In this document: piece after piece, positions 1 to 64,000 of the stretch
How the letters are laid out: each line of letters opens with the position of its first letter
Numbering within the stretch: position 1 is the stretch's first letter
Notes under the pieces: generated by a model
Told to the model about the DNA's origin: nothing
Seen by the model: the letters and a program-made list of their open reading frames with translations, nothing else
Databases searched by the model: none
Position numbers and translations under genes: made by a program
Source: Candidatus Brocadiia bacterium
GTDB lineage: Bacteria > Planctomycetota > Brocadiia > CAIUPP01
DNA: 64,000 nt
Direction: 5' to 3'
Assembly: GCA_050015075.1 (NCBI GenBank)
Contig: JBEKCB010000019.1
Span: 1-64,000, forward strand

Positions 1-113
1 ATGAAAGACGGGCCGGCAAACCTTGCTCGGAGTTCAAGGCCGCTCTCACGGCCGCTTGAGTGGAAAGAGGATATGCCCTTCACTCCAATTTACACACAAG
101 AGTTGACACTACC
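1..113 (+). mobile_element. Probable right end of an IS256-family element (transposase C-terminal tail and terminal inverted repeat)
   Basis: 87-113 AATTTACACACAAGAGTTGACACTACC resembles IS256-type right ends (TTTACACA...TGACACTACC). An open frame running in from the window edge ends ...EFKAALTAA* at about 59. The rest of the element is outside the window. Confidence 0.45.
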
Positions 114-149
114 CCTCGCGAGGGCCGTCGTTTTATTTTTGACGCCCTC

Positions 150-210
150 TTGACATCGCCCGCGCGCTGTGCTAAGTAATACGTTGTGATACGTATTACG
201 TAGTAATATT
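150..210 (+). promoter_or_regulatory. Sigma70-type promoter with overlapping GTAWTAC operator array (site 1)
   Basis: TTGACA 150-155, TG 170-171, TAAGTA 173-178 (17-bp spacer). Heptamers GTAATAC 176, GTGATAC 186, GTATTAC 193, GTAATAT 203. Same layout recurs at 5649-5692. Confidence 0.75.
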
Positions 211-254
211 ACCCGGGCCTCGGCGCCTTGTCTCCTTGGGAAGGATCGCGAATT

Positions 255-2552
255 ATGACGCGGCTATGGAGCCTCATACTGGCGTCGCTGGTGCTCATGC
301 TTACATGCCTTCAGGCCGCGGCCGACGAACCGGCAAACGCCCCTTCACCGAACGCAAGCGTGCCGCCGACTGCCGCTCCGTCGGCTGGAACCACTAACGC
401 GCCCGCACCGCCCGTTGCGGCGCCATCGGCCGAAACGACCAACCCGCCCGCACGGGCAACGCCGCCGCCTCCGGAAACCGCCGAGAACGAGACGCAACTG
501 CCCGAGATCAGCATCTACGGCCGACTGGACCATGCCCGCAACCAGATCCTGCCGAGTCTGGGGGCAACCTCCTACTCAATCAATGAGACGCAACTTGACC
601 AGATGTCACAAGGGGCGAATGCGCCGATGAACCAGGTGCTCCTGCGCGCGCCCGGCGTGGCTGAGGATTCGTTCGGGGGGCTGCACGTCCGGGGCGAACA
701 CGCGAACCTGCAGTACCGCATCAACGGTGTCATCATACCGGAAGGCATCACCGTTTTCGGACAGGAGCTCGATGCGAGATTCGTGGAGAGCATGGCGCTG
801 ACGACCGGTTCGCTGCCGGCCGAATACGGCTATCGCACGGCGGGAATCGTGGACATTCACACCAAGACCGGCGTCATCGAGCCCGGCGGCGAAGTGGGCG
901 TGCAACTCGGCACGTACGACACGGTGCGGCCGTTCGTCGAGTACGGCGGTTCCGACGGAAAGGTGACTTACTTCCTGGATGCAAGCTACGATCAGAACGG
1001 CAACGGGATCGAGAATCCCACGGACACCGAGGTCGCCGACCACGATAACACGGAGCAGTACAAGCTTTTTTCATACCTGTCGTACGTCCTGGACGACTCG
1101 AGCCGGATCAGCCTGATGATCAGCGCGACTCATGAAGATTTTCAGATCCCCGACACGCCGGGCCTGCCGCCGGGCACGCAGCCCAACGGCAATCCATGGC
1201 TGCCCGGGACGTTCAATTCCTCTCATCTCAACGAGAACCAATACGAGCAGAACTATTACGCGATCTTGAGCTACCAGAAAACCTTCGGGGACCTGGATTA
1301 TCAAATCTCCGGGTTCGGCCGCTACAGCAGCGCCCATTTCGTCCCCGACTCCGTCGGCGACCTTTTCTTTAACGGGGTGGCCAGCGACGTTAATCGCATG
1401 CTTTCCTCCGGCGGCGTCCAGGGCGATGGCAGTTACAAGCTCAACGATCAGCACACCCTGCGAGGCGGAATCCTGGTCGTGGATGAACTTCTGACCTCGG
1501 ACACGACCACCACAGTCTTTCCGGTGGACGGCGCCGGCAACGAGACGGGGCCGGCATTCCCCATCACGGACAACAACCATTCGCAGGCCTTGTTCGCGGG
1601 CATGTATTTGCAGGATGAGTGGAAGGTCACACCCAAGGTCACGATCAACTACGGCGGCCGCTTTGATATCTTCAACTCTTCCTTCGATAACGAGTATCAG
1701 TTCAGCCCGCGCGTGAATACCATCTACAAGCCCACCGACACCACGACGCTCCACGCGGGCTATGCCCGCTATTTCACGCCGCCGCCCTTGGAAAACGTGC
1801 CGACCTCGGGGGTGACGATATTCAACGGCACGTCGAATGCATCCGCGGTAACGCTGGACACTCCCGTCAAGGCCGAAAGCTCGGATTATGTCGACGCCGG
1901 GATTACTCACAAGTTCCTTCCCGGATTGCAGGGAGGCGTGGACGCCTATTACAAATGGGCCCACGAACAGATTGACGACGGTTTGTTCGGGCAGACGCTC
2001 ATTCCGTCCGCGTTCAACTATGAGAAGGGACAGGTTTATGGCGTGGAATTCGCAGGGTCGTATATCCAGGGCGGCCTGTCAACCTATGCCAACGTTGCGC
2101 TCTCCCAGGCAAAGGGCGAGAATTGGGACTCGGCCCAGTTTCTGTTCAATCCCGCCCAGTTGGCTTATGTCAAGAACAATTGGATCTATCTGGATCACGA
2201 CCAGAGCGTAACCGCCTCCGTCGGCGCTTCTTACACGTGGAAGAAAACGTTTGGCGGCGGCACGATGGCGTATGCCGACGTGCTTTTCGGAACCGGCCTG
2301 AGAGCGGATGAGGTGACCTCCAGCGGCGAAGTCATACCCAACGGCGATCATGTCCCCAGTTACTACTCCGCGAATGTGGGCGTGGAGCAGAAGTTCAAAG
2401 TGCACGACAAGCAATTCGTGAAGGTCCGTCTGGACATCGTGAACGTGACCGACAATTCGTACGAACTGCGCAACGGCACCGGCGTCGGCGTCAACGCCGC
2501 GCAATATGGCGCGCGGCGCGGCTTCTTCCTCACGCTGGCTTATGACTTTTAA
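255..2552 (+). CDS. TonB-dependent outer membrane receptor (probably metal uptake)
   Basis: Signal peptide, Pro/Ala/Thr linker, plug motif (HVRGEHANLQYRINGV...PAEYG...GIVDI), barrel motifs (YLQDEWK, NYGGRFD, FSPRV), C-terminal Phe; followed by tonB/exbB/exbD. ATG 255 preferred to TTG 228. Confidence 0.92.
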   Translation: MTRLWSLILASLVLMLTCLQAAADEPANAPSPNASVPPTAAPSAGTTNAPAPPVAAPSAETTNPPARATPPPPETAENETQLPEISIYGRLDHARNQILPSLGATSYSINETQLDQMSQGANAPMNQVLLRAPGVAEDSFGGLHVRGEHANLQYRINGVIIPEGITVFGQELDARFVESMALTTGSLPAEYGYRTAGIVDIHTKTGVIEPGGEVGVQLGTYDTVRPFVEYGGSDGKVTYFLDASYDQNGNGIENPTDTEVADHDNTEQYKLFSYLSYVLDDSSRISLMISATHEDFQIPDTPGLPPGTQPNGNPWLPGTFNSSHLNENQYEQNYYAILSYQKTFGDLDYQISGFGRYSSAHFVPDSVGDLFFNGVASDVNRMLSSGGVQGDGSYKLNDQHTLRGGILVVDELLTSDTTTTVFPVDGAGNETGPAFPITDNNHSQALFAGMYLQDEWKVTPKVTINYGGRFDIFNSSFDNEYQFSPRVNTIYKPTDTTTLHAGYARYFTPPPLENVPTSGVTIFNGTSNASAVTLDTPVKAESSDYVDAGITHKFLPGLQGGVDAYYKWAHEQIDDGLFGQTLIPSAFNYEKGQVYGVEFAGSYIQGGLSTYANVALSQAKGENWDSAQFLFNPAQLAYVKNNWIYLDHDQSVTASVGASYTWKKTFGGGTMAYADVLFGTGLRADEVTSSGEVIPNGDHVPSYYSANVGVEQKFKVHDKQFVKVRLDIVNVTDNSYELRNGTGVGVNAAQYGARRGFFLTLAYDF

Positions 2553-2568
2553 AGGACTCCGCTGCGAC

Positions 2569-3381
2569 ATGGAACTGAGCCGCAATTCGAAAACGATGAC
2601 TGACAAAGCGGCTATCGCCGCTGCGGAGGCCGACCTCTCGCAATTCTGCTTGGAGCCGGACCCTGCGGAGCCGAACCGCGTGCTGGCCTGGGTGAATTCC
2701 ATCTGCTTCATCTTCCTGGTGATCGGCGCACTAGGTCTCAAGCCGGCGGCGCCGGTCATCCATAGGGCGGCATCCGCCGGACTGGAAGCTGCGCCGACGG
2801 TCATCGAACCGCTGGTCACCACGGCCCAGACCGATGCCCCCAATCCTATTCCCAACGAGGCGCCGAGCGAGAAACCCGAAGAGAACAACGCGGCGGTCAT
2901 GGTGGCTTTGGATTCACCGGCCGTCGCGTTTTCCGTGCCGACGATCGGAAATCTTCTCGTGCCGCTGGCCATGGCTCCGGCGCCGCCGCCGAAGCCCATG
3001 GAAAGCGTCCAACCGCTCAGCGCGCCGCCCCGCGAACCGCTCGGCGCGTCCGATGCCGGAGCCGGCCGCCCGCCGCTTCCGCCGATGGTGCAACTGCCGC
3101 GCGTCGAGCAGATCAGGGCGACCGGGCTTGAGGGCAATCGTCCTGCGCCGCCTTATCCCGAGGAGTCGCTGGCGAACCGGGAAGAGGGCCGCGTGGTGCT
3201 GCTTATCGAAGTGGATGAATCCGGGAAGATCACTTCCGTAACGGTCAAGACTTCCTCCGGCCATCCGCAACTGGATTACGCGACCGCCGATTACGTGAAG
3301 CGGCACTGGCTTTTCGACTCCGCCGATCACCCGCGGAAGTTCGAAGCGCCGATTTCTTTTCACCTGACTGAGAATCAATAA
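2569..3381 (+). CDS. tonB: Energy transducer TonB family protein
   Basis: N-terminal TM, Pro-rich spacer, TonB_C motif PPYPEESLANREEGRVVLLIEVDESG...SSGHPQLD. Start uncertain (2569 or 2596). Confidence 0.85.
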   Translation: MELSRNSKTMTDKAAIAAAEADLSQFCLEPDPAEPNRVLAWVNSICFIFLVIGALGLKPAAPVIHRAASAGLEAAPTVIEPLVTTAQTDAPNPIPNEAPSEKPEENNAAVMVALDSPAVAFSVPTIGNLLVPLAMAPAPPPKPMESVQPLSAPPREPLGASDAGAGRPPLPPMVQLPRVEQIRATGLEGNRPAPPYPEESLANREEGRVVLLIEVDESGKITSVTVKTSSGHPQLDYATADYVKRHWLFDSADHPRKFEAPISFHLTENQ

Positions 3382-3400
3382 CCGGAGGAGAACATCTATC

Positions 3401-4045
3401 ATGGGAAATAATGTCGTTTCGCTCTTTCTGAAGGGCGGCCCGGTGATGTGGCCGATTCTGCTGTGCGCCTTGATCGCGGCGGCGGTTGTCGGCGAGCGCA
3501 CTTTCTGGTGGTGGTACGAATCGCGGCTGCGGGACCACAACGCGCTATTGAAGATCATGGATGCCCTGCATAAAGGCAACGTCAACGAGGCCGCCGGCTT
3601 GTCCAAGGGCTCCCGCGACCCGGTGATCCAGATGGTGTATCAGGGCCTGAGCGAACACGATTCGTGCTTCCAGGTCGCGATGCAGACCGCCGCGGGCGCC
3701 GTGCTGCGGCGCGCAGGCCGGTTTCTCCCGGTCATGGACACGCTGGTGACGCTGGCGCCGCTGCTGGGGCTGCTGGGGACGGTGACCGGGATCATGCGCT
3801 CGTTCACCTCCATCGGCAGCGCGGAGCTGGCCGTCGGCAAGGTCACCGGCGGCATCGGCGAGGCGCTGATCGCCACCGCCTGCGGCCTGTGCATCGCTAT
3901 CGTCTCACTGGTGCCGCTGAACTACTTCGGCGGGAAGGTGGCGGAATTGCAGTACGAACTGGAAACCAGCGCCTCGAACGTCGAGGTGCAGCTTAACCGC
4001 ATCCAAAGCCGTTCGCGCCAGGCCGACAATTCGAGCCGAGTTTAA
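3401..4045 (+). CDS. exbB: MotA/TolQ/ExbB proton channel protein
   Basis: GGPVMWPI, APLLGLLGTVTGIMRSF, GIGEALIATACGL; RBS GGAGGA upstream. Confidence 0.93.
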   Translation: MGNNVVSLFLKGGPVMWPILLCALIAAAVVGERTFWWWYESRLRDHNALLKIMDALHKGNVNEAAGLSKGSRDPVIQMVYQGLSEHDSCFQVAMQTAAGAVLRRAGRFLPVMDTLVTLAPLLGLLGTVTGIMRSFTSIGSAELAVGKVTGGIGEALIATACGLCIAIVSLVPLNYFGGKVAELQYELETSASNVEVQLNRIQSRSRQADNSSRV

Positions 4046-4076
4046 ATAACCGCGGCGCCGGCCGCAGGCGGGAACC

Positions 4077-4514
4077 ATGCGCATTCAGCCACCGACGCAT
4101 CGCAAGCACGCGCGGATCGAGATCATCCCGCTGATTGACATCATGTTTTTTCTGCTGGCCTCCTTCATGATGGTCAGCCTGGACATGACGAAGATCGAGA
4201 ACATCCGAGTGAACGTCCCTTCCGCCACCCAGGTGCAGAGCGACTTCGGCGCGGACTTGGTCCACATCGCGGTGGACAAGGACGGGAAGTGCTGGGTGGA
4301 GAAGCAGCCGATCGCGCTGCCCGATTTGTTCACGCTGCTGCAGAACCGGTTCCATCAGAACGCGCAACTGCCCGTTTACATCGGCGGCGACGCGGACACG
4401 CGCCACGGCGACATGGCGGCGGTGCTCGACCTCGTGCGCAGGGCGGGAATACAGAAGGTCGCATTCACCGTCACCGCCGAGGCGACGCCCGCTTCGGCCG
4501 GCGCGGGCGGCTGA
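4077..4514 (+). CDS. exbD: Biopolymer transporter ExbD (copy 1)
   Basis: IEIIPLIDIMFFLLASFMM TM with the conserved Asp; VYIGGD...VLDLVRRAGIQKVAF. Confidence 0.92.
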   Translation: MRIQPPTHRKHARIEIIPLIDIMFFLLASFMMVSLDMTKIENIRVNVPSATQVQSDFGADLVHIAVDKDGKCWVEKQPIALPDLFTLLQNRFHQNAQLPVYIGGDADTRHGDMAAVLDLVRRAGIQKVAFTVTAEATPASAGAGG

Positions 4515-4532
4515 TTCGCCCGTGGAGCTGCC

Positions 4533-4952
4533 ATGAAAATACTCTCGCCATTGCCCCGCAAGCGAGGACGGCTGGAGATCATCCCGCTGATAGATATCAT
4601 GTTCTTTCTGCTGGCTTCCTTCATGATGGTCAGCCTGACGATGCAGCATCTCATGAGCATCAGCGTCAGCCTGCCGACGGCCACGCAGGCGAAGTCCACC
4701 GCCAAGCCCGACATGATCGTCCTGACCGTTGACCGCTTCGGGCAGGTGTCCATGGACGGAAAGGCCATCTCGTTTCCCGACTTGTCCGCCCTGCTGAGCC
4801 AGCGCGCGGCCGCCGACCCGAATTATCCCGTATACATCCAGGGGCAGAAAGAAACCACTCACGCGTCCATGATCTACGTGCTCGACTTCGTGAAGCGCGC
4901 CGGCATCCAAAAAGTTGCCTTCTCCGTCAAACTCGCGCCATCCAACTTCTGA
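4533..4952 (+). CDS. exbD: Biopolymer transporter ExbD (copy 2)
   Basis: LEIIPLIDIMFFLLASFMM; VSLPTA; VLDFVKRAGIQKVAF. Confidence 0.92.
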   Translation: MKILSPLPRKRGRLEIIPLIDIMFFLLASFMMVSLTMQHLMSISVSLPTATQAKSTAKPDMIVLTVDRFGQVSMDGKAISFPDLSALLSQRAAADPNYPVYIQGQKETTHASMIYVLDFVKRAGIQKVAFSVKLAPSNF

Positions 4953-4960
4953 AGGCCACT

Positions 4961-5590
4961 ATGAAAAACCCGCTTCAATCCCTACTGATCGTCCTGGCCA
5001 TCGCCCTTTGCGGGCTCTGCACCTGGCAATGGTACGGCCAGATGCTGCAGCAGAAAAGGATGGACGCACTGGCCCAATCCAACTACGATCAGTCCGTGGC
5101 GATCCAAGGCTACGTGAGCTCGGTCAAGAAGATGGACGACCAGATCGCCCAGATGGACGCCCGCCTCACCGACCTGAGGGCCACCGTCAGCAGCGATGAC
5201 GACGTGATCTCGAAGCTGCGCGCCGAGAATACCCGCCTGACCGGTTCGGTCGAGCAGTATTCCAAAGTCCTCGCCGAGTTGGAAAGCCGTCTCAAGCAGG
5301 CGGACGAGGCGATCCGCCGCCAGGCCGACTCCCTGAAGGCCCTGGTGCAGGAGCGCGACGACTATGCCGACCGGCTGAACCAGAGCATCAAGGAACGCAA
5401 CGACACCGTCACGAAGTACAACGCCCTGGTGAAAGACTTCGAGACGGCGCAGAACGAACGCAACGACGTCGTCACGAAGTATAACGCGCTGGTGAAGCAG
5501 ATGGAGGCGTTGCAGAAGGAGCGCAACGACATCGTGGCCCAGTACAACGCGCTGGCGAAACAGCTCGAGGCGGCCCAGGCCGCAAAGTAG
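4961..5590 (+). CDS. Membrane-anchored coiled-coil protein with three 21-aa C-terminal repeats
   Basis: N-terminal hydrophobic anchor, heptad pattern, three ERNDxVxxYNALxK units; 8 bp after the second exbD. Confidence 0.8.
   Translation: MKNPLQSLLIVLAIALCGLCTWQWYGQMLQQKRMDALAQSNYDQSVAIQGYVSSVKKMDDQIAQMDARLTDLRATVSSDDDVISKLRAENTRLTGSVEQYSKVLAELESRLKQADEAIRRQADSLKALVQERDDYADRLNQSIKERNDTVTKYNALVKDFETAQNERNDVVTKYNALVKQMEALQKERNDIVAQYNALAKQLEAAQAAK
5393..5581 (+). repeat. Intragenic tandem repeat, 3 x 63 bp
   Basis: GARCGCAACGAC...TAYAACGCSCTGG units start at 5393, 5456 and 5519. Confidence 0.85.
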
Positions 5591-5648
5591 CCGCCCGGGG
5601 CGAGGCGATCAGCGCGCTCTCCTGCCATTCCTGCCCATGGGCGCCTTC

Positions 5649-5692
5649 TTGACATGCGCTGTGCCGTATGTTACGTATTACTGTGTAATATT
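5649..5692 (+). promoter_or_regulatory. Sigma70-type promoter with overlapping GTAWTAC operator (site 2)
   Basis: TTGACA 5649-5654, TG 5669-5670, TACGTA 5672-5677; GTATTAC 5675 and GTAATAT 5685. TACGTATTAC-N3-GTAATATT is identical to 190-210 apart from the N3. Confidence 0.75.
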
Positions 5693-5709
5693 TTTTGCAG
5701 GAGACGGCC

Positions 5710-7047
5710 ATGAAATTCATCGTGACGGCCTGTGTGGCTGGCGCGCTTGCGGCGCTGCCGGCGGCCTTCGGCCAGACGGCGGATGAGAAGCCGGCCCGGA
5801 TCAACGTGCTGGCCGCGGAGACGTTCATGGCGGACATCGCGCAGAACGTCGCCGGCGACCGGCTGCGCGTCGAGTCCATGATGTCGTTCGGCGTGGACCC
5901 GCACACCTACGAACCGTCGCCCGGCGATATCCGCAAGGTGGCGCGCTGCCAGGTGCTCATCGTGAACGGCGCAGGCTATGAAGAGTTTCAGGAGCGGCTG
6001 CTGCAGAACGCCGGCGGGGAACATTTCGTGATCGTGGCCTCCAAGGGCCTCACCAGCCGGAACGCCCGCGAGGGCGAAGTCGCGGAGATGAGCAACGAGG
6101 ACGCCGCCGAGGCGATAACCTCCTCCGCCGCCGGCCTGAAGCCGCAGCCGGTCGCCGCCGGGAAGGACGCCGCATCCGCGGCAGCCCTGCCCGAGGAATC
6201 GGGCCTGTTCACGGTCAAGCTGGTGAAGATGGCCGACGGTTCCTTCGGCGGATTCATCGCTTACGCGACGGATGAGACCGCCGATTTCCAGATCGCGGTC
6301 GGCGCAGGTGAAGCCAGGGTGCTCAAGGCCGGCGGCGCCGAAGCGAAGCCGGCCGAAAAGACGCTGTCGCTCAACGGCCCCGCTCTCAAGCGCGGATACG
6401 TCGTCGAGCTGGCGAAGGGCGATAAATACGTCCTGGCTTTGACCGGCTTCGGGTCGCCCGAGACGCCGCTGCTCATCGGCGCGTTCGGCGAAGCGCCCCT
6501 CCGCGGCGATCCGCACTTCTGGCTCGATCCGACCAACGTCATCCGCTACGTCCGCAACATCCGCGACGGGCTGAGCCAGGCCGATCCGGCCGGCGCGGCG
6601 ATCTACGCCGGAAATGCCAAAACCTACACCGCCGAACTGGAGAAGCTCGACGCCTGGGTCAAGGAGCAGGTCGCCCGCGTGCCGCCGGACCGCCGGATGC
6701 TCGTGACGAGCCACGACTGCTTCGGCTATTTCGCCGACCACTACGGCTTCCGGGTCATCGGCACGATCGTCCCCAGCGTGAGCACGGAGGCCGCGCCGTC
6801 GGCCCGGCAGATCGCCCGGCTGGTGGACCGCGTCCGCGCCGCTCACGCGCCGGCGATCTTCGTCGAACCTGAAACGAACCCGCAGTTGGCGCAGCAAGTC
6901 GCACGGGAGACCGGCGTGAAGGTCGTCATGGACCTCTACCTGGAGACTCTCTCTGATCAGGACGGCCCGGCGCCGACCTATATGAAAATGATGCGACATA
7001 ACGTGACGCGGATCGTCACCACACTGTTGGAGGGCGCCCCGAAATGA
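5710..7047 (+). CDS. znuA: Zn/Mn ABC transporter solute-binding protein (ZnuA/TroA family) with a ~150-aa insertion
   Basis: GVDPHTYEPSP, VNGAGYE, GDPHFWLDP, VTSHDCFGYFA, YLETL; cleavable signal peptide; RBS AGGAG. Metal specificity not proven. Confidence 0.88.
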   Translation: MKFIVTACVAGALAALPAAFGQTADEKPARINVLAAETFMADIAQNVAGDRLRVESMMSFGVDPHTYEPSPGDIRKVARCQVLIVNGAGYEEFQERLLQNAGGEHFVIVASKGLTSRNAREGEVAEMSNEDAAEAITSSAAGLKPQPVAAGKDAASAAALPEESGLFTVKLVKMADGSFGGFIAYATDETADFQIAVGAGEARVLKAGGAEAKPAEKTLSLNGPALKRGYVVELAKGDKYVLALTGFGSPETPLLIGAFGEAPLRGDPHFWLDPTNVIRYVRNIRDGLSQADPAGAAIYAGNAKTYTAELEKLDAWVKEQVARVPPDRRMLVTSHDCFGYFADHYGFRVIGTIVPSVSTEAAPSARQIARLVDRVRAAHAPAIFVEPETNPQLAQQVARETGVKVVMDLYLETLSDQDGPAPTYMKMMRHNVTRIVTTLLEGAPK

Positions 7048-7847
7048 AAGGCGCGACCGTCGCTGTGCCGCCGTCAGCGGAAACCGCCATGATCGAACTG
7101 GAAGGGCTCACCGTAAGGTACGACGGCAAGCCAGCGATCGAGGATCTGAACGTGCAGATTCCGGCCGGCGAGCGCGTGGCGCTCGTGGGGCCGAACGGCG
7201 CCGGGAAGTCCACTCTCTTCAAGGCCATCATCGGCCTTCTGCCGTTCCAGGGCTGCGTGCTGATCCACGGGCTGCCTTACGGCGACCACCAGGACTGCGT
7301 CGCCTACGTTCCGCAGCGCGAGGAGGTGGATTGGCGGTTCCCCGTGACGGTCACCGACGTCGTGATGATGGGCCGCTACGGACGGTTCGGCCGTCTGAGT
7401 TGGCCGCGCCGCGAGGACAAGGACGCCGTCGCGCGCGGCCTGGAGGAGATGGGCATCGCCGACCTCGCCGACCGGCCCATCTCGATGCTGTCGGGCGGTC
7501 AGCAGCAGCGGGTCTTCCTCGCGCGCGCGCTCGCCCAGGACCCGCACGTCATTCTCCTTGATGAGCCGTTCACGGGCGTGGACGTTCCGACTCAGCGGGC
7601 CACGCTCGCCCTCCTCGAGCGGCTGCACGCCCGCGGCGTCACCGTCTTCGCCTCCACGCACGATCTCGACCTCGCCGCGTCGCAATTCGAGCGCGTGCTG
7701 CTCATCAACGGCACGGTCATCGCCTGCGGCAAGCCGGCGGAGGTCTTCACGCACGAGAACGTCACCCGCGCATTCCAGGGAAAAGTCCTGATGGTCGGCG
7801 GCGCGATCGTCGTGGACCACTGTTATTCGCCCCATCTGCACGAGTAG
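7044..7847 (+). CDS. znuC: Metal ABC transporter ATP-binding protein
   Basis: GPNGAGKST, AYVPQ, LSGGQQQRVFLARAL, LLDEPF, STHD; His/Cys tail DHCYSPHLHE. Confidence 0.9.
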   Translation: MKGATVAVPPSAETAMIELEGLTVRYDGKPAIEDLNVQIPAGERVALVGPNGAGKSTLFKAIIGLLPFQGCVLIHGLPYGDHQDCVAYVPQREEVDWRFPVTVTDVVMMGRYGRFGRLSWPRREDKDAVARGLEEMGIADLADRPISMLSGGQQQRVFLARALAQDPHVILLDEPFTGVDVPTQRATLALLERLHARGVTVFASTHDLDLAASQFERVLLINGTVIACGKPAEVFTHENVTRAFQGKVLMVGGAIVVDHCYSPHLHE

Positions 7848-7861
7848 GAGACCCCCCAACG

Positions 7862-8752
7862 ATGGCGTGGATTCCGCACGCGCTGCACTTTCTGGCGACC
7901 TGCATCCGGGAACCGCTGCAATATCCGTTCATGGTGCGCGCCCTCCTGGCCGGCATGATCGTCGGCGTGCTGTGCGCGGTCATCGGGTGCTACGTTGTGC
8001 TTCGCTCCATGGCATTCCTGGGCGACGCGATGGCCCACGCCATTCTGCCGGGCGTGGCGGTGGCGTGCCTTCTCGGAAAAGATCTCGCCTACGGAGCGCT
8101 CGTCGCGGCGCTCACGGTGGCGCTGGGGCTGAGTTTCTTCACGCGGCGCGGCACGGTCAAGGAGGACACGGCAATCGGCATCCTGTTCGCCGGCGCCTTC
8201 TCGCTCGGAGTGGCCCTCATCAGCACGATGAAGTCCTACGCGGCGCGCAATCTGACGGAGATCCTGTTCGGCAACATCCTCGGCGTGGCGCCGAAGGACC
8301 TCTGGCGGCTCGCCATACTGGCCGTCATCGTGCTGAGCGCCATCCTCCTGTACTACCGGGAGTTCCTGGTGATCTCGTTCGACCCGATCTTGGCGCTGAC
8401 GCTGAAGCTGAAGACGGAGCGGCTGCAACTGCTCATGTTCGTCCTGCTGGCGCTGACGATCGTCGTATCGCTTCAGACGGTCGGCGTCGGCCTGGCCGCG
8501 GGTATGCTCGTCACGCCGGGCGCGGCGGCCTATCTGCTGGCGAGGCGGCTTCCGAGAATGATGGCGATCGCCGCGGTCATCGGCGTCGTATCGAGCGTCG
8601 TCGGCGCCTATGCGAGCTACTGGTTCGACGTCGCCTCCGGCGCGGCGATCGTCCTGGCGGCCACCGGGATTTTCTTCCTGGCATTTCTCTTCGCGCCGGG
8701 CCGCGGACTGGTGTGGCAGCGCGCTTCGGGCCGCAAGGCCCGCCGCGCATGA
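7862..8752 (+). CDS. znuB: Metal ABC transporter permease (ABC-3 family)
   Basis: FMVRAL, GDAMAHAILPGVA, EDTAIGI, LFGNIL, SFDP; multiple TMs. Confidence 0.9.
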   Translation: MAWIPHALHFLATCIREPLQYPFMVRALLAGMIVGVLCAVIGCYVVLRSMAFLGDAMAHAILPGVAVACLLGKDLAYGALVAALTVALGLSFFTRRGTVKEDTAIGILFAGAFSLGVALISTMKSYAARNLTEILFGNILGVAPKDLWRLAILAVIVLSAILLYYREFLVISFDPILALTLKLKTERLQLLMFVLLALTIVVSLQTVGVGLAAGMLVTPGAAAYLLARRLPRMMAIAAVIGVVSSVVGAYASYWFDVASGAAIVLAATGIFFLAFLFAPGRGLVWQRASGRKARRA

Positions 8753-8788
8753 GGCGAACGCAAGTGTTGGAACCCTGGAGGCTGTTTC

Positions 8789-9076
8789 ATGCCGAAGAAA
8801 ATCGAGGTCGTAACGTTCAAGGCCGATGAGGCGCTGCGCGATGCGATGAAAGGCATCTCGAACCGATCGGAGTTCATTCGCAGCGCCGTGCTTCACGCGC
8901 TCGAGAGCGTTTGCCCGCTCTGCAAGGGAAGCGGCATTCTCACGCCGAACCAGAAGCGCCACTGGGACGCGTTCGCCCGCGACCACCAGTTGAAGGAATG
9001 CGCCAACTGCCATGAATTCAGCCTGGTCTGCGCGAAGACGCCGCGCCACCGCGTCCATCGCGGGGCCGCTCATTGA
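8789..9076 (+). CDS. Ribbon-helix-helix (CopG/NikR-like) regulator with C-terminal Cys/His metal-binding domain
   Basis: Beta strand VVTFKAD, helices EALRDAM and NRSEFIRSAVLHAL; then CPLC...H...H..ECANCH....C; RBS GGAGG. Confidence 0.82.
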   Translation: MPKKIEVVTFKADEALRDAMKGISNRSEFIRSAVLHALESVCPLCKGSGILTPNQKRHWDAFARDHQLKECANCHEFSLVCAKTPRHRVHRGAAH

Positions 9077-9114
9077 TTTGGCGTGGCGCCTGTGATAAAC
9101 TTACTCCACCGGAT

Positions 9115-9192
9115 GGTGAGAGTAGCTCAGTTGGTTAGAGCATCAGACTGTGGCTCTGAGGGTCGCGGGTTCGAATCCCGTCTCTCACCCCA
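9115..9192 (+). tRNA. tRNA-His (GTG)
   Basis: 8-bp acceptor stem GGTGAGAG/CTCTCACC including G-1, anticodon arm TCAGA-CTGTGGC-TCTGA, GGTTCGAATCC, encoded CCA. Confidence 0.97.
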
Positions 9193-9415
9193 ACGTATAA
9201 AAGCCGCTGCTGCCGGGGCACAGTGGCATCCGGCGAGGTGGCAGGCCGGTGTTCCTGATGGGCGGGTTTTGGCGGTTTTCGTCTTTCCTTGCGCGGGCCG
9301 GCGCCTGAAATTCAATTCAACTCGCAGACGAAAAGGCTCCACGTGCGGTTGGGGCGCGTGCTGTCTTCGCCAGGACCGGCGAGGTCCAGGATAGCGAAAG
9401 GAAAGGGGGCGCACC

Positions 9416-9796
9416 GTGAAGATCTTCGCGAGGTGGCCGGTTGGAATCGCAGCCGCAGCATGCGTGCTGGCAGCCGCCGCCATGATCGGCCTGGGGCAGA
9501 CGGAGCGCGCGCATCCGCTGGCGGCCACGTGGGAGTACGGCAGGCTTGTGGTGAATCTCGGCGAGAAAGAAACGAGCACTTGGACGCAAACGAATGGCGA
9601 CTTGATCGAGGACAGCTTGCAGAACCTGGGCCAGAGCTACCGTAAGCAGCATCCATCCGCCACAAATGTCGCCAATCCGGACCCCGAGATGGACGTGCTC
9701 TCGGCCATCGGCGCGTCCGGCTGGGAACTCGTCGCCATGCAGACCCGTGACAATGCCCGGTGGTTTTACTTCAAGCGAATCGCGCAGGCATACTAA
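9416..9796 (+). CDS. Small exported protein (DUF4177-like)
   Basis: Signal-like N-terminus; WEY...LSAIGASGWELVA...FYFKR pattern. Confidence 0.6.
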   Translation: MKIFARWPVGIAAAACVLAAAAMIGLGQTERAHPLAATWEYGRLVVNLGEKETSTWTQTNGDLIEDSLQNLGQSYRKQHPSATNVANPDPEMDVLSAIGASGWELVAMQTRDNARWFYFKRIAQAY

Positions 9797-9812
9797 TGGG
9801 CAAGGAGCAGCC

Positions 9813-12359
9813 GTGAGCAATCACAGGCGTGTCGTCAATCCGGCCCATACTTTTCTGCCCACCGAGGTCGAGGGCTTCGACGCGCTGGCGGAACTGGCGC
9901 TGGACCTGCGCTGGTCGTGGAACCACCATGCCGACAAGCTCTGGCGGCGGCTGGACCCCGCGCTCTGGGACCTGACGCAAAACCCCTGGGTCGTCCTGCA
10001 GACGGTGGCGCGGGACCGGCTCGAGCGGCTGCTGGCGGATCCGGGCATCCGCAAAGAAGTGCGCGAGCTGGTCAAAGCCAAGCGCCGCGCAGCGCAAACG
10101 CCCGCGTGGTTTCAGCAGGCGCACCCGAAATCGCTGCTGACCTGCGTGGCCTATTTCAGCATGGAGTTCATGCTGAGTGAAGCACTGCCCATTTACTCGG
10201 GCGGCCTCGGCAACGTGGCCGGCGACCAGCTCAAGACGGCGAGTGATCTCGGCGTGCCGGTGGTCGCCGTCGGACTGCTCTATCAGCAGGGGTATTTCCG
10301 GCAACTGATTGACCGCAACGGCGCGCAGCGGGCGCTGTTCCCCTACAACGATCCCGGCCAACTGCCGATCACGCCGCTGCGGAAGCCGAACGGCGAATGG
10401 CTGCGGCTGGAGATTATGCTGCCCGGCTATTCGCTCTGGCTGCGCACGTGGCAGGTCGAGGTCGGCCGCGTGAAGCTCTACCTGCTCGACTCGAACGACG
10501 CGGCGAATTTCCCCGCCCATCGCGGAATCACCAGCGAGCTGTACGGCGGCGGACTGGAAATCCGGTTGCAGCAGGAACTGGCGCTCGGGTTCGGCGGCTG
10601 GCGGCTGCTGGCGGCGCTCGGCATTCAGCCGGAAGTCTGCCACCTGAACGAAGGACACGCCGCGTTCGCGGTGCTCGAGCGCGCACGGCATTTCATGGAC
10701 GCGACCGGCCAGCCGTTCGAAGTCGCCCTCGCCGTCACGCGGGCAGGCAACCTCTTCACCACCCATACGGCGGTGGCCGCCGGCTTCGACCATTATCCTC
10801 AACCGCTCATCGAGCAGTACCTCACCCGGTACGCAAAGACCCGGCTCGGCATATCGCTTCGCGATTTCCTGGCGCTCGGCCGCCGGAACCCGGACGACGC
10901 GTCGGAAGATTTCAATATGGCGTACCTGGCGTTCCGCGGCTGCGGCGCGGTCAACGGCGTGAGCCGCATGCACGAGAAGGTGAGCCGGCATATTTTTCAG
11001 CCGCTCTTCCCGCGCTGGCCCGAAGCCGAAGTGCCCGTCGGCCATATCACCAACGGCATCCACGTGCCGACCTGGGACTCGGCGGAGGCCGACGACCTCT
11101 GGATGGAGACCTGCGGAAAGGACCGCTGGATGGGCACGCTCGACACGATGGAGTGCTGCATCCGCCGCGTCTCCGATTCCCGGCTCTGGCAGATGCGCAC
11201 CGAGGCTGGAAAGTCGCTCGTCGCCTACGTGCGCGAACGATGGTCCCGGCAACTCGCCATCTCCGGCCAGTCAGCCGAAGCGATCGAGGCGGCGAAACAC
11301 GTGTTCGACCCGGACGCGCTCATTCTGGGTTTCGCGCGCCGCTTCGCCACCTACAAGCGGCCGAACCTGCTGCTGCACGACCCGGCGCGGCTGCTGCGCC
11401 TGCTGACGGACCCGCATCGGCGCGTGCAACTGATCGTCGCAGGCAAGGCGCACCCGGCCGACGAGGCCGGGCAGGCGATGATCCAGGAGTGGACGAAATT
11501 CATCCGAAGGCCCGAGGCGCGCGGACACGTGGTCTTCCTGAGCGACTACGACATGCTCCTGACCGAGCGGCTGGTGCAGGGAGTGGATGTCTGGATCAAC
11601 ACGCCGCGCCGCCCATGGGAAGCCAGCGGGACGAGCGGCATGAAGGTGCTGGTCAACGGCGGCCTCAACCTGTCGGAGCTGGACGGCTGGTGGATGGAGG
11701 CCTATACGCCCGAGGTCGGCTGGGCGATCGGCGACGGCAAAGAACATGGCGAAGATCCCGCCTGGGACGCTATCGAAGCTGAAGCGCTCTACGAGATTCT
11801 GGAACACGAGGTCATCCCGGAGTTCTACGCGCGCGGCGCGAACGGCATTCCGGCGGCCTGGGTGGCGCGCATGCGCGAGAGCATGGCGCAATTGACGCCC
11901 CGATTTTCGGCCAACCGCTCGGTGCGCGAGTACGCGGAGCAACATTACATCCCCGCCGCCGCAGCCTACCTCGGGCGCGCCGCCGACCGCGGCGCCCTGG
12001 GAAAGCGGCTGGTGGACTGGCGACGGACATTGGATCAGAAATGGCCCGGTCTGCGTTTCGGCGAGGTGAAAGTGGAGACGAACGCCCGGCACCATGTGTT
12101 CAGCGTTCAGCTTCACCTCAACACGCTTGACCCGGACATGCTGCGGGTTGAGCTTTATGCCGATGGAATCAACGGTGCCGCACCCGAGCGGCATCCGATG
12201 CTGCTCATCGAACCGGCGCCTTCAGATGCGGATGTCCGCCTTTATCGCGCCCGCGTGGCGTCCGCGCGACCCGCGGCGAACTATACCGCGCGCGCGATAC
12301 CGAGCTGGGCCGGCGCCGCGGTCCCTATCGAAGCCGCTCACATCCTGTGGCAGCGGTGA
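9813..12359 (+). CDS. glgP: Alpha-glucan (glycogen/maltodextrin) phosphorylase
   Basis: AYFSMEF, YSGGLGNVAGD, HLNEGH, FARRFATYKR, EASGTSGMK (PLP lysine); GTG 9813 after AGGAG. Confidence 0.95.
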   Translation: MSNHRRVVNPAHTFLPTEVEGFDALAELALDLRWSWNHHADKLWRRLDPALWDLTQNPWVVLQTVARDRLERLLADPGIRKEVRELVKAKRRAAQTPAWFQQAHPKSLLTCVAYFSMEFMLSEALPIYSGGLGNVAGDQLKTASDLGVPVVAVGLLYQQGYFRQLIDRNGAQRALFPYNDPGQLPITPLRKPNGEWLRLEIMLPGYSLWLRTWQVEVGRVKLYLLDSNDAANFPAHRGITSELYGGGLEIRLQQELALGFGGWRLLAALGIQPEVCHLNEGHAAFAVLERARHFMDATGQPFEVALAVTRAGNLFTTHTAVAAGFDHYPQPLIEQYLTRYAKTRLGISLRDFLALGRRNPDDASEDFNMAYLAFRGCGAVNGVSRMHEKVSRHIFQPLFPRWPEAEVPVGHITNGIHVPTWDSAEADDLWMETCGKDRWMGTLDTMECCIRRVSDSRLWQMRTEAGKSLVAYVRERWSRQLAISGQSAEAIEAAKHVFDPDALILGFARRFATYKRPNLLLHDPARLLRLLTDPHRRVQLIVAGKAHPADEAGQAMIQEWTKFIRRPEARGHVVFLSDYDMLLTERLVQGVDVWINTPRRPWEASGTSGMKVLVNGGLNLSELDGWWMEAYTPEVGWAIGDGKEHGEDPAWDAIEAEALYEILEHEVIPEFYARGANGIPAAWVARMRESMAQLTPRFSANRSVREYAEQHYIPAAAAYLGRAADRGALGKRLVDWRRTLDQKWPGLRFGEVKVETNARHHVFSVQLHLNTLDPDMLRVELYADGINGAAPERHPMLLIEPAPSDADVRLYRARVASARPAANYTARAIPSWAGAAVPIEAAHILWQR

Positions 12360-12400
12360 CCCGCATTGCGAGTGTCATGAGCCGCCGTGCGACTAATTGA

Positions 12401-13990
12401 TCAGTTCTTCCGCGACCGGATGGCCGCGATCAAGTCCTCCGACGGGCCGCCTTTGGTCAGATACGCGGAGGCGCCCGCCGCGCGCATGGCGTCGGCCATG
12501 TCGCCCTCGGCATGCATGGAAAGCCCGATCACGCGCGTTTTCGGCAACTCGCGGCGGATCACTTTTGTGGCCTCGATCCCGGTCATCCGCGGCATGGCCA
12601 CGTCCATGATCACCACGTCCGGCCGAAGCTCGCGCGCGAGCGCGACGGCCTCCTCGCCGTCCGCAGCCTCGCCCGCCACCTCGATGTCCGGCTCGATCTG
12701 CAGGATTCCGACGAGCCCCTGACGGACGATTTTGTGATCGTCGGCGACCAGCACTCGGATCGTCCTCGGCTCGGCGCCGGATTCCTCCGGCAGCTCCGGC
12801 AGCGCGGCGGCGCCCTTCGTCTCGCGCGCGGCCGTCTCCGGCTTGGCCTCGCTGCGCCCGGTCGGGACCTGCAACGTCACCCGCGTTCCCTTTCCGGGCG
12901 AACTGGAAAACGTGACGCGCCCACCGAGGTGCGCGAGGCGCTGCTGGATGCTGAAGAGACCGAAGCCCGCGGCGCCGAGACTGCCGATCTTCTCCCCGGC
13001 GTCGAAACCGACCCCGTCATCCTCGACGACGATCCGCGTCCAACCGTTCCGGTCGCAATCCATGCGCACTCGGGCCTGGGTCACCCTGGAATGTTTTACG
13101 GCGTTGAACAGCAGTTCCCGCACCGCCTCGAACAGGAAGAGCCGGACGTCTTCATTGGTCGGTTCGGCCTCGCTGTTGGCGTCGAGTTCGACCGTGAAGT
13201 GGTTTTTCTCCTGCATCCGCCGCGCCAGCCACGCGAGCGCGGCGGTCAGCCCGGCGTCGTGAAGGACCGGCGGGCTCAGCTCGACCGTGAGCGAGCGCGT
13301 GGCCTCGACCGCCTCGCGCAGCGTATCGTTGATGTCCTTGACTGTGCCCAGTCCCGCAGCGGTCAGCCGCTGTTTCTCAAGGATGCCCAACCGCATCTGC
13401 GCGGCGACGATCAACTGCTGGACGTGGTCGTGCAGGACCTGCGCCAGCCGCCGGCGCTCCCTCTGCTCGACCTGGCCGAGTTCCGCCGCCAATGCGCGCA
13501 GCCGCATCGAAAGCCGCCGGGCCTCCTCGGTCCGTTCGGCCACGCGGCGCTCCAGCGTATCGTTCAGGGCCATGAGGTCGGTTTCGAGACGTTTCCGCTC
13601 GATGGCGTATCGAATGGTGCGCGCCAGCGTCGGCCCGTCGAGGCGCTGGTCCTTGAGCAGAAAGTCCTGGGCGCCCTTGCGGACCGCCTCGGTCGCCATC
13701 GCTTCGTCGTTGAGGCCGGTCAGCACGATGATCGGAAGCCGCGCGCCCAGCTTCGTCGCCTGCTCGACCGTGGCCAAGCCTCGGCTGTCCGGGAGCGAAA
13801 GATCGAGCAAGACGGCGTCGAAGTCGCCGTGCTGGAGACGCCGGATCGCCTCGGCCATGCTCTCGACGTGTGCCACGTCAAAGCGCCCGTGGGCATGCGC
13901 AAGGTGGTCCTGCAGCAACTGCGCGTATGGGATGTTGTCCTCGACCAGCAGGACACGGATCGGCCCGGATTGCATCAGTGTCATCCTCAA
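12401..13990 (-). CDS. Hybrid REC - HisKA_3/HATPase - REC signalling protein
   Basis: N-terminal REC, ERRRLAQVLHDHVQQ, ELLFNAVKHS, DDGVGFD, GFGLFSI, C-terminal NarL-type REC without HTH. Start uncertain by a few codons. Confidence 0.9.
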   Translation of the reverse strand: MRMTLMQSGPIRVLLVEDNIPYAQLLQDHLAHAHGRFDVAHVESMAEAIRRLQHGDFDAVLLDLSLPDSRGLATVEQATKLGARLPIIVLTGLNDEAMATEAVRKGAQDFLLKDQRLDGPTLARTIRYAIERKRLETDLMALNDTLERRVAERTEEARRLSMRLRALAAELGQVEQRERRRLAQVLHDHVQQLIVAAQMRLGILEKQRLTAAGLGTVKDINDTLREAVEATRSLTVELSPPVLHDAGLTAALAWLARRMQEKNHFTVELDANSEAEPTNEDVRLFLFEAVRELLFNAVKHSRVTQARVRMDCDRNGWTRIVVEDDGVGFDAGEKIGSLGAAGFGLFSIQQRLAHLGGRVTFSSSPGKGTRVTLQVPTGRSEAKPETAARETKGAAALPELPEESGAEPRTIRVLVADDHKIVRQGLVGILQIEPDIEVAGEAADGEEAVALARELRPDVVIMDVAMPRMTGIEATKVIRRELPKTRVIGLSMHAEGDMADAMRAAGASAYLTKGGPSEDLIAAIRSRKN

Positions 13991-14036
13991 AGCGAAACAC
14001 CCGGCCTGCGCCGGCGCGACGTTCGCGCCGCGCGTG

Positions 14037-14921
14037 CTAGCCTCGCCGCTTCTTCCGCTTCTCCTCGTACATCAGCGCGTCCGCGCGGCGGATCAACTCG
14101 TCGAGCGGAACGGGCGCCTCGCGGGCATATCGAGTCACGCCGATGCTGAGCGACAAGGGACTCTGCTTCTCATCGGCGTTCCGTTTTTCGATCTCCGTGG
14201 CGAGCCGGGTCAGGAACTGCGCGGGCGCCGACTCGTCGGTCTGGATCATCAGCACGACAAACTCATCGCCGCCGATGCGCGCCACGATATCCGAATCGCG
14301 GAAGGTCGCCCGCAGGATGCGCGCGGCGTCGCGGATCAGCCGATCGCCTTCGGGGTGGCCGAACCGATCGTTTATCGTCTTCAGGCCGTCCACGTCCGCG
14401 AAGAGGAGGTACAACCCGGTCTTCGTCCGCCGGGCGAGCTTGAGCTGCTGCTCCGCGAGCGCAAAGAAGCCGCGCCGGTTCGGGAGGCCGGTCAGCTCGT
14501 CCGCGAGCGAGAGCGCCCGGATGGCTTCCTCGGCGCGCTTGCGCTCGACGGCGTACCGGATCGAGCGCACCAGGAGCGCGCCATCCACGTTGCCCTTGAC
14601 CAGGTAATCCTGGGCGCCCTTGCGCACCGCCTCGGTTCCGATCGTCTCATCGTCCAGGCCGGTCAGCACGATGATCGGCAGGCGCGGATTGAGTGAAGTC
14701 GCGTGCTCGACCGTGGCCAGGCCGCGGCTATCGGGCAAAGACAGGTCCAGCAGCACGGCGTCGAAGCCGCCTTCGAGCAGGTGCGGCCGCGCCGCGGCTA
14801 TCGTCTCGACGTGGACGACTTCGACGCGTTCCGCGGCGGCGCTCGCCAGGTACTCCTGGAGCGCCAGCGCGTACGGCGCGCTGTCCTCGACCATCAGGAC
14901 CCGGATCGGCGCATGTTCCAT
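14037..14921 (-). CDS. REC-GGDEF diguanylate cyclase
   Basis: REC, then DELTGLPNRR, INDRFGH, RDSD I-site, RIGGDEF. Confidence 0.93.
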   Translation of the reverse strand: MEHAPIRVLMVEDSAPYALALQEYLASAAAERVEVVHVETIAAARPHLLEGGFDAVLLDLSLPDSRGLATVEHATSLNPRLPIIVLTGLDDETIGTEAVRKGAQDYLVKGNVDGALLVRSIRYAVERKRAEEAIRALSLADELTGLPNRRGFFALAEQQLKLARRTKTGLYLLFADVDGLKTINDRFGHPEGDRLIRDAARILRATFRDSDIVARIGGDEFVVLMIQTDESAPAQFLTRLATEIEKRNADEKQSPLSLSIGVTRYAREAPVPLDELIRRADALMYEEKRKKRRG

Positions 14922-14969
14922 GACGATCGCCTTTGCGGTTCTGCCGGCCTCGATGCCGTCGAACCGATC

Positions 14970-15419
14970 TCAACTCGCGGGCAACGTAACCACCGTCAGC
15001 CAGAAAGTCTCTATGGATTTCACTACATCCATGAACCGGTTGAAGTCCACCGGCTTCTTGACGTAGCAGTTCGCGTGAAGATCGTAAGCCCGCAGCACGT
15101 CCTCTTCGCCCTTCGAGGTCGTCAGGACGACCACGGGAATGTTCCGCAGGGGCGGCTCGTCCTTAATCTCCTTGAGAACCTGGCGGCCGTCTTTTCGAGG
15201 CAGGTTAAGGTCCAGCAGAATCAAGTCGGGTCTCGGCGCGCCCGCGTAGCGGCCTTCGCGGCGAAGAAAAGCCATCGCCTCGACGCCGTCTTCCACCACG
15301 GACATGCGGTTGTATATCTTGGCGTCCTTGAACGCTTCGACCGTCAGCCCCACGTCCGCCAGGCTGTCCTCGACCAGCAGGATCTCGATCGGCCGTCCTC
15401 CTTGCCCTGCCATGCCCAT
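14970..15419 (-). CDS. Single-domain response regulator (Rcp1-like)
   Basis: [46 protein letters not shown]. Real start 15419 or 15413; the longer ORF overlaps the kinase. Confidence 0.92.
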
Positions 15420-15420
15420 T

Positions 15421-17580
15421 TCAATCTCCCTGTCCCTGAATGCTGAAATAGAAAGTGCTGCCCTTTCCAGGCGTCGAGTCAATCCACATACGGCCGCCGT
15501 GGCGCTCCACGATCTTCTTGCAGATGGCCAGACCGATCCCGGTGCCTTGATATTTCTCCCGCGTGTGCAGCCGTTGGAAGATGACGAAGATCTGGTCCCA
15601 GTATTGCTTGTCAATCCCGATGCCGTTGTCCCGCACGGCGAAGGTCCATCGGCCGCCCTCGCGGCGCGCGGAGACGTGGATCTCCGGCGGCCGTTCGCTC
15701 CGGAACTTGATGGCGTTGACGATCAAGTTCTGAAGAAGCTGGATCATCTGCGTTTCGTCCGCCGTCACCGCAGGCAGCGGCTCGCTGGTGATTACCGCCC
15801 CGCTTTCCCTGATCGCATGCTGCACGATGGCCAGAACCTTGCCCAGCACCGCCTGCATGTCGGTCGGCTGGAAAGGCTTGGGCGCGCTGCTCACCCGGGA
15901 GTAGGCCAGCAGGTCGTTAATAAGCTGCTCCATATAGGCCGCGCCCTCGACGGCGAACTTGATGTACTTGTCCGCGTTGGCGTCGAGCTTGTCCTTGTAG
16001 CGCCGCTCGAGCAGTTGCAGGTAGCCGGTGACCACGCGCAGCGGCTCCTGCAGGTCGTGCGAGGCGACGTACGCGAAGTGGCGGAGTTCCTCGTTGGAGC
16101 GCGCCAACTCAACGCCCGCGCGCTGGAGCGCCTGCTCGTCGCGCTTGAGGTCGGTGATGTCCAGCCCGTAAATGCGGATGCACGGGCCTTCGTTGATGTA
16201 GATCAGCGACTGATGGTAGTGACGGTCGCCGACGGCCACGTCGCGGTCCTTCACCTGCGCGCCGCCTCTTTGGAAGCCGGCCGTCACCGCTTCCCAATCG
16301 CCCAGCCATGAATGACGGGCGCCTTTCTCCAGCAGGTCCGGCAACTGTTTCCTGGAGGCCGGGTTGGCATAGGTGACGCGCCCGTCCATGCTGATCTCGG
16401 TAATGGGAATCGGGTTGCGTTCCGGGAAGGAGGCAAGCCGGGCGCGCTCCGCCTCCGCGCGCTTGCGCCCGGTAATGTCGTGCGCGATGGTGGCGGCCCC
16501 CGCGATCCGTCCTGCCCCATCTTTGATCGGAGAAATGGTCAGCGAGACCTGGATCACCCGGCCGTCCTTGCGCATGCGGTCGGTTTCATAGCGCTCGACC
16601 GGCTCGCCCCTGCGGATTTTTCCCAGGAGCGCCGGCACTTCATCGGGGCGGTCCGGCGAGTGGAGGATGGAGATCGGCCGGCCGATGGCCTCTTCGGCGG
16701 AATAACCGTACATCATCTCGGCGCCCTGATTCCAGCTCTCAATCACGCCGTCGAGCGACTTTCCGATGATGGCTTCTTCGGAAGAGGTGATGATGGCCGC
16801 GAGGCGCTCAAGGGCGTCCTCCGTCCGCCGGCGCTCCGTGACGTCGGCCAACGTCAGAAGCACGTGCGGCCGCCCTTCCAGGGTCAGCGGGTCCGCGCTG
16901 ACTTCAAGACACAGGCGAACCTGTTTTCCGTGGACGAGGATCGCGGCTTCCGCCGGAACGCCATGGACGGGACTTCCCGAGCGCAGGACCGATTCGAACG
17001 AGTTGCGGATCGGACATGAAGCGCAATGCGCGGTATGGCCGCATCCGGCGGCGTCACCGAGGGCGTGAGCGCAGCCGACCAGGTCGCCCGGCTGGTCCTC
17101 GCGGATCGTCGCCGAGTCCTTCCCGATCCAGCGCGCGACCGTGTTGTTGACCCGTTTGACCGCGCCGGTCTGGTCAATCAGCATCATGCCCACGTTCACG
17201 GCATCGAAGATCGTCTGCAGATTAGCCCGCTCTCTGGCCAGCGACTCTTCCGCTCGCTTGCGGCCGGTGATGTCCATGAACAGCACGGCGAACTGGCGCG
17301 GGGACGGACGCCAGGCGAAGACCTCAAAGTGCCTTTTCAGAATCGTCGAGTAGTTTTCGAAATGTACGGGCTGGCCGTCTAAGGCCACCTGGCCGTAAAC
17401 CTCCACCCATTTCGGATCTTCGTTCGGCAGAACCTGCTTGAGAGTTTTGCCCAGCACGTCGGCGCGCTTGAGGCCGGTCAGTTGCTCGAAGGCCGGGTTG
17501 ATCTCCAGGAAGCGGTAATCGCAGGGCCGGCCCTGCTCGTCGCAGATGATCTCGTGCAGCGCGAACCCGTCAGTCATCAC
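15421..17580 (-). CDS. Multi-PAS sensor histidine kinase
   Basis: Four PAS-like segments; [48 protein letters not shown]. Confidence 0.93.
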
Positions 17581-17872
17581 CTGGCCCTTTGCCGCGGGCC
17601 GATTCGCACAGACGTTACGGCCGCCCCGGCGTCTGTCGCGAGTTCGCCCCGACTGCTCCGGCGCTCCATACCGGCCGATTCACCTACCGAATCATTACCC
17701 TACCTGAGACGGAGTGCCGATGTCAAGAAATGCACTGCCTGGCGGGCATTGGCGGTCTATCAGAATTATCGTCTGGAAAGCGGGTTTTCTTTAGTGGGAG
17801 TTCGTGGACACCACACCTGCGAGCGTTTTCCAGACAGAAGCCGACGGAGACGGCCCTGAGTGCTTCGCGGCC

Positions 17873-17901
17873 TTGAACTTGCCAATCCGGCATGCTACAC
17901 T
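17873..17901 (+). promoter_or_regulatory. Sigma70-type promoter
   Basis: TTGAAC 17873-17878, 17 bp, TACACT 17896-17901 with an extended -10 TG. Confidence 0.6.
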
Positions 17902-17912
17902 TCCGCGCAAGT

Positions 17913-17936
17913 CGCTATGTTATGTATAACATAGCG
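17913..17936. promoter_or_regulatory. ModE-type operator palindrome
   Basis: CGCTATGTTAT-GT-ATAACATAGCG, a perfect 11-bp inverted repeat in the CGnTATRT-N8-AYATAnCG format; a ModE wHTH gene lies 1.2 kb downstream. Confidence 0.8.
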
Positions 17937-18022
17937 CCGATGGGCGCGCGCGCGCCGAACACCTCAAGCGCACTCGCAAGCACGCCGGCCAGTGTCCATC
18001 CGGTTCAGTGGAGGAAGGCGTT

Positions 18023-19042
18023 ATGAGAGCGGGAATGGCGTTGGGAGTCGCAACGCTCGTGGCGGGCCTGGCGCTGTCGGGCCCTGTGGCGCACGGCCAG
18101 GATGATACGCAGCCGCAGTCGCAGAAGGACAAGGAGCGCATAGAGGCGCTGGAGAAGAAGATCGAAAAGCTCGAAGCGACCGAGAAGGCCCGGACAAAAA
18201 GCAGCGCGACTGCCGACGTGCTTCCCGCCGGCAGCGAGGGCATTCCGCCTTCCGAGTCCGCCGTGGAAGATTTCTTCAATGCCTGGTTTGACCGCGTGTC
18301 AAAAATCCAGGCGGAGCAACCGCACTGGATCACGCCGCTGGTGACCGTCACACCCCGTTTGGAGCAGGAGCTTCGTTACGACCAGTCATGGCAAAGGTTG
18401 CCCGGCGGCAAGACCCTGACGAATTACGACAATGGCAAAGGACTGGAGATAATCCCGGCTCTTCCCATCGAACTCATTGTCGGCGTGCCCCCTTGGGAAA
18501 CCGAAAACACTTCACCGCGCAAGCAAGGTTGGGCCGATGAAGCTTTCCTTCTCAAATACCGGTTGTTGTCCGCCAACGAGGAATCGGGCAATTACATCCT
18601 GACCGCGTTTATGGGCCTGTCCGTGCCGTGGGGCGGCGAGAACTACACGGAGGACCATTATATATTCACGCCGACCATCGCCTTCGGCAAAGGCTGGGGC
18701 GATTTCGACTTCCAAAGCACTTTGGGCATGTCCATACCTGACAACGGCGACTCGAAGTACGGCTCGGGAACGCCCCTTCTGTTTAACACGACTTTCCAGT
18801 ATCGGCTGCTGAAAATTCTTTGGCCGGAAGTGGAGTTCAATTGTACTGAATGGCCCAGTGGCAAGCACGAAGGAATTAATGACCAGGGTGGCCAGGTGTT
18901 TCTCACGCCGGGGCTGGTCATCGGACGAATCCCTATTGCGCACCGCCTGGCGCTGACCGTCGGCGCGGGTTATCAAGTCGCTCTGACCGACCATGCCCTC
19001 TACCACAACAGTTTCATTTTGTCGGTGCGGCTGCCGTTCTGA
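18023..19042 (+). CDS. Putative outer-membrane beta-barrel/porin of unknown family
   Basis: Signal peptide (AHG-Q), short coiled coil, amphipathic aromatic-rich beta strands, C-terminal VRLPF; RBS GGAGG. Confidence 0.7.
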   Translation: MRAGMALGVATLVAGLALSGPVAHGQDDTQPQSQKDKERIEALEKKIEKLEATEKARTKSSATADVLPAGSEGIPPSESAVEDFFNAWFDRVSKIQAEQPHWITPLVTVTPRLEQELRYDQSWQRLPGGKTLTNYDNGKGLEIIPALPIELIVGVPPWETENTSPRKQGWADEAFLLKYRLLSANEESGNYILTAFMGLSVPWGGENYTEDHYIFTPTIAFGKGWGDFDFQSTLGMSIPDNGDSKYGSGTPLLFNTTFQYRLLKILWPEVEFNCTEWPSGKHEGINDQGGQVFLTPGLVIGRIPIAHRLALTVGAGYQVALTDHALYHNSFILSVRLPF

Positions 19043-19128
19043 AGGGGAGAAACAGGACCGGGAAGCCGGCGAAATATTGTGGTGTCTCGGATGCGCGTGA
19101 TATAATCCGCGCTCCAGGAGGCCACGAA

Positions 19129-19476
19129 ATGCCGTTGACGCCGCGCTGCCGGGTCTGGCTTGAGAAGGATGGCCGCCCCGTGTTCGGGGACGGCCGCGCG
19201 CGGCTGTTGGAGGCGATCCGGCGGGTCGGTTCCATTAATGGCGGCGCGGCGACCATGGGCATGTCGTACCGAAATGCCTGGGTGCATCTGAATCACATGG
19301 AGCAGCGGCTCGGCGTGAAACTCGTCGCGCGCCGCGTCGGCGGCTCACACGGCGGCGGCTGCCACCTCACGCCCGCCGGCGAACGGCTTCTGACCGCTTA
19401 CCGCGAGTATCGGAAGCTGCTGGATCGCGATATGCTCAAACTCTGGCGAAAGACGTTACCGCGAACACGCCGGTGA
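19129..19476 (+). CDS. ModE-family winged-HTH regulator without Mop domains
   Basis: FGDGRARLLEAI..VGSI..A...GMSYRNAW..L...E......LVARRVGGSHGGGCHLTPAG; own TGnTATAAT at 19098-19106. Confidence 0.88.
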   Translation: MPLTPRCRVWLEKDGRPVFGDGRARLLEAIRRVGSINGGAATMGMSYRNAWVHLNHMEQRLGVKLVARRVGGSHGGGCHLTPAGERLLTAYREYRKLLDRDMLKLWRKTLPRTRR

Positions 19477-19512
19477 ACGCCCGTTCATTTGGACGACCGG
19501 CGCCAAAATGGA

Positions 19513-20544
19513 TTACTTGCCGGGGGCCCTCTTCAGCGCCAGCAACTGGGCCTCGCGCACGAGGTCCACATAGCGGGTGAAGCTCACTTCAAGCCCATTT
19601 TGCGGGTCGGCCCAGAGCGCCGCCTGGATTTTGTCGAGCGCGCCCTGGCAGCGGCTGGTCAGCGCGGATTCGAACCGCGACTGCATAAGCCAATAGTCCG
19701 CCGCGGCGGCGAGTACGCCCACCGCGGTCCCGACAACGGCCGCACGCTTGGAGTTGGAATCGTGCGCCTCCATCGTCTCGGTGACCTTCCTGCGCATCGC
19801 CTCTTCGACAACCACGCTTTTCGCCAGGGAACTCACGCTGCTGGTCGGCACCTGCTCGGCCTGCGACCCGAGGAACCGCGCAAGCTGCCCGCTGAAATCG
19901 GCCAGCAGCAGGTCCATGTTCGCCGCGATGGGCGCGCTCGGCAGATCAATGGCCGGTGCGCCTGATGCGAGGACGAGGTTGCGGTTGGCCTCGACGTCGC
20001 GCTGAAATGCCGCGACCACCGCCGCGACGTCGCTGCGTAGTTTCTCGGGCGGGACCACGTTCTCCGCGAAGAGCTTGGCCGCCTCCGCCTGGGTTTCGTT
20101 GCTGGTCTGCGATTTATCCTCGATCAGGGTCCTGGCCAGCCGCGCCTTCTCGGGCAGCGTGTTCAGCGCCTCGATAAACTGCGGGACGCGCGCCGAGTAG
20201 CGCCTGAAGTCTTCGTCCAGCCGGAGCCTGGCCGTCGCGATTGCGGCGATGTTGCGATCGTGCTCCATCTCGATGAGCCGCCCGACGTGCTCAGCGGCGG
20301 AATCGTCCAACGGCGTCTTCGTCTCGACCGCCGCGCCCGGCCGCAGTGGCGCCGGAGCGCGCGTCGGCGGCTGAATCTGGCTTCGCGTCGGCGGTGAAGC
20401 CGGGCCGCGCAAGGCCAGTTCGCGCGTGTGCAGTCGCATCGCCCACGCGGCGAGAATAATCGCTGCGCCCACGATGAAGACGAGGAGTATGCCAAGAAAG
20501 AGTTCTCGCGCCGGGGTTCGACGATGTGGTTCCATCTCGCCCAT
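19513..20544 (-). CDS. Hypothetical membrane-anchored helical protein
   Basis: N-terminal TM, Pro linker, helical body, second hydrophobic segment; RBS GGAGGA before ATG 20544. Confidence 0.65.
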   Translation of the reverse strand: MGEMEPHRRTPARELFLGILLVFIVGAAIILAAWAMRLHTRELALRGPASPPTRSQIQPPTRAPAPLRPGAAVETKTPLDDSAAEHVGRLIEMEHDRNIAAIATARLRLDEDFRRYSARVPQFIEALNTLPEKARLARTLIEDKSQTSNETQAEAAKLFAENVVPPEKLRSDVAAVVAAFQRDVEANRNLVLASGAPAIDLPSAPIAANMDLLLADFSGQLARFLGSQAEQVPTSSVSSLAKSVVVEEAMRRKVTETMEAHDSNSKRAAVVGTAVGVLAAAADYWLMQSRFESALTSRCQGALDKIQAALWADPQNGLEVSFTRYVDLVREAQLLALKRAPGK

Positions 20545-20728
20545 TGCTTCTCCTCCGCTGCCGCCCACTGGATCGCGTGGCCGGCGCCGGCCACCCCAGC
20601 GCCTGACCCGCCATCATCTTACTCCGGCGGCGGACGATATGCCAACTCTTCCAGCGGAGGAAACGGCGGGGCTATTCGCCGGGCGTTGAGGCGGCCGATC
20701 TTCGCGATCATGGGCAGTATCGGCTGCG

Positions 20729-20825
20729 CTGCTTGTAGGGGCGCCGTCAGGCGCTACTTCCTATGCCCTTCCTGCTTCGCCCGCCAGGCAGCACGGAGGG
20801 CTCCGAAGGATGGGACGCGCACACT
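20729..20825. repeat. Intergenic palindromic repeat (REP/MITE-like), copy 1
   Basis: Aligns with 31849-31946: CTGCTTGTAGkGGCGCCGTCAGGCGCTACTTCsTATGCCCTTCCT.CTTCGCCC...GGAGGGCT.CGAAGGA.GGGACG.GCACACT. Confidence 0.85.
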
Positions 20826-20833
20826 ACTAGCCT

Positions 20834-21205
20834 TCAGCGCCAATGTCCGGGAGCCAAAACCCAGCCATGCGGGCCGCGAACCCAGGCATGCGGGACCCAC
20901 ACGGCGCCCCGGTGCGGCCTGTGCGCCCAGTAGCCGCGGTGCCAGACCCATCGGCCTTCCCACGCCCACCATCCGGCAATCCAGAAGGGATCCACGATCT
21001 CAACCGGAGCAGGAGGCATTTCTTCCACCACGGGCGCCGGCGGCGCTTCCCCGGCGACAACTTCAGGCGGCGGCGCGGCAACAGGCCCCGGCGGCGGCGG
21101 TGGCGGCGGAGCGGCGTAGTACACCGGCCGCTCACGCACGACGCAACCGGCCGCGAACAGGCAACCGGCCGCGGTTGCTGCAATCATCAATTTTGCTATG
21201 CTCAT
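20834..21205 (-). CDS. Pro-rich lipoprotein with WXXGXW repeats
   Basis: Lipobox FAAGC, poly-Pro, WIAGWW, WHRGYW, WVPHAW, LAPGHW. Confidence 0.82.
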   Translation of the reverse strand: MSIAKLMIAATAAGCLFAAGCVVRERPVYYAAPPPPPPPGPVAAPPPEVVAGEAPPAPVVEEMPPAPVEIVDPFWIAGWWAWEGRWVWHRGYWAHRPHRGAVWVPHAWVRGPHGWVLAPGHWR

Positions 21206-21313
21206 GCTTCTCCCTTTCAGCACATGGATGGAATCCATTCTCTCCTCCTTTTAACATTAGCAAGTTTGGGCGCGTCATTTTATTTGTATAGTGGCCCGGG
21301 TGCAAGTGAAGGT

Positions 21314-21376
21314 TACACCCGGTTGTATACCCTCGTCGCTACTTCCCTTGACAATGCCATTGCGAGCGTGTAGATT
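21314..21376 (+). promoter_or_regulatory. Sigma70 promoter of the sugar cluster with an upstream CG-centred palindrome
   Basis: TTGACA 21348-21353, 17 bp, TAGATT 21371-21376; near-palindrome TACACCCGGTTGTA 21314-21327 (LacI-family-like, weak). Confidence 0.55.
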
Positions 21377-21468
21377 CCGCCGGATTCGGACTCACCGAAG
21401 GAAATAAGCATGTGTCCCACGATTCCGAAGAACCGTAAAAGCAATCCCGGCTGAAAAGCCCGAGAAGA

Positions 21469-22968
21469 ATGGAGGCAGCAATCTTGGACAGTCCAGAGAC
21501 TCTGTCCATCCCGGACGACAACGCACGTTTCCGGGTCGGCACGCTGCAGTATACGAAGATGGGGCTGGTGTGGGTGTTCTTGATGCTGCTGTGGGGCGAT
21601 TTCTGTTTCACGCTGATGGAGTCGGTGGCCCCGAGCATCGTGCCATTGCGGCTTAAGGACCTGGGCGGCTCCGACAGGCTCATCATCTGGATCATGGCGA
21701 CGATCCCCAACGTCATCAACGTGGCGTTCAACCCGATCATTTCCACCGCCAGCGACCGGCATCGAGGGCGTTTCGGGCGGCGGATTCCGTTCCTGCTGTT
21801 CTCCACGCCGTTCATTTGCGGCGCACTGGTTCTGATGGCGTTCTCGGATGATATCGGGTTTTCGATGAACCTCCACTTCGGCGCGCATCTGGGCTGGAGC
21901 GAGATCGGGATGATGCTGATGGTGACGGCGGTTTTGTGGATTCTTTTCACCGTCCTCAACATGTTCGCCGGCACCACGTACTACTACATCTTCAACGACG
22001 TGGTGCCGCACTTGTACCTGGGGCGATTCGCCGCCTGGTTTCGGCTCGTGGGCTATGCGGGGAGCGGAGTGTTTAACCTGTGGATCTTCCCGCACGCGCG
22101 AACTCACATGAAGTTGATCTTCATGTGCGCGGCGGCGGTCTACTTTGTGGGCTTCATGATCATGTGCCTGGGGATCAAGGAGGGTAAGTATCCGCCCCCG
22201 GAGCCGATGGGGCTTGGGTTCTGGGCAAAATTCCGGACCTATGCGAAAGAGTGCCTCTGTCATCGGTTGTACATCTATTGGTTCGGCCTGCACCTTTTCT
22301 GGAGGCTCTCCTGGGCGTGCCAAACATTCGTTCTCTTGATGCAGAATTTCTCACTGGGGCTGAGTCTGACCCAGATCGGGCAGGTCTCCTTCGGGGTGAT
22401 GGTGGTCTCTGCGATCCTGGCGTATCCGGCCGGGATCCTCTCGGACCGGTATCACCCGATGCGCGTCATGCTCTGGGTCCAATGCGGGCTGGCGTTCATC
22501 GTGCCGCTCGATTTCATCTGGGTGATCTGGCATCATCTCCCGCCTTCGACGAACTTCTACATCCTGATCGTGCTGAACGCAATACAGTTGCCCCTGGGCG
22601 CGATCTTCGACATTGCGGGCATGCCGTGCGCCATGCGGATTATACCCAGGAGCCGATACGGGCAGTTCGCTTCGTTCGACGCCACGGTCATGTCGCTCTT
22701 CAGCATCGGCGGCACCTTCATTGCAGGGTATTTCATGATGTACATGCGGGACATCTTTCCCGACGCCGTGTACGGCAAGGACTTCTGCTACCGCATGATG
22801 CCGTGCTGGAGACTGCCCTTCCTTGCCGTGGCGCTGACCTTCCTCTTCATGCTGTACCGCGAGTGGAAGAAGTTGGGCGGCATGGACAACTATGTGGCGC
22901 CGGGCTTCCCCAACGAGAGGGCCATGGACGCCCCGGTTGTGCCCGCGGACGACGCGCCTGCGCAGTAG
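21469..22968 (+). CDS. MFS transporter (sugar/glycoside type)
   Basis: About 12 TMs; SDRHRGRFGRRIPF, AGILSDRYHP. Confidence 0.88.
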   Translation: MEAAILDSPETLSIPDDNARFRVGTLQYTKMGLVWVFLMLLWGDFCFTLMESVAPSIVPLRLKDLGGSDRLIIWIMATIPNVINVAFNPIISTASDRHRGRFGRRIPFLLFSTPFICGALVLMAFSDDIGFSMNLHFGAHLGWSEIGMMLMVTAVLWILFTVLNMFAGTTYYYIFNDVVPHLYLGRFAAWFRLVGYAGSGVFNLWIFPHARTHMKLIFMCAAAVYFVGFMIMCLGIKEGKYPPPEPMGLGFWAKFRTYAKECLCHRLYIYWFGLHLFWRLSWACQTFVLLMQNFSLGLSLTQIGQVSFGVMVVSAILAYPAGILSDRYHPMRVMLWVQCGLAFIVPLDFIWVIWHHLPPSTNFYILIVLNAIQLPLGAIFDIAGMPCAMRIIPRSRYGQFASFDATVMSLFSIGGTFIAGYFMMYMRDIFPDAVYGKDFCYRMMPCWRLPFLAVALTFLFMLYREWKKLGGMDNYVAPGFPNERAMDAPVVPADDAPAQ

Positions 22969-23047
22969 GCGGCTTGCCGGATCATGTCGGGCGGCCTCCG
23001 TCGTGGGCAGCCAGTCAAATGGGAAATTCCAGTTCAGGAATTCGACG

Positions 23048-24397
23048 ATGAGAAACCTCTTGATCGCTTCGTGTGTGGCAGTTCTTCTGGCGGCCTCGCC
23101 CGGCTTCGCCCAGGCGCCGAAGCCCCCGGCTCCCGGCTTCTACGCCCTTTATTGCTGGTCGGAGGGGTACCTGGAGTACGCGCAGGACGTCCAGAAGGTC
23201 GGCATCCGCTGGCTGCGGATCGGCAACTGGACCGGGAGCGCGCAGGACGAAAAGGCTCTGCTCCTGGCGACCGCCAACGGCGTGCACTTCGTCCCGGTCC
23301 TGGGCGTGGAGACCGGCAAGACGATCCAGGCCGACGCCGCCGTCGAGAACTTCCGCCAGGCCGTCCGCACCGCCGTCCAGCGATACGGCCCCGGCGGGAC
23401 GTTCTGGAAGGAGCACCCGGAGGCCGACGCCAGCGGCGCGATCCGCTACTGGGAAATCTGGAACGAGCCGAACATCGAGTTCCTCAACCCGCCGGACGAC
23501 CCGAACGGAATGTTGCGGACGCAGCTCTACGCGCCGCTCCTGAAGGCGGCAACCGAGGAGATCCACAAGCTGGACCCCGGCGCCGTGGTCATCGGCTTCA
23601 ACGTGGCCGGCGGTACGCCCGACGCGCCAGGGCCGCCGGCCGACGGGATGTTCACGAGGCTCAAGTACATCGGCTGGCGCAAGTTCATCAAGGACGTGAC
23701 GGCGCTCGCCGGGCCGGAATCCTTCGACGCGGTCGGCTTGCACCCCTACACGATCCCGCGCGGCCCGGAGGCGGGCGGCGTGGTCGCCGGGCTCGACATG
23801 CTCAAGGAGGCGGCCAGGGAGGGCAAGTTCGAGAACAAGCCCGTCTGGTTCACCGAGGTCGGCTTCCCGCTCGATTACCCGCGGAACCAGCAGGTGCGCG
23901 ACGAGCGCCAGCAGGCGTGCTTCACCACGCGCCTCTTCGCCCTCGCGGCTGCGCACGGCGTCACGCAGGTGCAGATCATGTACATCGAGGACATCATCTA
24001 CGGCCCGGACAACACGCGGCGGACCTTCGGGTTCTTCACCGCCCCGAGCCAATGGCGCCAGCAGGCCACCGCGACGAAGGTCATGGAGCGCCTGATCCCG
24101 GATCCGAGGAAAGGCAGCCGGAGTCTTGGCGACGAGAAGACAGGCATATTCAGTTACGCGTTCGACGGCGCCGCCAACCACATCGTCATCATGGCATGGA
24201 CGGACGGCGATAAACCGGTCCCCTGCGAACTGAAAGCGCCGCCCGGTCCCGGCGAGACCGTCACCCTCGTGGACATGCTGGGCAAGTGTTCTACTGCGAA
24301 GATCGAGGACGGCAAGGTGAAACTGGACCTCAGCGAGGCCCCGGTTTATCTCGTCCGGGCCGCGCAGGAAGACGTGGAGAAGTTGCTGAAGGACTGA
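23048..24397 (+). CDS. Secreted clan GH-A glycoside hydrolase (GH39/GH5-like)
   Basis: Signal peptide; WEIWNEPN (acid/base), DAVGLHPY, PVWFTEVG (nucleophile); C-terminal beta domain. Confidence 0.82.
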   Translation: MRNLLIASCVAVLLAASPGFAQAPKPPAPGFYALYCWSEGYLEYAQDVQKVGIRWLRIGNWTGSAQDEKALLLATANGVHFVPVLGVETGKTIQADAAVENFRQAVRTAVQRYGPGGTFWKEHPEADASGAIRYWEIWNEPNIEFLNPPDDPNGMLRTQLYAPLLKAATEEIHKLDPGAVVIGFNVAGGTPDAPGPPADGMFTRLKYIGWRKFIKDVTALAGPESFDAVGLHPYTIPRGPEAGGVVAGLDMLKEAAREGKFENKPVWFTEVGFPLDYPRNQQVRDERQQACFTTRLFALAAAHGVTQVQIMYIEDIIYGPDNTRRTFGFFTAPSQWRQQATATKVMERLIPDPRKGSRSLGDEKTGIFSYAFDGAANHIVIMAWTDGDKPVPCELKAPPGPGETVTLVDMLGKCSTAKIEDGKVKLDLSEAPVYLVRAAQEDVEKLLKD

Positions 24398-24416
24398 TTC
24401 AACCGGAGGCTTTGTC

Positions 24417-25112
24417 ATGCTGCTGCTGAACATCCTGCTGGCCGCCACCTTGTCTGCAGGAAGCGCCCCACAAGGCGGTTCCTCACCGAGCGCGCCCAGG
24501 ATGTACAGCACCCGCTTTCCGCTCGCAGAGAATCCGCTTTCCGAGCAAGGCAACTGGATTAACGGGCACGTGGTCGGCCTCGATTGGGCCGACGTGCGAA
24601 CCACGCCGGGCCTCGTCTTCGGAACGGAGTCCGGGTCAGGCGGCTATGACGATTCGACCGCGGTGCTCGCCGGCCAGTGGAACCCCGACCAGATGGCGCA
24701 GGCGACCGTTCATACCGTCAATCAGAACAAGGGGTTCTTCGAGGAAGTGGAACTGCGCCTTCGCACCACGATCACCGCTCACAGCATTACCGGGTACGAA
24801 ATCAACTTCAGATGCACGCGCGACGGCTCGCAGTATGTGCAGATCGTCCGCTGGAACGGCCCCTTCGGCAAATTCACCTACGTCAACACCGCCGTCGGCC
24901 CCGGCCTGCGCGACGGCGATGTTGTCAAGGCGACCATCGTCGGAAACACCATCACCGCTTACATCAACGGGAAAGCAGTCGTCCAGGGCACAGACAGCAC
25001 CTGTAAGACCGGCAGTCCCGGCATCGGCTTCTTTCTCCAAGGCGCCGCCGGCGTGAACGGCGATTTTGGGTTTACGAATTTCTCGGCCATGGACGGCGTT
25101 ACTGCCAGTTAG
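24417..25112 (+). CDS. Secreted beta-sandwich (ConA/lectin-like) protein
   Basis: Signal peptide; beta-rich, GNTITAYINGK...TD....GSPGIG. Confidence 0.6.
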   Translation: MLLLNILLAATLSAGSAPQGGSSPSAPRMYSTRFPLAENPLSEQGNWINGHVVGLDWADVRTTPGLVFGTESGSGGYDDSTAVLAGQWNPDQMAQATVHTVNQNKGFFEEVELRLRTTITAHSITGYEINFRCTRDGSQYVQIVRWNGPFGKFTYVNTAVGPGLRDGDVVKATIVGNTITAYINGKAVVQGTDSTCKTGSPGIGFFLQGAAGVNGDFGFTNFSAMDGVTAS

Positions 25113-25146
25113 CATGCAACTGTCATCTACAAGTGAGCTTTCCAGC

Positions 25147-26103
25147 ATGAACAAAGTCGTGACGCTGGCCGTGGGCATCAAGACGGACCCCATCGAGTAC
25201 CGGTTCTCGTTCCCGTGGCTCTTCCGCCTTCTGGGCGAGGAGAAGGTCCGTTATGTGCAGGTGGGCTCGTTTTTTGAGATGTACCAACTGCCCGACGCCT
25301 ACTTTCAGGACCTCCGCCGCCAGGCGGAAGGTTTCGGCCTGAGCCTCCGGAGCGTATTCACCTCGCACCGCGAACTCGGCGGGTTCCTCCGGCCGGAGAA
25401 GTCGTTCCACGACGTCGCCATGACGAACTATCGCCGGCTTATCGAGATCGGCGCTTTGCTGGGCGCCGTGTCGGTGGGCTCCAATCCCGGATCGGTCCTG
25501 CGTGATCTCATGGGAACGAAGTCCGACGGCATCAAACGGTACCTGGACGCCATGCCGTCGCTCATGGAGTACGCGCGCCGGGTCGGGCCGCAGTGGCTGA
25601 CGATCGAGCCGATGTCCTGCTTGGCGGAGCCGCCCACGCTGCCGGAGGAAATCAGGATGATGGCCGACGCGTTGCAGGCGCATCATGGCGCGCACCCCGA
25701 CACGACCGTTCCCGTCGGCTTTTGTTTCGATGTCAGCCACGGCTACGCCGACTCCACCGGCGCGGTCCGCTGCACGCCGCTTGAGCTGCTGGAGACCGCC
25801 CTGCCGCACGTCGTGGAACTGCACCTCAAGAACACCGACGCGCGTTTCGATCGGACTTTCGGCTTCATGCCGGAGGAATGCGAGCGCGGTATCGTGGACG
25901 TAAGCGAGGTGCGCCGCTTTCTGCTCGCCCGCCAGTCGCGCCTGCCGGTGGACCTGATGGTGGGCTACGTCGAGGTCCCCGGTCCCAAGATCGGGCGCGA
26001 CTACACCGACAACGCCCTGGAGACGGCCCTGCGTCTGTCTCTGCGCCACGTGAAGGCGAACTTCGAAGAAGAGCGCGCCGCGCCGCCCGACCCGACACGC
26101 TAG
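25147..26103 (+). CDS. Sugar-phosphate isomerase/epimerase family TIM barrel (xylose isomerase-like)
   Basis: LTIEPM, FCFDVSH, ELHLKN, YVE metal-ligand pattern. Confidence 0.75.
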   Translation: MNKVVTLAVGIKTDPIEYRFSFPWLFRLLGEEKVRYVQVGSFFEMYQLPDAYFQDLRRQAEGFGLSLRSVFTSHRELGGFLRPEKSFHDVAMTNYRRLIEIGALLGAVSVGSNPGSVLRDLMGTKSDGIKRYLDAMPSLMEYARRVGPQWLTIEPMSCLAEPPTLPEEIRMMADALQAHHGAHPDTTVPVGFCFDVSHGYADSTGAVRCTPLELLETALPHVVELHLKNTDARFDRTFGFMPEECERGIVDVSEVRRFLLARQSRLPVDLMVGYVEVPGPKIGRDYTDNALETALRLSLRHVKANFEEERAAPPDPTR

Positions 26104-26230
26104 TTCATCGCCCGCCCCTTTCAGCGTGATCCTCTTGCGCCGCAAGCGCCTCCAGCGCGCTGCGGATGCGCAATAATACACCGCAGGTCGCGTCCAGGAC
26201 GAAGGCAGACCACAATTGAGTGGGGATCGC

Positions 26231-26259
26231 TTGACTTTTCATTTTCCTGGTGTTACAAT
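26231..26259 (+). promoter_or_regulatory. Strong sigma70 promoter upstream of smc
   Basis: TTGACT 26231-26236, 17 bp, TACAAT 26254-26259 with an extended -10 TG. Confidence 0.75.
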
Positions 26260-26549
26260 TCGCCTCGCTTGGTTGGAGACTCCCGCTAGCACCGCGCCGA
26301 TCTCCACACCCAACCATGGCGCGGCGGAGTTTGCAGCCGAGTAACGTACCTGAGGATGCGCCGGTACGATTCCTCCCACGATCTCCCGGCCGGATGAGGG
26401 ACTGTTTCCACTTCCGGGAAATTCCCTGTCCGAGCCCTATTGCGGCGCACGCGCAACGAACAACGAGGTCAACGTCAGGACCGCAAACGGTCCGCTCCGT
26501 CCAGCCGTCTGAGACTGCGAGCGGACAGGACATGGGAGAACGAAACAGC

Positions 26550-29500
26550 ATGCTGCTGACAAAGCTTGAGATGTGCGGTTTCAAGTCGTTCGCGGACAAG
26601 ACCGAATTCGATTTCCGGTCCGGCGTCACCGCTTTTGTCGGGCCGAACGGGTGCGGCAAGAGCAACGTCGTGGACGCGGTGCGCTGGATCCTGGGCGAGC
26701 AAAGCGCCCGCGCCGTCCGCGCGCCGCAGATGACCGAAGTGATCTTCGGAGGCTCCGCGACGCGCCGCTCGCTCGGCTACGCCGAGGCCAGCCTGAGCTT
26801 CCTCAACGACCGCGGCGTGCTGCCGAGCGAGTACACCGAGGTCTGCGTCACGCGCCGCCTCTACCGCAGCGGCGAGTCCGAGTACTTCCTCAACCGCCAG
26901 CCCTGCCGCCTTCGCGACATCCGCCAGCTCTTCATGGACACCGGCGTCGGCGTGGACACGTACAGCATCATCGAGCAGGGCAAGGTGGAGCGGTTCATCC
27001 AGTCGAACGCCAAGGAACGCCGCGTGATCTTCGAGGAAGCCGCCGGCATCAGTCGCTACAAGTCGCAGCGGCGCGAGGCGCAGAGTCGGCTCGAGCGCAC
27101 GCGGATCAATCTCCAGAAGGTGGACGTGAAGCTCGATGAGCAGCGCAAGCAGTTGCGCTCGATCAAGTATCAGGCCGCCAAGGCGAAGCGCCACCGCGAA
27201 TGCTCCGCTCGGCTGCGCGAGATCGTGATCTCGATCTCGGTGAAGAATTACCTGGAGTGGGAGGCGAAGCGCAAAGGCGCCGAGGGCGAGATCGGCGCGG
27301 TCGAGGCGCGCGAGTCCGCGCTGACCGCCGACCTGGCACAGATGGAATCGCTGATCCAGGCCGTCGAAGCGGAGATCTCGACCCTCGAAGCCGCGCATCT
27401 CCAGAAGCGCGATGCACTCCACGAAGTCCGGTCGAAGACCGAGGCCGCCGAGCAGACCATCGCGCACAATACCGAGCGTATCCGCGAGTTCCAGGACGAG
27501 ACCGACCGCAGCACGCGCGAGCTCTGGTCGCTGACGGAAAAGCTGCGCCAGACGCGCGACCAGGCCGACTCCGCCGCGCGCGACCTGGAGTCCATCCGGC
27601 AGTCCATCCAGCGCCAGGCGGAGATCATCGCCGCCGAATTGCAGAAGGCCGACTCCGCCGGGCAGGAGCGCGAACGCATCGCGGCGGCGATCGAGGAGTG
27701 GAAGGGCCGGATGCTCCAGATCATCGAGAAAGCCACGACGCTCCGCAACGAACTCAACCACATGGATTCCAGCCGGCGGCAGGAACTGGCGCGCCGGTCG
27801 CGGCTGCAGGGCCAGCAGGCCGAGAAGACCGGCGAGGCCGCGCGAAGCGAAGAGGAGGTCCGGCAACTGGCCGGCCGGCGCGACGAGATCAGCGGACGCC
27901 TGGCCGACCGCAGCGCCCTGCTGCATGAGCGTGAGGCCGACGCGGAGCGGTTCGAAAAGGAGGCGGAGTCGGTCGAGTGGCGCCTGCGCGAAGAGCGCCA
28001 TCGCGAGACGCAGATGCTCGCCCGGCGGGAGTTCCTTCAGGACCTGGAGTTGCGCGCGGAGGACGTCGAGGCGGGCGTCAAGCAGTTGCTGCGCGACGAT
28101 GACGACCGCGTCGGATTCTGCGTCCGGGGCATGGTGGCCGACCTCGTCCGCGCGGAGCTGCGTTACGCGTCGGCCATCGAGTCGGCCCTCGGCGAAGCGG
28201 CGCAGTACGTGGTGACCGTGGACGAGCGCGAGGCCGCCGCCGCGGTGGCGCTGCTGCGCACGGACCGCTCCGGCCGCGCGGGATTGATCCCGATCGCCAG
28301 GGCGCGCGCCGCGGAACGCTCCGACGCGCACCTCACGGCCGAGCCGGGCGTGCTCGGCCGCGCCTCGGATCTCGTCCGATACAGCCCGGAGATGGAGCCG
28401 GTGGTTCGCCATCTCCTCGGCGCGACGTGGGTCGTGGACACCCTGGCGACGGCGCTGCGCCTCTCGAACGACGGCGGCGCCGAAGTGCGGTTCGTCACGC
28501 TTGAGGGCGAGCGCGTGGAGCCCTCCGGCGCAATCTTCGGCGGCGAGCCGCTCCCGCGCGCGGGCATCGTTTCGCGCAAGAGCGAACTCGAGGCCATCCA
28601 GGCTGACCTCGCGCGCGCGGCCGAAGGCATCGCCGCGCTCGAAGCCGACAGCGGCCGGATCGCCCAGAGGATCGAGTCAGTCCGCTCCGAAGCGGCCGCG
28701 CTGAGAAAGGAAATCGAGGAGGGCAATCTCGAAAAGCTCTCGAACGAGAACGAAATTCTGAACCTGCGCCGCCGCCAGAAGGCGCTGATGGACGAATCGG
28801 CGGTCATCGCGCGCGAAATCGGCGAGATTGACGAGTTGATCCGCGGCTACACCGAACGCGAGAAGGCGATCGAGCAGGAACTCGCCGCCGCCGTCAGCCA
28901 GCGCGACCAGCTTCAGCAGGAGATGGAATCCGCCCGCCGGACGCTCGCCGACCAGCAGGCGGCCGTGGACCGGATGCGCAACGAGGTCGAGCGGCTGAAG
29001 GTGGAACTCGCTCAGAAGGAGGCGCGCCGCGGCGGCCTGGAGGAAAACATCGCGGCGGCGGGTAACCTGATCGCGGACCTCGACCGGCAGATCCTCGCAA
29101 CGCAGCAGCGGATCGAGGACCTCCGGGCGAAGCAGGCGCAGGCCGAGCGCGAGATCGCCGACGCGCAGGCGAACCTTGCGGAACTCACACAGCGCAAACA
29201 GGGGCTGGACGCCGAGATCGCCGCACTCCAGGAAGCGCAGGCCGTGGCGCAGGCGCGGCGGACCGAACAGACCGAGCGGCTCAAAGCGCTGCGCGCGGAC
29301 CGCGAAAGGCTCCAGCAGCAACTTCAGCAGGCCCGGCTGGAAGAGCAGGAACTCCGCGTGCGGATCGAGGGGCTGTCCGAGCGCGTCTTCAATGAACACG
29401 GCGTCCGCCTGGTCGAAGCCGCAGCGCAATCCACGCCGCCGCCGGATTGCAACTGGGAGGCGCTCCAGGCGGAGATCGGCGAGCTGCGCGAGAAAATCCG

Positions 29501-30122
29501 GCGCATGGGCGGCGTGAACGAGGAGTCCATTGACGAGGAGGCCGGGCTCGAGATCGAGATCGCCCAGACCGATTCGCAGCGCGCCGACCTCGTCAAGGCG
29601 GCGGAGGACTTGCAGGAAGTCATCCGCAAGCTCAACCGGGTCAGCCGGGAGAAGTTTCAGAAGACCTTCGAGGAGGTCCGGCAGAATTTCCAGGAGACCT
29701 TCCGCCGGCTGTTCGGCGGCGGCCGCTGCGACCTGGTACTGCAACAGGACGAAGTGGACGTCCTCGAGGCGGGCATCGAAGTGCTGGCGTGCCCGCCGGG
29801 CAAGGAATTGCGCTCCATCACGCTCCTGTCCGGCGGCGAGAAGACCATGACGACCATTGCGCTGCTCTTCGCTATTTTCCGCTCGAAGCCCTCACCCTTC
29901 TGCATCCTCGACGAGGTGGATGCCGCGCTCGATGAAAGCAACGTGGACCGTTTCACGGCCATGATCGGCGAGTACGTGCAGAACTCGCAGTTCCTCATCA
30001 TCACGCACAACAAGCGCACGGTCGGCATCGCCGACGTGCTCTACGGCATCACGATGCAGGAGAAAGGGGTCTCGAAGAAAGTCTCCGTGCGCGTCGAGGG
30101 CGCGGCGCAGGGGAATAACTGA
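26550..30122 (+). CDS. smc: Chromosome segregation protein SMC
   Basis: [22 protein letters not shown], long coiled coils with hinge, [22 protein letters not shown]. Confidence 0.97.
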
Positions 30123-30188
30123 CGAGCGACAGTGGACGATGGACGACGGACAATTGCGTGTCGTTTATCGTCCGTCGTCTATCGTCAT
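30121..30188. repeat. Heptamer-repeat hairpin after smc (possible terminator or processing stem)
   Basis: Five GACnnnn heptamers (30121-30155) followed by four TCGTnnn heptamers (30161-30188); GACGATGGACGACGGAC pairs with GTCCGTCGTCTATCGTC. Confidence 0.7.
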
Positions 30189-30284
30189 TAAAGTAGCCTG
30201 CAATCCCTTGACTGGCCGCCGGAAATATGTAGACTGGATATTGAGGTCAGCTTTCGGGGACACGAAAGCGCCTTTTCGATAACC

Positions 30285-30357
30285 ATGACCGCTTCGGTCT
30301 CGTGAAAGGGTAGCGAGGAAGCGGTTCGGCGCTCGGCACGGGCGTCTCGTTCCGGCC
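30285..30357 (+). ncRNA. Candidate structured leader RNA, copy 1
   Basis: ACCGCTTC/GAAGCGGT stem enclosing CTCGT-GAAAGGGTA-GCGAG, then hairpin GGCGCTCG/CGGGCGTC; repeated at 30736-30807. Confidence 0.5.
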
Positions 30358-30380
30358 AGGCACAGGAGAGGAGCCCAGGC

Positions 30381-30695
30381 ATGAGGCTGTTACTGTGCGC
30401 GCTGGCGTTCGCTGGGGTCGTGAGTCTCAGCGGCTGTACGGTCATGACGACGGGGGCGGTTCACGCGGCGATCGTGATTGACGAGAAGGGTCCCGTCGCG
30501 ATGGGCGACGCGGACGCCGGTACCAAGGTCGGCACGTCCCAGGCGGAAGGCATCCTCGTGGTGGCATACGGCGATGCCTCGATTTCCGCCGCCATGAAGG
30601 AAGGCAACCTCACGAAAGTCCATCACGTGGACAAAGAGACCTTCAACGTGCTGGGGGTTTACGGGCGGTATCGGACGATCGTCTACGGCGAATGA
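30381..30695 (+). CDS. TRL-like family lipoprotein (copy 1)
   Basis: Lipobox LSGC; KVGTSQAEGILVVAYGDASISAAMKEGNLTKVHHVD...VLGVY....TIVYGE. Confidence 0.85.
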   Translation: MRLLLCALAFAGVVSLSGCTVMTTGAVHAAIVIDEKGPVAMGDADAGTKVGTSQAEGILVVAYGDASISAAMKEGNLTKVHHVDKETFNVLGVYGRYRTIVYGE

Positions 30696-30735
30696 CGCTC
30701 GGGCAATTGGAGTTCGGCAGGTGCGTTCGTGAGTG

Positions 30736-30807
30736 ATGACCGCTTCGGTCTCGCGAAAGGGTAGCGGGAAGCGGTTCGACGCCCGGCGGCGGGCGTCGGT
30801 TTCCGGC
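30736..30807 (+). ncRNA. Candidate structured leader RNA, copy 2
   Basis: Same stem and GAAAGGGTA loop; second hairpin is the perfect GACGCCCG/CGGGCGTC. Confidence 0.5.
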
Positions 30808-30833
30808 GGGGCGCAAGGAAGAAGGAGGCAGGT

Positions 30834-31148
30834 ATGAGGCTGTCATTGTGCGCGGCGGTGTTGGTCGGGCTTGTGGTTCTTACCGGCTGCAGCGCCATGG
30901 CGCTCGGCCCGGTCGTCGCCATGGTCACGGTGGACGAGAAAGGCCCCGTCTCTGTGGGCGACATGAAGGCCGGAATGAAGGTCGGCGTGGCCCAGGCCGA
31001 GGGTATCCTCGTCGTGGCCTACGGCGATGCCTCCATCGTGGCCGCGATGAAGAACGCCAATATTACCAGGGTCCATCACGTGGATAACGAGACGTTCAAC
31101 GTGCTGGGCATTTACGCGAGATATAAGACCATCGTCTACGGCGAATAA
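30834..31148 (+). CDS. TRL-like family lipoprotein (copy 2)
   Basis: Lipobox LTGC; same length as copy 1 and collinear (GDASI..AMK...T.VHHVD.ETFNVLG.Y..Y.TIVYGE). Confidence 0.85.
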   Translation: MRLSLCAAVLVGLVVLTGCSAMALGPVVAMVTVDEKGPVSVGDMKAGMKVGVAQAEGILVVAYGDASIVAAMKNANITRVHHVDNETFNVLGIYARYKTIVYGE

Positions 31149-31191
31149 GGCGTTTCGGCGCGCATTGAGGCGGAGCGGCGTTCTGAACAGC

Positions 31192-31803
31192 ATGAATGGG
31201 CGCAGGACTATTGGCCTGGCGAGCTTGTGCGCGGTGACGATCACCGCCCTGCTCACGGGCTGCGCGAGCGACAAGCTGCCGGAGGTCCCGGCGGCGCTCT
31301 TCGCGCATCGGATGAGTCCCATTCCAGAGGGCGCCGCTCCGCTCCTTTCCTGGAGCCGTCTGCAAACCGGGCTGAAAACCTACTGGCGCGATCAGCAGAT
31401 CAACGTCCAGGTCTGGGCCTGGTTCCCGCCGAATTGGAAGAACCCCGGCGACGAGTTCTGGCAGTTGACCGCCCGCAACGCCGAGGGGCGCGCGCTCCGG
31501 TTCATCGGCGTCGAACGCAGATACCTCAACGAAAACGGGACCGAGCTTTCCATGCTCGTCCCGAAGCTGGACCTGAATGCGGTCCCGGACGGCCTATACC
31601 TGGCGATCGCCCCCAACATCAAGACGAGCGAAGGCCGGCTCGTCTCCGTTCAGCCGGTCGCCGTCCTGCTTGAGATCCGCGGCCACATGTTCAAGCCGTT
31701 CCGGTTCCCGATCATGCTCATCCCCGATCAGGAATCGCCGCTCACCCCAAGGCCCCAAATTCCGCCCGAAGCTCCCGTCGGCACGCCGATGCCCGGCGAA
31801 TAG
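31192..31803 (+). CDS. Hypothetical lipoprotein
   Basis: Lipobox LTGC, Pro-rich tail; follows the TRL pair. Confidence 0.7.
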   Translation: MNGRRTIGLASLCAVTITALLTGCASDKLPEVPAALFAHRMSPIPEGAAPLLSWSRLQTGLKTYWRDQQINVQVWAWFPPNWKNPGDEFWQLTARNAEGRALRFIGVERRYLNENGTELSMLVPKLDLNAVPDGLYLAIAPNIKTSEGRLVSVQPVAVLLEIRGHMFKPFRFPIMLIPDQESPLTPRPQIPPEAPVGTPMPGE

Positions 31804-31816
31804 CCCACATTGCGCG

Positions 31817-31842
31817 GTCATTCTGAGCGAAGCGAAGAATCT
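31817..31842. repeat. Short REP-like palindromic element
   Basis: GTCATTCTGAGCGAAGCGAAGAATCT, a common intergenic palindromic element type, abutting the larger repeat. Confidence 0.6.
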
Positions 31843-31848
31843 CATACT

Positions 31849-31946
31849 CTGCTTGTAGTGGCGCCGTCAGGCGCTACTTCGTATGCCCTTCCTTCTTCGC
31901 CCTCCGAAGTAGCCCGGAGGGCTACGAAGGACGGGACGGGCACACT
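31849..31946. repeat. Intergenic palindromic repeat (REP/MITE-like), copy 2
   Basis: Aligns with 20729-20825; lies between convergent genes. Confidence 0.85.
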
Positions 31947-32023
31947 GCGAGCAGCATGCCGCGGCCTGGACTATGTGAGTTATTTCGGCGTCTCCACGCT
32001 AGCGGAGAGTGCGGCTGCTGCGG

Positions 32024-33097
32024 TCATCGCGTCCTGCGCGCCCAGCGGAACTTCGCCGGAGAGCTGCGCGGGTTGCTTCGAATTTCCTCCGCGCCGGGCC
32101 GAATCGGTTCATCCGAGACCGCTTCGAACACGCCGCCGCGGAGGCCGTCGCGGAACGCGTGCTTGACCAGGCGGTCCTCCACGCTGTGAAACGTGAGGAT
32201 GCCGAGCCGCCCGCCGGGCTTCAGGCAATAGGGCGCCGAGAGGAGCAGGCGATTCAGGTTCGCGATCTCGTCATTGACAAGGATGCGCAGCGCCTGGAAA
32301 GTCCGCGCGGCCGGGTGCAACTCGGCGTCGCGGCGCAGAGTCTTCGGCGTCATGTCCTTCGCCGCGAGCACCACTTCCACGAGTTCCAGCGTCCGCGCGA
32401 TCCGGCGTTTCCGCCGCTCCGACGCAATCCGCTCGGCGATCCGCTCCGCGTCCGGCTCATCAGAAAGCTCGCGCAGCGCCGCGGCAAGCTCTTCGGGGGC
32501 GACGGTCGCCAGAAGGTCCGCCGCCGTTCGCCGCAGCCGGTCGTCCATGCGCATATCGAGCGGGCCGTCGCGCTTGTAGCTGAACCCGCGCGCCGATTCG
32601 TCCAACTGCATGGACGACACGCCCAGGTCCGCGAAGATGACGTCGCACGCGTCGAGCCGCTCGGCCTTCAGCGCCTGCGCCACCTGCGCGAAATTCATCC
32701 GGCGCGCGCTCAGCCGAAACCCCATCGCCTCGAGCCGAACCCGCGTCCGATCCAGTTCCGGGCCGTCCACGTCCAGACCGATGAGCCGGCCGGCCAGCCC
32801 GATGCGTTTGAGGAACTCCGCTGCGTGTCCGCCGTAGCCGAGCGTGCAGTCAACCACGACCTCTCCCGGCTGCGGGCGCAGGCATTCCATCACCTCGCGG
32901 AGAAGTACCGGCACGTGCGTCCCGGCCGGCGTGCGCCCCTGCGCGCGGACGTGCTCCTGCATCTGCGGGTATCGGTCGGGCTGCCGTTCCTTGTACCGCT
33001 CCTCGAAGCGCCGCGGGTGCGTTCCGGAATACCGGACGCGCCGCCGGCGCTCGCCGGGACCGCGCTGATCCTGTCCTTTCTCGCTTTCGTTGACCAT
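32024..33097 (-). CDS. rsmH: 16S rRNA m4C1402 methyltransferase
   Basis: HVPVLLREV, DCTLGYGGHA, ADLGVSSMQLD..RGFS....GPLDMRM, FQALRILVNDE, TFHSVEDRLVK, NPRS..AK.R. Confidence 0.93.
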   Translation of the reverse strand: MVNESEKGQDQRGPGERRRRVRYSGTHPRRFEERYKERQPDRYPQMQEHVRAQGRTPAGTHVPVLLREVMECLRPQPGEVVVDCTLGYGGHAAEFLKRIGLAGRLIGLDVDGPELDRTRVRLEAMGFRLSARRMNFAQVAQALKAERLDACDVIFADLGVSSMQLDESARGFSYKRDGPLDMRMDDRLRRTAADLLATVAPEELAAALRELSDEPDAERIAERIASERRKRRIARTLELVEVVLAAKDMTPKTLRRDAELHPAARTFQALRILVNDEIANLNRLLLSAPYCLKPGGRLGILTFHSVEDRLVKHAFRDGLRGGVFEAVSDEPIRPGAEEIRSNPRSSPAKFRWARRTR

Positions 33098-33154
33098 GGC
33101 CGTTGACGGATTGTGACTTCCGGTCGAGGCGATTGCAAGGCCGGCGACTTGGAT

Positions 33155-33183
33155 TTGACGGTCGCGCGGCCGGCTGATAACAT
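33155..33183 (+). promoter_or_regulatory. Sigma70 promoter of the threonine operon
   Basis: TTGACG 33155-33160, 17 bp, TAACAT 33178-33183 with an extended -10 TG. Confidence 0.6.
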
Positions 33184-33219
33184 GCGGACATCCGGCAAGT
33201 ATCCAGGAAAGGAGCCGGC

Positions 33220-34527
33220 GTGAGAGGCAGTCGAATCGGGATCGGCGTCATCGGACTCGGCACCGTCGGCGGTGAGGTGGTCCGCGTGCTGAGGCGGAAC
33301 CGCGCGCTCGTGCGCGAGCGCTGCGGCGTGGGCGTCGAAGTGCGGCGCGCGGTGGACCTGGATCGGAAGCGTCTTCGCGCAATCGGATTACCGCCCAAGT
33401 GTCTGGGCAGCGATTTCCACGCCGTCCTTGCCGATCCGGACGTCCAGATCGTCGTCGAGCTCATCGGCGGCATCGGCGTGGCGCGCGAGGTGGTCCTCGG
33501 CGCCCTGCGCGCGGGCAAACACGTCGTCACGGCCAACAAGGCGCTCCTCGCGACGCACTGGCAGGAGATTTTCTCTCTCGCGCAGGAGCGGCGCTGCGCC
33601 GTTGGGTTCGAGGCGAGCGTGATGGCCGGCGTCCCGGTGATCCGCTCGATCGAGGAAGGCCTGGCGGGGAACGTCATCCCGTCGCTGCTCGGCATCCTGA
33701 ACGGCACGTCGAATTTCGTCCTGACCCGCATGGCCGGCCGCGGCATGGAGTTCAGCCGCGCACTCAACGAGGCGCGCCGCAAGGGCCTGTGCGAGGCGAA
33801 TGCGAGCCTGGACATTGACGGGCACGACGCGGCCCAGAAACTCTCCATCCTCGGCTCGCTGGCGCTGGGCAAGTGGCTGCCGCCGGCGGAAGTGCATCGC
33901 GAAGGCATCGGCGGCATCGAGCGCGAACACCTCGCCGAGGCGCAGGAGCAGTTCGGCTACGTCCTGCGTCCGCTGGCCATCTTCAAGCATTCCGGCGCCG
34001 GCGTCGAGGCGCGCGTCCATCCCACGTTCGTCCCCGGGGCGCATCCGCTCGCGTCGGTCGAGGACGAGTTCAACGCCATCCTCATCACCGCGGAGACCGC
34101 CGGGTCCGTCCTGCTCGTCGGCAAGGGCGCCGGCGCGAAACCGGCCGCCTCCGGCGTGATCAGCGACGTGATCGGCCTCGCCCGCGCCATTCATCAGGGC
34201 GGCCACGAAGGAATGCTGGTGCCGCTGCGGCCCACGAAGGAGCGCGTGCGCGTCGCGCCGATCGAGATGGTCGAGAGCAAATTCTACCTGCGTTTCTCGG
34301 TGATAGACCGGCCCGGCGTGCTCTCGTACATCACCGGCGTGCTGGGGAAGAACCAGGTTTCCATCGCCACCTGCGACCAGCGCGGGCGCTCCGAGCGCGG
34401 CACGGTGCCGGTCATCATCATCACGCACCGCGCGCGCGAAGGCGCCGTGCGGAAAGCGCTGGCCGAGACCGATTCCGCGACGCGCATCGTGAAACGCGCG
34501 ACCGTGGCGATCCGGATCGAGGAGTAG
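33220..34527 (+). CDS. hom: Homoserine dehydrogenase with ACT domain
   Basis: GLGTVG, VVTANK, FEASVMAGVP, GILNGTSN, DAAQK, DRPGVL. Confidence 0.95.
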   Translation: MRGSRIGIGVIGLGTVGGEVVRVLRRNRALVRERCGVGVEVRRAVDLDRKRLRAIGLPPKCLGSDFHAVLADPDVQIVVELIGGIGVAREVVLGALRAGKHVVTANKALLATHWQEIFSLAQERRCAVGFEASVMAGVPVIRSIEEGLAGNVIPSLLGILNGTSNFVLTRMAGRGMEFSRALNEARRKGLCEANASLDIDGHDAAQKLSILGSLALGKWLPPAEVHREGIGGIEREHLAEAQEQFGYVLRPLAIFKHSGAGVEARVHPTFVPGAHPLASVEDEFNAILITAETAGSVLLVGKGAGAKPAASGVISDVIGLARAIHQGGHEGMLVPLRPTKERVRVAPIEMVESKFYLRFSVIDRPGVLSYITGVLGKNQVSIATCDQRGRSERGTVPVIIITHRAREGAVRKALAETDSATRIVKRATVAIRIEE

Positions 34528-34530
34528 CCC

Positions 34531-35592
34531 ATGGCGTTTTCCGGCGTCATTCAACGTTACCGCAGCTTTCTGCCCGTGAGCGACCGGACGCCGGTCGTCA
34601 CGCTCGGCGAGGGCTCTACGCCGCTCATCCCGGCGCCGCGGCTGGCGCGCGAGATCGGCGGCGGGCTGCGGATCTTCCTCAAGTACGAAGGGATGAATCC
34701 CACCGGCTCGTTCAAAGACCGCGGCATGACCATGGCGCTGTCGAAGGCGGTCGAGGAAGGCAGCACGGCGGTGGTCTGCGCCTCGACCGGCAACACGGCC
34801 GCCTCGGCGGCGGCCTACGCGGCGCGGGCGGGCGTCAGCGCGCTCGTCCTGCTCCCGGCCGGAAGCGTGGCGCTCGGGAAAGTCTCGCAGGCGCTCGCCT
34901 ATGGGGCGAAAGTCCTCGCGGTGGACGGGAATTTCGACCACGCGCTCCGCCTGGTTCGCGAATTGTGCCAACGGTTCCGCATCACGCTGGTCAACTCGAT
35001 CAATCCGTACCGCATCGAAGGGCAGAAGACCGGCGCGTTCGAGATCGTGGACGATCTCGGCCGCGCGCCGGATTTCCACTGCATCCCGGTCGGCAACGCC
35101 GGGAACATCACGGCGTACTGGAAGGGATACAAGGAGTACGACGCGGCGCGGCGGTCCGGATTGCCGAAGATGCTCGGCTTCCAGGCCGAGGGCGCCGCGC
35201 CGATCGTCCGCGGGCACCCGATCGAGGACCCGCGCACGCTCGCGACGGCGATCAAGATCGGGAACCCCGCCAGTTGGAAGAGCGCCGAGGCCGCGCGCGA
35301 CGAGTCCGGCGGGATCATTGACATGGTCACCGACGACGAAATCATCTCCGCCTACCAGATGCTCGGCCGCCTCGAGGGAGTCTTCGCCGAGCCGGCCTCC
35401 GCCGCGTCGGTCGCGGGACTGATCCGCTGCGCGCGCGGAGGTTACTTCGCGGACCGGCCGGAAGCGACGGTCGTCTGCGTCCTGACCGGCCACGGTCTGA
35501 AGGACCCGGAACGCGCGATCAAGACGAGCGGCGAAATCCCGACCGTGGCCGCCACGCTCGATGCGGTGGTGAAAGGGGCCGGACTGAAGTGA
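34531..35592 (+). CDS. thrC: Threonine synthase
   Basis: NPTGSFKDRG, CASTGNT, EGQKT, PVGNAGN, TGHGLKD. Confidence 0.96.
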   Translation: MAFSGVIQRYRSFLPVSDRTPVVTLGEGSTPLIPAPRLAREIGGGLRIFLKYEGMNPTGSFKDRGMTMALSKAVEEGSTAVVCASTGNTAASAAAYAARAGVSALVLLPAGSVALGKVSQALAYGAKVLAVDGNFDHALRLVRELCQRFRITLVNSINPYRIEGQKTGAFEIVDDLGRAPDFHCIPVGNAGNITAYWKGYKEYDAARRSGLPKMLGFQAEGAAPIVRGHPIEDPRTLATAIKIGNPASWKSAEAARDESGGIIDMVTDDEIISAYQMLGRLEGVFAEPASAASVAGLIRCARGGYFADRPEATVVCVLTGHGLKDPERAIKTSGEIPTVAATLDAVVKGAGLK

Positions 35593-36527
35593 CCAATTCC
35601 GTGCAGGTGACAATTCCGGCGACGGCGGCCAACCTCGGCCCGGGCTTCGATTGCCTGGGGCTCGCGGTGAACCTCTGCAACGAGGTGATCCTGCAGACGG
35701 CGGGCGGATTCCGGTCGTCCGGCGAGCCGAACGTCTGCGTCACCGTGAACGGCCTGGGCGAGAAGTCGCTGACCACCGGGCGCGGGAACCTGGTCGTTCG
35801 CGCGGCCGAACGGGTCTTCGCGCTGGCGAAGCACGTCCCGGACCGGCTGACCGTGCGGCTGATCAACCGGATTCCGCTGTGCAGCGGCATGGGCAGTTCC
35901 GCCGCCGCGATCGTCGGCGGCCTCGTGGGCGCCAACGAGCTGTGCCGCCGGCCGCTCAAGCCGGACCAACTCCTGGCGCTGGCGGCCGAGATGGAAGGCC
36001 ATCCGGACAACGTAGCCCCTGCTCTGCTGGGCGGCTTCACCATCAGCGTTGTCGGCGAGGACGGCGTGGTGTGCGTCCTTCAGCCGCGCATCCGCCGCGA
36101 CCTGATCTGCGTCTTCTGCGTCCCGGACAAAATGCTCCCGTCGACGAAGGCGCGCCGCGCGCTGCCGAAGAGCTACCGCCGGGCGGACGTCGTCTTTTCG
36201 CTCTCGCGGACCGCGATGCTGACCGCCCTGCTCCAGGGCGGCAGCACCGGGCTGCTGAAGATGGCGATGGAGGACCGTCTTCACCAGCCGTACCGGGCGA
36301 AACTGGTCCCCGGAATGATGAACGCGGTCGCCGCGGCCGTCAAAGCCGGGGCGCTCGGCGCGTGCCTGAGCGGGTCCGGCCCGACCGTCCTGGCATTTGT
36401 GGATCACCACGGCAGCCCCGACCAGGTCGGCGCGGCGTTCGAGAAGGCGTTCGCGGCCGAGAGAATCCGCGCGGAGACGTTCGTCCTCAGCATCAGCACC
36501 AGCGGCGCGCGAGCCCGATATCGCTGA
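35589..36527 (+). CDS. thrB: Homoserine kinase
   Basis: PATAANLGPGFD, PLCSGMGSSAA, EGHPDNV, LHQPYR, LSGSGPT. Confidence 0.96.
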   Translation: MTNSVQVTIPATAANLGPGFDCLGLAVNLCNEVILQTAGGFRSSGEPNVCVTVNGLGEKSLTTGRGNLVVRAAERVFALAKHVPDRLTVRLINRIPLCSGMGSSAAAIVGGLVGANELCRRPLKPDQLLALAAEMEGHPDNVAPALLGGFTISVVGEDGVVCVLQPRIRRDLICVFCVPDKMLPSTKARRALPKSYRRADVVFSLSRTAMLTALLQGGSTGLLKMAMEDRLHQPYRAKLVPGMMNAVAAAVKAGALGACLSGSGPTVLAFVDHHGSPDQVGAAFEKAFAAERIRAETFVLSISTSGARARYR

Positions 36528-36553
36528 AGCCACTCTAAGATAAGGAAACGATC

Positions 36554-37294
36554 ATGAAAAAGAAGCCTGCCGCTCCCGCCAAGGGACAAATAATCATCTT
36601 CAAGTTCGACGACGTTATTGCAGGATGGGAGAATAAGGCCGATGTGGTCCCGCCGCGATGGCAGCGCATGACCGAATATATCGAGAAGAACCACTTGAAG
36701 GCTTCTTCCGGCGTTATCTGCGATTCGCTGGAGGGCGAAAACCCGGCCTATTTCGATTGGCTCAAGGAGCATCACCAGATAGGCGCCATGGAGTTCTGGC
36801 ACCACGGCTGCCACATGCGGAACGCCGAGGAGAAGACCGGCGAGTTCGACCAGGGAACCTGGCAGGAACATAAAGCCATCCTGGAGCGCGGCGAGGCACT
36901 CGCCCGGAAGAAGCTCGGGTTCGAGTTCGCCGCGTTCGGCCCGCACTGGAGCTCAACGACCGAGGCCACCGACCGCGCCCTCGAGGCCGTGCCCCAGATC
37001 AAAGTCTGGCTCTACGGGCCGAAGAAGCCGAAGTATTTCACCCGGCTGAGCCTACCGCGGATCATGGGTTTGGAGAATCCGATCTTCGTCCCGGACTTCG
37101 AGAAGTTTCAGAGCACGTACAACCAACTGGCCGCCGAACTTCCCATGCTCGTCCTCCAGGGGCACCCGGACCAGTGGAAGGTCGAGACGAAGTGGGAAGG
37201 CTTCTTCAAAATCGTCGAGTTCCTCAAATCGAAGGGGTGCGTCTTCATGACGCCGTCGGAATACCTGGCGCACATTTCCCAAAAAAGGAAATGA
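36554..37294 (+). CDS. Polysaccharide deacetylase-like (NodB/CE4, DUF2334-type) protein
   Basis: IFKFDD, EFWHHGCH, FGPHW, VLQGHP, FMTPSEY. Confidence 0.7.
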   Translation: MKKKPAAPAKGQIIIFKFDDVIAGWENKADVVPPRWQRMTEYIEKNHLKASSGVICDSLEGENPAYFDWLKEHHQIGAMEFWHHGCHMRNAEEKTGEFDQGTWQEHKAILERGEALARKKLGFEFAAFGPHWSSTTEATDRALEAVPQIKVWLYGPKKPKYFTRLSLPRIMGLENPIFVPDFEKFQSTYNQLAAELPMLVLQGHPDQWKVETKWEGFFKIVEFLKSKGCVFMTPSEYLAHISQKRK

Positions 37295-37344
37295 CGGGCC
37301 GGGTTTCCTGGTATTGAGGAAGACGATTGCCGCGGAGGCCCCAC

Positions 37345-38097
37345 TCACCACGAATCTTTTCGTCCCGCGCCGGCGACGCCGGTGAGGTCCTCGTCCTCCG
37401 CGATGTAGAGGATGCGGCCGCAGGACTGGCAGTAGATCAGCTTGTCGCCGCCCATGAGCAGGCTGACGGTGTTGGCGGTGAGCGACATGCGGCAGCCGCT
37501 GCAAACGTAGTTGTGGCACGCGGCCATCGCGCGGCCGTCGGCCCGCGTCAGCAGCCGCTCGTACGGATTGCGGAAGGCCGGCGGTATCTTCGCGGAAAGC
37601 TCGGCGCGCTCCTTCTGGACGCGCTCGACCCGCGCGTCTGCGTCCTGGAGCGCCGTCTGGATCGCCTTCCTGCGCTCGCTCACGGCCGCGGTCGCATCCG
37701 CGGCCTTCGCGGCGAGCTGCTTGATCTCTTTCTGCTGTTGCTCGGATTGCTCGAACATCTTGAGGATTTCGTCCTCGATGCGTGACTTGTCGGCCTTCAG
37801 CCCGAGGATCTCGTGCTGGAAGGCGGCGTATTCCTTGTTCGATTTGACGGTGTTGAGCTGAACCTCGAGCTTCTTGATCCGCCCCTCGACTTCCTTGAGG
37901 TCCAGCTCGCGCTTGTCGAGCGCCATGCGGAAGGACTTCGCTTCCGAGGACTTATCCGTCAGCGTCTGCTTTTCGGCCTCCGTGGCCCGGTCCGCTTCGG
38001 CCGCCTCCTTCGCCAGCTTCTCCTTCGTCTGCGTCAGGCGCCGGACCGTCGCGTCGAGTTCCTGAAGCTGGATCAGCATTTTGATTTCTTCACGCAT
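37345..38097 (-). CDS. Coiled-coil protein with C4 zinc ribbon (DUF164, CT398/HP0958-like)
   Basis: LIQLQELD, NKEY.A...EI, YERL, CSGC...CQSCGRILY. Confidence 0.9.
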   Translation of the reverse strand: MREEIKMLIQLQELDATVRRLTQTKEKLAKEAAEADRATEAEKQTLTDKSSEAKSFRMALDKRELDLKEVEGRIKKLEVQLNTVKSNKEYAAFQHEILGLKADKSRIEDEILKMFEQSEQQQKEIKQLAAKAADATAAVSERRKAIQTALQDADARVERVQKERAELSAKIPPAFRNPYERLLTRADGRAMAACHNYVCSGCRMSLTANTVSLLMGGDKLIYCQSCGRILYIAEDEDLTGVAGAGRKDSW

Positions 38098-38197
38098 CGC
38101 GGCGCCGATCTTCCTCCACCGTTGCTCACCTCGCCAATCGAGAAGCGGGCGTTGGCAAAGGAGATAGATTACCGCAATCGAGCGCGCAAAACAAGTC

Positions 38198-38992
38198 TCA
38201 CGCGCCCAGCACGCGGACCGGAGTGCCCGGCCCGGCGCCCAGCGCCCTGGCCGCGTCGCCCTGCCGCACCGCGATCTCCAGCATCCCGAACGAGCCGATC
38301 ATCGCCAGCAGCTCTCCGGCCGCCGCATCGGAGTAGGTGCGGCGGATGCGCTCGATTCTCTTTCCCGCGATCTCGACGCGCACCGCGGGATCCAGGAACT
38401 GCTCGGACAGGAGCGCCAGGGGGATGTTCGTGGCGAGGTTCCCGAAGTGGTCCGCCCACAGGACCGCGCCGTCGAGCGACCCGTCGGCGTTGAAAGCGGG
38501 CCTCGGGAATTTCAGCGGTTCGAGCGCGGCGATCGCCGGGCCGAGTTCCGACAGCGGCGTTCCGCCCGCCAGGTGTGCGGCGACCGGGGCGAAGATGTCG
38601 CGGCCGTGAAAACTCGCGCTGACCTCGGGCAGGAAGAACCGCGGCTCCGTCACGGAGACGAGTTCGGCGCGGCCGCTCTCTTCTTCCACGACGGCCAATG
38701 TCCCGTTGTCGGGCGCGAGGAAGAGATGGCCGTCGGATTCCATCGCCACGATCCGCCGTTCGCCGCCGACGCTCGGGTCCACGACGGCGACGTGCACCGT
38801 TCCCTTCGGGAAATACGGATACGCCTGGCGCAGCCGGAACGCCGCCTGGAGGACGTCGAACGGCGGGATCGAATGTGTCAGGTCCGTCACGCGCGCGGAC
38901 GGGTTGATGCCGGCGATGACTCCTTTCATCACGCCGACGAACGCGTCGTCCAGCCCGAAGTCGGTCGTCAGCGTGATGATCCCGCTTCTCGT
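38198..38992 (-). CDS. SAM-dependent halogenase / SAM hydrolase (DUF62) family protein, apparent ACG start
   Basis: IITLTTDFG lies upstream of the called ORF start; DLTH, VAVVDPSVG, APDNG, SFHGRDIFAP, DHFGNL.TN, GMLEIAV. Confidence 0.88.
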   Translation of the reverse strand, partial: TRSGIITLTTDFGLDDAFVGVMKGVIAGINPSARVTDLTHSIPPFDVLQAAFRLRQAYPYFPKGTVHVAVVDPSVGGERRIVAMESDGHLFLAPDNGTLAVVEEESGRAELVSVTEPRFFLPEVSASFHGRDIFAPVAAHLAGGTPLSELGPAIAALEPLKFPRPAFNADGSLDGAVLWADHFGNLATNIPLALLSEQFLDPAVRVEIAGKRIERIRRTYSDAAAGELLAMIGSFGMLEIAVRQGDAARALGAGPGTPVRVLGA

Positions 38993-39024
38993 GGCGCCGC
39001 TCCTTCACTCGTATGAAATCTATT

Positions 39025-40518
39025 TCATGTCTCAATCCGCTCGATCCCGTTCCGGCTCAGCACCAGCGACGCCCTGAGGAGCGTCACGTTGCGGTCGCGG
39101 AACGAAGTCAGGCGGATCACCAGGTTCACAACGTAGACGCGCGCGGCTGCGATACCGACGACGCCGTCGCCGTTGCGGCGCAGCTTCAGCAGCCGCTTCT
39201 CCGGGTCATCCATCCGCTGGAGCCACCGGCTTACCTGAAGCCGCAGAATTTCGTCAATCGCGACCGAGCGCTCGTGGCTCCGGTAGATGCGCTGCGTCAT
39301 GATGCGCACCTTCTTCGCGTAATGGAGAACGACCTCCGTCGGCTCGGCGACCGCCTGCTCAAGCGGGTCGCGGTATTGCCGCGCCTTGAGGACGTCCTCC
39401 GGCAACCGGGCGCGGTCGAGCCAGTACAGGTTCTCGCGCGTGCGGCCGACTTCCATTCCGTACTGCGGGTCCGTCAATTTGATGCTGCGGTCGCTCGTCC
39501 ACATCGGCAGCAGGCGCGCGCTGAAATCCCGGAGGAAGTCCTTGATGCGATCCTTGAACGCATACGCGCCGATCGCCACGAGCGCGAAGATCAGACTGTT
39601 CGTCGGGTAGAACCGGCCGACCAGCCACGCGGCGACGACGGTGAACGCCATAGCGATGGCCGCCGCGATCGCGTAGAGCGCCTGCCGCGCGCGGCCGACG
39701 GTGGGCAGTTTCTCCTCGGACAGGTAGAGCACGCTGGCGCACAACTTCTTCAGCAGCTCGACGCGGTTGAGGAAGCGCTCGTTCCGCCGCGCGTCGCGCG
39801 AGACAACCGTCGGATAGCCGCGCGCGCGCCGATGGGCGGTCTCGCCCGAGACCGTCACTGAGAGCCGCTGCCACACCGCCTGCACGTCCAGGTCGGCCGC
39901 CTGTTTCCGGAGAAACTTCATGAGCCGCAGAAGCAGTTTCTCCGCCTCGTTGCTCATCTGCTCATCCACCGCCTCATAGAGGTTGCGCATCTCCGGCGGC
40001 GCGGACGGGCTCTCGAAAGCGCCACGCAGGTCCCGGAACCGGCGCAGCGTCGTCGTCAGTCCTTCGAGCAGATGGTCAATGGCAGCCTCGACCGTGCGCC
40101 GGCGGTCGGGCGACGCACGTTCGCGCACGCGCTGCCGGATTGCCGCGGCGCTTTCCCGGACCTGGACCCTGACGACGTTCGCGAGCACCCGCAGCTCATA
40201 CCGCAGGTGCATCGGGTCCCACTGTCCGGATTGTCGGGAGGATTCGAGCTGGCGCTGCACGCGTGTCAGCGGGCTCAGCGCGTTCTGCGCGTCGTTGATC
40301 TCCTCGAAGGAAAGCTCCGGCGTTTTGAAACGCGTGTAGGAGCTTAAGTCTTCGAAGAACGCGTCCAGCGAGCAGGTGTCGGCATTCACGCCGAGCTGAT
40401 ACGGGAGGAAAATGAACATGTCCAGCGCATACCGGTCCGCGACCGCCTGGCGCTGGAGCGGATAGGCTACCTTCACCTCGAACTGATGGTCGTCATGCTT
40501 GCGGATCAGGCATTCCAA
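39025..40518 (-). CDS. Hypothetical membrane protein (two central TMs)
   Basis: 497-aa ORF with GC-rich third positions; TM pair ALYAIAAAIAMAF / LIFALVAIGAYAFKDRIKD. Confidence 0.75.
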   Translation of the reverse strand: MECLIRKHDDHQFEVKVAYPLQRQAVADRYALDMFIFLPYQLGVNADTCSLDAFFEDLSSYTRFKTPELSFEEINDAQNALSPLTRVQRQLESSRQSGQWDPMHLRYELRVLANVVRVQVRESAAAIRQRVRERASPDRRRTVEAAIDHLLEGLTTTLRRFRDLRGAFESPSAPPEMRNLYEAVDEQMSNEAEKLLLRLMKFLRKQAADLDVQAVWQRLSVTVSGETAHRRARGYPTVVSRDARRNERFLNRVELLKKLCASVLYLSEEKLPTVGRARQALYAIAAAIAMAFTVVAAWLVGRFYPTNSLIFALVAIGAYAFKDRIKDFLRDFSARLLPMWTSDRSIKLTDPQYGMEVGRTRENLYWLDRARLPEDVLKARQYRDPLEQAVAEPTEVVLHYAKKVRIMTQRIYRSHERSVAIDEILRLQVSRWLQRMDDPEKRLLKLRRNGDGVVGIAAARVYVVNLVIRLTSFRDRNVTLLRASLVLSRNGIERIET

Positions 40519-40569
40519 CGTCAGTCTCCGAGGTCAGGCCCGCTTTCAGGTCCGGTTTCGCGACGGACG

Positions 40570-42150
40570 CTACGGCAGCTTGCTCAGGACGTAAGGCGTC
40601 ACGGCGGCGTAGAAATCCGCCAGGACGCGCGGGCCGCGGTCAGGCTCATTCAGGTCGGCGTCGGTCTCGGCGCGAATCAGCACGTCGGCGGCCCAGGGAT
40701 CCTTGACCCTGCGTAACGCGACGCCGATCTGATGCCCCCAGTAACTCGTGCTGAGATGATCGCCGCTCTTGTAGAAATGCCAGGAGAGCCGCTGGCCCTG
40801 GCTGCGGGAAAGCTGGAGTTCGCGGACGGACACCGGCCGCAACCCGACGTTCACGTCGCGGTCGGTGGCGCCGACGATGGTGTAACCTTCGCCGGAGAGG
40901 CATTGCTCTGGCGGATGCGTCCGCGACGGCGTTTGCTGCGCCAGGACGATGAGGAAGGACACCTGGTCGCCCTTGGAGTTGACGTAGGAGCGGGCCAGGA
41001 CGTTCCGCGTACCGAGGATTTCGTAGGAGCGTTTGTCGAGCGGCTGGTCCGAGCCGGTCCAGTCTCCGACGGACCTCGGGATGCCGTTGAGGATGTCCGA
41101 AGCCGGGGTCACATGGCGCTGCCAGCCGACATAGATGGAAAGTGCGGCGACGACGGCCATGGCGCACAGGACTCCGGCGCCGAGGCTCCGCGCGTTATAC
41201 GGCGGCTGCGGCGCGCGCGGCGGTGCGGCGGGCGGTTTTTCAGATTCAGCCGCCGAGGCGTCTTCTTCTTTTCGAGGCCGAAGCGAAGGCGGCTTCGTCA
41301 GCATGAGTGACTCGACCGCGAAGAGGCAGATGAACGCGACGACGAAGAGGACGAAGCCGAACAGGTCGTGGAAGTACCATTTCTCGACCTCGACGACTCC
41401 CCACTGATAGCCGACGATCACCATCAGCGTCACGCGCCCGACGTTGGCGAGGAACGAGATCGGGATGGAGAGCAGAAACAGGACCCACTTCTGCCAGGTC
41501 CTGGCCGACGAGAGGTGTGCGTAGAGGGCGGCGAACGCCATGAGCGCGATCAGGTATTTCAAGCCGCTGCACACGTCGTCCACCACCAGCGTTCCGTGCG
41601 GAATCCGGATAAAGCTGCCTTCGCGCACCGCCACGAGGCCGAAAAGGTCCGCGACGCCCGTGGCCACGCCGGCCGAGAGGAGCTTCATCCGGAAGCTGAT
41701 CGTGTCAATGACCAACTCGGGTATCGGCACCATGAAGGCGAGGAATGCGATGGGGAAGAGCGTCAGCCGCAGGAACTGCGGTCCCAGCAGCGTCAGGACC
41801 AGCCCCGCGATGACGCCGAGCAACGCCAGGCCCGACAGAAACCCGACCTGCAGCAGCGTGGCCACGAGTTGCGTCAGGAGCGCGGGCACGAGCAGGAACA
41901 GCCCGGGCAGGTATGCGCATCTCGGACAGGCGGCCAGGGCTTCGCGCTTTCGCCAGAGAAGAAAGCCGATGACGAACGGCACGAGCCAACCGTGGCTGTA
42001 GTATCCCCCTTCGTGATTGAAGCGGAGGATCATCCAGTGGCCGGTCCACCAGAACATGGCGGCCAGGAGGGCCAGCAGAATGACGCCGGCGATGACCGGG
42101 ACGTTCGTGCGCGGCGCGGCCAGGTCGTTCTCGTTTGCGGGGTGATTCAA
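40570..42150 (-). CDS. Exosortase (EpsH family) fused to an EpsI domain
   Basis: YSHGWLVP, about 8 TMs, triad motifs VCSGL, NVGRV, FHDLFG; EpsI HPPEQCL. TTG 42150 after GGGAGG preferred. Confidence 0.92.
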   Translation of the reverse strand: MNHPANENDLAAPRTNVPVIAGVILLALLAAMFWWTGHWMILRFNHEGGYYSHGWLVPFVIGFLLWRKREALAACPRCAYLPGLFLLVPALLTQLVATLLQVGFLSGLALLGVIAGLVLTLLGPQFLRLTLFPIAFLAFMVPIPELVIDTISFRMKLLSAGVATGVADLFGLVAVREGSFIRIPHGTLVVDDVCSGLKYLIALMAFAALYAHLSSARTWQKWVLFLLSIPISFLANVGRVTLMVIVGYQWGVVEVEKWYFHDLFGFVLFVVAFICLFAVESLMLTKPPSLRPRKEEDASAAESEKPPAAPPRAPQPPYNARSLGAGVLCAMAVVAALSIYVGWQRHVTPASDILNGIPRSVGDWTGSDQPLDKRSYEILGTRNVLARSYVNSKGDQVSFLIVLAQQTPSRTHPPEQCLSGEGYTIVGATDRDVNVGLRPVSVRELQLSRSQGQRLSWHFYKSGDHLSTSYWGHQIGVALRRVKDPWAADVLIRAETDADLNEPDRGPRVLADFYAAVTPYVLSKLP

Positions 42151-42172
42151 CCGAAATCCTCCCGAATGGCTA

Positions 42173-43336
42173 TCATCGCGCACAGGGCGGCGGGCCGATT
42201 TCCAAGTCGCGGTATTCGCCCGGGTGTCCGGCCAGGCCGCGTTCGGCCGCGCGAATCGCGTTGTACATCTCCCGCGCCGTCACGTAATGGAGCCGATAGC
42301 GGTGGCCGTCATTGTAATGCTCGCACAAGCGGGTATGCAAATCCGCCATCGGTCCGCCGAAGAAAAACTCCAGGTTCCGTTCGATGCAGCCATGCGTGTA
42401 GAGCTTGACGAAGAGCCAGTCGGGCCGGCCGGCGACGCAGACGCGCGCGCGAAGCCATGCGCCGATGCGCTCCGCCGGGACGGGCGCGCGGTTATCCAAG
42501 TTCCCGTTTTCCACCCGCGGCAAAACCCCGCCGGAGCGGCGCAGGACGGCCAGCGGCCCCTGGACGATCAGGAGGTCGCCGGAGGGCGAGCCGCCGGAGC
42601 GGACCTCGACGCCGTCGTCGTGCGAGCGCGGGCGGTCGGGGTCGTCCTTCGCATAGTAGATGGAGTTGATGCGCCGGATCTGCGCCGGCGAGGGGGCCGA
42701 AGGCAGCGTGAAGTCGGCGTAGCAGCCGCACTCGGCCAGCACGCGCAGTTCGTCGTTCACCCCGCACCAGCTTCCGTCGGGCAGGGAGTTATCGAGCGCC
42801 CAGTTGCCGTGCACAAAGCCGAACCTCGGCCGGCCGTCCTGCGCGGCGCCGAGATGGCCGTGGCTGCGGAGCTGTTCGACGAACTTGAGGAGCGCACCGC
42901 GCAGCCCGGCGGAGGTGTCCCGGTCGTGATGCAGATGCACCTCAACCTCGCCGTGCCCGGCGCGGACGAGTTCGCCGAGGCGCTCGACGTGCGCGGCGTC
43001 GTACTGCTCCGCCGGATAGAAGAACGTGTGGCGCGGCGAGCGGCCGTCGGCGTCCTTGAAGCGCGAGAAGGTTTTCGGATACCGCTCCACCCACTGAGCG
43101 ACGCGCGCGCGCTCCGTCGCGGCGCCCGGGTTGCCCACGGCCGGCTCATAATGGTCGGCGATGCAGAAGAGAATGTGCGTCGGCCCCGCCGCGGACGACG
43201 AACGCGCCTCGCGCTTGCCCGCCCAGTTGCCCCGCAAATATCCCGGCAGCCAGATGAAGACGTTCGCCTTGCGGCACTTGTAAAGAATCCACAGGCCGAA
43301 AGCTGCGACGGGGATGACCGCCAGGAAAGGCATCAT
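42173..43336 (-). CDS. Conserved EPS-locus protein, NodB/GH57-like barrel
   Basis: N-terminal TM; ADHYEP, HTFFYP, EVHLHH, FVHGNWALDN, KLYTHG, YVTAREM. Confidence 0.7.
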   Translation of the reverse strand: MMPFLAVIPVAAFGLWILYKCRKANVFIWLPGYLRGNWAGKREARSSSAAGPTHILFCIADHYEPAVGNPGAATERARVAQWVERYPKTFSRFKDADGRSPRHTFFYPAEQYDAAHVERLGELVRAGHGEVEVHLHHDRDTSAGLRGALLKFVEQLRSHGHLGAAQDGRPRFGFVHGNWALDNSLPDGSWCGVNDELRVLAECGCYADFTLPSAPSPAQIRRINSIYYAKDDPDRPRSHDDGVEVRSGGSPSGDLLIVQGPLAVLRRSGGVLPRVENGNLDNRAPVPAERIGAWLRARVCVAGRPDWLFVKLYTHGCIERNLEFFFGGPMADLHTRLCEHYNDGHRYRLHYVTAREMYNAIRAAERGLAGHPGEYRDLEIGPPPCAR

Positions 43337-44538
43337 GGTCTTTGCGCGCTCCCGGCGACCTCGCGGGAGGTGCGTTCCCACGCGGCGCGCTGCCGGCCGA
43401 GCATGCCGCGCGCCAGGCCGAGCGCCAGGGCGAGGTTGATGGCGACGAAGTAGTGCGCGAGCCGCAACGGTCCGGCCGGGAGACGCATCCGGCGCAGGGC
43501 GTAACCGGCGGCCGCCGCGGCGTAAAAGGCCAATTGGAGCCCGAAGATCACCCGCCAGAACGGCGATCGGAGCAGGCACGCGTTCGCCGCAAATCCGGCG
43601 ACCAGCATGAACGGAGCGAACCAGCGCAGGACCTTGTGCGACCAGAACGCGAGCGAGACGAATCCCTTCCACGGCAGCAGCAGGTCGCGGCAGTACCAGA
43701 GCGCCTGCCAGTTGCCCGCTCCGATGCGCACGCGGCGCCGGAACTCATCCTCGACGCCGGCCGGGGCAGTCTCCAGTGCCACCGCTTCCGGATCGTAAAG
43801 GACGCGGAAGCCGCGCGAGCGGACTTTCATCGGGATGATGAAGTCCTCGGTGATCAGCCGAGCCGTCATCGCCGGAAAAAGCTCGCGGCGCATCGCGTAG
43901 ATCGCGCCGTTCGCCCCGAGCACGGAATCGAGCCGGCTTTCGAGGATCTTCAGGACCAGTTCGTATCGCCAGTACGCGCCCTCGTCGGCGGAGGCGCCGT
44001 CCGGATGGACCAGGCGCAGCTCGCCGCAGACGGCGCCGACTTTCGGGTTGTCGAAGTGCCGCACGAGGCTGCGGACGGACTCGGGCTCCAGCAGCGTGTT
44101 CGCGTCGGAGAAGACGAGGATGTCGCCGCGCGCCTGCGCGACGCAGTCGCGGACGACCGCGAGCTTGCCGCGGCGCTCGTCGAAGCGCAGCAACCGGACG
44201 CCCTGGCCCTCGAACCGGCGGACGATCGCATCGGTGCCGTCGCTGGAGCCGTCGGAGCCGACGAGGATCTCGAGGCTCTCTCGCGGATAGTCCACCGCGA
44301 GGCAGTTCTGCAGCGTGCGCTCGATCACTTTCTCTTCGTTGTAGGCGGCGAGGAGGAGGCTGACGCGCGGCAACCGCTCGCTGCGGCGCCGGCGTTCGGA
44401 GCGGGAGACGAGGTAAAACGCGTCGCGCCCCATCTGGACGACGGAGGCGAGCAGAAAGAGCAGGAGCGGATAGCCGAGGTAGGAATAGAGCGGCAGGCCG
44501 ATCCCGAGAATCGCGATCCCCAGGGCCGCGTCACTCAT
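43333..44538 (-). CDS. Family 2 glycosyltransferase (PgaC/IcaA-like)
   Basis: AAYNEE, SDGSSDGT, GK, FSDAN, GAIYAMR, EDF, RRVRI; flanking TMs. Confidence 0.9.
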   Translation of the reverse strand: MSDAALGIAILGIGLPLYSYLGYPLLLFLLASVVQMGRDAFYLVSRSERRRRSERLPRVSLLLAAYNEEKVIERTLQNCLAVDYPRESLEILVGSDGSSDGTDAIVRRFEGQGVRLLRFDERRGKLAVVRDCVAQARGDILVFSDANTLLEPESVRSLVRHFDNPKVGAVCGELRLVHPDGASADEGAYWRYELVLKILESRLDSVLGANGAIYAMRRELFPAMTARLITEDFIIPMKVRSRGFRVLYDPEAVALETAPAGVEDEFRRRVRIGAGNWQALWYCRDLLLPWKGFVSLAFWSHKVLRWFAPFMLVAGFAANACLLRSPFWRVIFGLQLAFYAAAAAGYALRRMRLPAGPLRLAHYFVAINLALALGLARGMLGRQRAAWERTSREVAGSAQRP

Positions 44539-45494
44539 TACTCGGTCTCGCTGCGGTTCACCTGCTTTACGGCGACGGTCTTCGCCTGCGGCACGACGGC
44601 ATCCTTGGCGCGCGGCTCGCGACCGTACCGGTAGTAGTGCGCCGGCGTGGTGCCGAGGAACCGGTAGATGGCGTCCGGGACGTGGTGTTTCTGATGCGTC
44701 AGCACGCATCCGATCAACTTCGCGCCGGCGTCGGTCAGGTCGTCGGCGGTGCGTTTGACGACCTCGCGCCGGGTCTTCTCCAGGCGCGCGACGAGGATAA
44801 CGCCATCGCTGTGCTTCGCGAAGGTGGCGGCCGGGCTGCCCGCCAGGACCGGCGGCGTGTCAATGATCACGTAGGCGTAATGCTTCCGCAGGAGCGCCAG
44901 CAACTGCGCGCAGCGTTGGTGCAACGGACCTTCGAAGCCCGCGTCCGGGCCGATTCCGAACGAAGGCAGAATGTCCACGTTGGGGATGGCCGTCTCGTAA
45001 ATGTGGCCGTCGAGCTTGAGTCCATCCTGGAGGACGGCGCGCAGGCCGGCCTGGACGCGGACGTTCATCGTCAGATGGAGAGAGGGCTGGACGATGTCGC
45101 CGTCCACAATGATGATGCGCCCGGACTCCACTTCGCCGAGGGCTGCGGCCAGGTTCGCGCAGACGGTGGTCTTGCCTTCTTCCCGGCCGGCGGAGGTGAC
45201 CGTGATGACGCGGGGCGACGCGCCGTTGTTGAGCGCGACGATGTTCGCGCGCAGACTGCGCATCTGCGAGGCGAACTGCCCGACGCGGTCATGGAACAGC
45301 AGGACCGACGCCGTCGGCGGCCCCCAATGGTCTTTGACCCGCTGGAACGCGGCGGCGCGGGCGGCTTGGGCCGCAGGCGCCTCGGTGCCCGACGCACGCG
45401 TCGGCGCCGGAACCGGCGCGGCGGCGGAAGGGACCGGGCTGACCGCGCCCGCCGACTTGGCCATCGCGCGCGAGAATTTGCCTTCTTCAGTCAT
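44538..45494 (-). CDS. CpsD/CapB-family BY tyrosine kinase
   Basis: TSAGREEGKTT, IVDGD, IIDTPP, C-terminal Tyr cluster HYYRY. Confidence 0.88.
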   Translation of the reverse strand: MTEEGKFSRAMAKSAGAVSPVPSAAAPVPAPTRASGTEAPAAQAARAAAFQRVKDHWGPPTASVLLFHDRVGQFASQMRSLRANIVALNNGASPRVITVTSAGREEGKTTVCANLAAALGEVESGRIIIVDGDIVQPSLHLTMNVRVQAGLRAVLQDGLKLDGHIYETAIPNVDILPSFGIGPDAGFEGPLHQRCAQLLALLRKHYAYVIIDTPPVLAGSPAATFAKHSDGVILVARLEKTRREVVKRTADDLTDAGAKLIGCVLTHQKHHVPDAIYRFLGTTPAHYYRYGREPRAKDAVVPQAKTVAVKQVNRSETE

Positions 45495-45532
45495 GCGGCA
45501 AAGACCTCCTGTTCGAGGTTGCGGAATCGGTT

Positions 45533-47128
45533 CTAATGCAGCAACTGCTTCGCGTAGACTAACACTGCGCCCAGTTTGCCCGGCACAAATCCCTCGACCA
45601 GCGTTGCGGTCAGCACGGCCGTCAGGAGCATCGCGGCGGCGATATAGAGTATCAGCCGCCTGCGCGCCTTCGCGGGATCGTGCAGCGCGGGCGCCGAGAT
45701 TTCCGTCAGGGTCGCGAGCACGGGCACGCCCAGCGACTCGGCGGCGTCATCCGGTCCGCGCAGAGAATGATCCACGAATTCGAGGAGAAACGTCAGGACG
45801 AAGCCCGCGGCCGCGGCGCCGCCGACGCAGGCGATGGCGAGCGGCAAACGGTAGCCGTGGTAGGGCTCCGCCGGCTCGAGCGCGCGGGCGATGATCTCCA
45901 CCTGCGTGCCGTTCGGCTCGCTCTGCACTCGGCTGCGGTTCTGGAGCGCGAGCAGGCTCTTGTGATATTCCTCGTAGGCTTGTTTGGCTTCGTCGTGCTG
46001 GCGCTGAATGTCGGCGTACTGCTTCTCCTCGTCCACCACCTTACGGATTGAGGCCTCGTTCGCCATGATCTGCGCATGGGTCTCGCGAAGCGAGGCCTCA
46101 TCGGCCTTGACTTCCTGTTCCGCCGTACTCCGGGACTGGATGAGCGTCTGATACAGCGGATTGATGGTCTCGTGGATGCTGCCGGGCACCCGTTCGGGGG
46201 CGTCTTTCAGTTGGGCCTCAAGCGTGGCGATCTCTTCCCGGAGGGCCTTGACCAGAGGGTGGTCCTCGGTGTAGTTGACCAGCATCTCGGTGAGCCGTTT
46301 CTGGCGCGCCATGAGCTGGTTGTTCAGGTCTTCCCGCGCGGGATTTTCCATGGTCTGGACGTCGCTCTTGACCGTTTTCTCCGCTTCCTTGATCTGCCGG
46401 TCTATTTCGGTGAGGCGGTTTTGAGCGGCGCTCAGCAGAAGCAGATGTTCGCTCTCGGTGGTGCGCAGCGTCTGAAGACTGGCCAGGATGCCGCGTTTGA
46501 CCTCGGGCAGTTCGGTCCAATGCTCGCGAGTGTATTTATCGAGTTCGATATTCATCTTCCGGATGATGCCGAGATTGTCGTCGCACTGCGCCTTGAAGTA
46601 ATCAATGGCTTGCAGGGTGTCATCGCGGGAGTTCCGCTGGCTTTCCTCAACGTAGTTGTCGGCAATCGCGTTGGCGATCTTTTGCGAGGAGGATGCATCT
46701 TTGTCCATCACGGCGATTTCGATCAGGTCCACGCCGCGCCCTTGCGCGGCCGTTTTGATCGTGATGGAAGTCTTGAGTTTCTCGTATTCCTCCTGCCAGT
46801 CGGCGGAGGTCTTGAGGTCCACGTCCAGCTTCAACTGTTTGATCACCCGGTCGAGGTTGGTCCAGGTGAGGATCTCGGCCCGCATGGTCTCGACGGGGAC
46901 AGGACCGTTGTCGCGGATCATCATGCTCCCCGCGGCGGCGTTGGTGAGGGCCAGGTCTTTTCTTTTCACGAGCGCGGTGGCGCGGTACTTTTCGGGGACG
47001 ACCTTCCAAACCGGGAGGATCAGGAAAAGGCTGCAGACGATCGGCACCACGATCGCATACTTCCGGCGGAAGAGCAGCCGCAGGTAATCGCGGACGGTAC
47101 CGGGCACTGGAGTGTTCACGTCTTTCAC
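45533..47128 (-). CDS. Polysaccharide chain-length determinant (Wzz/Wzc N-terminal type)
   Basis: DYLRLLFRRK + TM, IANAIADNY, YTEDHPLV, coiled coils, C-terminal TM, LGVPVLA. Confidence 0.88.
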   Translation of the reverse strand: MKDVNTPVPGTVRDYLRLLFRRKYAIVVPIVCSLFLILPVWKVVPEKYRATALVKRKDLALTNAAAGSMMIRDNGPVPVETMRAEILTWTNLDRVIKQLKLDVDLKTSADWQEEYEKLKTSITIKTAAQGRGVDLIEIAVMDKDASSSQKIANAIADNYVEESQRNSRDDTLQAIDYFKAQCDDNLGIIRKMNIELDKYTREHWTELPEVKRGILASLQTLRTTESEHLLLLSAAQNRLTEIDRQIKEAEKTVKSDVQTMENPAREDLNNQLMARQKRLTEMLVNYTEDHPLVKALREEIATLEAQLKDAPERVPGSIHETINPLYQTLIQSRSTAEQEVKADEASLRETHAQIMANEASIRKVVDEEKQYADIQRQHDEAKQAYEEYHKSLLALQNRSRVQSEPNGTQVEIIARALEPAEPYHGYRLPLAIACVGGAAAAGFVLTFLLEFVDHSLRGPDDAAESLGVPVLATLTEISAPALHDPAKARRRLILYIAAAMLLTAVLTATLVEGFVPGKLGAVLVYAKQLLH

Positions 47129-47144
47129 CTCCGGAAAACGGTTT

Positions 47145-47999
47145 TCAATGGACGCGCTCGCCGGCGCTGCGCATCTGGGCCGGCGCGTCCATATAATACC
47201 CTTCGATCTCGGACAGGACGCGCTTTACGGTATCGAGCCGCACGACTGTGTCGTCACCGATGTAAGCCTGCAGGAGCGCCTGATCGCAGATGACGTTGAC
47301 CATGCGCGGGATTCCGCCGGCGGCCTTGAAGATTTCCTCCTGGGCGTCCATCTCGAACAGCGCGCCGTTCGAGTGGCCGGCCACGGCCAGGCGGTGCGCG
47401 ATGTACGCGCCCATGTCCGCCGCGGAGAGCGCCCCGAGGTGAAACTTGACGGTGATGCGCTGGTTCAACTGCCGCAGCTCCGGCGTGGCGATCAATCGCC
47501 GCAGTTCCGGCTGGCCGATCAGGACGATCTGGAGCAGCTTCACGGAGCTGGTTTCCAGGTTCCCCAGCAGCCGCACTTCTTCGAGCACGTTCCTGGACAG
47601 ATTCTGGGCCTCGTCCACGATCAGGACCGTGTTGCGCCCTTCCTCGTAGTGCTGCTCCAGGAAGCCCTTGATCGCATGAATCAGCTCGATCTTCGACCGC
47701 TTCGCCCCCTGGATGTGGAATTCCTCACAGGTCGCCTGAAAGAACTGCTTGGGCGACAGGGAGCTATGGACGATCACGGCCTTATCCACCCGGTCGCCGA
47801 GTTTCTCCAGCGCCGCGCGGCAGAGCATGCTCTTGCCGGCGCCGACCTCGCCGGTGATCAGGGCGAAGCCTTTGCGCTGCTCGACCGCGTAGATCAGGCA
47901 GGCCAGCGCTTCGCGGTGCTTCGCGCTCGGATAATAAAAGCGCGGATCCGGCGTCGTGCTGAACGGAAACATCGTCAGCCCAAAATGCTCTAAGTACAC
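47145..47999 (-). CDS. ExeA/GspA-like AAA ATPase (exosortase-locus type)
   Basis: YLEHFGL..FPFSTTPDP, GEVGAGKS, IVDEAQ, LIGQPEL, GIPRMVN; GTG 47999. Confidence 0.9.
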   Translation of the reverse strand: MYLEHFGLTMFPFSTTPDPRFYYPSAKHREALACLIYAVEQRKGFALITGEVGAGKSMLCRAALEKLGDRVDKAVIVHSSLSPKQFFQATCEEFHIQGAKRSKIELIHAIKGFLEQHYEEGRNTVLIVDEAQNLSRNVLEEVRLLGNLETSSVKLLQIVLIGQPELRRLIATPELRQLNQRITVKFHLGALSAADMGAYIAHRLAVAGHSNGALFEMDAQEEIFKAAGGIPRMVNVICDQALLQAYIGDDTVVRLDTVKRVLSEIEGYYMDAPAQMRSAGERVH

Positions 48000-48036
48000 A
48001 GCTTCGTCGGCTCCAATGAACCCAGGCGCCCTGCTG

Positions 48037-48831
48037 CTAGTAACCGTTAGTTGTACCGGTGGCCGAGCCGGGATATCCGGTGAAGTTGGTCCCGACGGAC
48101 CGTGCCGCACCGACGGTGCCGGCCGTGTTCAGGATATTCTGGAACGGGAAGAGCAGATCGCCGATCTGGTACCCGATCCAGGCGAGCCACGTCGGCGGCA
48201 CGCGGATGATGTCGTTCTCGGCGAGCGACACGTCCTCACGCACGTCGCCTTCCAGCATAATCTTGCGGAAGTTGACCGAGGTGATTTCCGGGTTGTCCGG
48301 ATCGCCGCGGATGACTTTGCAGCGCCAATACGCGGCGCGCTGCGTCACACCGCCCACCTCGCCGATCAGTTCGGAGAACGTCTCGTGCCCTCGGTACGGC
48401 ACCCAGCCTTGCCGGCCCGACTCGCCATAGATGAAGACGTGCTTGCTGTTGTAGCCCGTGACGGTGACGAGGACCTTCGGCTCCTTGTAGTATTTCGAGT
48501 AGAGGTCCTCGAGCTTCTCGCGGATTTGAATCGTGGTCAGCCCGGCCACCTGGACGTCCTCGAGGTACGGCAGCGTCACGATGCCGTCCTGCCGCAGTTG
48601 CTCCATCCTCGGCTCCTCAGGCGGCGGCACGGGGCTCATGAACTCGATCTTGATCTCGTCGGGCGGTTCCACAATATAGGTGGCGTCGGGCGGCTTTTTC
48701 CTGAGCGCGTCCCACGACACGACCCGCTGCGAGATTTCCATGGCTTCTTTGCCGCTGCATCCTGTCAGCAGGCAAAACGAGATAACGCCGAGCAGCGACG
48801 CCAGAAAAGTCCGGCTGGACAGGCTGGACAT
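48037..48831 (-). CDS. wza: Polysaccharide export outer-membrane lipoprotein (Wza-like)
   Basis: Lipobox LTGC; YIVEPPD, DGIVTLPYL..V.VAGLT, SLBB-type LAENDIIRVP. Confidence 0.85.
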   Translation of the reverse strand: MSSLSSRTFLASLLGVISFCLLTGCSGKEAMEISQRVVSWDALRKKPPDATYIVEPPDEIKIEFMSPVPPPEEPRMEQLRQDGIVTLPYLEDVQVAGLTTIQIREKLEDLYSKYYKEPKVLVTVTGYNSKHVFIYGESGRQGWVPYRGHETFSELIGEVGGVTQRAAYWRCKVIRGDPDNPEITSVNFRKIMLEGDVREDVSLAENDIIRVPPTWLAWIGYQIGDLLFPFQNILNTAGTVGAARSVGTNFTGYPGSATGTTNGY

Positions 48832-48901
48832 CTTTTGCTCCTCGCGACAAGGAAAAACGCAATAGTGAGGCTGCCCAATTCGCCCGAACTCTGTTGAGTC
48901 C

Positions 48902-48916
48902 GCAAACAGCATGCCA
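48902..48916 (-). promoter_or_regulatory. Sigma54 (-24/-12) promoter of the EPS/exosortase operon
   Basis: Minus strand TGGCATGCTGTTTGC with exact GG-N10-GC spacing, about 70 bp upstream of the wza ATG. Confidence 0.75.
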
Positions 48917-49184
48917 CAGTAACAAGCATCTACCGAATTTACAACTCGCTTTGCTATAGTGAGTTATGTAGTGACGTAGTCAGCTCGCTAGAGCAGGATT
49001 CTACGAAATGCAACATACAGTGTCCGAGAAAAGCAACACAAGGTTCAAAAAATGCCCGGCATCAATCTCTACGCTTACCCCACAGCGGGCAATAAGACCA
49101 GCCTCGAACACGGGTGTGCCGCCCGCTTCCCGCACGTTCGATCCTGATACAGCATAACCTGCAACGCCACAATTTTCAATGCGT

Positions 49185-51101
49185 TTAATGCTCAATGAGG
49201 TCTTCGAGCTGCAAGGACAGGAATACGGCGGCCAAATCGGGGTCGAACTGCGAGCCGGCCTTCTCCGCGATCAGTTGTCGCGCCGAGGCGGGTGTGAGCG
49301 CCGGGCGATAGACGCGGTGCGAGATGAGCGCGTCGAACACGTCCGCAAGCGCCACGATCCTCGCACCGAGCGCGATCCCCTCGCCCTTGAGTCCGTCCGG
49401 GTAGCCGCTGCCGTCGAATTGCTCGTGATGGCTTCGGACAATCGGGATCAAGTCCGCCAGGTGTGGCGCATGCAGGAGCATGTTCGCGCCGTGCAGCGGA
49501 TGAGCCGACACGATCATGGTCTCATCACGCGACAGCGGTCCGGGCTTGCGCAGCACCACATCCGAGATCCGGATCTTGCCGATGTCATGCAGCAGAGCGC
49601 CGTCCTCCACGCGGTACAGGTCCGTGTCGCGCATACCGAGCGCGCGTGCCAATTGACCCGCAAAGGTGCGGACCTGGCTCGAGTGCCCGTCGTTATGCGG
49701 ACAGCGGGCGTCGGCCATGCCGGCCAGAAGCTCGAGCGTCTCGTGATAAAGGCCGGTGACCTGCGACAGGTCCGCCCGGTTGGTCGAAGCCGTCGAGGCG
49801 CTTTCCGCCATCGCCGTCAGCCGCCGCGCATCTTCCATCGAGAAGCAGCCTGCCCGCGAGGAGCACGCTGCCAGCAGGCCGACCGTTTCTCCCTTGACTT
49901 CGAGCGGCGCGCTGATGAACGATTCGAGAGTGCGTCGGACCGCCGCCGAGGGGAGGCCTCGCGCGCCGCACCGGTCAGCCGCATTCCGATTCAGCAGATC
50001 GAGCATCGTTTCGCGCAGCGCCGCCGCAAGCGGAGAGCTTTCGGGCATCTCCGGCTGGAGCATCAGGCGCCCCTGCTCGCCGTCCGCCAGCAGGATTGCG
50101 CAGACTTCGGCGCCGAGCGTGCGCGACGCGCTGACGAGCAGTTGCTTCCAGATCCTGGGCGGGTCGGGTATCGCGGACAGCAAACGGCTTTCGGCGATGA
50201 GGTCCTCCAGCTCTGAGACTTGTTGCGCGGCCGCGTCGCACCGGCGGGCGGCTTCAAGCGCCACGGTCAGGTGCAGGGCGAAGAGGTCGAGAAGTTGCGC
50301 GGACTTCTCGTCGAACTGGGGCCCGCCGATCCGGCGCAGGCCGAGCACGCCGCGCGTCTGCTCGCCGGCCTTCAACGGCGCGTAGGCGTAGCAATCGCCG
50401 GTCGCCGCGTCGGTCGCCAGGAGCACGCCGCCAGCGCCCATCGCCTCTTTACCTTGCTCGTCCAATTGTACGGAGTGCGCCCATCCGGCGACCGAATTGC
50501 CCGTGTGCGCAACCACCGACAGAGTGTCCTGTGCGCCGTCGTACGCCAGCAGCACGGCGCCGTCGGCCTGGAAATCGCGGCACGCCACTTCGAGCGCGCG
50601 CGACGGCAGGACGTGCCGGTCCGTCGTTGCTGAAAGCAGCCGCGCCGTCTCGAGCAGAGTCCGCGACTGTGCCAGGTAGGACTTGCTGCGCGCGGCGTCC
50701 AACGACGATAGAGCGCGCGCCGTCAGCGTCCTGAGATCCTGCGGGTCGAAGGGCTTGCGCAGGAAATCCACCGCGCCGCGACGCATTCCCTCGAGCGCGT
50801 ACTCCAGTGCGTTCGGCCCCGCCATGACAATGACCTGCGTGTCGGGGAACATCTCCTTGATCCTCGCCAGCAACTGGATGCCGTCCAACGTGGGCATCGC
50901 GTCGGTGATCACGAGGTCCGCGGGCCGCCGGCGAAGTTGCCGCAGAGCGCCGGCGACCGAGTCGGCCGTCTCGGCGGAGTACCCTTCTCCGCGCAGCAGC
51001 GCCACGGAATGCGCCGCGCAGGGCTGGTCATCCGTCACGACGAGAATATGCCACTGCAAACTCGCCGGGGCGGCGGGCGCCTTTGGAAGTTGAATTGTCA
51101 C
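49185..51101 (-). CDS. REC-GAF-GAF-HD-GYP c-di-GMP phosphodiesterase
   Basis: REC (LVITD, FLRKPF), two GAF-like segments, GHS..V, LHDIGK, HHEQFDGSGYP, ADVFDAL; GTG 51101 after AAAGGTGG. Confidence 0.9.
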   Translation of the reverse strand: MTIQLPKAPAAPASLQWHILVVTDDQPCAAHSVALLRGEGYSAETADSVAGALRQLRRRPADLVITDAMPTLDGIQLLARIKEMFPDTQVIVMAGPNALEYALEGMRRGAVDFLRKPFDPQDLRTLTARALSSLDAARSKSYLAQSRTLLETARLLSATTDRHVLPSRALEVACRDFQADGAVLLAYDGAQDTLSVVAHTGNSVAGWAHSVQLDEQGKEAMGAGGVLLATDAATGDCYAYAPLKAGEQTRGVLGLRRIGGPQFDEKSAQLLDLFALHLTVALEAARRCDAAAQQVSELEDLIAESRLLSAIPDPPRIWKQLLVSASRTLGAEVCAILLADGEQGRLMLQPEMPESSPLAAALRETMLDLLNRNAADRCGARGLPSAAVRRTLESFISAPLEVKGETVGLLAACSSRAGCFSMEDARRLTAMAESASTASTNRADLSQVTGLYHETLELLAGMADARCPHNDGHSSQVRTFAGQLARALGMRDTDLYRVEDGALLHDIGKIRISDVVLRKPGPLSRDETMIVSAHPLHGANMLLHAPHLADLIPIVRSHHEQFDGSGYPDGLKGEGIALGARIVALADVFDALISHRVYRPALTPASARQLIAEKAGSQFDPDLAAVFLSLQLEDLIEH

Positions 51102-51309
51102 GCGACCACCTTTCCATGTGTTTCTTCTATCACAATCTTCGGCATATTCGGCCGCCGATTTAGCTGCCGCGCCGTGCGTTTGATATGTCGAAAATTCATT
51201 CAACTCGTCGGGAATTTCCTCGATAATTATTCGTGCAGGCGGCGGGCGCAGGCAGGAGCGAGCGAATGATTCCGGGATTCCGCGCGGCCGAAGAAGTTTG
51301 TCCGTCCTC

Positions 51310-51325
51310 TGGCATTGATTTTGCA
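51310..51325 (+). promoter_or_regulatory. Sigma54 (-24/-12) promoter of the PilZ-FliS genes
   Basis: TGGCATTGATTTTGCA with exact GG-N10-GC spacing, about 70 bp upstream of the CDS. Confidence 0.75.
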
Positions 51326-51397
51326 ATCAGGTCTCACGCGCATGAAGCTTGAAGCCTGAATCGGCAACTGTGAGCAGGGATTTATTGAGGTGCACCC

Positions 51398-52213
51398 TTG
51401 AGCGACACCGAAGCGATTCCCGAGGTATGGAACGAATCCCATAGACGGAATTCCGTCCAGGCGCGGCCCGCTCTGAACCTGGTCACTCACACCCGGCAGG
51501 TGGAACCGCACCAGCCGGTCAGGGTGGAATTGGCAGACGGGACAACGATGAACTCCATCGTCCTGCGCGCGGCGGATGACGCCCTGTACCTGCTGCTGCC
51601 GACCGGGCAGCGGCAGGCGCGTTTCGAGCCTGGGCAGGCGCTTCACGTGACGTTCTGGCGACCACTGGACGCGCGGTACCAGTTCGAGGGCCGCGTCATC
51701 GGAACCGATGGCCACCGCCCAGCGCTGGCTGTGGCTCACGCTCCGACGGATCGGCTTCAGCAGCGCAGGTACCCGCGAGTCCATTGCCGGGAAATAGTCC
51801 AGTTGGGCCGGCTGACCCGGGAGCAGTTCACGAATTTCGCCAAACTGCCGCAGCCGCCGCAGCTTTCCGTCAAGGGGCGGCTCCACGACCTGAGCGTCGG
51901 GGGCGCCTGTTTTACGACGCCGATGGCATTGACGAAGAACGGCTGGGTTGCGCTCAGCATCGGGGCTCACGAAGCGCAGGGACCCATCGTGGTTCCAGGA
52001 CAGGTGCTGCGGCAGACGCGGCTCGGCGGGACTTCAAAATCCCTGTGGCGGGCCGCCGTCGAATTCAATATGCCCTCGCAGCAGCTCGAACGTCAGGTGA
52101 AGAGCCTCGTGGCGGAAATTGACTCCAGGCACGTGATCCGGATGATGCTTCGCTCCGGCAATTGGTCTCAGCCGAAACGCGATCTTCCATCAGTGCGGCC
52201 GACCCCGAGTTGA
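51398..52213 (+). CDS. YcgR-like PilZ-domain protein (flagellar brake type)
   Basis: N-terminal beta domain, then QQRRYPR (RxxxR) and DLSVGG (DxSxxG). Confidence 0.85.
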   Translation: MSDTEAIPEVWNESHRRNSVQARPALNLVTHTRQVEPHQPVRVELADGTTMNSIVLRAADDALYLLLPTGQRQARFEPGQALHVTFWRPLDARYQFEGRVIGTDGHRPALAVAHAPTDRLQQRRYPRVHCREIVQLGRLTREQFTNFAKLPQPPQLSVKGRLHDLSVGGACFTTPMALTKNGWVALSIGAHEAQGPIVVPGQVLRQTRLGGTSKSLWRAAVEFNMPSQQLERQVKSLVAEIDSRHVIRMMLRSGNWSQPKRDLPSVRPTPS

Positions 52214-52231
52214 ACAGGAAAGCAGGAACGC

Positions 52232-52597
52232 ATGACCGACGCGAAATACACCGCTGATCAGGAACAATGCCGGGACCGGTTTGAGGAGGAACTCGACGGC
52301 CTGAGCCCTGCCCGGCTCCTGCTGAAGCTGTATGACGTCGCCATCCTCAGTTGCGACCGCGAAGAGCGCGAGCGGCTGGTCTGCGCGCTGACCGAACTGA
52401 CCGCCGCGCTGAGCTTCGATCACCGCGAGGTTTCCATGCCGCTCTTCAGCATCTACGACCACTGCATCCGCCAGGTGCGCGCCGGCCGCTACAGCGCCGT
52501 ACGGGCGGTCCTCGTCCAACTCCGCGACGCCTGGAGCCAGTCCGCGCAAGCGCTCGAATCCAGCCCAATCCCGCCGATCGAGACGAGGCGGAACTAG
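52232..52597 (+). CDS. fliS: Flagellar chaperone FliS-like protein
   Basis: SPARLLLKLYDVAI, LTEL.AAL, LFSIYDHC, LRDAW. Confidence 0.78.
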   Translation: MTDAKYTADQEQCRDRFEEELDGLSPARLLLKLYDVAILSCDREERERLVCALTELTAALSFDHREVSMPLFSIYDHCIRQVRAGRYSAVRAVLVQLRDAWSQSAQALESSPIPPIETRRN

Positions 52598-52711
52598 CGC
52601 CTGCGATTTCACTTGCCTTCGTCAACTTCATTCTGCATAATCACCGGGGACTTCGATGCTCGGACAGATGGTCAGTCACGATTTCCTTTCTTTACGCCGA
52701 GGTGATGGCCA

Positions 52712-53047
52712 ATGGCAAATGAAGGGGCAACGCGACAGATCAAGGACGGAGAGTCGGCGCGGCTCGAGGACCTCGCTGAGAAAGTGCGCCGGATTCAGCC
52801 TGGGCGGTGGCGAATGGTCTCTCGGATTTGCGTGGGCGGATTGTCGTTGGGATATGCGTTATGGCGGTATCATTCAGGCGCGTCCGAACGCGGGATAGAG
52901 TATCTTTTCATTTACTTCTGGTCTATGGGGTGCGTTTTAACTACCCTATTCTTCAGCGATCTGGCACTTTGGTTCCGTTTGAAAGTGCTCCTGATCGAGT
53001 CCGGCATGGAGTACGCTCAACAGATCGCGCCTCTCTCAGGAAAATAA
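52712..53047 (+). CDS. Small hypothetical membrane protein
   Basis: Two hydrophobic segments; visibly lower GC; start could be 52733. Confidence 0.5.
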   Translation: MANEGATRQIKDGESARLEDLAEKVRRIQPGRWRMVSRICVGGLSLGYALWRYHSGASERGIEYLFIYFWSMGCVLTTLFFSDLALWFRLKVLLIESGMEYAQQIAPLSGK

Positions 53048-53148
53048 GCTTCCCCTGCCGCCGCGTTTGACACCATAAAGGCCGGCTGCTATTCTGCTTG
53101 CCGAACAGGGGACGCGGCCCGCGAGACCTTCCTTTTTGCGCATCGTCC

Positions 53149-55215
53149 ATGAAGAGCCTTGACGATTCGGTCCAATACACCAAGGGCGTCGGCCCGAAGC
53201 GGCTGGAGCTGCTCAAGCGCCTCGGGATCGCGACGCTCCGCGACCTGCTTTACTTCGTGCCGCGCGCGTATGAAGATCGCTCCCTGATCACCCCGATCAA
53301 CCGCCTCCGCGTCGGCGACCGGGCGACGATCAAGGCGCGCGTGGTCGCCGCCGAGAAGTTCCGGGGCCAGCGCGGCCGGGCGATGGCGCGAGTCGAGGTC
53401 GAGGACGATTCCGGCCGCCTGACCTGCACCTGGTTCAACTCGCGTTTCTTCCGCGAGGAGGATTTCCCCGCCGGCCGCGAGATGCTCTTCACCGGCCGGG
53501 TGGATTTTTACCGCGGCTTGCAGATGGTCTCGCCGGAGCACGAACTCGCCGACGAGGGCGAAGTGTTCTTCGGCCCGCGCATCCTGCCGATCTACCCGCT
53601 GACCGAGGACCTGAACCAGAACGCGCTGCGCCGCGTGATGAAGGAGGCGGTCGCCGAAAACGCCGGGCGGGTCGAGGATATGTTCGACGCGGCGTTCCTG
53701 AAGGAGCACAATTTGCCGGCGCTCGCGGACGCGATTCGGGAAATCCATTTCCCCGATTCGTCTCAGGCCGCCGGCCAAGCCCGGCGTCGGCTGGCGTATG
53801 ACGAACTCTTCCTGCTCGAACTGGGCATGGCGCAACGCCGCCGCGATATCCGCCGCGAGGACGCCGGCCTTTCGTTCGAGGTCACGCCCGAGATTGACCA
53901 GCGCATCCGGCGGCGCTTCCCGTTCAAGCTGACCGGCGCGCAGGAGCGCGTGATCGGGGAGATCGCCGCCGACATGCGCTCTCCGAAGCCGATGAACCGC
54001 ATGCTCCAGGGCGACGTGGGCTCCGGCAAGACAGTCCTGGCGCTTTACGCCATGCTGGTCGCCGTGGCGAACCGGTACCAGGCCGCGCTCATGGCGCCGA
54101 CGGAAATCCTGGCGACGCAGCACTACGAAACGATCCAGCGTTACCTGGCCGGAAGCCGCGTGAGGACCGCCCTGCTCGTCGGCGGCCGCACCGCGCGCGA
54201 ACGAAAGCAGGACCTGGAGCGCGTCGCGGCGGGCGAGGCCGACCTGGTCGTCGGCACGCACGCGCTGGTCGAGGGAGACGTGGCTTTCAAGAAACTCGGG
54301 CTGGTCGTCGTGGACGAGCAGCACAAGTTCGGCGTGATCCAGCGGGCCAAGCTGCGCCAGAAAGGCCGCCACCCGGACGTGCTGGTGATGACAGCGACGC
54401 CGATCCCGCGGACGCTCGCGCTGACCGTCTTCGGCGACCTGGACCTCTCGACGCTCGACGAGATGCCGCCGGGCCGGCAGCCGGTCAGGAGCAAGTGGTA
54501 TCCGCCGGAGAAGCTGGACGCGGCGTACGAATTCATCCGCGCGCGCATCACCGCGGGCGAACAGGCGTTCGTGGTCTACCCGCTCGTGGAGGAGTCCGAG
54601 GCGCTCGACCTGAAAGCGGCGACGACCAGCGCCGAGCACCTCCAGCGGAAAATCTTCCCGGAGTTCCGCATCGCCCTGCTGCACGGCCGCATGCGGCCCG
54701 ATGAAAAGGACCGCGTGATGGCCGAGTTCCGCGCGGGACGGTATCACATCCTCGTCTCGACCGTCGTCATCGAGGTCGGGATTGATATCCCGAACGCGAC
54801 GATTATGGTCATCGAGCACGCGGAGCGGTTCGGCCTGGCGCAGTTGCACCAGTTGCGCGGCCGCATCGGGCGCGGCAGCCGGCCTTCGTTCTTCCTCCTC
54901 TTCGCCGAGCCGAAGAGCGACGAGCCGCGCAAACGGCTGGACATCATCTGCTCGACGACCGACGGCTTCCGCATCGCGGAGGAGGACTTGAAGCTGCGTG
55001 GCCCGGGCGAATTCTTCGGCACGCGGCAACATGGCTTGCCGGAACTGCGCGTTGCGGATATTATTAACGACCACGCCCTGCTGCAGCTCGCGCGCCGCGA
55101 CGCCTTCAAGATCGTCGCCGACGATCCCGGCCTCGCGAAGCCGGAACACGCAAAGCTCCGCGCGCGGCTGGAGGAGGCGTTCAGGAACCGGTTGGATCTA
55201 ATTCGAATAGGATAA
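53149..55215 (+). CDS. recG: ATP-dependent DNA helicase RecG
   Basis: KGVGPKR, QGDVGSGKT, APTEILA.QH, DEQH, MTATPIPRTL, QLRGRIGRG, DLKLRGPGE. Confidence 0.97.
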   Translation: MKSLDDSVQYTKGVGPKRLELLKRLGIATLRDLLYFVPRAYEDRSLITPINRLRVGDRATIKARVVAAEKFRGQRGRAMARVEVEDDSGRLTCTWFNSRFFREEDFPAGREMLFTGRVDFYRGLQMVSPEHELADEGEVFFGPRILPIYPLTEDLNQNALRRVMKEAVAENAGRVEDMFDAAFLKEHNLPALADAIREIHFPDSSQAAGQARRRLAYDELFLLELGMAQRRRDIRREDAGLSFEVTPEIDQRIRRRFPFKLTGAQERVIGEIAADMRSPKPMNRMLQGDVGSGKTVLALYAMLVAVANRYQAALMAPTEILATQHYETIQRYLAGSRVRTALLVGGRTARERKQDLERVAAGEADLVVGTHALVEGDVAFKKLGLVVVDEQHKFGVIQRAKLRQKGRHPDVLVMTATPIPRTLALTVFGDLDLSTLDEMPPGRQPVRSKWYPPEKLDAAYEFIRARITAGEQAFVVYPLVEESEALDLKAATTSAEHLQRKIFPEFRIALLHGRMRPDEKDRVMAEFRAGRYHILVSTVVIEVGIDIPNATIMVIEHAERFGLAQLHQLRGRIGRGSRPSFFLLFAEPKSDEPRKRLDIICSTTDGFRIAEEDLKLRGPGEFFGTRQHGLPELRVADIINDHALLQLARRDAFKIVADDPGLAKPEHAKLRARLEEAFRNRLDLIRIG

Positions 55216-55297
55216 TCAGTGACAGTCACAATGGGAGGAACTCTTAGGAAAGAGATTCCTTGTGTTATAATGTTTTACGCAAAGCCGGAGGCTTAAA

Positions 55298-55504
55298 ATG
55301 AAACTGATCATTACGCTGGAACGTGACGAAACGGGCATGCTCGTGGCGGAGTGCCCCGCGATTCCGGGCTGCGTTTCGCAGGGACAAACGGAAGAGGAAG
55401 CGGTCGCCAACATTCGCGAGGCGATCGCGGCCTGCATCGAGGCACGCGCGGCCAACGGGATGCCCGTCACGGTCGCCGTTCGGGAAATCGAGGTCGCGGT
55501 CTGA
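55298..55504 (+). CDS. hicB: HicB-family antitoxin (short form)
   Basis: AECPAIPGCVSQGQTEEEAVANIREAI; TGnTATAAT at 55263-55271; RBS GGAGG. Confidence 0.9.
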   Translation: MKLIITLERDETGMLVAECPAIPGCVSQGQTEEEAVANIREAIAACIEARAANGMPVTVAVREIEVAV

Positions 55505-55588
55505 TGGGACGCTTGCCCGTCCTTTCTGGAGCGCGCGCTGATCCGTGCCGCAGGAATGACAGTAGATGAGTTTGATGATTTGCTCTGA
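55504..55588 (+). pseudogene. hicA: HicA toxin remnant with internal deletion and frameshift
   Basis: N-terminus MGRLPVLSGA joined at GCGCGCGC to an out-of-frame C-terminus RALIRAAGMTVDEFDDLL*; the core with the catalytic GSH motif is missing. Confidence 0.8.
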
Positions 55589-55628
55589 CCAGAATCGCTT
55601 CTCAGTATCTCTCGATCAGGAATGAACA

Positions 55629-56009
55629 ATGAGACTGATGGATGATCTGACGTTCGACGCCCAGGGACTGATTCCGGTCATCATCGCGAACGTCGCGGAC
55701 CGCCGGCCGCTGACGCTCTGCTACATGAACCGCGAGGCGCTCGCGAAGACGATTGAGACCGGCAAGGTCCACGTCTTCCGCCGGTCGAAGGGAAGGCTGA
55801 TGCTGAAAGGCGAGATCAGCGGCCACATCCAGGAGGTTAAAGGCCTCTTTCCCGACTGCGAGGGCCACTCGCTCATGATCACCGTCAAGCAGCACGTCGC
55901 CGGTTGCCACGCCGGCTACATGTCCTGCTATTACCGCCAGTACGACGCGAAGAGCGATGACTACCGCATCGCCGAAGAACAGGTTTTCGACCCGAAAACA
56001 GTCTACTGA
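55629..56009 (+). CDS. hisI: Phosphoribosyl-AMP cyclohydrolase (divergent motif)
   Basis: GLIPVI, YMNREAL, KGEISGH.Q.V, DC, CHAG..SC.YR. Confidence 0.85.
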   Translation: MRLMDDLTFDAQGLIPVIIANVADRRPLTLCYMNREALAKTIETGKVHVFRRSKGRLMLKGEISGHIQEVKGLFPDCEGHSLMITVKQHVAGCHAGYMSCYYRQYDAKSDDYRIAEEQVFDPKTVY

Positions 56010-56023
56010 GGAAGGACTTTGAA

Positions 56024-57139
56024 CTGGCTGACCGCATCGTCGTCCTCGGCGCCGGCGCGCTTTCGCTCGGCTTCTTCGGGCCGGAACTCCGGGACCAGTA
56101 CGCGCTGACGTTCGTGGATACCGACGCCCGGGCGGACCTGATCGCGCACGTGCAGCGCCGCCGTGAATACGCCGCCAACGTCGCCGGAGAGAAAATCGTG
56201 CCGCTGACGGTCAGGCCGGTGGACGCGTTCCGGCTCGACCGGGCGGAACAGGACCAACCCATCCGCGAGCACATCGCGCAGGCGCGGATTTTCTTCACGG
56301 CGGTGGGAATTCGCAACCTCGACAGCGCGCTCTCGTACCTGTTCGACCGCATCGGCGGCCGCGCGGAGCCGCTCTTCATCCTCTGCGCCGAAAACGGAGA
56401 AGGCGTCGCCGACAAGTGGCGCACCGTGTTCCCGACGAACGTCCACCTCTGCGACACGGTCATGGGCAGGATGTGCCGCCTCGACGAGCGCGCCGCGCCG
56501 GACTACGCGCCCGTCGAGCCGGACCTCGCCTGGGGCGTCGTCGGCGAGGACTTTCACGGCTTTCCGCTGTCGGAGGCGCACCGCGACGCGAAGGTCTTTC
56601 ACTCCAGCGCGTTCCAGTTCGTGCCGGAGGAGGAATTCCACGCCCGCGAGCGCGTGAAGCTGTTCGCGCACAATGCGTTGCACTTCTTCGTCGCCGCCAT
56701 GGGCCGCCTCCGCGGCGCGGAACGATTCAGCGACCTGGCGCAGGACGCCGAGGTCACGACGGCCACGCGGGAACTTCTCGAGGGCGAAATCGCTCCCGCG
56801 CTCTGGAAGGACTGCGCCTGGCGGATCGGCCGGGGCGAGTTCGATGAGTACGTCGCGCGGCTGCCGGGGCGGCTCTTCTCGCCGACGCTGCGCGACCTCA
56901 TCGCGCGCGGCGTGCGCGGCATCCAGGAGAAATTCGCCGACAACGAGCGTGCGCTCGGCGGCCTGCGCCTGCTCCTGCGCAACGGCGTCCGGCCGAACCG
57001 CTATTACGACCTGCTCGCCGCCGGGCTGGAAGTGGCGCGCCGCGACGCGAAGCCGGAACTCGCCGCGGCGCTGTTCGAGAAACTCCCCGGCGAGGAAGTG
57101 CGCCGCGAAGTGGAAGCGCGATGGAAGAAACTGCGATGA
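56024..57139 (+). CDS. Mannitol-1-phosphate dehydrogenase-like oxidoreductase, apparent CTG start
   Basis: Rossmann IVVLGAGALSLGFFG upstream of the called start; FTAVG, ILCAEN, TVMGRM, KLFAHNALH, LRDLIARGVR. Confidence 0.72.
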   Translation: MADRIVVLGAGALSLGFFGPELRDQYALTFVDTDARADLIAHVQRRREYAANVAGEKIVPLTVRPVDAFRLDRAEQDQPIREHIAQARIFFTAVGIRNLDSALSYLFDRIGGRAEPLFILCAENGEGVADKWRTVFPTNVHLCDTVMGRMCRLDERAAPDYAPVEPDLAWGVVGEDFHGFPLSEAHRDAKVFHSSAFQFVPEEEFHARERVKLFAHNALHFFVAAMGRLRGAERFSDLAQDAEVTTATRELLEGEIAPALWKDCAWRIGRGEFDEYVARLPGRLFSPTLRDLIARGVRGIQEKFADNERALGGLRLLLRNGVRPNRYYDLLAAGLEVARRDAKPELAAALFEKLPGEEVRREVEARWKKLR

Positions 57140-57600
57140 GCCAGGCGGATCGTTCCTCCGACGAAAAATACATGCACCTCGCCCTGCAGGAGGCGACCGC
57201 CGCCCTCGATCACGGCGACGTGCCGGTCGGCGCGGTCATCGTCCACGAGGGCGCCGTCATCGCCCGCGCGCACAACCAGCGCGAGCAGCTCAAGGACCCG
57301 ACCGCCCACGCCGAAATGATCGCGCTGACCCAGGCCTCCGCGGCCCTCGAGGCGTGGCGCTTGACCGGCTGCACCCTGTATGTTACGGTTGAGCCGTGCG
57401 TCATGTGCGCCGGGGCGCTGGTCCTGGCGAGAGTGTCGCGGCTGGTGTACGGCGCGGATGATCCCAAGGCCGGAGCATGCGTTTCGCTCTACCGGATCCC
57501 TTCGGACCCACGGCTGAATCACAGCATCGAGACGGCCTCCGGCGTGCTCGCGGAGGAGTCCGCCCGGATGCTTCGGGAGTTCTTTCGCGCGAGACGTTAG
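57136..57600 (+). CDS. tadA: tRNA adenosine deaminase
   Basis: VPVGAV, DPTAHAE, YVTVEPCVMC, DPKAGA, LNH, FF; followed by tRNA-Ser. Confidence 0.95.
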   Translation: MSQADRSSDEKYMHLALQEATAALDHGDVPVGAVIVHEGAVIARAHNQREQLKDPTAHAEMIALTQASAALEAWRLTGCTLYVTVEPCVMCAGALVLARVSRLVYGADDPKAGACVSLYRIPSDPRLNHSIETASGVLAEESARMLREFFRARR

Positions 57601-57623
57601 CCCGGTTGCTGCCGTGCAAGAAC

Positions 57624-57715
<92 letters not shown>

Positions 57716-57790
57716 TGATGTTGCTGTCAGTATGAAACCGTCTATTCTTGTTGATATGCGGGTGACCAAACATTACTGCTGGAGGGACAC

Positions 57791-59260
57791 ATGTACTTAT
57801 CTAAGAAAGTATGTCTGATCGCCATGGCCATTCTCTGCTCTGCGCTTGCCCAGAACGCTCGAGCCGAAAAAACCGATACCATCACTCAATACGGGATCAC
57901 ATGGAAACTAAGTCAACCGACCGAGGTCGGGCAGTTTGTGACCGGCGACTACTATGTCGTGGGCGACTGCGAGGTTGTTTCCGTCACGCCTCCTCCCGGT
58001 AATGGACGGAACGGATGCGAGCTGAATCCGCCGCTCGATGACAATCACAGCGGATATGACAGCCGCGAAGAGGGACATCGTTACGACGCCAAGATGTGCA
58101 CGCCACTGCCGGTTCGCATGAAGCCGGGCGATGCGCTCATGTCCACCATCAGCGTGACCGACCAGGAATACAAGACGACCACTCGTCGCTGGCTTCGAAA
58201 GATGGTCGTATCGCCCTGCCCGGTGAAAAGCGCCTGCGTGCTCACCTGCCTTGCCGCCGCCGTGCCGGCGGATGCCTTTCGTCCGTCCTACTGCGACCGG
58301 TCGCAGAAGATTTATCTGGCAAGCAACCTGAAGCGGAACCTTCTGCCGAGCCTGCCGTACGGCCGGGATACGGTGGATACCGACCTCGGCCCCGTATCGC
58401 TGAAGGAACTTGAAGATCATTACATGCGGGTCTGGCTCGATCTGGTCTTCTTTTCCTTCGACGCGCCCGTGGAATACCAGCCGCAGTATGGCAGAGAATT
58501 AACCGAAGCGCCCGGCCTCGCCACGTTGCTCCTGGAGACGGATTTGCCGCTGGAGAGAAAAGAGAGGCTTCTGATCGGCGTGGTGCAGAACGGGATTGAT
58601 CTGTGGGGCATTGTGAGAGCCGGCTTCCATGGATGGCAGGCGCACGGAGGGCATGGGTCCGGCAGGAAATGGCCGATCGTGTTTGCCGGGATGATGCTCG
58701 GCGACGATGAGATGGCCTCACCCACTAAGACGTATCCCAAGGTGCAGTTCGGGGAAGACATGCAGACCCTGTTCAAGCGTAGCTGGACGGGAGCGAACGT
58801 GGTTTACGCAGGGCATAACGGCGTGGATCGAAATGGAGAGGACGTCAATAAGAAACAGCCGGGATGGGGTCAGTACGAACATCTTCAGCCGAAGGACTGG
58901 CCGATTGATCCGGACGAGCCCGGCATGAACGAAGGTTACCGCCGTTTGAACGGGCCTCCGTGGGTCGGCGAAGCGCTGGCGGCGAGGATTATGCACGCGG
59001 AAAAATACTGGGACCACGACGCGTTTTTCGCTTATGTGGATCGCTGGATGACGGAGGACGATGCGCCCTTCCGCAAAATCATCCAGGAGCAGACAACCTT
59101 CCCGCCTTATCCTTCACGCGGGCTGACCTATCCTTCCTATGATTGGCAAAGACAGACGTGGTACCCATTCGTGATGGAAATGTGGAATAAATACCGCGAC
59201 AATCTTCCGCCGGGCCCGAATGGCGAGAAGACCCCGCCGGCGGAAACGACTTGGAAGTAG
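57791..59260 (+). CDS. Secreted protein of unknown function (aromatic-rich, possibly carbohydrate-active)
   Basis: Signal peptide (ARA-E), ITQYGITW, FRPSY, GGHGSGRKWP, FFAYVDRWM; RBS GGAGG. Confidence 0.75.
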   Translation: MYLSKKVCLIAMAILCSALAQNARAEKTDTITQYGITWKLSQPTEVGQFVTGDYYVVGDCEVVSVTPPPGNGRNGCELNPPLDDNHSGYDSREEGHRYDAKMCTPLPVRMKPGDALMSTISVTDQEYKTTTRRWLRKMVVSPCPVKSACVLTCLAAAVPADAFRPSYCDRSQKIYLASNLKRNLLPSLPYGRDTVDTDLGPVSLKELEDHYMRVWLDLVFFSFDAPVEYQPQYGRELTEAPGLATLLLETDLPLERKERLLIGVVQNGIDLWGIVRAGFHGWQAHGGHGSGRKWPIVFAGMMLGDDEMASPTKTYPKVQFGEDMQTLFKRSWTGANVVYAGHNGVDRNGEDVNKKQPGWGQYEHLQPKDWPIDPDEPGMNEGYRRLNGPPWVGEALAARIMHAEKYWDHDAFFAYVDRWMTEDDAPFRKIIQEQTTFPPYPSRGLTYPSYDWQRQTWYPFVMEMWNKYRDNLPPGPNGEKTPPAETTWK

Positions 59261-59299
59261 ATTGAATCCTTCGCCCCAGGCATGAGACGGCGCGGGCTA

Positions 59300-59869
59300 C
59301 TACATCCGCAGCGCCAAGGCCATCATTGTTTTCTTCTTCACGGCGTTCACGAGACCGCGCAATAATGCCAACCGGATGTTTATCACAAACATAAGTGCGA
59401 TGCAGACACAACCGGCTGCTGCGCAAAAGTGCATGGCGTAAATGAAGCCGTTCGCTTGCAAGGTATTCATAATGAGCGGCGGATAGTTAAGGGCATAACC
59501 GCAAAAGAACATAACCACGGTGAAGGCGGATGCCAGACAATAGCCGGAAATTGCGCCGGATATAGTTAGATGCAACTGGCTCTGCCAGGATACTATTTCA
59601 ACAAGCGCTAGAGCCAGCCTGTCCTGGGGCAGCGTGCTGATGATGTCGCCATCCTTGGTGAAAATATTCTGAGAGAATAAAAACTTGCGACGAGCCGCGC
59701 ATTTCTGCCACTCGGCGGCAAGCCTCTTTCCTTTCGGTCCGCGTGAAAAGCCGCCCGCCAACCGATCACAGGTGTTTCGCAATTGGTCGGGGCACAGACA
59801 GACCAGCCCGGCGAAGACAAGGACCGCCAGGCCGGCGATGCCTATCCACTCAGGGGTTGTCATTGCCAC
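59300..59869 (-). CDS. Hypothetical membrane protein
   Basis: Three hydrophobic segments; AT-richer codons. Confidence 0.5.
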   Translation of the reverse strand: MAMTTPEWIGIAGLAVLVFAGLVCLCPDQLRNTCDRLAGGFSRGPKGKRLAAEWQKCAARRKFLFSQNIFTKDGDIISTLPQDRLALALVEIVSWQSQLHLTISGAISGYCLASAFTVVMFFCGYALNYPPLIMNTLQANGFIYAMHFCAAAGCVCIALMFVINIRLALLRGLVNAVKKKTMMALALRM

Positions 59870-59900
59870 TCCGCTCCAGCGCCCGCACCGGGAAGTTCCG

Positions 59901-60371
59901 CTACGGCTTGACCGGTTCGTAGAACCCGCGGCCGAGATAGCGCAGCTTGCCCTGGCGGACCAGTTCCTGCCAGACCGATTCGGGCCACTCGCTGGGCGGG
60001 ATAATGCCCGCGACGGTGGACTTGGCGCCCTTGGTCAACGGATTGCGGCCCAGCTTCGATTCCTCGTCCAGCACGGTGAGCGAGAACCGCTTTCGAAACG
60101 CCTGTAACGCTTTGGCGCAGATGTCGCCGCTGGGCGCATCGGGGACGGCGCCGGCAACCGGAGGGTTTCTAAACTCCTCGACCAGGCCTGCCAAACCCGC
60201 CGCGTCGCGCATGCCCACGACATCGCCCACGCGGTCGGCCGGCAACGGGGTCTTCTGGAGCAGACGGTACACCTGCTTCCACTCGCCCGACGCCCGGCGC
60301 GGGTCGTCGTAGGCGCGGATGGCCGCTATCAGTTTATCGAGCGCTGCCAAAATCGCCGGGTCGGGGATCAT
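59901..60371 (-). CDS. Hypothetical protein with a small winged-helix-like C-terminal domain
   Basis: KALQAFRKR..LT.LDEESKLG..PL.KG...GI.PP..W....W.EL..QGKL...G.GFYE. Confidence 0.65.
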   Translation of the reverse strand: MIPDPAILAALDKLIAAIRAYDDPRRASGEWKQVYRLLQKTPLPADRVGDVVGMRDAAGLAGLVEEFRNPPVAGAVPDAPSGDICAKALQAFRKRFSLTVLDEESKLGRNPLTKGAKSTVAGIIPPSEWPESVWQELVRQGKLRYLGRGFYEPVKP

Positions 60372-60500
60372 CTTCGTTGCCTGTAATGAAGTGCCGGAAG
60401 ATGTTCATATCTTCTGGCGTTTTATTCTCCCGCGACACATGATATCATTCTGGCGCTGTCGTTCACAATTGCAAAGGTGTTATCGAGGGACGCCCACTTC

Positions 60501-61508
60501 ATGCGTCTCCCCATTTGCCTGATGATTGACGATCCTGCGCCCCTGATCAACGTCTACTGGTGGCACGTCGCCGCCCGGCAGAAAAGCGATGCGCCGGTTG
60601 AAGCCACGGGCGAACCGGTGCTGCGCGACGTGCCGCTCGATTTCATGCGCGAATTCGCCGACGTGGTTGCCGCCTGCAGTTTCCGCGGCAAGTTCACGGT
60701 CTTGCCCCATCCTGCGGGGCTGGGCAGGATCACCGAGGGATGGCCGGGCTGCGACCGGCGCGCGCTGGCGGAGTGGATCGCCATCGCCCGTGAGAGGCTT
60801 ATGGGGCGGATGGATATCACGCCGGAAATCCTCACCCATGCCGCAGCGCTGGACCTGGAGACAGGCGCGCTCCTCTCCGAGAACGAGCGCGACTGGTCCA
60901 TCCATCAGACGGCCGCGACCCTGACGCCGTATATCGCTCATGCCCTGCAAATCCTCAAGGACGCGGGGCTGGAAGCCACCGGGGTCACTTCGCCCTGGAA
61001 CTTCGGGCAGGCGGTGGAGGATGAGTATCAGCGCGCCATCCGCACGGCAATGCGGCAGGTCAGCGGGCGCGGACAATCATGGTATTTCTTGCACATGGAT
61101 ACCCGCGCGACGCGGTTTCTATCGCGTGTGGTGTGGCGCGAGAAGGACGACTGGCTGGTCAGCATCGTGGCGCAGTGCGACGATTATCTGTGGAAAACGA
61201 TGCAGACGGCCGACTGCAGCGACGAGTATGTGCGGACGCTGGCTTCCGAGTATTTGACCGAGGACGGCCGAAGCGGCCGGCTGGCGGAGTTGTTCCGCGC
61301 CGGGACGCCGATGGTTTTGGTCACGCACTGGCAAAGCCTGTTTTCGAACGGTCGCCGCACGGGCCTGCGAGCACTGGCGGAGGTAGGACGGCGCGTGCGC
61401 GCGGCGTGGAAGTCGGACGCGCAATGGATGACCTGCGGCGAGCTGGCCGCTCACGTGGCGACCGGCGATTTGACGTCTTCCATTCAGGAAAGGCACTGTC
61501 CGCCATGA
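60501..61508 (+). CDS. Hypothetical protein, possible NodB/CE4-like barrel
   Basis: LMIDD, ITPEILTH, GVTSPW, VTHWQS; overlaps the next gene (ATGA). Confidence 0.65.
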   Translation: MRLPICLMIDDPAPLINVYWWHVAARQKSDAPVEATGEPVLRDVPLDFMREFADVVAACSFRGKFTVLPHPAGLGRITEGWPGCDRRALAEWIAIARERLMGRMDITPEILTHAAALDLETGALLSENERDWSIHQTAATLTPYIAHALQILKDAGLEATGVTSPWNFGQAVEDEYQRAIRTAMRQVSGRGQSWYFLHMDTRATRFLSRVVWREKDDWLVSIVAQCDDYLWKTMQTADCSDEYVRTLASEYLTEDGRSGRLAELFRAGTPMVLVTHWQSLFSNGRRTGLRALAEVGRRVRAAWKSDAQWMTCGELAAHVATGDLTSSIQERHCPP

Positions 61509-62530
61509 CCCCTCGCGACGTTGTCCTTGCGGCGATCCGGTTCGAGAACCCTCCTTATGTCCCCTGGAACGTGGGCTTCACGGTGAAGCCGGCGGAAAAG
61601 CTCGCGCGGCATTTCGGGTCCAGGGACCTTCAGCCGTTCATCAAGAACCATGTGGGCGATCTCAAGTCCCCGACTCGCGACTTCCTCGAGGAATCGCCGG
61701 GGATGTTTCGCGACGCTTACGGAGTCCTGTGGGACCGCACCGTGGACAAGGATATCGGCACGCCTTGCGAATACCCGTTGCGCGAGCCGACGCTGAAGGG
61801 GTACTCCTTTCCCGCGCTTCGTCCGAGAGAGAACAAATATCGGGAGCTGATAGGCTCATGGCCCGGCCTTGCCGTGCGGTTCGGCATCGGCTTCAGCCTG
61901 TTCGAGCGAGCGTGGACGCTGCGCGGCATGGAGAACCTCCTGATGGACTTCGTGGCGCGGCCGCGCTTTGTCCACGAACTGCTCGACGCGATTTGCCAGC
62001 ACAACCTGCAGCTCATCGAATGGGGATTGCAGTTCGACCCCGACCTTGTCTATTTCGGCGATGACTGGGGCCAGCAGCGCGGACTGATCATGGGGCCCAA
62101 GCTCTGGCGGGAGTTCATCAAGCCGAGGCTCAAGCGGATGTACAGCCGCGTGCGCGAGGCGGGGAAGCTCGTCAGCATACACTCCTGCGGAGACGTGGAC
62201 GAGCTGTTTGACGACTTGGTGGAACTGGGCCTCAACCTCTTCAATCCCTTCCAGCCCGAGGTGATGGACATCTATGCCCTCAAGAAAAAGTATCACGGAC
62301 GGCTGGCTTTTCATGGCGGCTTGAGCATTCAGCGGGTGCTGCCGTTCGGCACGCCGGATGAGGTCCGCGCCGAGACGCGCCGGCTGATCCGCGAGATCGG
62401 ACGAGGCGGAGGCTACATCTTCGCCCCGGCGCATGACGTGCCCGGCGACGTCCCCCTGGAGAACATCCTCGCCTTCATGGAAGTCCTCCAAAACCAACCC
62501 GGGTTCCGCGAAATGAGTTGGCCCTCGTGA
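61505..62530 (+). CDS. Uroporphyrinogen decarboxylase / MtaA-CmuA family protein
   Basis: MTPRDVV, FERAWTLRG, GDDWG, HSCG, NPFQ, FGTPDEV, GGYIFAPAH, ENI. Confidence 0.88.
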   Translation: MTPRDVVLAAIRFENPPYVPWNVGFTVKPAEKLARHFGSRDLQPFIKNHVGDLKSPTRDFLEESPGMFRDAYGVLWDRTVDKDIGTPCEYPLREPTLKGYSFPALRPRENKYRELIGSWPGLAVRFGIGFSLFERAWTLRGMENLLMDFVARPRFVHELLDAICQHNLQLIEWGLQFDPDLVYFGDDWGQQRGLIMGPKLWREFIKPRLKRMYSRVREAGKLVSIHSCGDVDELFDDLVELGLNLFNPFQPEVMDIYALKKKYHGRLAFHGGLSIQRVLPFGTPDEVRAETRRLIREIGRGGGYIFAPAHDVPGDVPLENILAFMEVLQNQPGFREMSWPS

Positions 62531-62548
62531 GAGCGCTTTCGCAGGCGC

Positions 62549-63460
62549 TCAAGTCCGCATGTGTCGCCAGAAGTCGCGGCGGAACGTGCTGGGAGGCATG
62601 CCGCACCGCTTGCGGAATGCCTTGGAGAAGTGGAAGGCGTCGCAGAAGCCGGTCTGCCGGGCAATGGCGTCCATCTTCAGGCCGCGCAGCAGCAGGTTGC
62701 GGGCCAGTTCCATCCGCAGATCGGCCAGCGCGGCCATCGGGCTCTGGCCGGCTTCCCAGGCGTAGCGGTGCGAGAAGGCCGACGGGCTCATGCGCAGGTG
62801 CCGGGCGACGGCGGCGATGGTGATCCGCTCGGCCAGCCGCGGGCGGAAGAACTCCCGGGCGGCATCCGCGAGGCGCTTGGCCGGCGCGGCGCGGCCGCCG
62901 GGCAGGCTGAAGCCCGCGCCGATCTGCCTGATCTCGCCGGCCCGCTTGCCCGCGGCGGGGAGCGCCGGAAGCGAGCAGAGCAGCGCCAGGATCGCGGCCA
63001 ATTCGCTCTGCGCCCGCCAGAAGCCCGCCTCGCCCGCGGTCGCGCCGGCCTGGGCCATCTCGTGGAGGTGCGGTTCCAGCAGGCGCGCGGGGTCGGAGAT
63101 TCGCACGAACCGCCGATGAGGGTCCACCAGCCGCCGCAGCGCCGCCTCCTCGCCGCCGGCGAAGATCACCCACGCCTCGCGGACGGGCCCGCGAAGAGCG
63201 GAGGTGTCCTCCCAGTACGGCGTGCCGGGCGGGTAGAGGTGAACGGTGCCGGCCGCCCGCGCCTCCCAGGGAGATCGCGGAGAGCCCACGCGCGCCAGGC
63301 CGCAGTCGGACCGCGCATAGTCCAGCACCCAGAGCTTGTTGAGGTGGCGGTGGGTCGGGCCGCCCGCGGGCGGTCGTTGGCCGTACTGCGCGGAGACGAC
63401 CCGCGGCAGGACCGCCGCCGGAGCCATCGTCCAGGTATGACCGATCCAGGCCGGTTTCAT
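62549..63460 (-). CDS. AraC family transcriptional regulator
   Basis: Cupin-like N-terminus; MSPSAFSHRY, IARQTGFCDAFHFSKAFRKRCGMPP; divergent from the aminotransferase. Confidence 0.9.
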   Translation of the reverse strand: MKPAWIGHTWTMAPAAVLPRVVSAQYGQRPPAGGPTHRHLNKLWVLDYARSDCGLARVGSPRSPWEARAAGTVHLYPPGTPYWEDTSALRGPVREAWVIFAGGEEAALRRLVDPHRRFVRISDPARLLEPHLHEMAQAGATAGEAGFWRAQSELAAILALLCSLPALPAAGKRAGEIRQIGAGFSLPGGRAAPAKRLADAAREFFRPRLAERITIAAVARHLRMSPSAFSHRYAWEAGQSPMAALADLRMELARNLLLRGLKMDAIARQTGFCDAFHFSKAFRKRCGMPPSTFRRDFWRHMRT

Positions 63461-63569
63461 GCTTGCAAGATTATACATGAAGAATGCCGTTTTTTCCATT
63501 CCCCTTCGGCCTTGTGGCGAGGAGAATGGAGAGTCGTTTCCAGTTGGATTCGCTCTCAGGAGAAGAACC

Positions 63570-64000
63570 GTGGAAAAACTGGCGTTGGACGGCGGGCCGA
63601 AGGCGTATCCGGGGATGCAGGGGAAAAAGGAGCCGAAGATCGGCATGGATGAGTTCGTGGCCATAGCCGAGCGGTTCGGGTTCAGCGCGGAGGCGATCAA
63701 GCGCATCCGGGCGGCCGTCTCGAACGCGGACCTCCAGGACGGCGAGGCGAACCTGGCACGGTACTACTGCCCCAACCCGCAGCGGCCGGCCGGGCCGAAG
63801 TTCGAGGCCCTGGCGCGGAAGAAGTTCGGCGTGAAGTACGCGCTCGCGGCGAGTTCGGGCACGGGCGCCCTGCACGCGGCATTCGTGGCGGCAGGCGTCG
63901 GGCCGGGCACCGAGGTCATCGTGCCGGCCATCGGCTTCATGGCGACGGCCTCCAGCGTATTGCTCGCCGGCGGCGTGCCGGTCTTCTGCGACGTGGACGA
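63570..64000 (+). CDS. DegT/DnrJ/EryC1/StrS aminotransferase (3' end outside the window)
   Basis: Not in the ORF track. GTG after AGGAG reads EKLALDGG...SSGTGALH...GVGPGTEVIVPA..F.AT...GGVPVFCDVD. Confidence 0.9.
   Translation, partial: MEKLALDGGPKAYPGMQGKKEPKIGMDEFVAIAERFGFSAEAIKRIRAAVSNADLQDGEANLARYYCPNPQRPAGPKFEALARKKFGVKYALAASSGTGALHAAFVAAGVGPGTEVIVPAIGFMATASSVLLAGGVPVFCDVD

Follow-up and report, generated by a model that had tools for sequence, protein, structure and literature searches.

A 95-residue putative RHH protein with a Cys/His domain as the probable local repressor of a zinc-uptake operon in Candidatus Brocadiia

The DNA analysed in this work (the window) is a stretch of 64,000 nucleotides from Candidatus Brocadiia bacterium (GCA_050015075.1 JBEKCB010000019.1:1-64000). 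It contains two transcription units (Table 1), whose genes encode, in this order, a TonB-dependent receptor, TonB, ExbB, two ExbD proteins, a coiled-coil protein, ZnuA, ZnuC, ZnuB and a protein of 95 amino acids (aa). The profile matches agree with the gene content of the original prediction, which described the units as receptor-tonB-exbBDD-coiled coil and znuACB-regulator. With a ZnuA-type binding protein, an ABC-3 permease and an ABC ATPase the cluster A-I metal ABC importer set is complete, and the gap of 36 nt between znuB and the gene of the 95-aa protein contains GGAGG. Matches to the stretch were found only in DNA contigs of peat and wetland metagenomes, and RNA runs gave none.

Table 1. 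Genes and control elements of the two transcription units (positions counted from the first letter of the window)
Feature	Position	Strand	Evidence and remarks
-35 hexamer TTGACA, promoter 1	150..155	+	direct reading; part of the 33-nt composite
extended -10 TGcTAAGTA (putative), promoter 1	170..178	+	direct reading; weak hexamer
operator unit 1a GTAATAC-GTT-GTGATAC	176..192	+	15.6 bits with the matrix from other species; layout kept in the relative G201
operator unit 1b GTATTAC-GTA-GTAATAT	193..209	+	21.1 bits; exact pattern match
TonB-dependent outer-membrane receptor	255..2552	+	PF00593, 95 bits; ATG at 255, ORF opens with TTG at 228
TonB	2506..3381	+	PF03544, 58.5 bits
ExbB	3401..4045	+	PF01618, 93.5 bits
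ExbD, first copy	4077..4514	+	PF02472, 86.7 bits
ExbD, second copy	4533..4952	+	PF02472, 96 bits
coiled-coil protein, end of unit 1	4961..5590	+	sub-threshold coiled-coil matches only; kept in G201 (locus L003)
-35 hexamer TTGACA, promoter 2	5649..5654	+	direct reading; part of the 33-nt composite
extended -10 TGtTACGTA (putative), promoter 2	5669..5677	+	direct reading; uncalled in consensus scan
operator unit 2 GTATTAC-TGT-GTAATAT	5675..5691	+	20.0 bits; identical 17-mer at the znuA promoter of G201
ZnuA-type periplasmic metal-binding protein	5710..7047	+	PF01297, 283.8 bits; 445 aa, insert of ~160 aa
ZnuC ATPase	7044..7847	+	PF00005, 103.5 bits
ZnuB permease	7862..8752	+	PF00950, 258.5 bits
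95-aa putative RHH + Cys/His zinc-ribbon protein, proposed repressor	8789..9076	+	sequence, family and model evidence

The two control regions had been described as sharing one layout (TTGACA, an extended -10 TG, a heptamer at 26 nt and another 10 nt later), and all coordinates held when they were read again. In both regions a TG (170-171 and 5669-5670) lies one base 5' of a hexamer (TAAGTA, 173-178, and TACGTA, 5672-5677), and a heptamer (GTAATAC, 176-182, and GTATTAC, 5675-5681) starts 26 nt past the first T of TTGACA. The second heptamer, starting 10 nt further on, is GTGATAC (186-192, G for A in position 3) in promoter 1 and GTAATAT (5685-5691) in promoter 2. The arrangement common to both promoters is TTGACA-N14-TGnTAnGTAWTAC. 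Searches with the 33-nt composite TTGACA-N14-TGNTANGTAWTAC and with GTAWTAYNNNGTAWTAY (GTAWTAY-N3-GTAWTAY) each gave two matches in the window and none in 100 shuffles. Promoter 1 contains four heptamers, forming two adjoining 17-bp units (176-192 and 193-209), which the original prediction did not include; a near-identical unit, GTATTAC-N3-GTAATAT, is present at 193-209 and 5675-5691. Taking into account that the -10 hexamers are poor and that a consensus promoter scan called neither promoter, the designation 'promoter' is based on the perfect -35 sequence, the TG and the position before genes.

The cysteine pattern of the 95-aa protein is C42xxC45...C71xxC74H75...C81. Similarity to RHH proteins was detected below the thresholds: RHH_1 matched with 14.4 bits (cut-off 20.5), the N25-R31 region being aligned to RHH_1 positions 20-38, and the aCcr1 RHH model with E 5.3e-5 and 23 bits (cut-off 60). 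Weak RHH_1 matches were obtained with 78 of 98 family members (best E 4.1e-4). The AF2 model (pLDDT 82.7) predicts an extended N-terminus, helices at 14-19, 26-39 and 53-63, and a hairpin at 66-70/77-81; this monomer model displays the helix-helix order of RHH, with the N-terminal strand itself uncalled. Residues T9, F10, K11 and N25-R26-S27-E28-F29-I30-R31 are invariant or nearly so. Across 78 diverse relatives the conservation of C42, C45, C71 and C74 is 90% or higher. The 98 core members all have H58, W59 and H66, and at least 90% of them have H75 and C81; H58, H66, H75 and C81 are not conserved in the distant relatives, and their role in the subfamily may therefore be structural and not sensory. 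The segment C42-P-L-C45-K-G47-S-G49 fits CXXCXGXG, and a weak match to the DnaJ CXXCXGXG motif was found in 94 of the 98 members; PF00684 scored 15.8 bits against a cut-off of 32.7, with one CXXCXGXG plus C71xxC74.

Foldseek comparison of the AF2 monomer with the PDB gave no match below E 1, and a PDB profile search yielded no solved structure, the best sequence match being anti-TRAP (E 0.021). The NikR_C domain did not match the 95-aa protein, the C-terminal part of which spans just ~55 residues, even at E up to 10, and neither did PF01475 (Fur family). A predicted complex of the dimer with zinc scored 0.36 against a mark of 0.42 and carries no weight either way. The family comprises 481 clusters at 90% identity, and in a set of 1.84 billion proteins it has 347 representatives at the 50% identity level. 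Apart from a 419-aa protein that has a ZnuA domain and is probably due to a merged gene call, a weak search for fused forms found the protein to be stand-alone. No characterised regulator combining RHH with a Cys/His domain was known to the original prediction, and none was found in Pfam, NCBIfam, PDB or the literature. Judged from its sequence, the 95-aa protein appears to belong to a conserved, undescribed family of small transcription factors with a putative RHH fold.

The original prediction connected homologues of this protein with metal transport and with an upstream GTAWTAC-N3-GTAWTAY motif, and both were recovered in the best 80 of at least 550 species loci, which come from several phyla and, all 80 of them, from metagenome-assembled genomes. 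Genes for znuA/C/B lie beside the gene on the same strand in 62 loci (52 with A, B and C), and the others have a gene for a His-rich membrane protein (9), a contig edge (1) or something else (8). On the upstream side no other neighbour is common to more than five of the 80 loci. The znu operon of most species begins with the regulator gene. In 75 of the 80 loci the 300 nt before the gene contain a GTAWTAC-N3-GTAWTAW site that scores above 10 bits; this sensitivity is circular, as these upstream regions also served to train the weight matrix, and only the specificity elsewhere is independent. At 14 bits or more there were 127 hits in 1,010,235 bases of flanks (both strands), of which 125, in 74 loci, are located no more than 300 nt upstream of the gene and the other two are the znuA promoter of L003. 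A TTGACA-like box was recognized in 47 loci, and in 40 of these the first heptamer starts 9-12 nt past the box, which places the second heptamer (TAWTAW) on the -10 region. The orientations of the heptamers (GTAATAC or GTATTAC) are mixed. Four loci (L019, L029, L039 and L063) contain the gene without motif or metal genes.

The distribution of the exact pattern was determined in 201 genomes of the phylum, 10 of them strong carriers, 7 with a member of a distant subfamily, and 184 in which no relative occurs. The pattern was present 42-114 nt before the gene in all ten strong carriers and in none of the seven distant-subfamily carriers. It occurred somewhere in 14 of the 184 genomes without a relative, about the same rate as a reversed-pattern control (21/201). 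The distant subfamily has no Znu linkage; one member, a thin basis, adjoins a MerC-like protein. The possibility that the motif tracks with Zur was raised in the original prediction; the motif follows the gene in the ten carriers, and four of them (85-96% complete) have no Fur-family match, compared with 23 of the 191 other genomes. At least one Fur-family gene is kept in six of the ten carriers, the source genome included. That the window has no Fur/Zur or DtxR gene, as originally claimed, holds, and elsewhere the source genome carries Fur-family genes on contigs C2 and C3 and DtxR-family genes on contigs C32 and C12; its sole full-length Fur-family protein has PerR as its best match. Given the Fur-family genes of the six carriers and the two DtxR-family genes of the source genome, co-regulation is possible. 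The Bacillus-type Zur box is TCGTAAT-N-ATTACGA. Identity of the motif with this box was considered and rejected on account of the 7-3-7 spacing, the self-palindromic heptamers and the presence of the motif in genomes without a Fur-family gene. By computation, gene, operator and transporter are associated with each other, and the association is independent of Fur-family genes. Of the refuting conditions named in the original prediction, the two accessible to computation (homologues unlinked to metal transport, a motif that follows Zur) were examined, and neither applied.

In the source genome (4,643,879 bases, 65% G+C), a weight matrix built from the sites of other species gave scores of at least 13 bits at three places only: C19:175-209, C19:5674-5691 and C1:128517-128534. 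The next best score in the 4.64 Mb was 11.3 bits. The third site adjoins parB and a lipoprotein-like ORF, away from metal genes, and the DNA segment that holds it is missing from the closest relative. A site next to parB was rejected as a general feature: in five non-carrier genomes the pattern hits lie a long way from parB, and five of the seven carrier genomes examined have no site near it. In eight of the ten other carrier genomes with a site, the promoter of the own znu operon is the sole exact-pattern site found, and the TonB-receptor operon is a member of the regulon in the source lineage alone, as seen in the source genome and its close relative G201. The original prediction, which had the protein control outer-membrane uptake, inner-membrane uptake and itself, is corrected in this respect.

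As to the metal, the window ZnuA scored below the cut-off with all three NCBIfam models compared: AztC (268.8 bits, cut-off 350), MntC (261.4 bits) and ZnuA (75.4 bits, cut-off 268). It has His in all three ligand positions examined and no His-rich loop. The third of these positions, in which His points to zinc and which is Glu in manganese-specific relatives, is His in the linked ZnuA of 59 of 61 loci.

The pairing of regulator and operator is well supported by these observations, and the 95-aa protein is probably an autoregulated RHH repressor, local to its own operon, with zinc as co-repressor. We infer dimer-of-dimers binding, repression, metal sensing and zinc as the metal. In the envisaged mechanism, an N-terminal RHH DNA-binding module (residues ~5-39) would be joined to a Cys/His domain of ~45 residues, and two dimers would bind side by side to the two 7-bp palindromic GTAWTAC subsites, on the same face of the helix because the subsite centres are 10 bp apart. 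In the source genome the operators of the receptor-tonB-exbBDD-coiled coil unit and of the znuACB-regulator unit lie across the -10 region and the probable start of transcription; RNA polymerase would thus be blocked by the bound protein, which would also repress its own gene. C42, C45, C71 and C74 may form a structural zinc ribbon, and H58, H66, H75 and C81, conserved only in the Znu-linked core subfamily, a second, exchangeable site. Plentiful zinc would fill this second site and raise the affinity for DNA, which would make zinc a co-repressor by the same logic as in Zur and NikR. To the reading that the RHH + Cys/His protein represses the uptake units and itself through tandem GTAWTAC sites, with zinc as co-repressor, we assign a probability of about 0.6.

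The regulator-operator evidence would be the same if the protein bound GTAWTAC and autoregulated the operon without sensing metal, its Cys and His residues all being structural; it would then be a constitutive feedback damper or respond to some other signal, and zinc control would come from elsewhere. Many small RHH proteins are plain autorepressors, and the wider family keeps only the four ribbon cysteines. We consider this unlikely, however, since the invariance of H58, W59 and H66 and the near invariance of H75 and C81 in the Znu-linked subfamily exceed what a four-Cys ribbon needs, the gene is found almost exclusively beside metal importers, across phyla, and four of the ten carriers have no Fur-family sensor that could supply zinc control. 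The mechanism could also be as proposed with manganese, iron, cobalt or nickel as the effector and transported metal. The nearly equal scores of the zinc (AztC) and manganese (MntC) models, both below cut-off, and the missing His-rich loop of the window ZnuA are compatible with such a metal, and among TroA-type proteins those with three His and an Asp are able to bind several metals. Taken against the His, not Glu, in the third position of 59 of 61 linked binding proteins, the His-rich nature of the alternative partner membrane protein, and general coordination chemistry, by which a Cys/His sensory site favours zinc over manganese, a metal other than zinc appears quite improbable.

Finally, the motif could be the box of Zur, of another Fur-family protein or of DtxR/TroR, and the small protein could be, for example, a zinc-finger helper of the transporter or antitoxin-like. 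The source genome does have one full-length Fur-family gene and two DtxR-family genes, and the 95-aa protein weakly resembles the DnaJ/anti-TRAP zinc motif. This is very hard to reconcile with a motif that accompanies the gene in every strong carrier, is no more frequent than background in genomes lacking the gene, does not change between several phyla that have different Fur boxes, and occurs in the four carriers without a Fur-family match; moreover, Fur boxes are of the 7-1-7 type, unlike the 7-3-7 self-palindromic heptamers, and the gene has no other conserved neighbour.

The proposed repressor shares features with several known systems. A 2024 metallostasis review (PMC11672702), in its available part, names no RHH metal sensor other than NikR. 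Like the proposed repressor, NikR consists of an N-terminal RHH and a C-terminal metal domain, and with its metal as co-repressor it acts on an ABC importer operon (nikABCDE) from an operator over the promoter. It differs in having an ACT-like tetramerisation domain of ~80 residues (NikR_C) instead of a Cys/His ribbon of ~45 residues lacking any NikR_C match. NikR half-sites are separated by 16 bp, whereas the window operators are two self-palindromic heptamers 10 bp apart, and the inferred metal is also different. Zur has the physiological role proposed for the 95-aa protein: loaded with zinc, it represses znuABC and the TonB receptors for zinc. It has a structural Cys4 zinc site and a sensory site, but its winged helix and dimerisation domain have an unrelated fold, its box is 7-1-7, and its regulon is usually wider than the one site at the own operon that is usual for the 95-aa family. 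In non-Zur lineages, according to the available part of a published account (PMC6372160), a ZnuA-like (Adc) importer is repressed by AdcR/ZitR with zinc as co-repressor, and the regulator gene is frequently part of the importer operon. Zinc co-repression of a ZnuA-like importer is what we propose for the 95-aa protein, but AdcR/ZitR differ in fold (winged-helix, MarR), size (about 150 aa) and operator. Arc, MetJ, CopG and omega are likewise small, with dimers that occupy neighbouring short subsites in a co-operative manner. The 7-bp heptads recognized by omega can be direct or inverted, which resembles the mixed GTAATAC/GTATTAC orientations seen here. These proteins differ in having no Cys/His metal domain; the ligand of MetJ is S-adenosylmethionine, and the others are ligand-free. 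Segment C42-G49 resembles the CXXCXGXG zinc motif of the DnaJ central domain and of anti-TRAP, but the 95-aa protein has a single such motif plus CxxCH, its matches are far below the cut-offs, and DnaJ and anti-TRAP do not bind DNA.

Bacterial metal sensors belong to about a dozen structural families, and to our knowledge the known regulators of zinc uptake are Zur (Fur family) and AdcR/ZitR (MarR family). If the proposed reading is true, bacteria would have a new and very compact solution in an RHH protein of 95 residues that carries a metal domain of its own. For annotators, the family signature TFK...NRSEFIR...CPxCxGxG...HW...H...CxxCH...C and the operator GTAWTAC-N3-GTAWTAW would then serve as markers, with which zinc regulons could be predicted in metagenome-assembled genomes. 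Owing to its small size and simple 17-bp operator, the protein could serve as a zinc-responsive switch, and the His-rich membrane protein linked with it may be a new metal transporter. The chances seem to us evenly balanced that the protein is the founding example of a new metal-sensor family (RHH, Cys4 ribbon and His3Cys site, tandem GTAWTAC), which has replaced Zur for zinc import in more than 500 species (Planctomycetota, Zixibacteria, Ignavibacteria, Spirochaetota, Thermodesulfobacteriota and other phyla) and in some lineages also controls an undescribed His-rich membrane permease. The proposed repression by zinc would, if true, explain how zinc import is controlled in many uncultured lineages without a Fur-family gene.

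Both transcription units of the window, the receptor-tonB-exbBDD-coiled coil unit and the znuACB-regulator unit, had been noted to start with the same promoter layout, and direct reading of positions 1-420 and 5500-5860 bore this out. TTGACA is found at 150 and 5649, a TG stands one base ahead of TAAGTA (173-178) and of TACGTA (5672-5677), GTAWTAC heptamers begin at 176 and 5675, exactly 26 nt past the first T of TTGACA, and second heptamers follow 10 nt on, at 186 and 5685. The heptamer is its own reverse complement except for the central W, and both orientations were found. At promoter 1 four heptamers make up two adjoining 17-bp units (176-192 and 193-209), and the GTATTAC-N3-GTAATAT unit is nearly identical between 193-209 and 5675-5691 of promoter 2. 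The pattern GTAWTAYNNNGTAWTAY and the 33-nt composite TTGACA-N14-TGNTANGTAWTAC each had two matches in the window and none in 100 shuffles. With -10 hexamers as poor as these, neither site was called by a consensus promoter scan, and it is therefore from the sequence elements that we infer both sites to be promoters.

The window lies on contig C19 of G000, a genome of 4.64 Mb with 65% G+C in 66 contigs (93.6% complete). The positions of the genes and of other features studied are listed in the table; the tRNA-His gene is the end marker of the regulator's unit. The last gene of the receptor unit (4961-5590) codes for a 209-aa coiled-coil protein, which is 90% identical in L003, the locus of the closely related genome G201, and for which Pfam and NCBIfam gave no family match, just sub-threshold coiled-coil ones. 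The 445-aa ZnuA contains, at residues ~100-262, a ~160-residue Ala/Gly/Glu-rich insert without histidine, which occupies the place of the His-rich loop present in many ZnuA proteins.

Coordinates of features in the window, in genomes G000 and G204 (C, contig) and at loci carrying homologues (L numbers)
Feature	Coordinates	Remarks
TonB-dependent receptor	window 255-2552	Pfam; then TonB, ExbB, two ExbD, coiled-coil protein
ZnuA	window 5710-7047	Pfam; 3' of second promoter, ZnuC and ZnuB next in order
95-aa small protein	window 8789-9076	36 nt past ZnuB, GGAGG ahead of start
tRNA-His (GTG)	window 9116-9192	40 nt 3' of regulator gene
parB-adjacent site, G000	G000:C1:128517-128534 (L083:5018-5035)	329 nt past parB stop, ~190 nt before 189-aa lipoprotein-like ORF
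parB-adjacent site, G204	G204:C1:3258101-3258117 (L084:3502-3518)	~140 nt before parB, beside parS-like TGTTTCACATGAAACA
His-rich membrane protein	L012:~8540-9436, L015:1271-1909, L017:469-1167, L022:8284-8922, L032:~619-1206, L038:8330-8560, L040:~556-1173, L061:767-1564, L065:8305-8958	L038 cut
Distant subfamily members	L088:3461-3802, L089:~3575-3904, L090:3496-3888, L091:~3520-3846	

No match of the 95-aa small protein to a Pfam or NCBIfam family reached the threshold: RHH_1 scored 14.4 bits (Pfam cut-off 20.5), and the aCcr1 RHH model (NCBIfam, E 5e-5) and DnaJ CXXCXGXG (E 0.017) also stayed below threshold. No solved structure matched by sequence or by fold, and the ESM Atlas neighbours fall into 30 clusters without a common Pfam family. 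In the AF2 model (pLDDT 82.7) helices 14-19 and 26-39, which are predicted to be the RHH helices, are followed by a C42/C45 knuckle, a helix (53-63) and a hairpin (66-70/77-81) bearing C71/C74. As judged from this model, RHH membership is structurally plausible, at a profile score below threshold.

The closest public relative (89% identity) is encoded at L003 and carries the label Candidatus Brocadiia. Grouped at 90% identity, the family falls into 481 clusters; at 50% identity, 347 representatives were found in 1.84 billion proteins (165 with E 1e-10 or better), and the species-level loci number at least 550. The labels of the best 80 of these loci are Planctomycetota (Brocadiia, Phycisphaerae, Planctomycetia), Zixibacteria, Ignavibacteria, Spirochaetota, Deltaproteobacteria/Thermodesulfobacteriota, Nitrospiraceae, Verrucomicrobiota and Anaerolineales, and no cultured carrier was identified among the 80. 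Family members share 55-90% of their residues with the window protein. Residues invariant in 98 aligned members include F10, K11, N25, R26, S27, F29, I30 and R31 in the RHH part, as well as C42, P43, C45, G49, H58, W59, H66, C71 and C74; T9, E28, H75 and C81 are at least 90% conserved. In 78 more diverse relatives, with identities to the window protein down to 24%, conservation of at least 90% was confined to the four putative ribbon cysteines and the RHH core. Three family proteins have unusual architectures: P0123 (3179 aa) repeats a CxxCxGxG-containing stretch 38 times, P0124 (185 aa) is the whole protein doubled in tandem, and in P0273 (419 aa) a ZnuA domain is fused to the regulator, which may reflect a merged gene call.

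Neighbours were compared at the 80 best of the at least 550 loci, which had been searched by tblastn with the window proteins. Znu components lie beside the gene on the same strand at 62 of the 80 (A+B+C at 52, A+C at 6, A only at 2, B+C at 2), in the order regulator, znuA, znuC, znuB, with L003 as the only exception. At nine loci the znu position directly 3' of the regulator is taken by a His-rich protein of 212-265 aa with multiple membrane spans, and one locus ends within 400 nt. The other eight have a HAD hydrolase (one), a GAF-HD protein (three spirochaete loci), or, at L027, L044, L066 and L077, neighbours without a Znu or His-rich match; two of the last four have less than 600 nt of sequence 3' of the gene. 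In the His-rich membrane protein, histidines are concentrated at the termini or in loops, and the motifs HAPFT, PHxGHV and WxPCC are conserved; neither a Pfam family nor a named Atlas cluster matched it, and it can be considered a candidate new metal permease. When all ORFs around the gene were clustered, no upstream neighbour was common to more than five of the 80 loci, and the small protein is therefore the sole conserved candidate DNA binder.

The 300 nt preceding the gene at the 80 loci were used to construct a weight matrix by iteration. A site above 10 bits, with the consensus GTAWTAC-N3-GTAWTAW, was present upstream of the gene at 75 loci; the five others were the four loci with a HAD or GAF-HD gene as neighbour, together with L003, where, just as in the window, a site is found at the znuA promoter. 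Since the matrix was trained on the same upstream regions, specificity is the informative number: of 127 matches of at least 14 bits on both strands of the locus flanks (1,010,235 bases), 125 preceded the gene by no more than 300 nt, over 74 loci, and the remaining two were at the znuA promoter of L003. A TTGACA-like box occurs within 40 nt at 47 loci, and in 40 of these the first heptamer begins 9-12 nt past the box, so that the second heptamer (TAWTAW) coincides with the -10. The layout of the window, in which the operator sits a further unit downstream, recurs in G201, where both promoters are conserved, the four-heptamer arrangement included.

An alternative is that the motif is a Zur box, recognized by a Fur-family protein. 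The distribution of the motif was determined in 201 genomes that sample the phylum evenly; these, like all genomes compared, are metagenome-assembled, and related genomes do not count as independent samples. A strong relative of the small protein (E 3e-37 or better) was found in 10 and a distant one (E 1e-11 to 1e-14) in 7. The exact pattern GTAWTACNNNGTAWTAH occurred in all ten strong carriers, 42-114 nt before the gene in nine and at the promoter of the gene's operon in G000, as compared with none of the seven distant carriers and 14 of the remaining 184 genomes. The reversed-pattern control matched in 21 of the 201 genomes, no strong carrier among them. A Fur-family match was absent from 27 genomes, of which four belong to the ten strong carriers (G007, G139, G162 and G179, 85-96% complete) and 23 to the 191 others, and the only full-length Fur-family protein of G000 matched PerR best (B. 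subtilis PerR, E 1.4e-20), with Zur models lower. Taking into account that the motif follows the gene, that four of ten carriers are devoid of a Fur-family match and that the Fur protein of G000 is PerR-like, a Zur box is very unlikely, although another sensor may co-regulate in some carriers. The second Fur-family match of G000 (G000:C3:144304-144594; L002:1459-1749, minus strand; 96 aa) consists of the N-terminal winged-helix part alone and adjoins a ferritin-like gene. Two DtxR-family genes of G000 are on other contigs than the window's.

The distant subfamily has TFR in place of TFK and an extra C-terminal CxxC and His. In the phylum genomes and loci examined, neither adjoining Znu genes nor the exact operator pattern was found with its members; the one at L091 adjoins a MerC-like membrane protein and has GTATTACCATGTAATGC upstream.

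In G000 three places are of operator grade: the two promoters and a site on C1 (25 bits). Searches with the exact pattern or slightly relaxed forms of it extended to 14 further carrier genomes. The nine phylum-sample carriers as well as G202 and G205 have a single site each, at the gene's own promoter, G201 has two, corresponding to both promoters known from the window, G204 has one extra site, and G203 has a CTAATAC variant and no exact-pattern site. Sites being mostly single and at the own promoter, the regulator is therefore probably mostly local to its own operon, and the receptor/TonB unit would be a lineage-specific addition. The only operator-grade sites outside metal operons, those of G000 and G204, both adjoin parB. 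None was found near parB in five other carriers examined, and the segment holding the G000 site is absent from the closest relative; we regard the shared adjacency as a coincidence and leave it unexplained.

The binding proteins linked to the regulator have His at the third ligand position at 59 of 61 alignable loci. Mn-specific relatives have Glu at this position, and zinc or TroA types have His. With NCBIfam, the window ZnuA scored just higher for zinc AztC (268.8 bits) than for manganese MntC (261.4 bits), both under the cut-off. Zinc is our best guess for the metal from these sequences, also because the alternative partner is a His-rich protein.

We propose that two RHH dimers would sit on the pair of self-palindromic heptamers, on the same face of the DNA and 10 bp apart, with T9 and K11 on the strand probably reading GTA/TAC, as suggested by RHH precedent. 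Protein bound there would occupy the -10 region together with the start site, and the receptor unit, the importer and the gene of the regulator itself would all be repressed. A structural ribbon would be formed by C42, C45, C71 and C74. The sensory site, at which zinc would act as co-repressor, would consist of four residues peculiar to the Znu-linked subfamily, H58, H66, H75 and C81. That the metal-loaded form represses is proposed because of the operator position and the logic of uptake control.

Similarly to NikR, the small protein would combine an RHH with a metal domain and act with a co-repressor on an ABC importer; in contrast to NikR, it has no match to the NikR_C domain. Its proposed role is like that of Zur or AdcR, and by the family membership test it is not a Fur protein. 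A full-text literature search brought up no description of an RHH protein that regulates zinc uptake, and in the excerpted text of a 2024 review (PMC11672702) RHH is named for NikR only. On sequence grounds the small protein is proposed to be a metal-dependent repressor, a kind of regulator already known; if metal sensing is true, it would represent a new family of metalloregulators.

Follow-up and report, generated by a model that had tools for sequence, protein, structure and literature searches.

Starvation-induced anion porins that are paired with ABC importers are known for phosphate, namely OprP/OprO and PhoE with Pst. For molybdate and tungstate, the published exceptions to porin entry are, to our knowledge, secreted or energised systems. 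Otherwise, the usual statement on how these oxyanions cross the outer membrane is 'presumably via porins' (PMC3417520). On the regulatory side, ModE with molybdate represses modABC, and the E. coli ModE consensus is quoted as ATCGnTATATA-N6-TATATAnCGAT in the available sections of PMC545781. Some ModE proteins consist of the DNA-binding domain alone, such as 2ijl (135 aa), the Desulfovibrio single-domain ModE and the C. jejuni ModE. How such Mop-less proteins sense Mo has been called unclear (PMC545781, same sections; PMC3417520).

Two groups of channels are relevant for comparison. The characterised COG4313 members TcpY, SphA and Pput2725 are tied to hydrophobic substrates, with links to trichlorophenol and sphingosine; a hydrophilic channel was considered an unlikely role for Pput2725, and in vitro it passed ions and small polar solutes (PMC4493636, as far as its available part goes). 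FapF of Pseudomonas is a polypeptide secretion pore whose architecture has been described (PMC5557850). Outside supplementary tables (e.g., that of the Geobacter ModE regulon, PMC2700814), which lay beyond the search, we found no publication on a Mo/W-regulated barrel of the family described here.

The locus lies in a window of 64,000 nucleotides (the whole stretch of DNA that was analyzed) from a Candidatus Brocadiia assembly of 4,643,879 bases (4.64 Mb) that is 93.6% complete. It holds a ModE-format inverted repeat, a gene for an outer-membrane protein (OMP) and a gene for a short ModE-type regulator (Table 1). The barrel protein of this peat bacterium probably provides the gate, missing until now, through which Mo/W enter at the outer membrane, because its gene lies behind a ModE-format site and its relatives directly front molybdate/tungstate import genes. 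The neighbors of the barrel gene are a PAS histidine kinase, the ModE_N regulator and a protein of no assigned function, and past the modE_N stop (19476) lies a convergent gene with its end at 19513.

Table 1. Features of the locus, with positions in the window
Feature	Position	Strand	Basis
Putative sigma-70-type promoter TTGAAC-N17-TACACT	17873..17901	+	read from sequence; function inferred
Predicted ModE-format operator CGCTATGTTAT-GT-ATAACATAGCG, 11+2+11 inverted repeat	17913..17936	.	repeat search; predicted from sequence
Outer-membrane beta-barrel protein, 339 aa, single copy in genome, candidate molybdate channel	18023..19042	+	sequence, AlphaFold model
Signal-peptide-like N-terminus, aa 1-25 (...PVAHG/QDD), without lipobox Cys	18023..18097	+	translation; cleavage site read by eye
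Periplasmic helix, aa 32-63 (KERIEALEKKIEKLEATEKARTK), coiled-coil-like	18116..18211	+	AlphaFold model
Conserved helix, aa 80-98, then QPHW; candidate plug / lumen-occluding segment	18260..18316	+	AlphaFold model, conservation
Beta-barrel, aa 116-339, ends in F339	18368..19039	+	AlphaFold model, fold matches
TGaTATAAT, possible extended -10-like motif within the 86 bp that precede modE_N	19098..19106	+	read from sequence; inference only
ModE N-terminal wHTH-only regulator, 115 aa, no Mop/TOBE domain	19129..19476	+	profile and PDB matches

The preliminary description had called the operator a perfect 24-bp ModE-format palindrome. The format holds, and in a repeat search the two 11-nt arms (17913-17923 and 17926-17936, 2-nt spacer) are 100% complementary; 'perfect 24-bp' is slightly overstated because the central GT is not self-complementary, so that 22 of the 24 positions are palindromic. 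Read as CGCTATGTT-ATGTAT-AACATAGCG, the site matches 12 of the 16 specified core positions of the E. coli consensus and has the format of the 24-bp Mo-box core (CGnTATATA-N6-TATATAnCG). It thus resembles the Mo-boxes of E. coli and Geobacter sulfurreducens, as given in the available sections of PMC545781, in being a 24-bp CGnTAT...ATAnCG inverted repeat at a promoter with a ModE-type wHTH gene adjoining, and it differs from the site proposed there for Desulfovibrio, CGGTCACG-N14-CGTGACCG. The relaxed pattern CGNTATNT-N8-ANATANCG occurs only once in the whole 4,643,879-base assembly, and no second operator-like site with up to five mismatches was found anywhere in the 4.64-Mb genome. Five perfect 11+11 AT-rich palindromes exist in the genome, and only this one has the ModE format; shuffles of the window gave an expectation of 0.00 chance matches.

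The operator starts about 12 nt 3' of the putative -10 hexamer (17896-17901), which is separated by 17 nt from the putative -35 hexamer (17873-17878). This promoter had been described as clean. Its elements are indeed present and are identical in the sister locus (L005), but only 8 of 12 positions match the consensus, which is why a consensus promoter scan missed it and why 'clean' is generous. The same scan did not call the TGaTATAAT motif ahead of modE_N. In L005 both operator half-sites are identical to those of the window, while the center/spacer has changed.

For the regulator, the assignment as a ModE wHTH protein is suggested by matches to TIGR00637 ModE_repress (79 bits, E 2e-22, below the curated cut-off of 98.5) and to PF00126 HTH_1 in profile searches, and by a best PDB match to 2ijl (E 8.9e-11); it also aligns to residues 17-93 of E. 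coli ModE (1b9m). No other ModE_repress match occurs in the genome. Like the Mop-less proteins mentioned above, it has the DNA-binding domain alone: the C-terminal tandem Mop/TOBE region is absent from its 115 aa, with no TOBE match. Because there is no molybdate-binding domain, Mo-responsiveness is not evident from the regulator sequence. The genome also has one stand-alone TOBE gene, on contig C8, which encodes a 69-aa Mop with a SARN motif. The ModE_N protein shares 90% identity with its counterpart in L005 and 33-36% with the ModE_N proteins of modABC-linked operons.

As noted in the preliminary description, the window contains no modABC; the sole modA match of the genome is on contig C5, where modABC is found with moeA/moaA. 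For Mo use, the genome has three PF00384 enzymes and two XDH-type enzymes. No ModE-format site was found in its own modABC/Moco cluster, so the regulator is not visibly controlling the importer here. The predicted target is an outer-membrane gene, in contrast to the ModE-molybdate repression of modABC. Rfam searches of the modABC/Moco locus and the window region gave no match and no Moco riboswitch. The channel had been proposed for molybdate or tungstate. We favor the molybdate part; tungstate is less likely in this genome because no WtpA, AFOR or PBP_like regulator was found in it (at 93.6% completeness).

The barrel gene is preceded by a Shine-Dalgarno sequence, GGAGGA (18010-18015), and its product ends in RLPF. 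It matched no Pfam model in the profile search (PF13557 was absent at E up to 0.1, and there was no match to the OprP/OprO profile PF07396), and no NCBIfam family was found for it. A profile of the barrel family found no match among PDB sequences, and the ESM Atlas returned no clusters other than 'hypothetical / transporter family' ones, one of which carries PF13557 in 15%. The gene had been described as beta-barrel-like, and the AlphaFold2 model (pLDDT 76.5) predicts a beta-barrel whose best PDB fold matches are outer-membrane barrels: FapF (E 2.8e-6), the COG4313 channel 4rl8 (E 3.5e-5, target TM 0.55), KdgM, PcoB and OmpG. The model is ordered as coiled coil, linker, conserved helix and barrel, with pLDDT <50 for residues 1-29 and a low-confidence stretch at aa 61-72; the barrel region has 15 DSSP strand segments, and helix 80-98 lies ahead of it. 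The coiled-coil-like region (aa 32-63) is variable among relatives and weakly matches the coiled-coil family ABC_tran_CTD. Six residues (W88, R91, Q96, Q99, P100 and W102) are invariant in 44 family sequences. By analogy with FapF and Pput2725, helix 80-98 may serve as a plug. The mature protein is net acidic (41 D+E vs 28 K+R) and has no obvious arginine ladder; conserved residues placed in the lumen by a strand-parity reading mix acids and bases.

The earlier remark that no well-characterised family was known for such a porin needs qualification: the family is unnamed, but its fold has relatives, and the protein is a distant branch of the COG4313/PF13557-like barrels. With the COG4313/PF13557 (Phenol_MetA_deg) channels Pput2725 (4rl8), TcpY and SphA, whose members are characterised in the available part of PMC4493636, it is predicted to share a small barrel and an N-terminal segment, and its mature length is similar. 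The PF13557/COG4313 profile does not match the window protein; PF13557 is weakly matched by 8 of 44 family members (best E 2.7e-6). Differences from these channels are the added periplasmic coiled coil and the genomic partners of the family, which are Mo/W importers and not aromatic or lipid catabolism genes. The FapF amyloid secretion pore (5o65, 5o68) is the best fold match, and the predicted model has the same order of coiled coil, disordered linker, plug-like helix and barrel; however, identity is only 11-13%, no fap genes are nearby and the expected cargo here is a small oxyanion rather than a polypeptide. The likeness to OprP/OprO and PhoE is one of arrangement, an outer-membrane channel that shares nutrient control, and often co-transcription, with a high-affinity binding-protein importer. 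The barrel family differs from that of OprP/OprO, no arginine ladder is evident in the net acidic protein, and the nutrient would be Mo/W, not phosphate.

The barrel protein has more than 4,269 relatives (1,357 representatives at 50% identity), mainly in MAGs of peat and soil Verrucomicrobiota, Acidobacteriota, Binatota, Planctomycetota and Myxococcota. We analyzed the loci of the best 80 of at least 579 confirmed relatives, using a GC3-weighted gene caller with the OMP frame forced. One locus (L032), in which the OMP ORF is cut by the contig end, enters none of the counts, which gives n = 79. The preliminary description had proposed to look among homologs for molybdate or tungstate binding-protein genes and ModE boxes, and both are found. 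For 46 of the 79 loci, a Mo/W gene lies within four genes of the OMP gene; since the other 33 have none within this distance, the linkage is frequent, not universal. A ModA/WtpA-type SBP occurs within four genes in 27/79 loci and is directly adjacent in 24/79. Within the same distance we counted ModB-type genes in 17 loci, ModC-type in 16, ModE_N in 10, Mop in 4 and MoaD in 4. When all 28 clustered SBPs were scanned, 11 matched ModA models and 17 matched WtpA models. A regulator of the HTH_3+PBP_like type is present within four genes of the OMP gene in 20/79 loci, and PF12727 was detected in all 21 regulators of this cluster. These resemble the TaoR-type HTH+PBP_like Mo/W regulators (cited in the available part of PMC11980592) in their PF12727 sensor domain, here beside the OMP family, but they carry an HTH_3 (XRE) head, not HTH_17, and none is present in the genome of the window.

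ModE-format sites are concentrated ahead of the OMP genes. An AT-rich palindrome of this format precedes the OMP gene in 9 of the 10 relatives with a ModE_N neighbor. A strict ModE-box regular expression found 12 sites in the 49,138 bp upstream of the 79 OMP genes (12/79 loci). In the remaining 1,088,707 bp of these loci it found three, all of them poor and not palindromic. After shuffling, the number of loci with a strict site was 0.10 on average and 2 at most. In an alignment of 10 boxed upstream regions the box is the sole conserved block, and in relatives it overlaps a TTGACA. The Mo-box is thus conserved at the promoter of these candidate Mo uptake genes. Five of the boxed loci (L006-L009 and L017) have modA directly after the OMP gene, and in L006-L009 the whole modABC-moaD set follows. 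For three other genomes, the site at the OMP promoter is the only ModE-box match genome-wide. Genome G004 has a second ModE-format site; its neighbors are PEP-CTERM and GntR-type genes, and the 3 kb inspected there contain no Mo gene.

A quick IQ-TREE phylogeny of the OMPs places the window protein with that of L005 (support 100), and this pair is sister (support 86) to the proteins of four modE_N-box-OMP-modABC-moaD operons. Such operons therefore hold the nearest relatives outside the sister genome. One branch of length 10 (L027) was ignored, as it is an artefact of an over-extended ORF that was trimmed.

We consider it reasonably likely that the barrel protein serves molybdate uptake as a channel that is produced during Mo starvation and repressed through the palindrome. 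As proposed, it would be the outer-membrane channel of a molybdate acquisition system (tungstate in other lineages). When Mo is sufficient, a dimer of the Mop-less ModE_N would sit on the 24-bp repeat just 3' of the promoter and block transcription; under Mo scarcity, which is plausible in peat, the operator would be vacated and the channel made. Molybdate would then pass through the outer membrane to ModA in the periplasm and so to the ModABC importer, which is encoded away from this locus on contig C5. The protein is predicted to combine a small barrel of the 12-strand type with a periplasmic coiled coil and a linker; a conserved helix between the linker and the barrel may block or gate the pore. 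The original proposal of a dedicated oxyanion porin is thus supported by comparative genomics and the predicted fold, while the channel function itself is what we infer from them. Of the results named beforehand as grounds for rejection, the lack of a barrel fold and the lack of linkage to Mo/W genes were both looked for, and neither was obtained.

Because the characterised COG4313 channels have hydrophobic substrates, the barrel could also act in Mo/W homeostasis with a cargo other than the free oxyanion, either a chelated Mo/W complex or a small hydrophobic or amphipathic ligand during Mo limitation. The likeness to 4rl8, the weak PF13557 matches in 8/44 members, the ties of COG4313 to trichlorophenol and sphingosine, the doubt about Pput2725 as a hydrophilic channel (PMC4493636, available part) and the net acidic protein without a clear basic ladder are all consistent with such a cargo. 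We nevertheless regard it as unlikely, though worth keeping in mind: the genes next to the barrel gene in relatives encode oxyanion-binding proteins of the ModA/WtpA type with their ABC permeases, the annotated neighbors showed neither TonB genes nor genes for chelator biosynthesis, and Pput2725 itself passed ions and small polar solutes in vitro. The resemblance to FapF, whose chains are the best fold matches and whose coiled coil, disordered linker, helix and barrel are mirrored here, raises the further idea of a gated secretion pore, or of a structural protein whose coiled coil tethers or docks a periplasmic partner. This is very unlikely given the 11-13% identity, the importer components that accompany the relatives and neighbors among which no amyloid or secretion genes were seen.

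Two other explanations were weighed. The pair could be a leftover, with the OMP a general or hydrophobic-compound channel and the short ModE-like protein a local, Mo-independent autoregulator of the two-gene unit. The missing Mop domain, the unlinked and unboxed modABC, the lack of any other target site in the genome and the identity of only 33-36% to the ModE_N proteins of modABC-linked operons agree with this. Against it, L005 keeps the arrangement and both half-sites, the barrel clusters in the tree with OMPs encoded at the head of modABC operons, Mo/W linkage across the family greatly exceeds chance expectation and a stand-alone Mop with the SARN motif is present in the genome; we find a leftover quite improbable. 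ModE can activate some operons (PMC11980592, available part), so one may also imagine a channel that releases or excludes excess oxyanion, with ModE_N activating at high Mo. Detoxification of this kind is highly improbable: uptake is favored because the OMPs of relatives are predicted to be co-transcribed with high-affinity importers, and because the box, 3' of the candidate promoter here and overlapping TTGACA in relatives, has the geometry of a repressor site.

The observations on the relatives suggest a wider picture, which we put forward tentatively. A widespread family without a name would consist of gated FapF-like channels that are dedicated to the acquisition of molybdate/tungstate and supply its outer-membrane step, and the window protein would be the first of them observed in context. 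Two unrelated Mo/W sensors would have recruited this family independently of each other: Mop-less ModE, acting through boxes like those of E. coli, and HTH_3+PBP_like regulators, acting through an operator of their own. In this genome and no fewer than three others, no ModE target can be recognised apart from the channel promoter, so that in these organisms ModE would govern the outer-membrane gate rather than the ABC importer. A dedicated channel family under Mo control would fill in a step that accounts of Mo/W acquisition lack, and in metagenomes and metatranscriptomes it would serve as a marker gene for Mo limitation. The family is common in acidic peat and soil bacteria, and Mo in these settings is thought to limit enzymes of N and C cycling. 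The locus is also a tractable case of metal sensing by a ModE without a molybdate-binding domain.

As a separate observation, the 24 DNA sequencing runs listed as containing this sequence are all peat or wetland metagenomes, and no RNA run is listed.

In a comparison of gene neighbourhoods, relatives of the 339-aa barrel protein were repeatedly found encoded beside genes for molybdenum and tungsten uptake. Species-representative genomes contain at least 579 related loci; the best 80 were fetched, and genes were called on 79 (L032, whose ORF is truncated at the end of the contig, was left out). Neighbouring genes were clustered by BLAST, and cluster representatives or entire clusters were then annotated. 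Within four genes of the barrel gene, a ModA/WtpA-type binding protein occurs in 27 of the 79 loci (directly adjacent in 24), a ModB/WtpB-type permease in 17, a ModC/WtpC-type ATPase in 16, an HTH_3+PBP_like (PF12727) regulator in 20 (adjacent in 15), ModE_N in 10, Mop and MoaD in 4 each, a sulfite-oxidase-type domain in 6 and an XDH-type Mo subunit in 3. At least one of these neighbours is present in 46 loci and none in 33, which bears out the Mo/W linkage implied when the preliminary description proposed a molybdate/tungstate channel. ModA models match 11 of the 28 clustered binding proteins and WtpA models 17. We estimate, by judgement and not by computation, that the chance adjacency of a barrel gene to a modA-like gene is far below one percent.

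Features of the locus and positions of recurrent motifs (window coordinates unless a contig or locus is named)
Feature	Position	Strand	Remarks
Histidine kinase, three PAS domains	15421-17580	-	flanks the unit; syntenic in L005
12-nt inverted repeat GTCTGGAAAGCG / CGTTTTCCAGAC	17771-17835		92% complementary, 41-nt loop; between divergent histidine-kinase gene and OMP promoter
Promoter candidate, weak sigma-70-like	17873-17901		TTGAAC-N17-TACACT, read from sequence
ModE-format inverted repeat	17913-17936		two 11-nt arms, 100% complementary, 2 nt between
GC-rich stretch, ~36 bp (CCGATGGGCGCGCGCGCGCC...)	17937-17975		directly 3' of box; missing in L005
Barrel gene, 339 aa	18023-19042	+	GGAGGA ribosome-binding site
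ModE_N gene, 115 aa	19129-19476	+	86-bp gap separates it from barrel gene
351-aa protein without any family	19513-20568	-	flanks the unit; syntenic in L005
CGTAAATTGG palindrome copies	C3:1052, C3:190545, C4:148256, C6:97570, C12:30636, C23:16213, C23:58195, C24:6263, C25:203, C25:54310, C26:60439, C41:4951, C53:1178
TGCCAT motif in related loci	L026:7833, L031:7784, L036:7833, L047:7896, L057:7854, L061:7924, L065:7896, L073:7939, L082:2019, L084:4464

The barrel gene is single-copy in its genome, and its product has a signal-peptide-like N-terminus, ends in RLPF and matched no Pfam or NCBIfam family. At least 4,269 of 8,000 candidates scored are related to it at E <= 0.001, and a profile search gave 1,357 representatives (50% identity), of which 262 reach E <= 1e-30. 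Conservation across 44 sequences is strong (mean column identity 52%), with an invariant block around QPHW..TP..TVTPRLE.E.RYD; PF13557 is weakly matched by 8 of the 44. An AlphaFold2 model built on an alignment of relatives (pLDDT 76.5, pTM 0.66) runs from a helix (32-63) through a low-confidence linker and a second helix (80-98) into strands up to the C-terminus. Every Foldseek match of this model in the PDB is an outer-membrane barrel (FapF, E 2.8e-6; the COG4313 channel 4rl8, E 3.5e-5; also KdgM, PcoB and OmpG), so the prediction supports the beta-barrel fold suggested earlier. The predicted order of parts is that of FapF, which an excerpt of PMC5557850 gives as coiled coil, disordered linker, plug helix and barrel. 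How many strands the barrel has and where helix 80-98 sits are inferred from the model.

The element upstream of the gene had been described as a perfect 24-bp palindrome behind a clean promoter. The palindrome and its fully complementary arms stand, but 22 of the 24 positions are palindromic; the promoter motif is present but weak, matching 8 of 12 consensus positions and not picked up by the consensus scan. Window shuffles give an expectation of no ModE-format site. In the whole assembly (4,643,879 bases searched, 66 contigs, 93.6% complete) the relaxed pattern CGNTATNT-N8-ANATANCG occurs solely at the window site, and no further site lies within 5 mismatches of the box; among five perfect AT-rich 11+11 palindromes genome-wide, only the one in the window has the ModE format.

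Of the ten loci in which ModE_N is a neighbour, nine also have a ModE-format palindrome preceding the barrel gene. Upstream of the 79 barrel genes (49,138 bp in total) a strict regex found 12 sites, against 3 poor, non-palindromic sites in the other 1,088,707 bp of the loci; when the upstream regions were shuffled, on average 0.10 loci, and never more than 2, had a site. The check for ModE boxes at homologues, proposed at the outset, is borne out. When ten upstream regions are aligned, the box CGWTATATTTGACAAAATATAWCG, which often encloses TTGACA, is the sole conserved block, and for L005, L010 and L016 the pre-barrel site is the only match in the respective genome. Three of the twelve boxed loci (L012, L016 and L021) resemble the window in being orphans that lack a Mo gene in their surroundings. 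The genome of L012 has a second ModE-format palindrome (L091, G004:C38:1268-4291, site at 1501-1524) next to genes for a GntR/periplasmic-binding-type regulator and a PEP-CTERM protein; the 3 kb there contain no Mo gene. At PBP_like loci a different motif, TGCCAT..TACTTGTCA-N~13-ATCATGGCATA, is common to 10 of 14 divergent regulator-barrel intergenic regions and is a candidate operator plus promoter for an XRE-headed, TaoR-like Mo/W regulator.

The sister locus L005, from a MAG labelled Candidatus Brocadiia, encodes an OMP 80% identical to that of the window and keeps the gene order, the promoter candidate and both half-sites, with a different box centre; apart from the 36-bp segment its upstream region is 86% identical. 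A quick maximum-likelihood tree groups the two proteins (support 100) and places them as sister to four modE_N-box-OMP-modA-modB-modC-moaD operons (support 86, not starred). Because the window protein falls beside those operons, the two-gene unit looks, on sequence relationships, like a head that has come away from such an operon. On the tree the ModE/box label is clustered: it needs 7 changes, where shuffled labels average 13.1, and none of 500 shuffles went that low.

The regulator gene had been read as a ModE wHTH. ModE_N matches HTH_1 and, with 79 bits where the cut-off is 98.5, ModE_repress; it aligns with E. coli ModE (1b9m) over the N-terminal domain of the latter, and its best PDB match is 2ijl, a 'molybdenum-binding transcriptional repressor' of 135 aa. 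No other ModE_repress match occurs in the genome. The 115 residues contain no TOBE/Mop domain and leave no space for one, and excerpts of PMC545781 and PMC3417520 describe Mo sensing by single-domain ModE proteins as unclear. A 69-aa stand-alone Mop/TOBE protein with an SARN motif (G000:C8:102000-102209, equal to L087:6001-6210) has no Mo gene as neighbour and may be a sensing partner of ModE_N; the genome's ModC also carries a TOBE domain.

The statement that the window lacks modABC agrees with the genome, in which the single modA and modABC lie on contig C5 together with moeA, moaA and a MOSC-MoCF gene. Neither a ModE-format site nor a Moco riboswitch was found at that cluster. There (L004, G000:C5:35000-53000), modA and modB share one 649-aa open frame (about 7752-9701; SBP_bac_11 at residues 177-400, BPD_transp_1 at 446-632), which may be a ModA-ModB fusion or else an ORF that was called too long, and a PF00384 enzyme lies ~5 kb downstream. 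The genome encodes three PF00384 and two XDH-type enzymes. Since it (93.6% complete) yielded no AFOR, no WtpA and no PBP_like regulator, molybdate is the likelier substrate here; the molybdate half of the original proposal is retained and tungstate becomes less likely.

Taken from sequence, the reading we hold to be rather probable is that the barrel is a Mo-starvation-induced outer-membrane channel for molybdate: ModE_N at the palindrome would repress the barrel gene, and Mo starvation would lead to the channel being made. It would be a variant of a known arrangement, in which a specific outer-membrane channel under nutrient control is paired with an ABC importer. Full-text literature searches yielded no description of a Mo/W-regulated barrel of this family; a review has molybdate and tungstate presumably crossing the outer membrane via porins (PMC3417520).

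Several findings count against the molybdate channel or leave it open. The barrel protein is net acidic with no obvious basic ladder, and the fold's characterised relatives, in excerpts of PMC4493636 and PMC5557850, handle hydrophobic molecules or polypeptides; beside these stands the linkage to Mo/W genes, and carriage of a different Mo-related cargo is unlikely. Visible linkage is lacking in 33 of the 79 loci, and ModE_N has no metal-binding domain; the latter would fit a Mo-independent relic pair, which is less likely still, as L005 keeps both half-sites. FapF as best structural match is set against the adjacent binding proteins of relatives in weighing a secretion or structural role, for which we see little likelihood, and an efflux role is the most improbable of all. 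The molybdate channel remains our preferred reading.

Window DNA has matches only in peat and wetland metagenome runs, with no RNA run among those listed. In the region 5695-8752 a ZnuA-type binding protein of 450 aa lies near an ABC-3 permease, and the 263-position profile is stretched over its residues 38-442, implying a large insert. The palindrome CGTAAATTGG-N4-CCAATTTACG has at least 13 copies dispersed across the genome outside the window and may be either the operator of a regulon or a repeat element; a second recurrent family, GAGTGATGAAG-N2-CTTCATCACTC, lies at C36:38325, C22:33850, C5:79104, C21:3051, C22:48994 and C9:73029.
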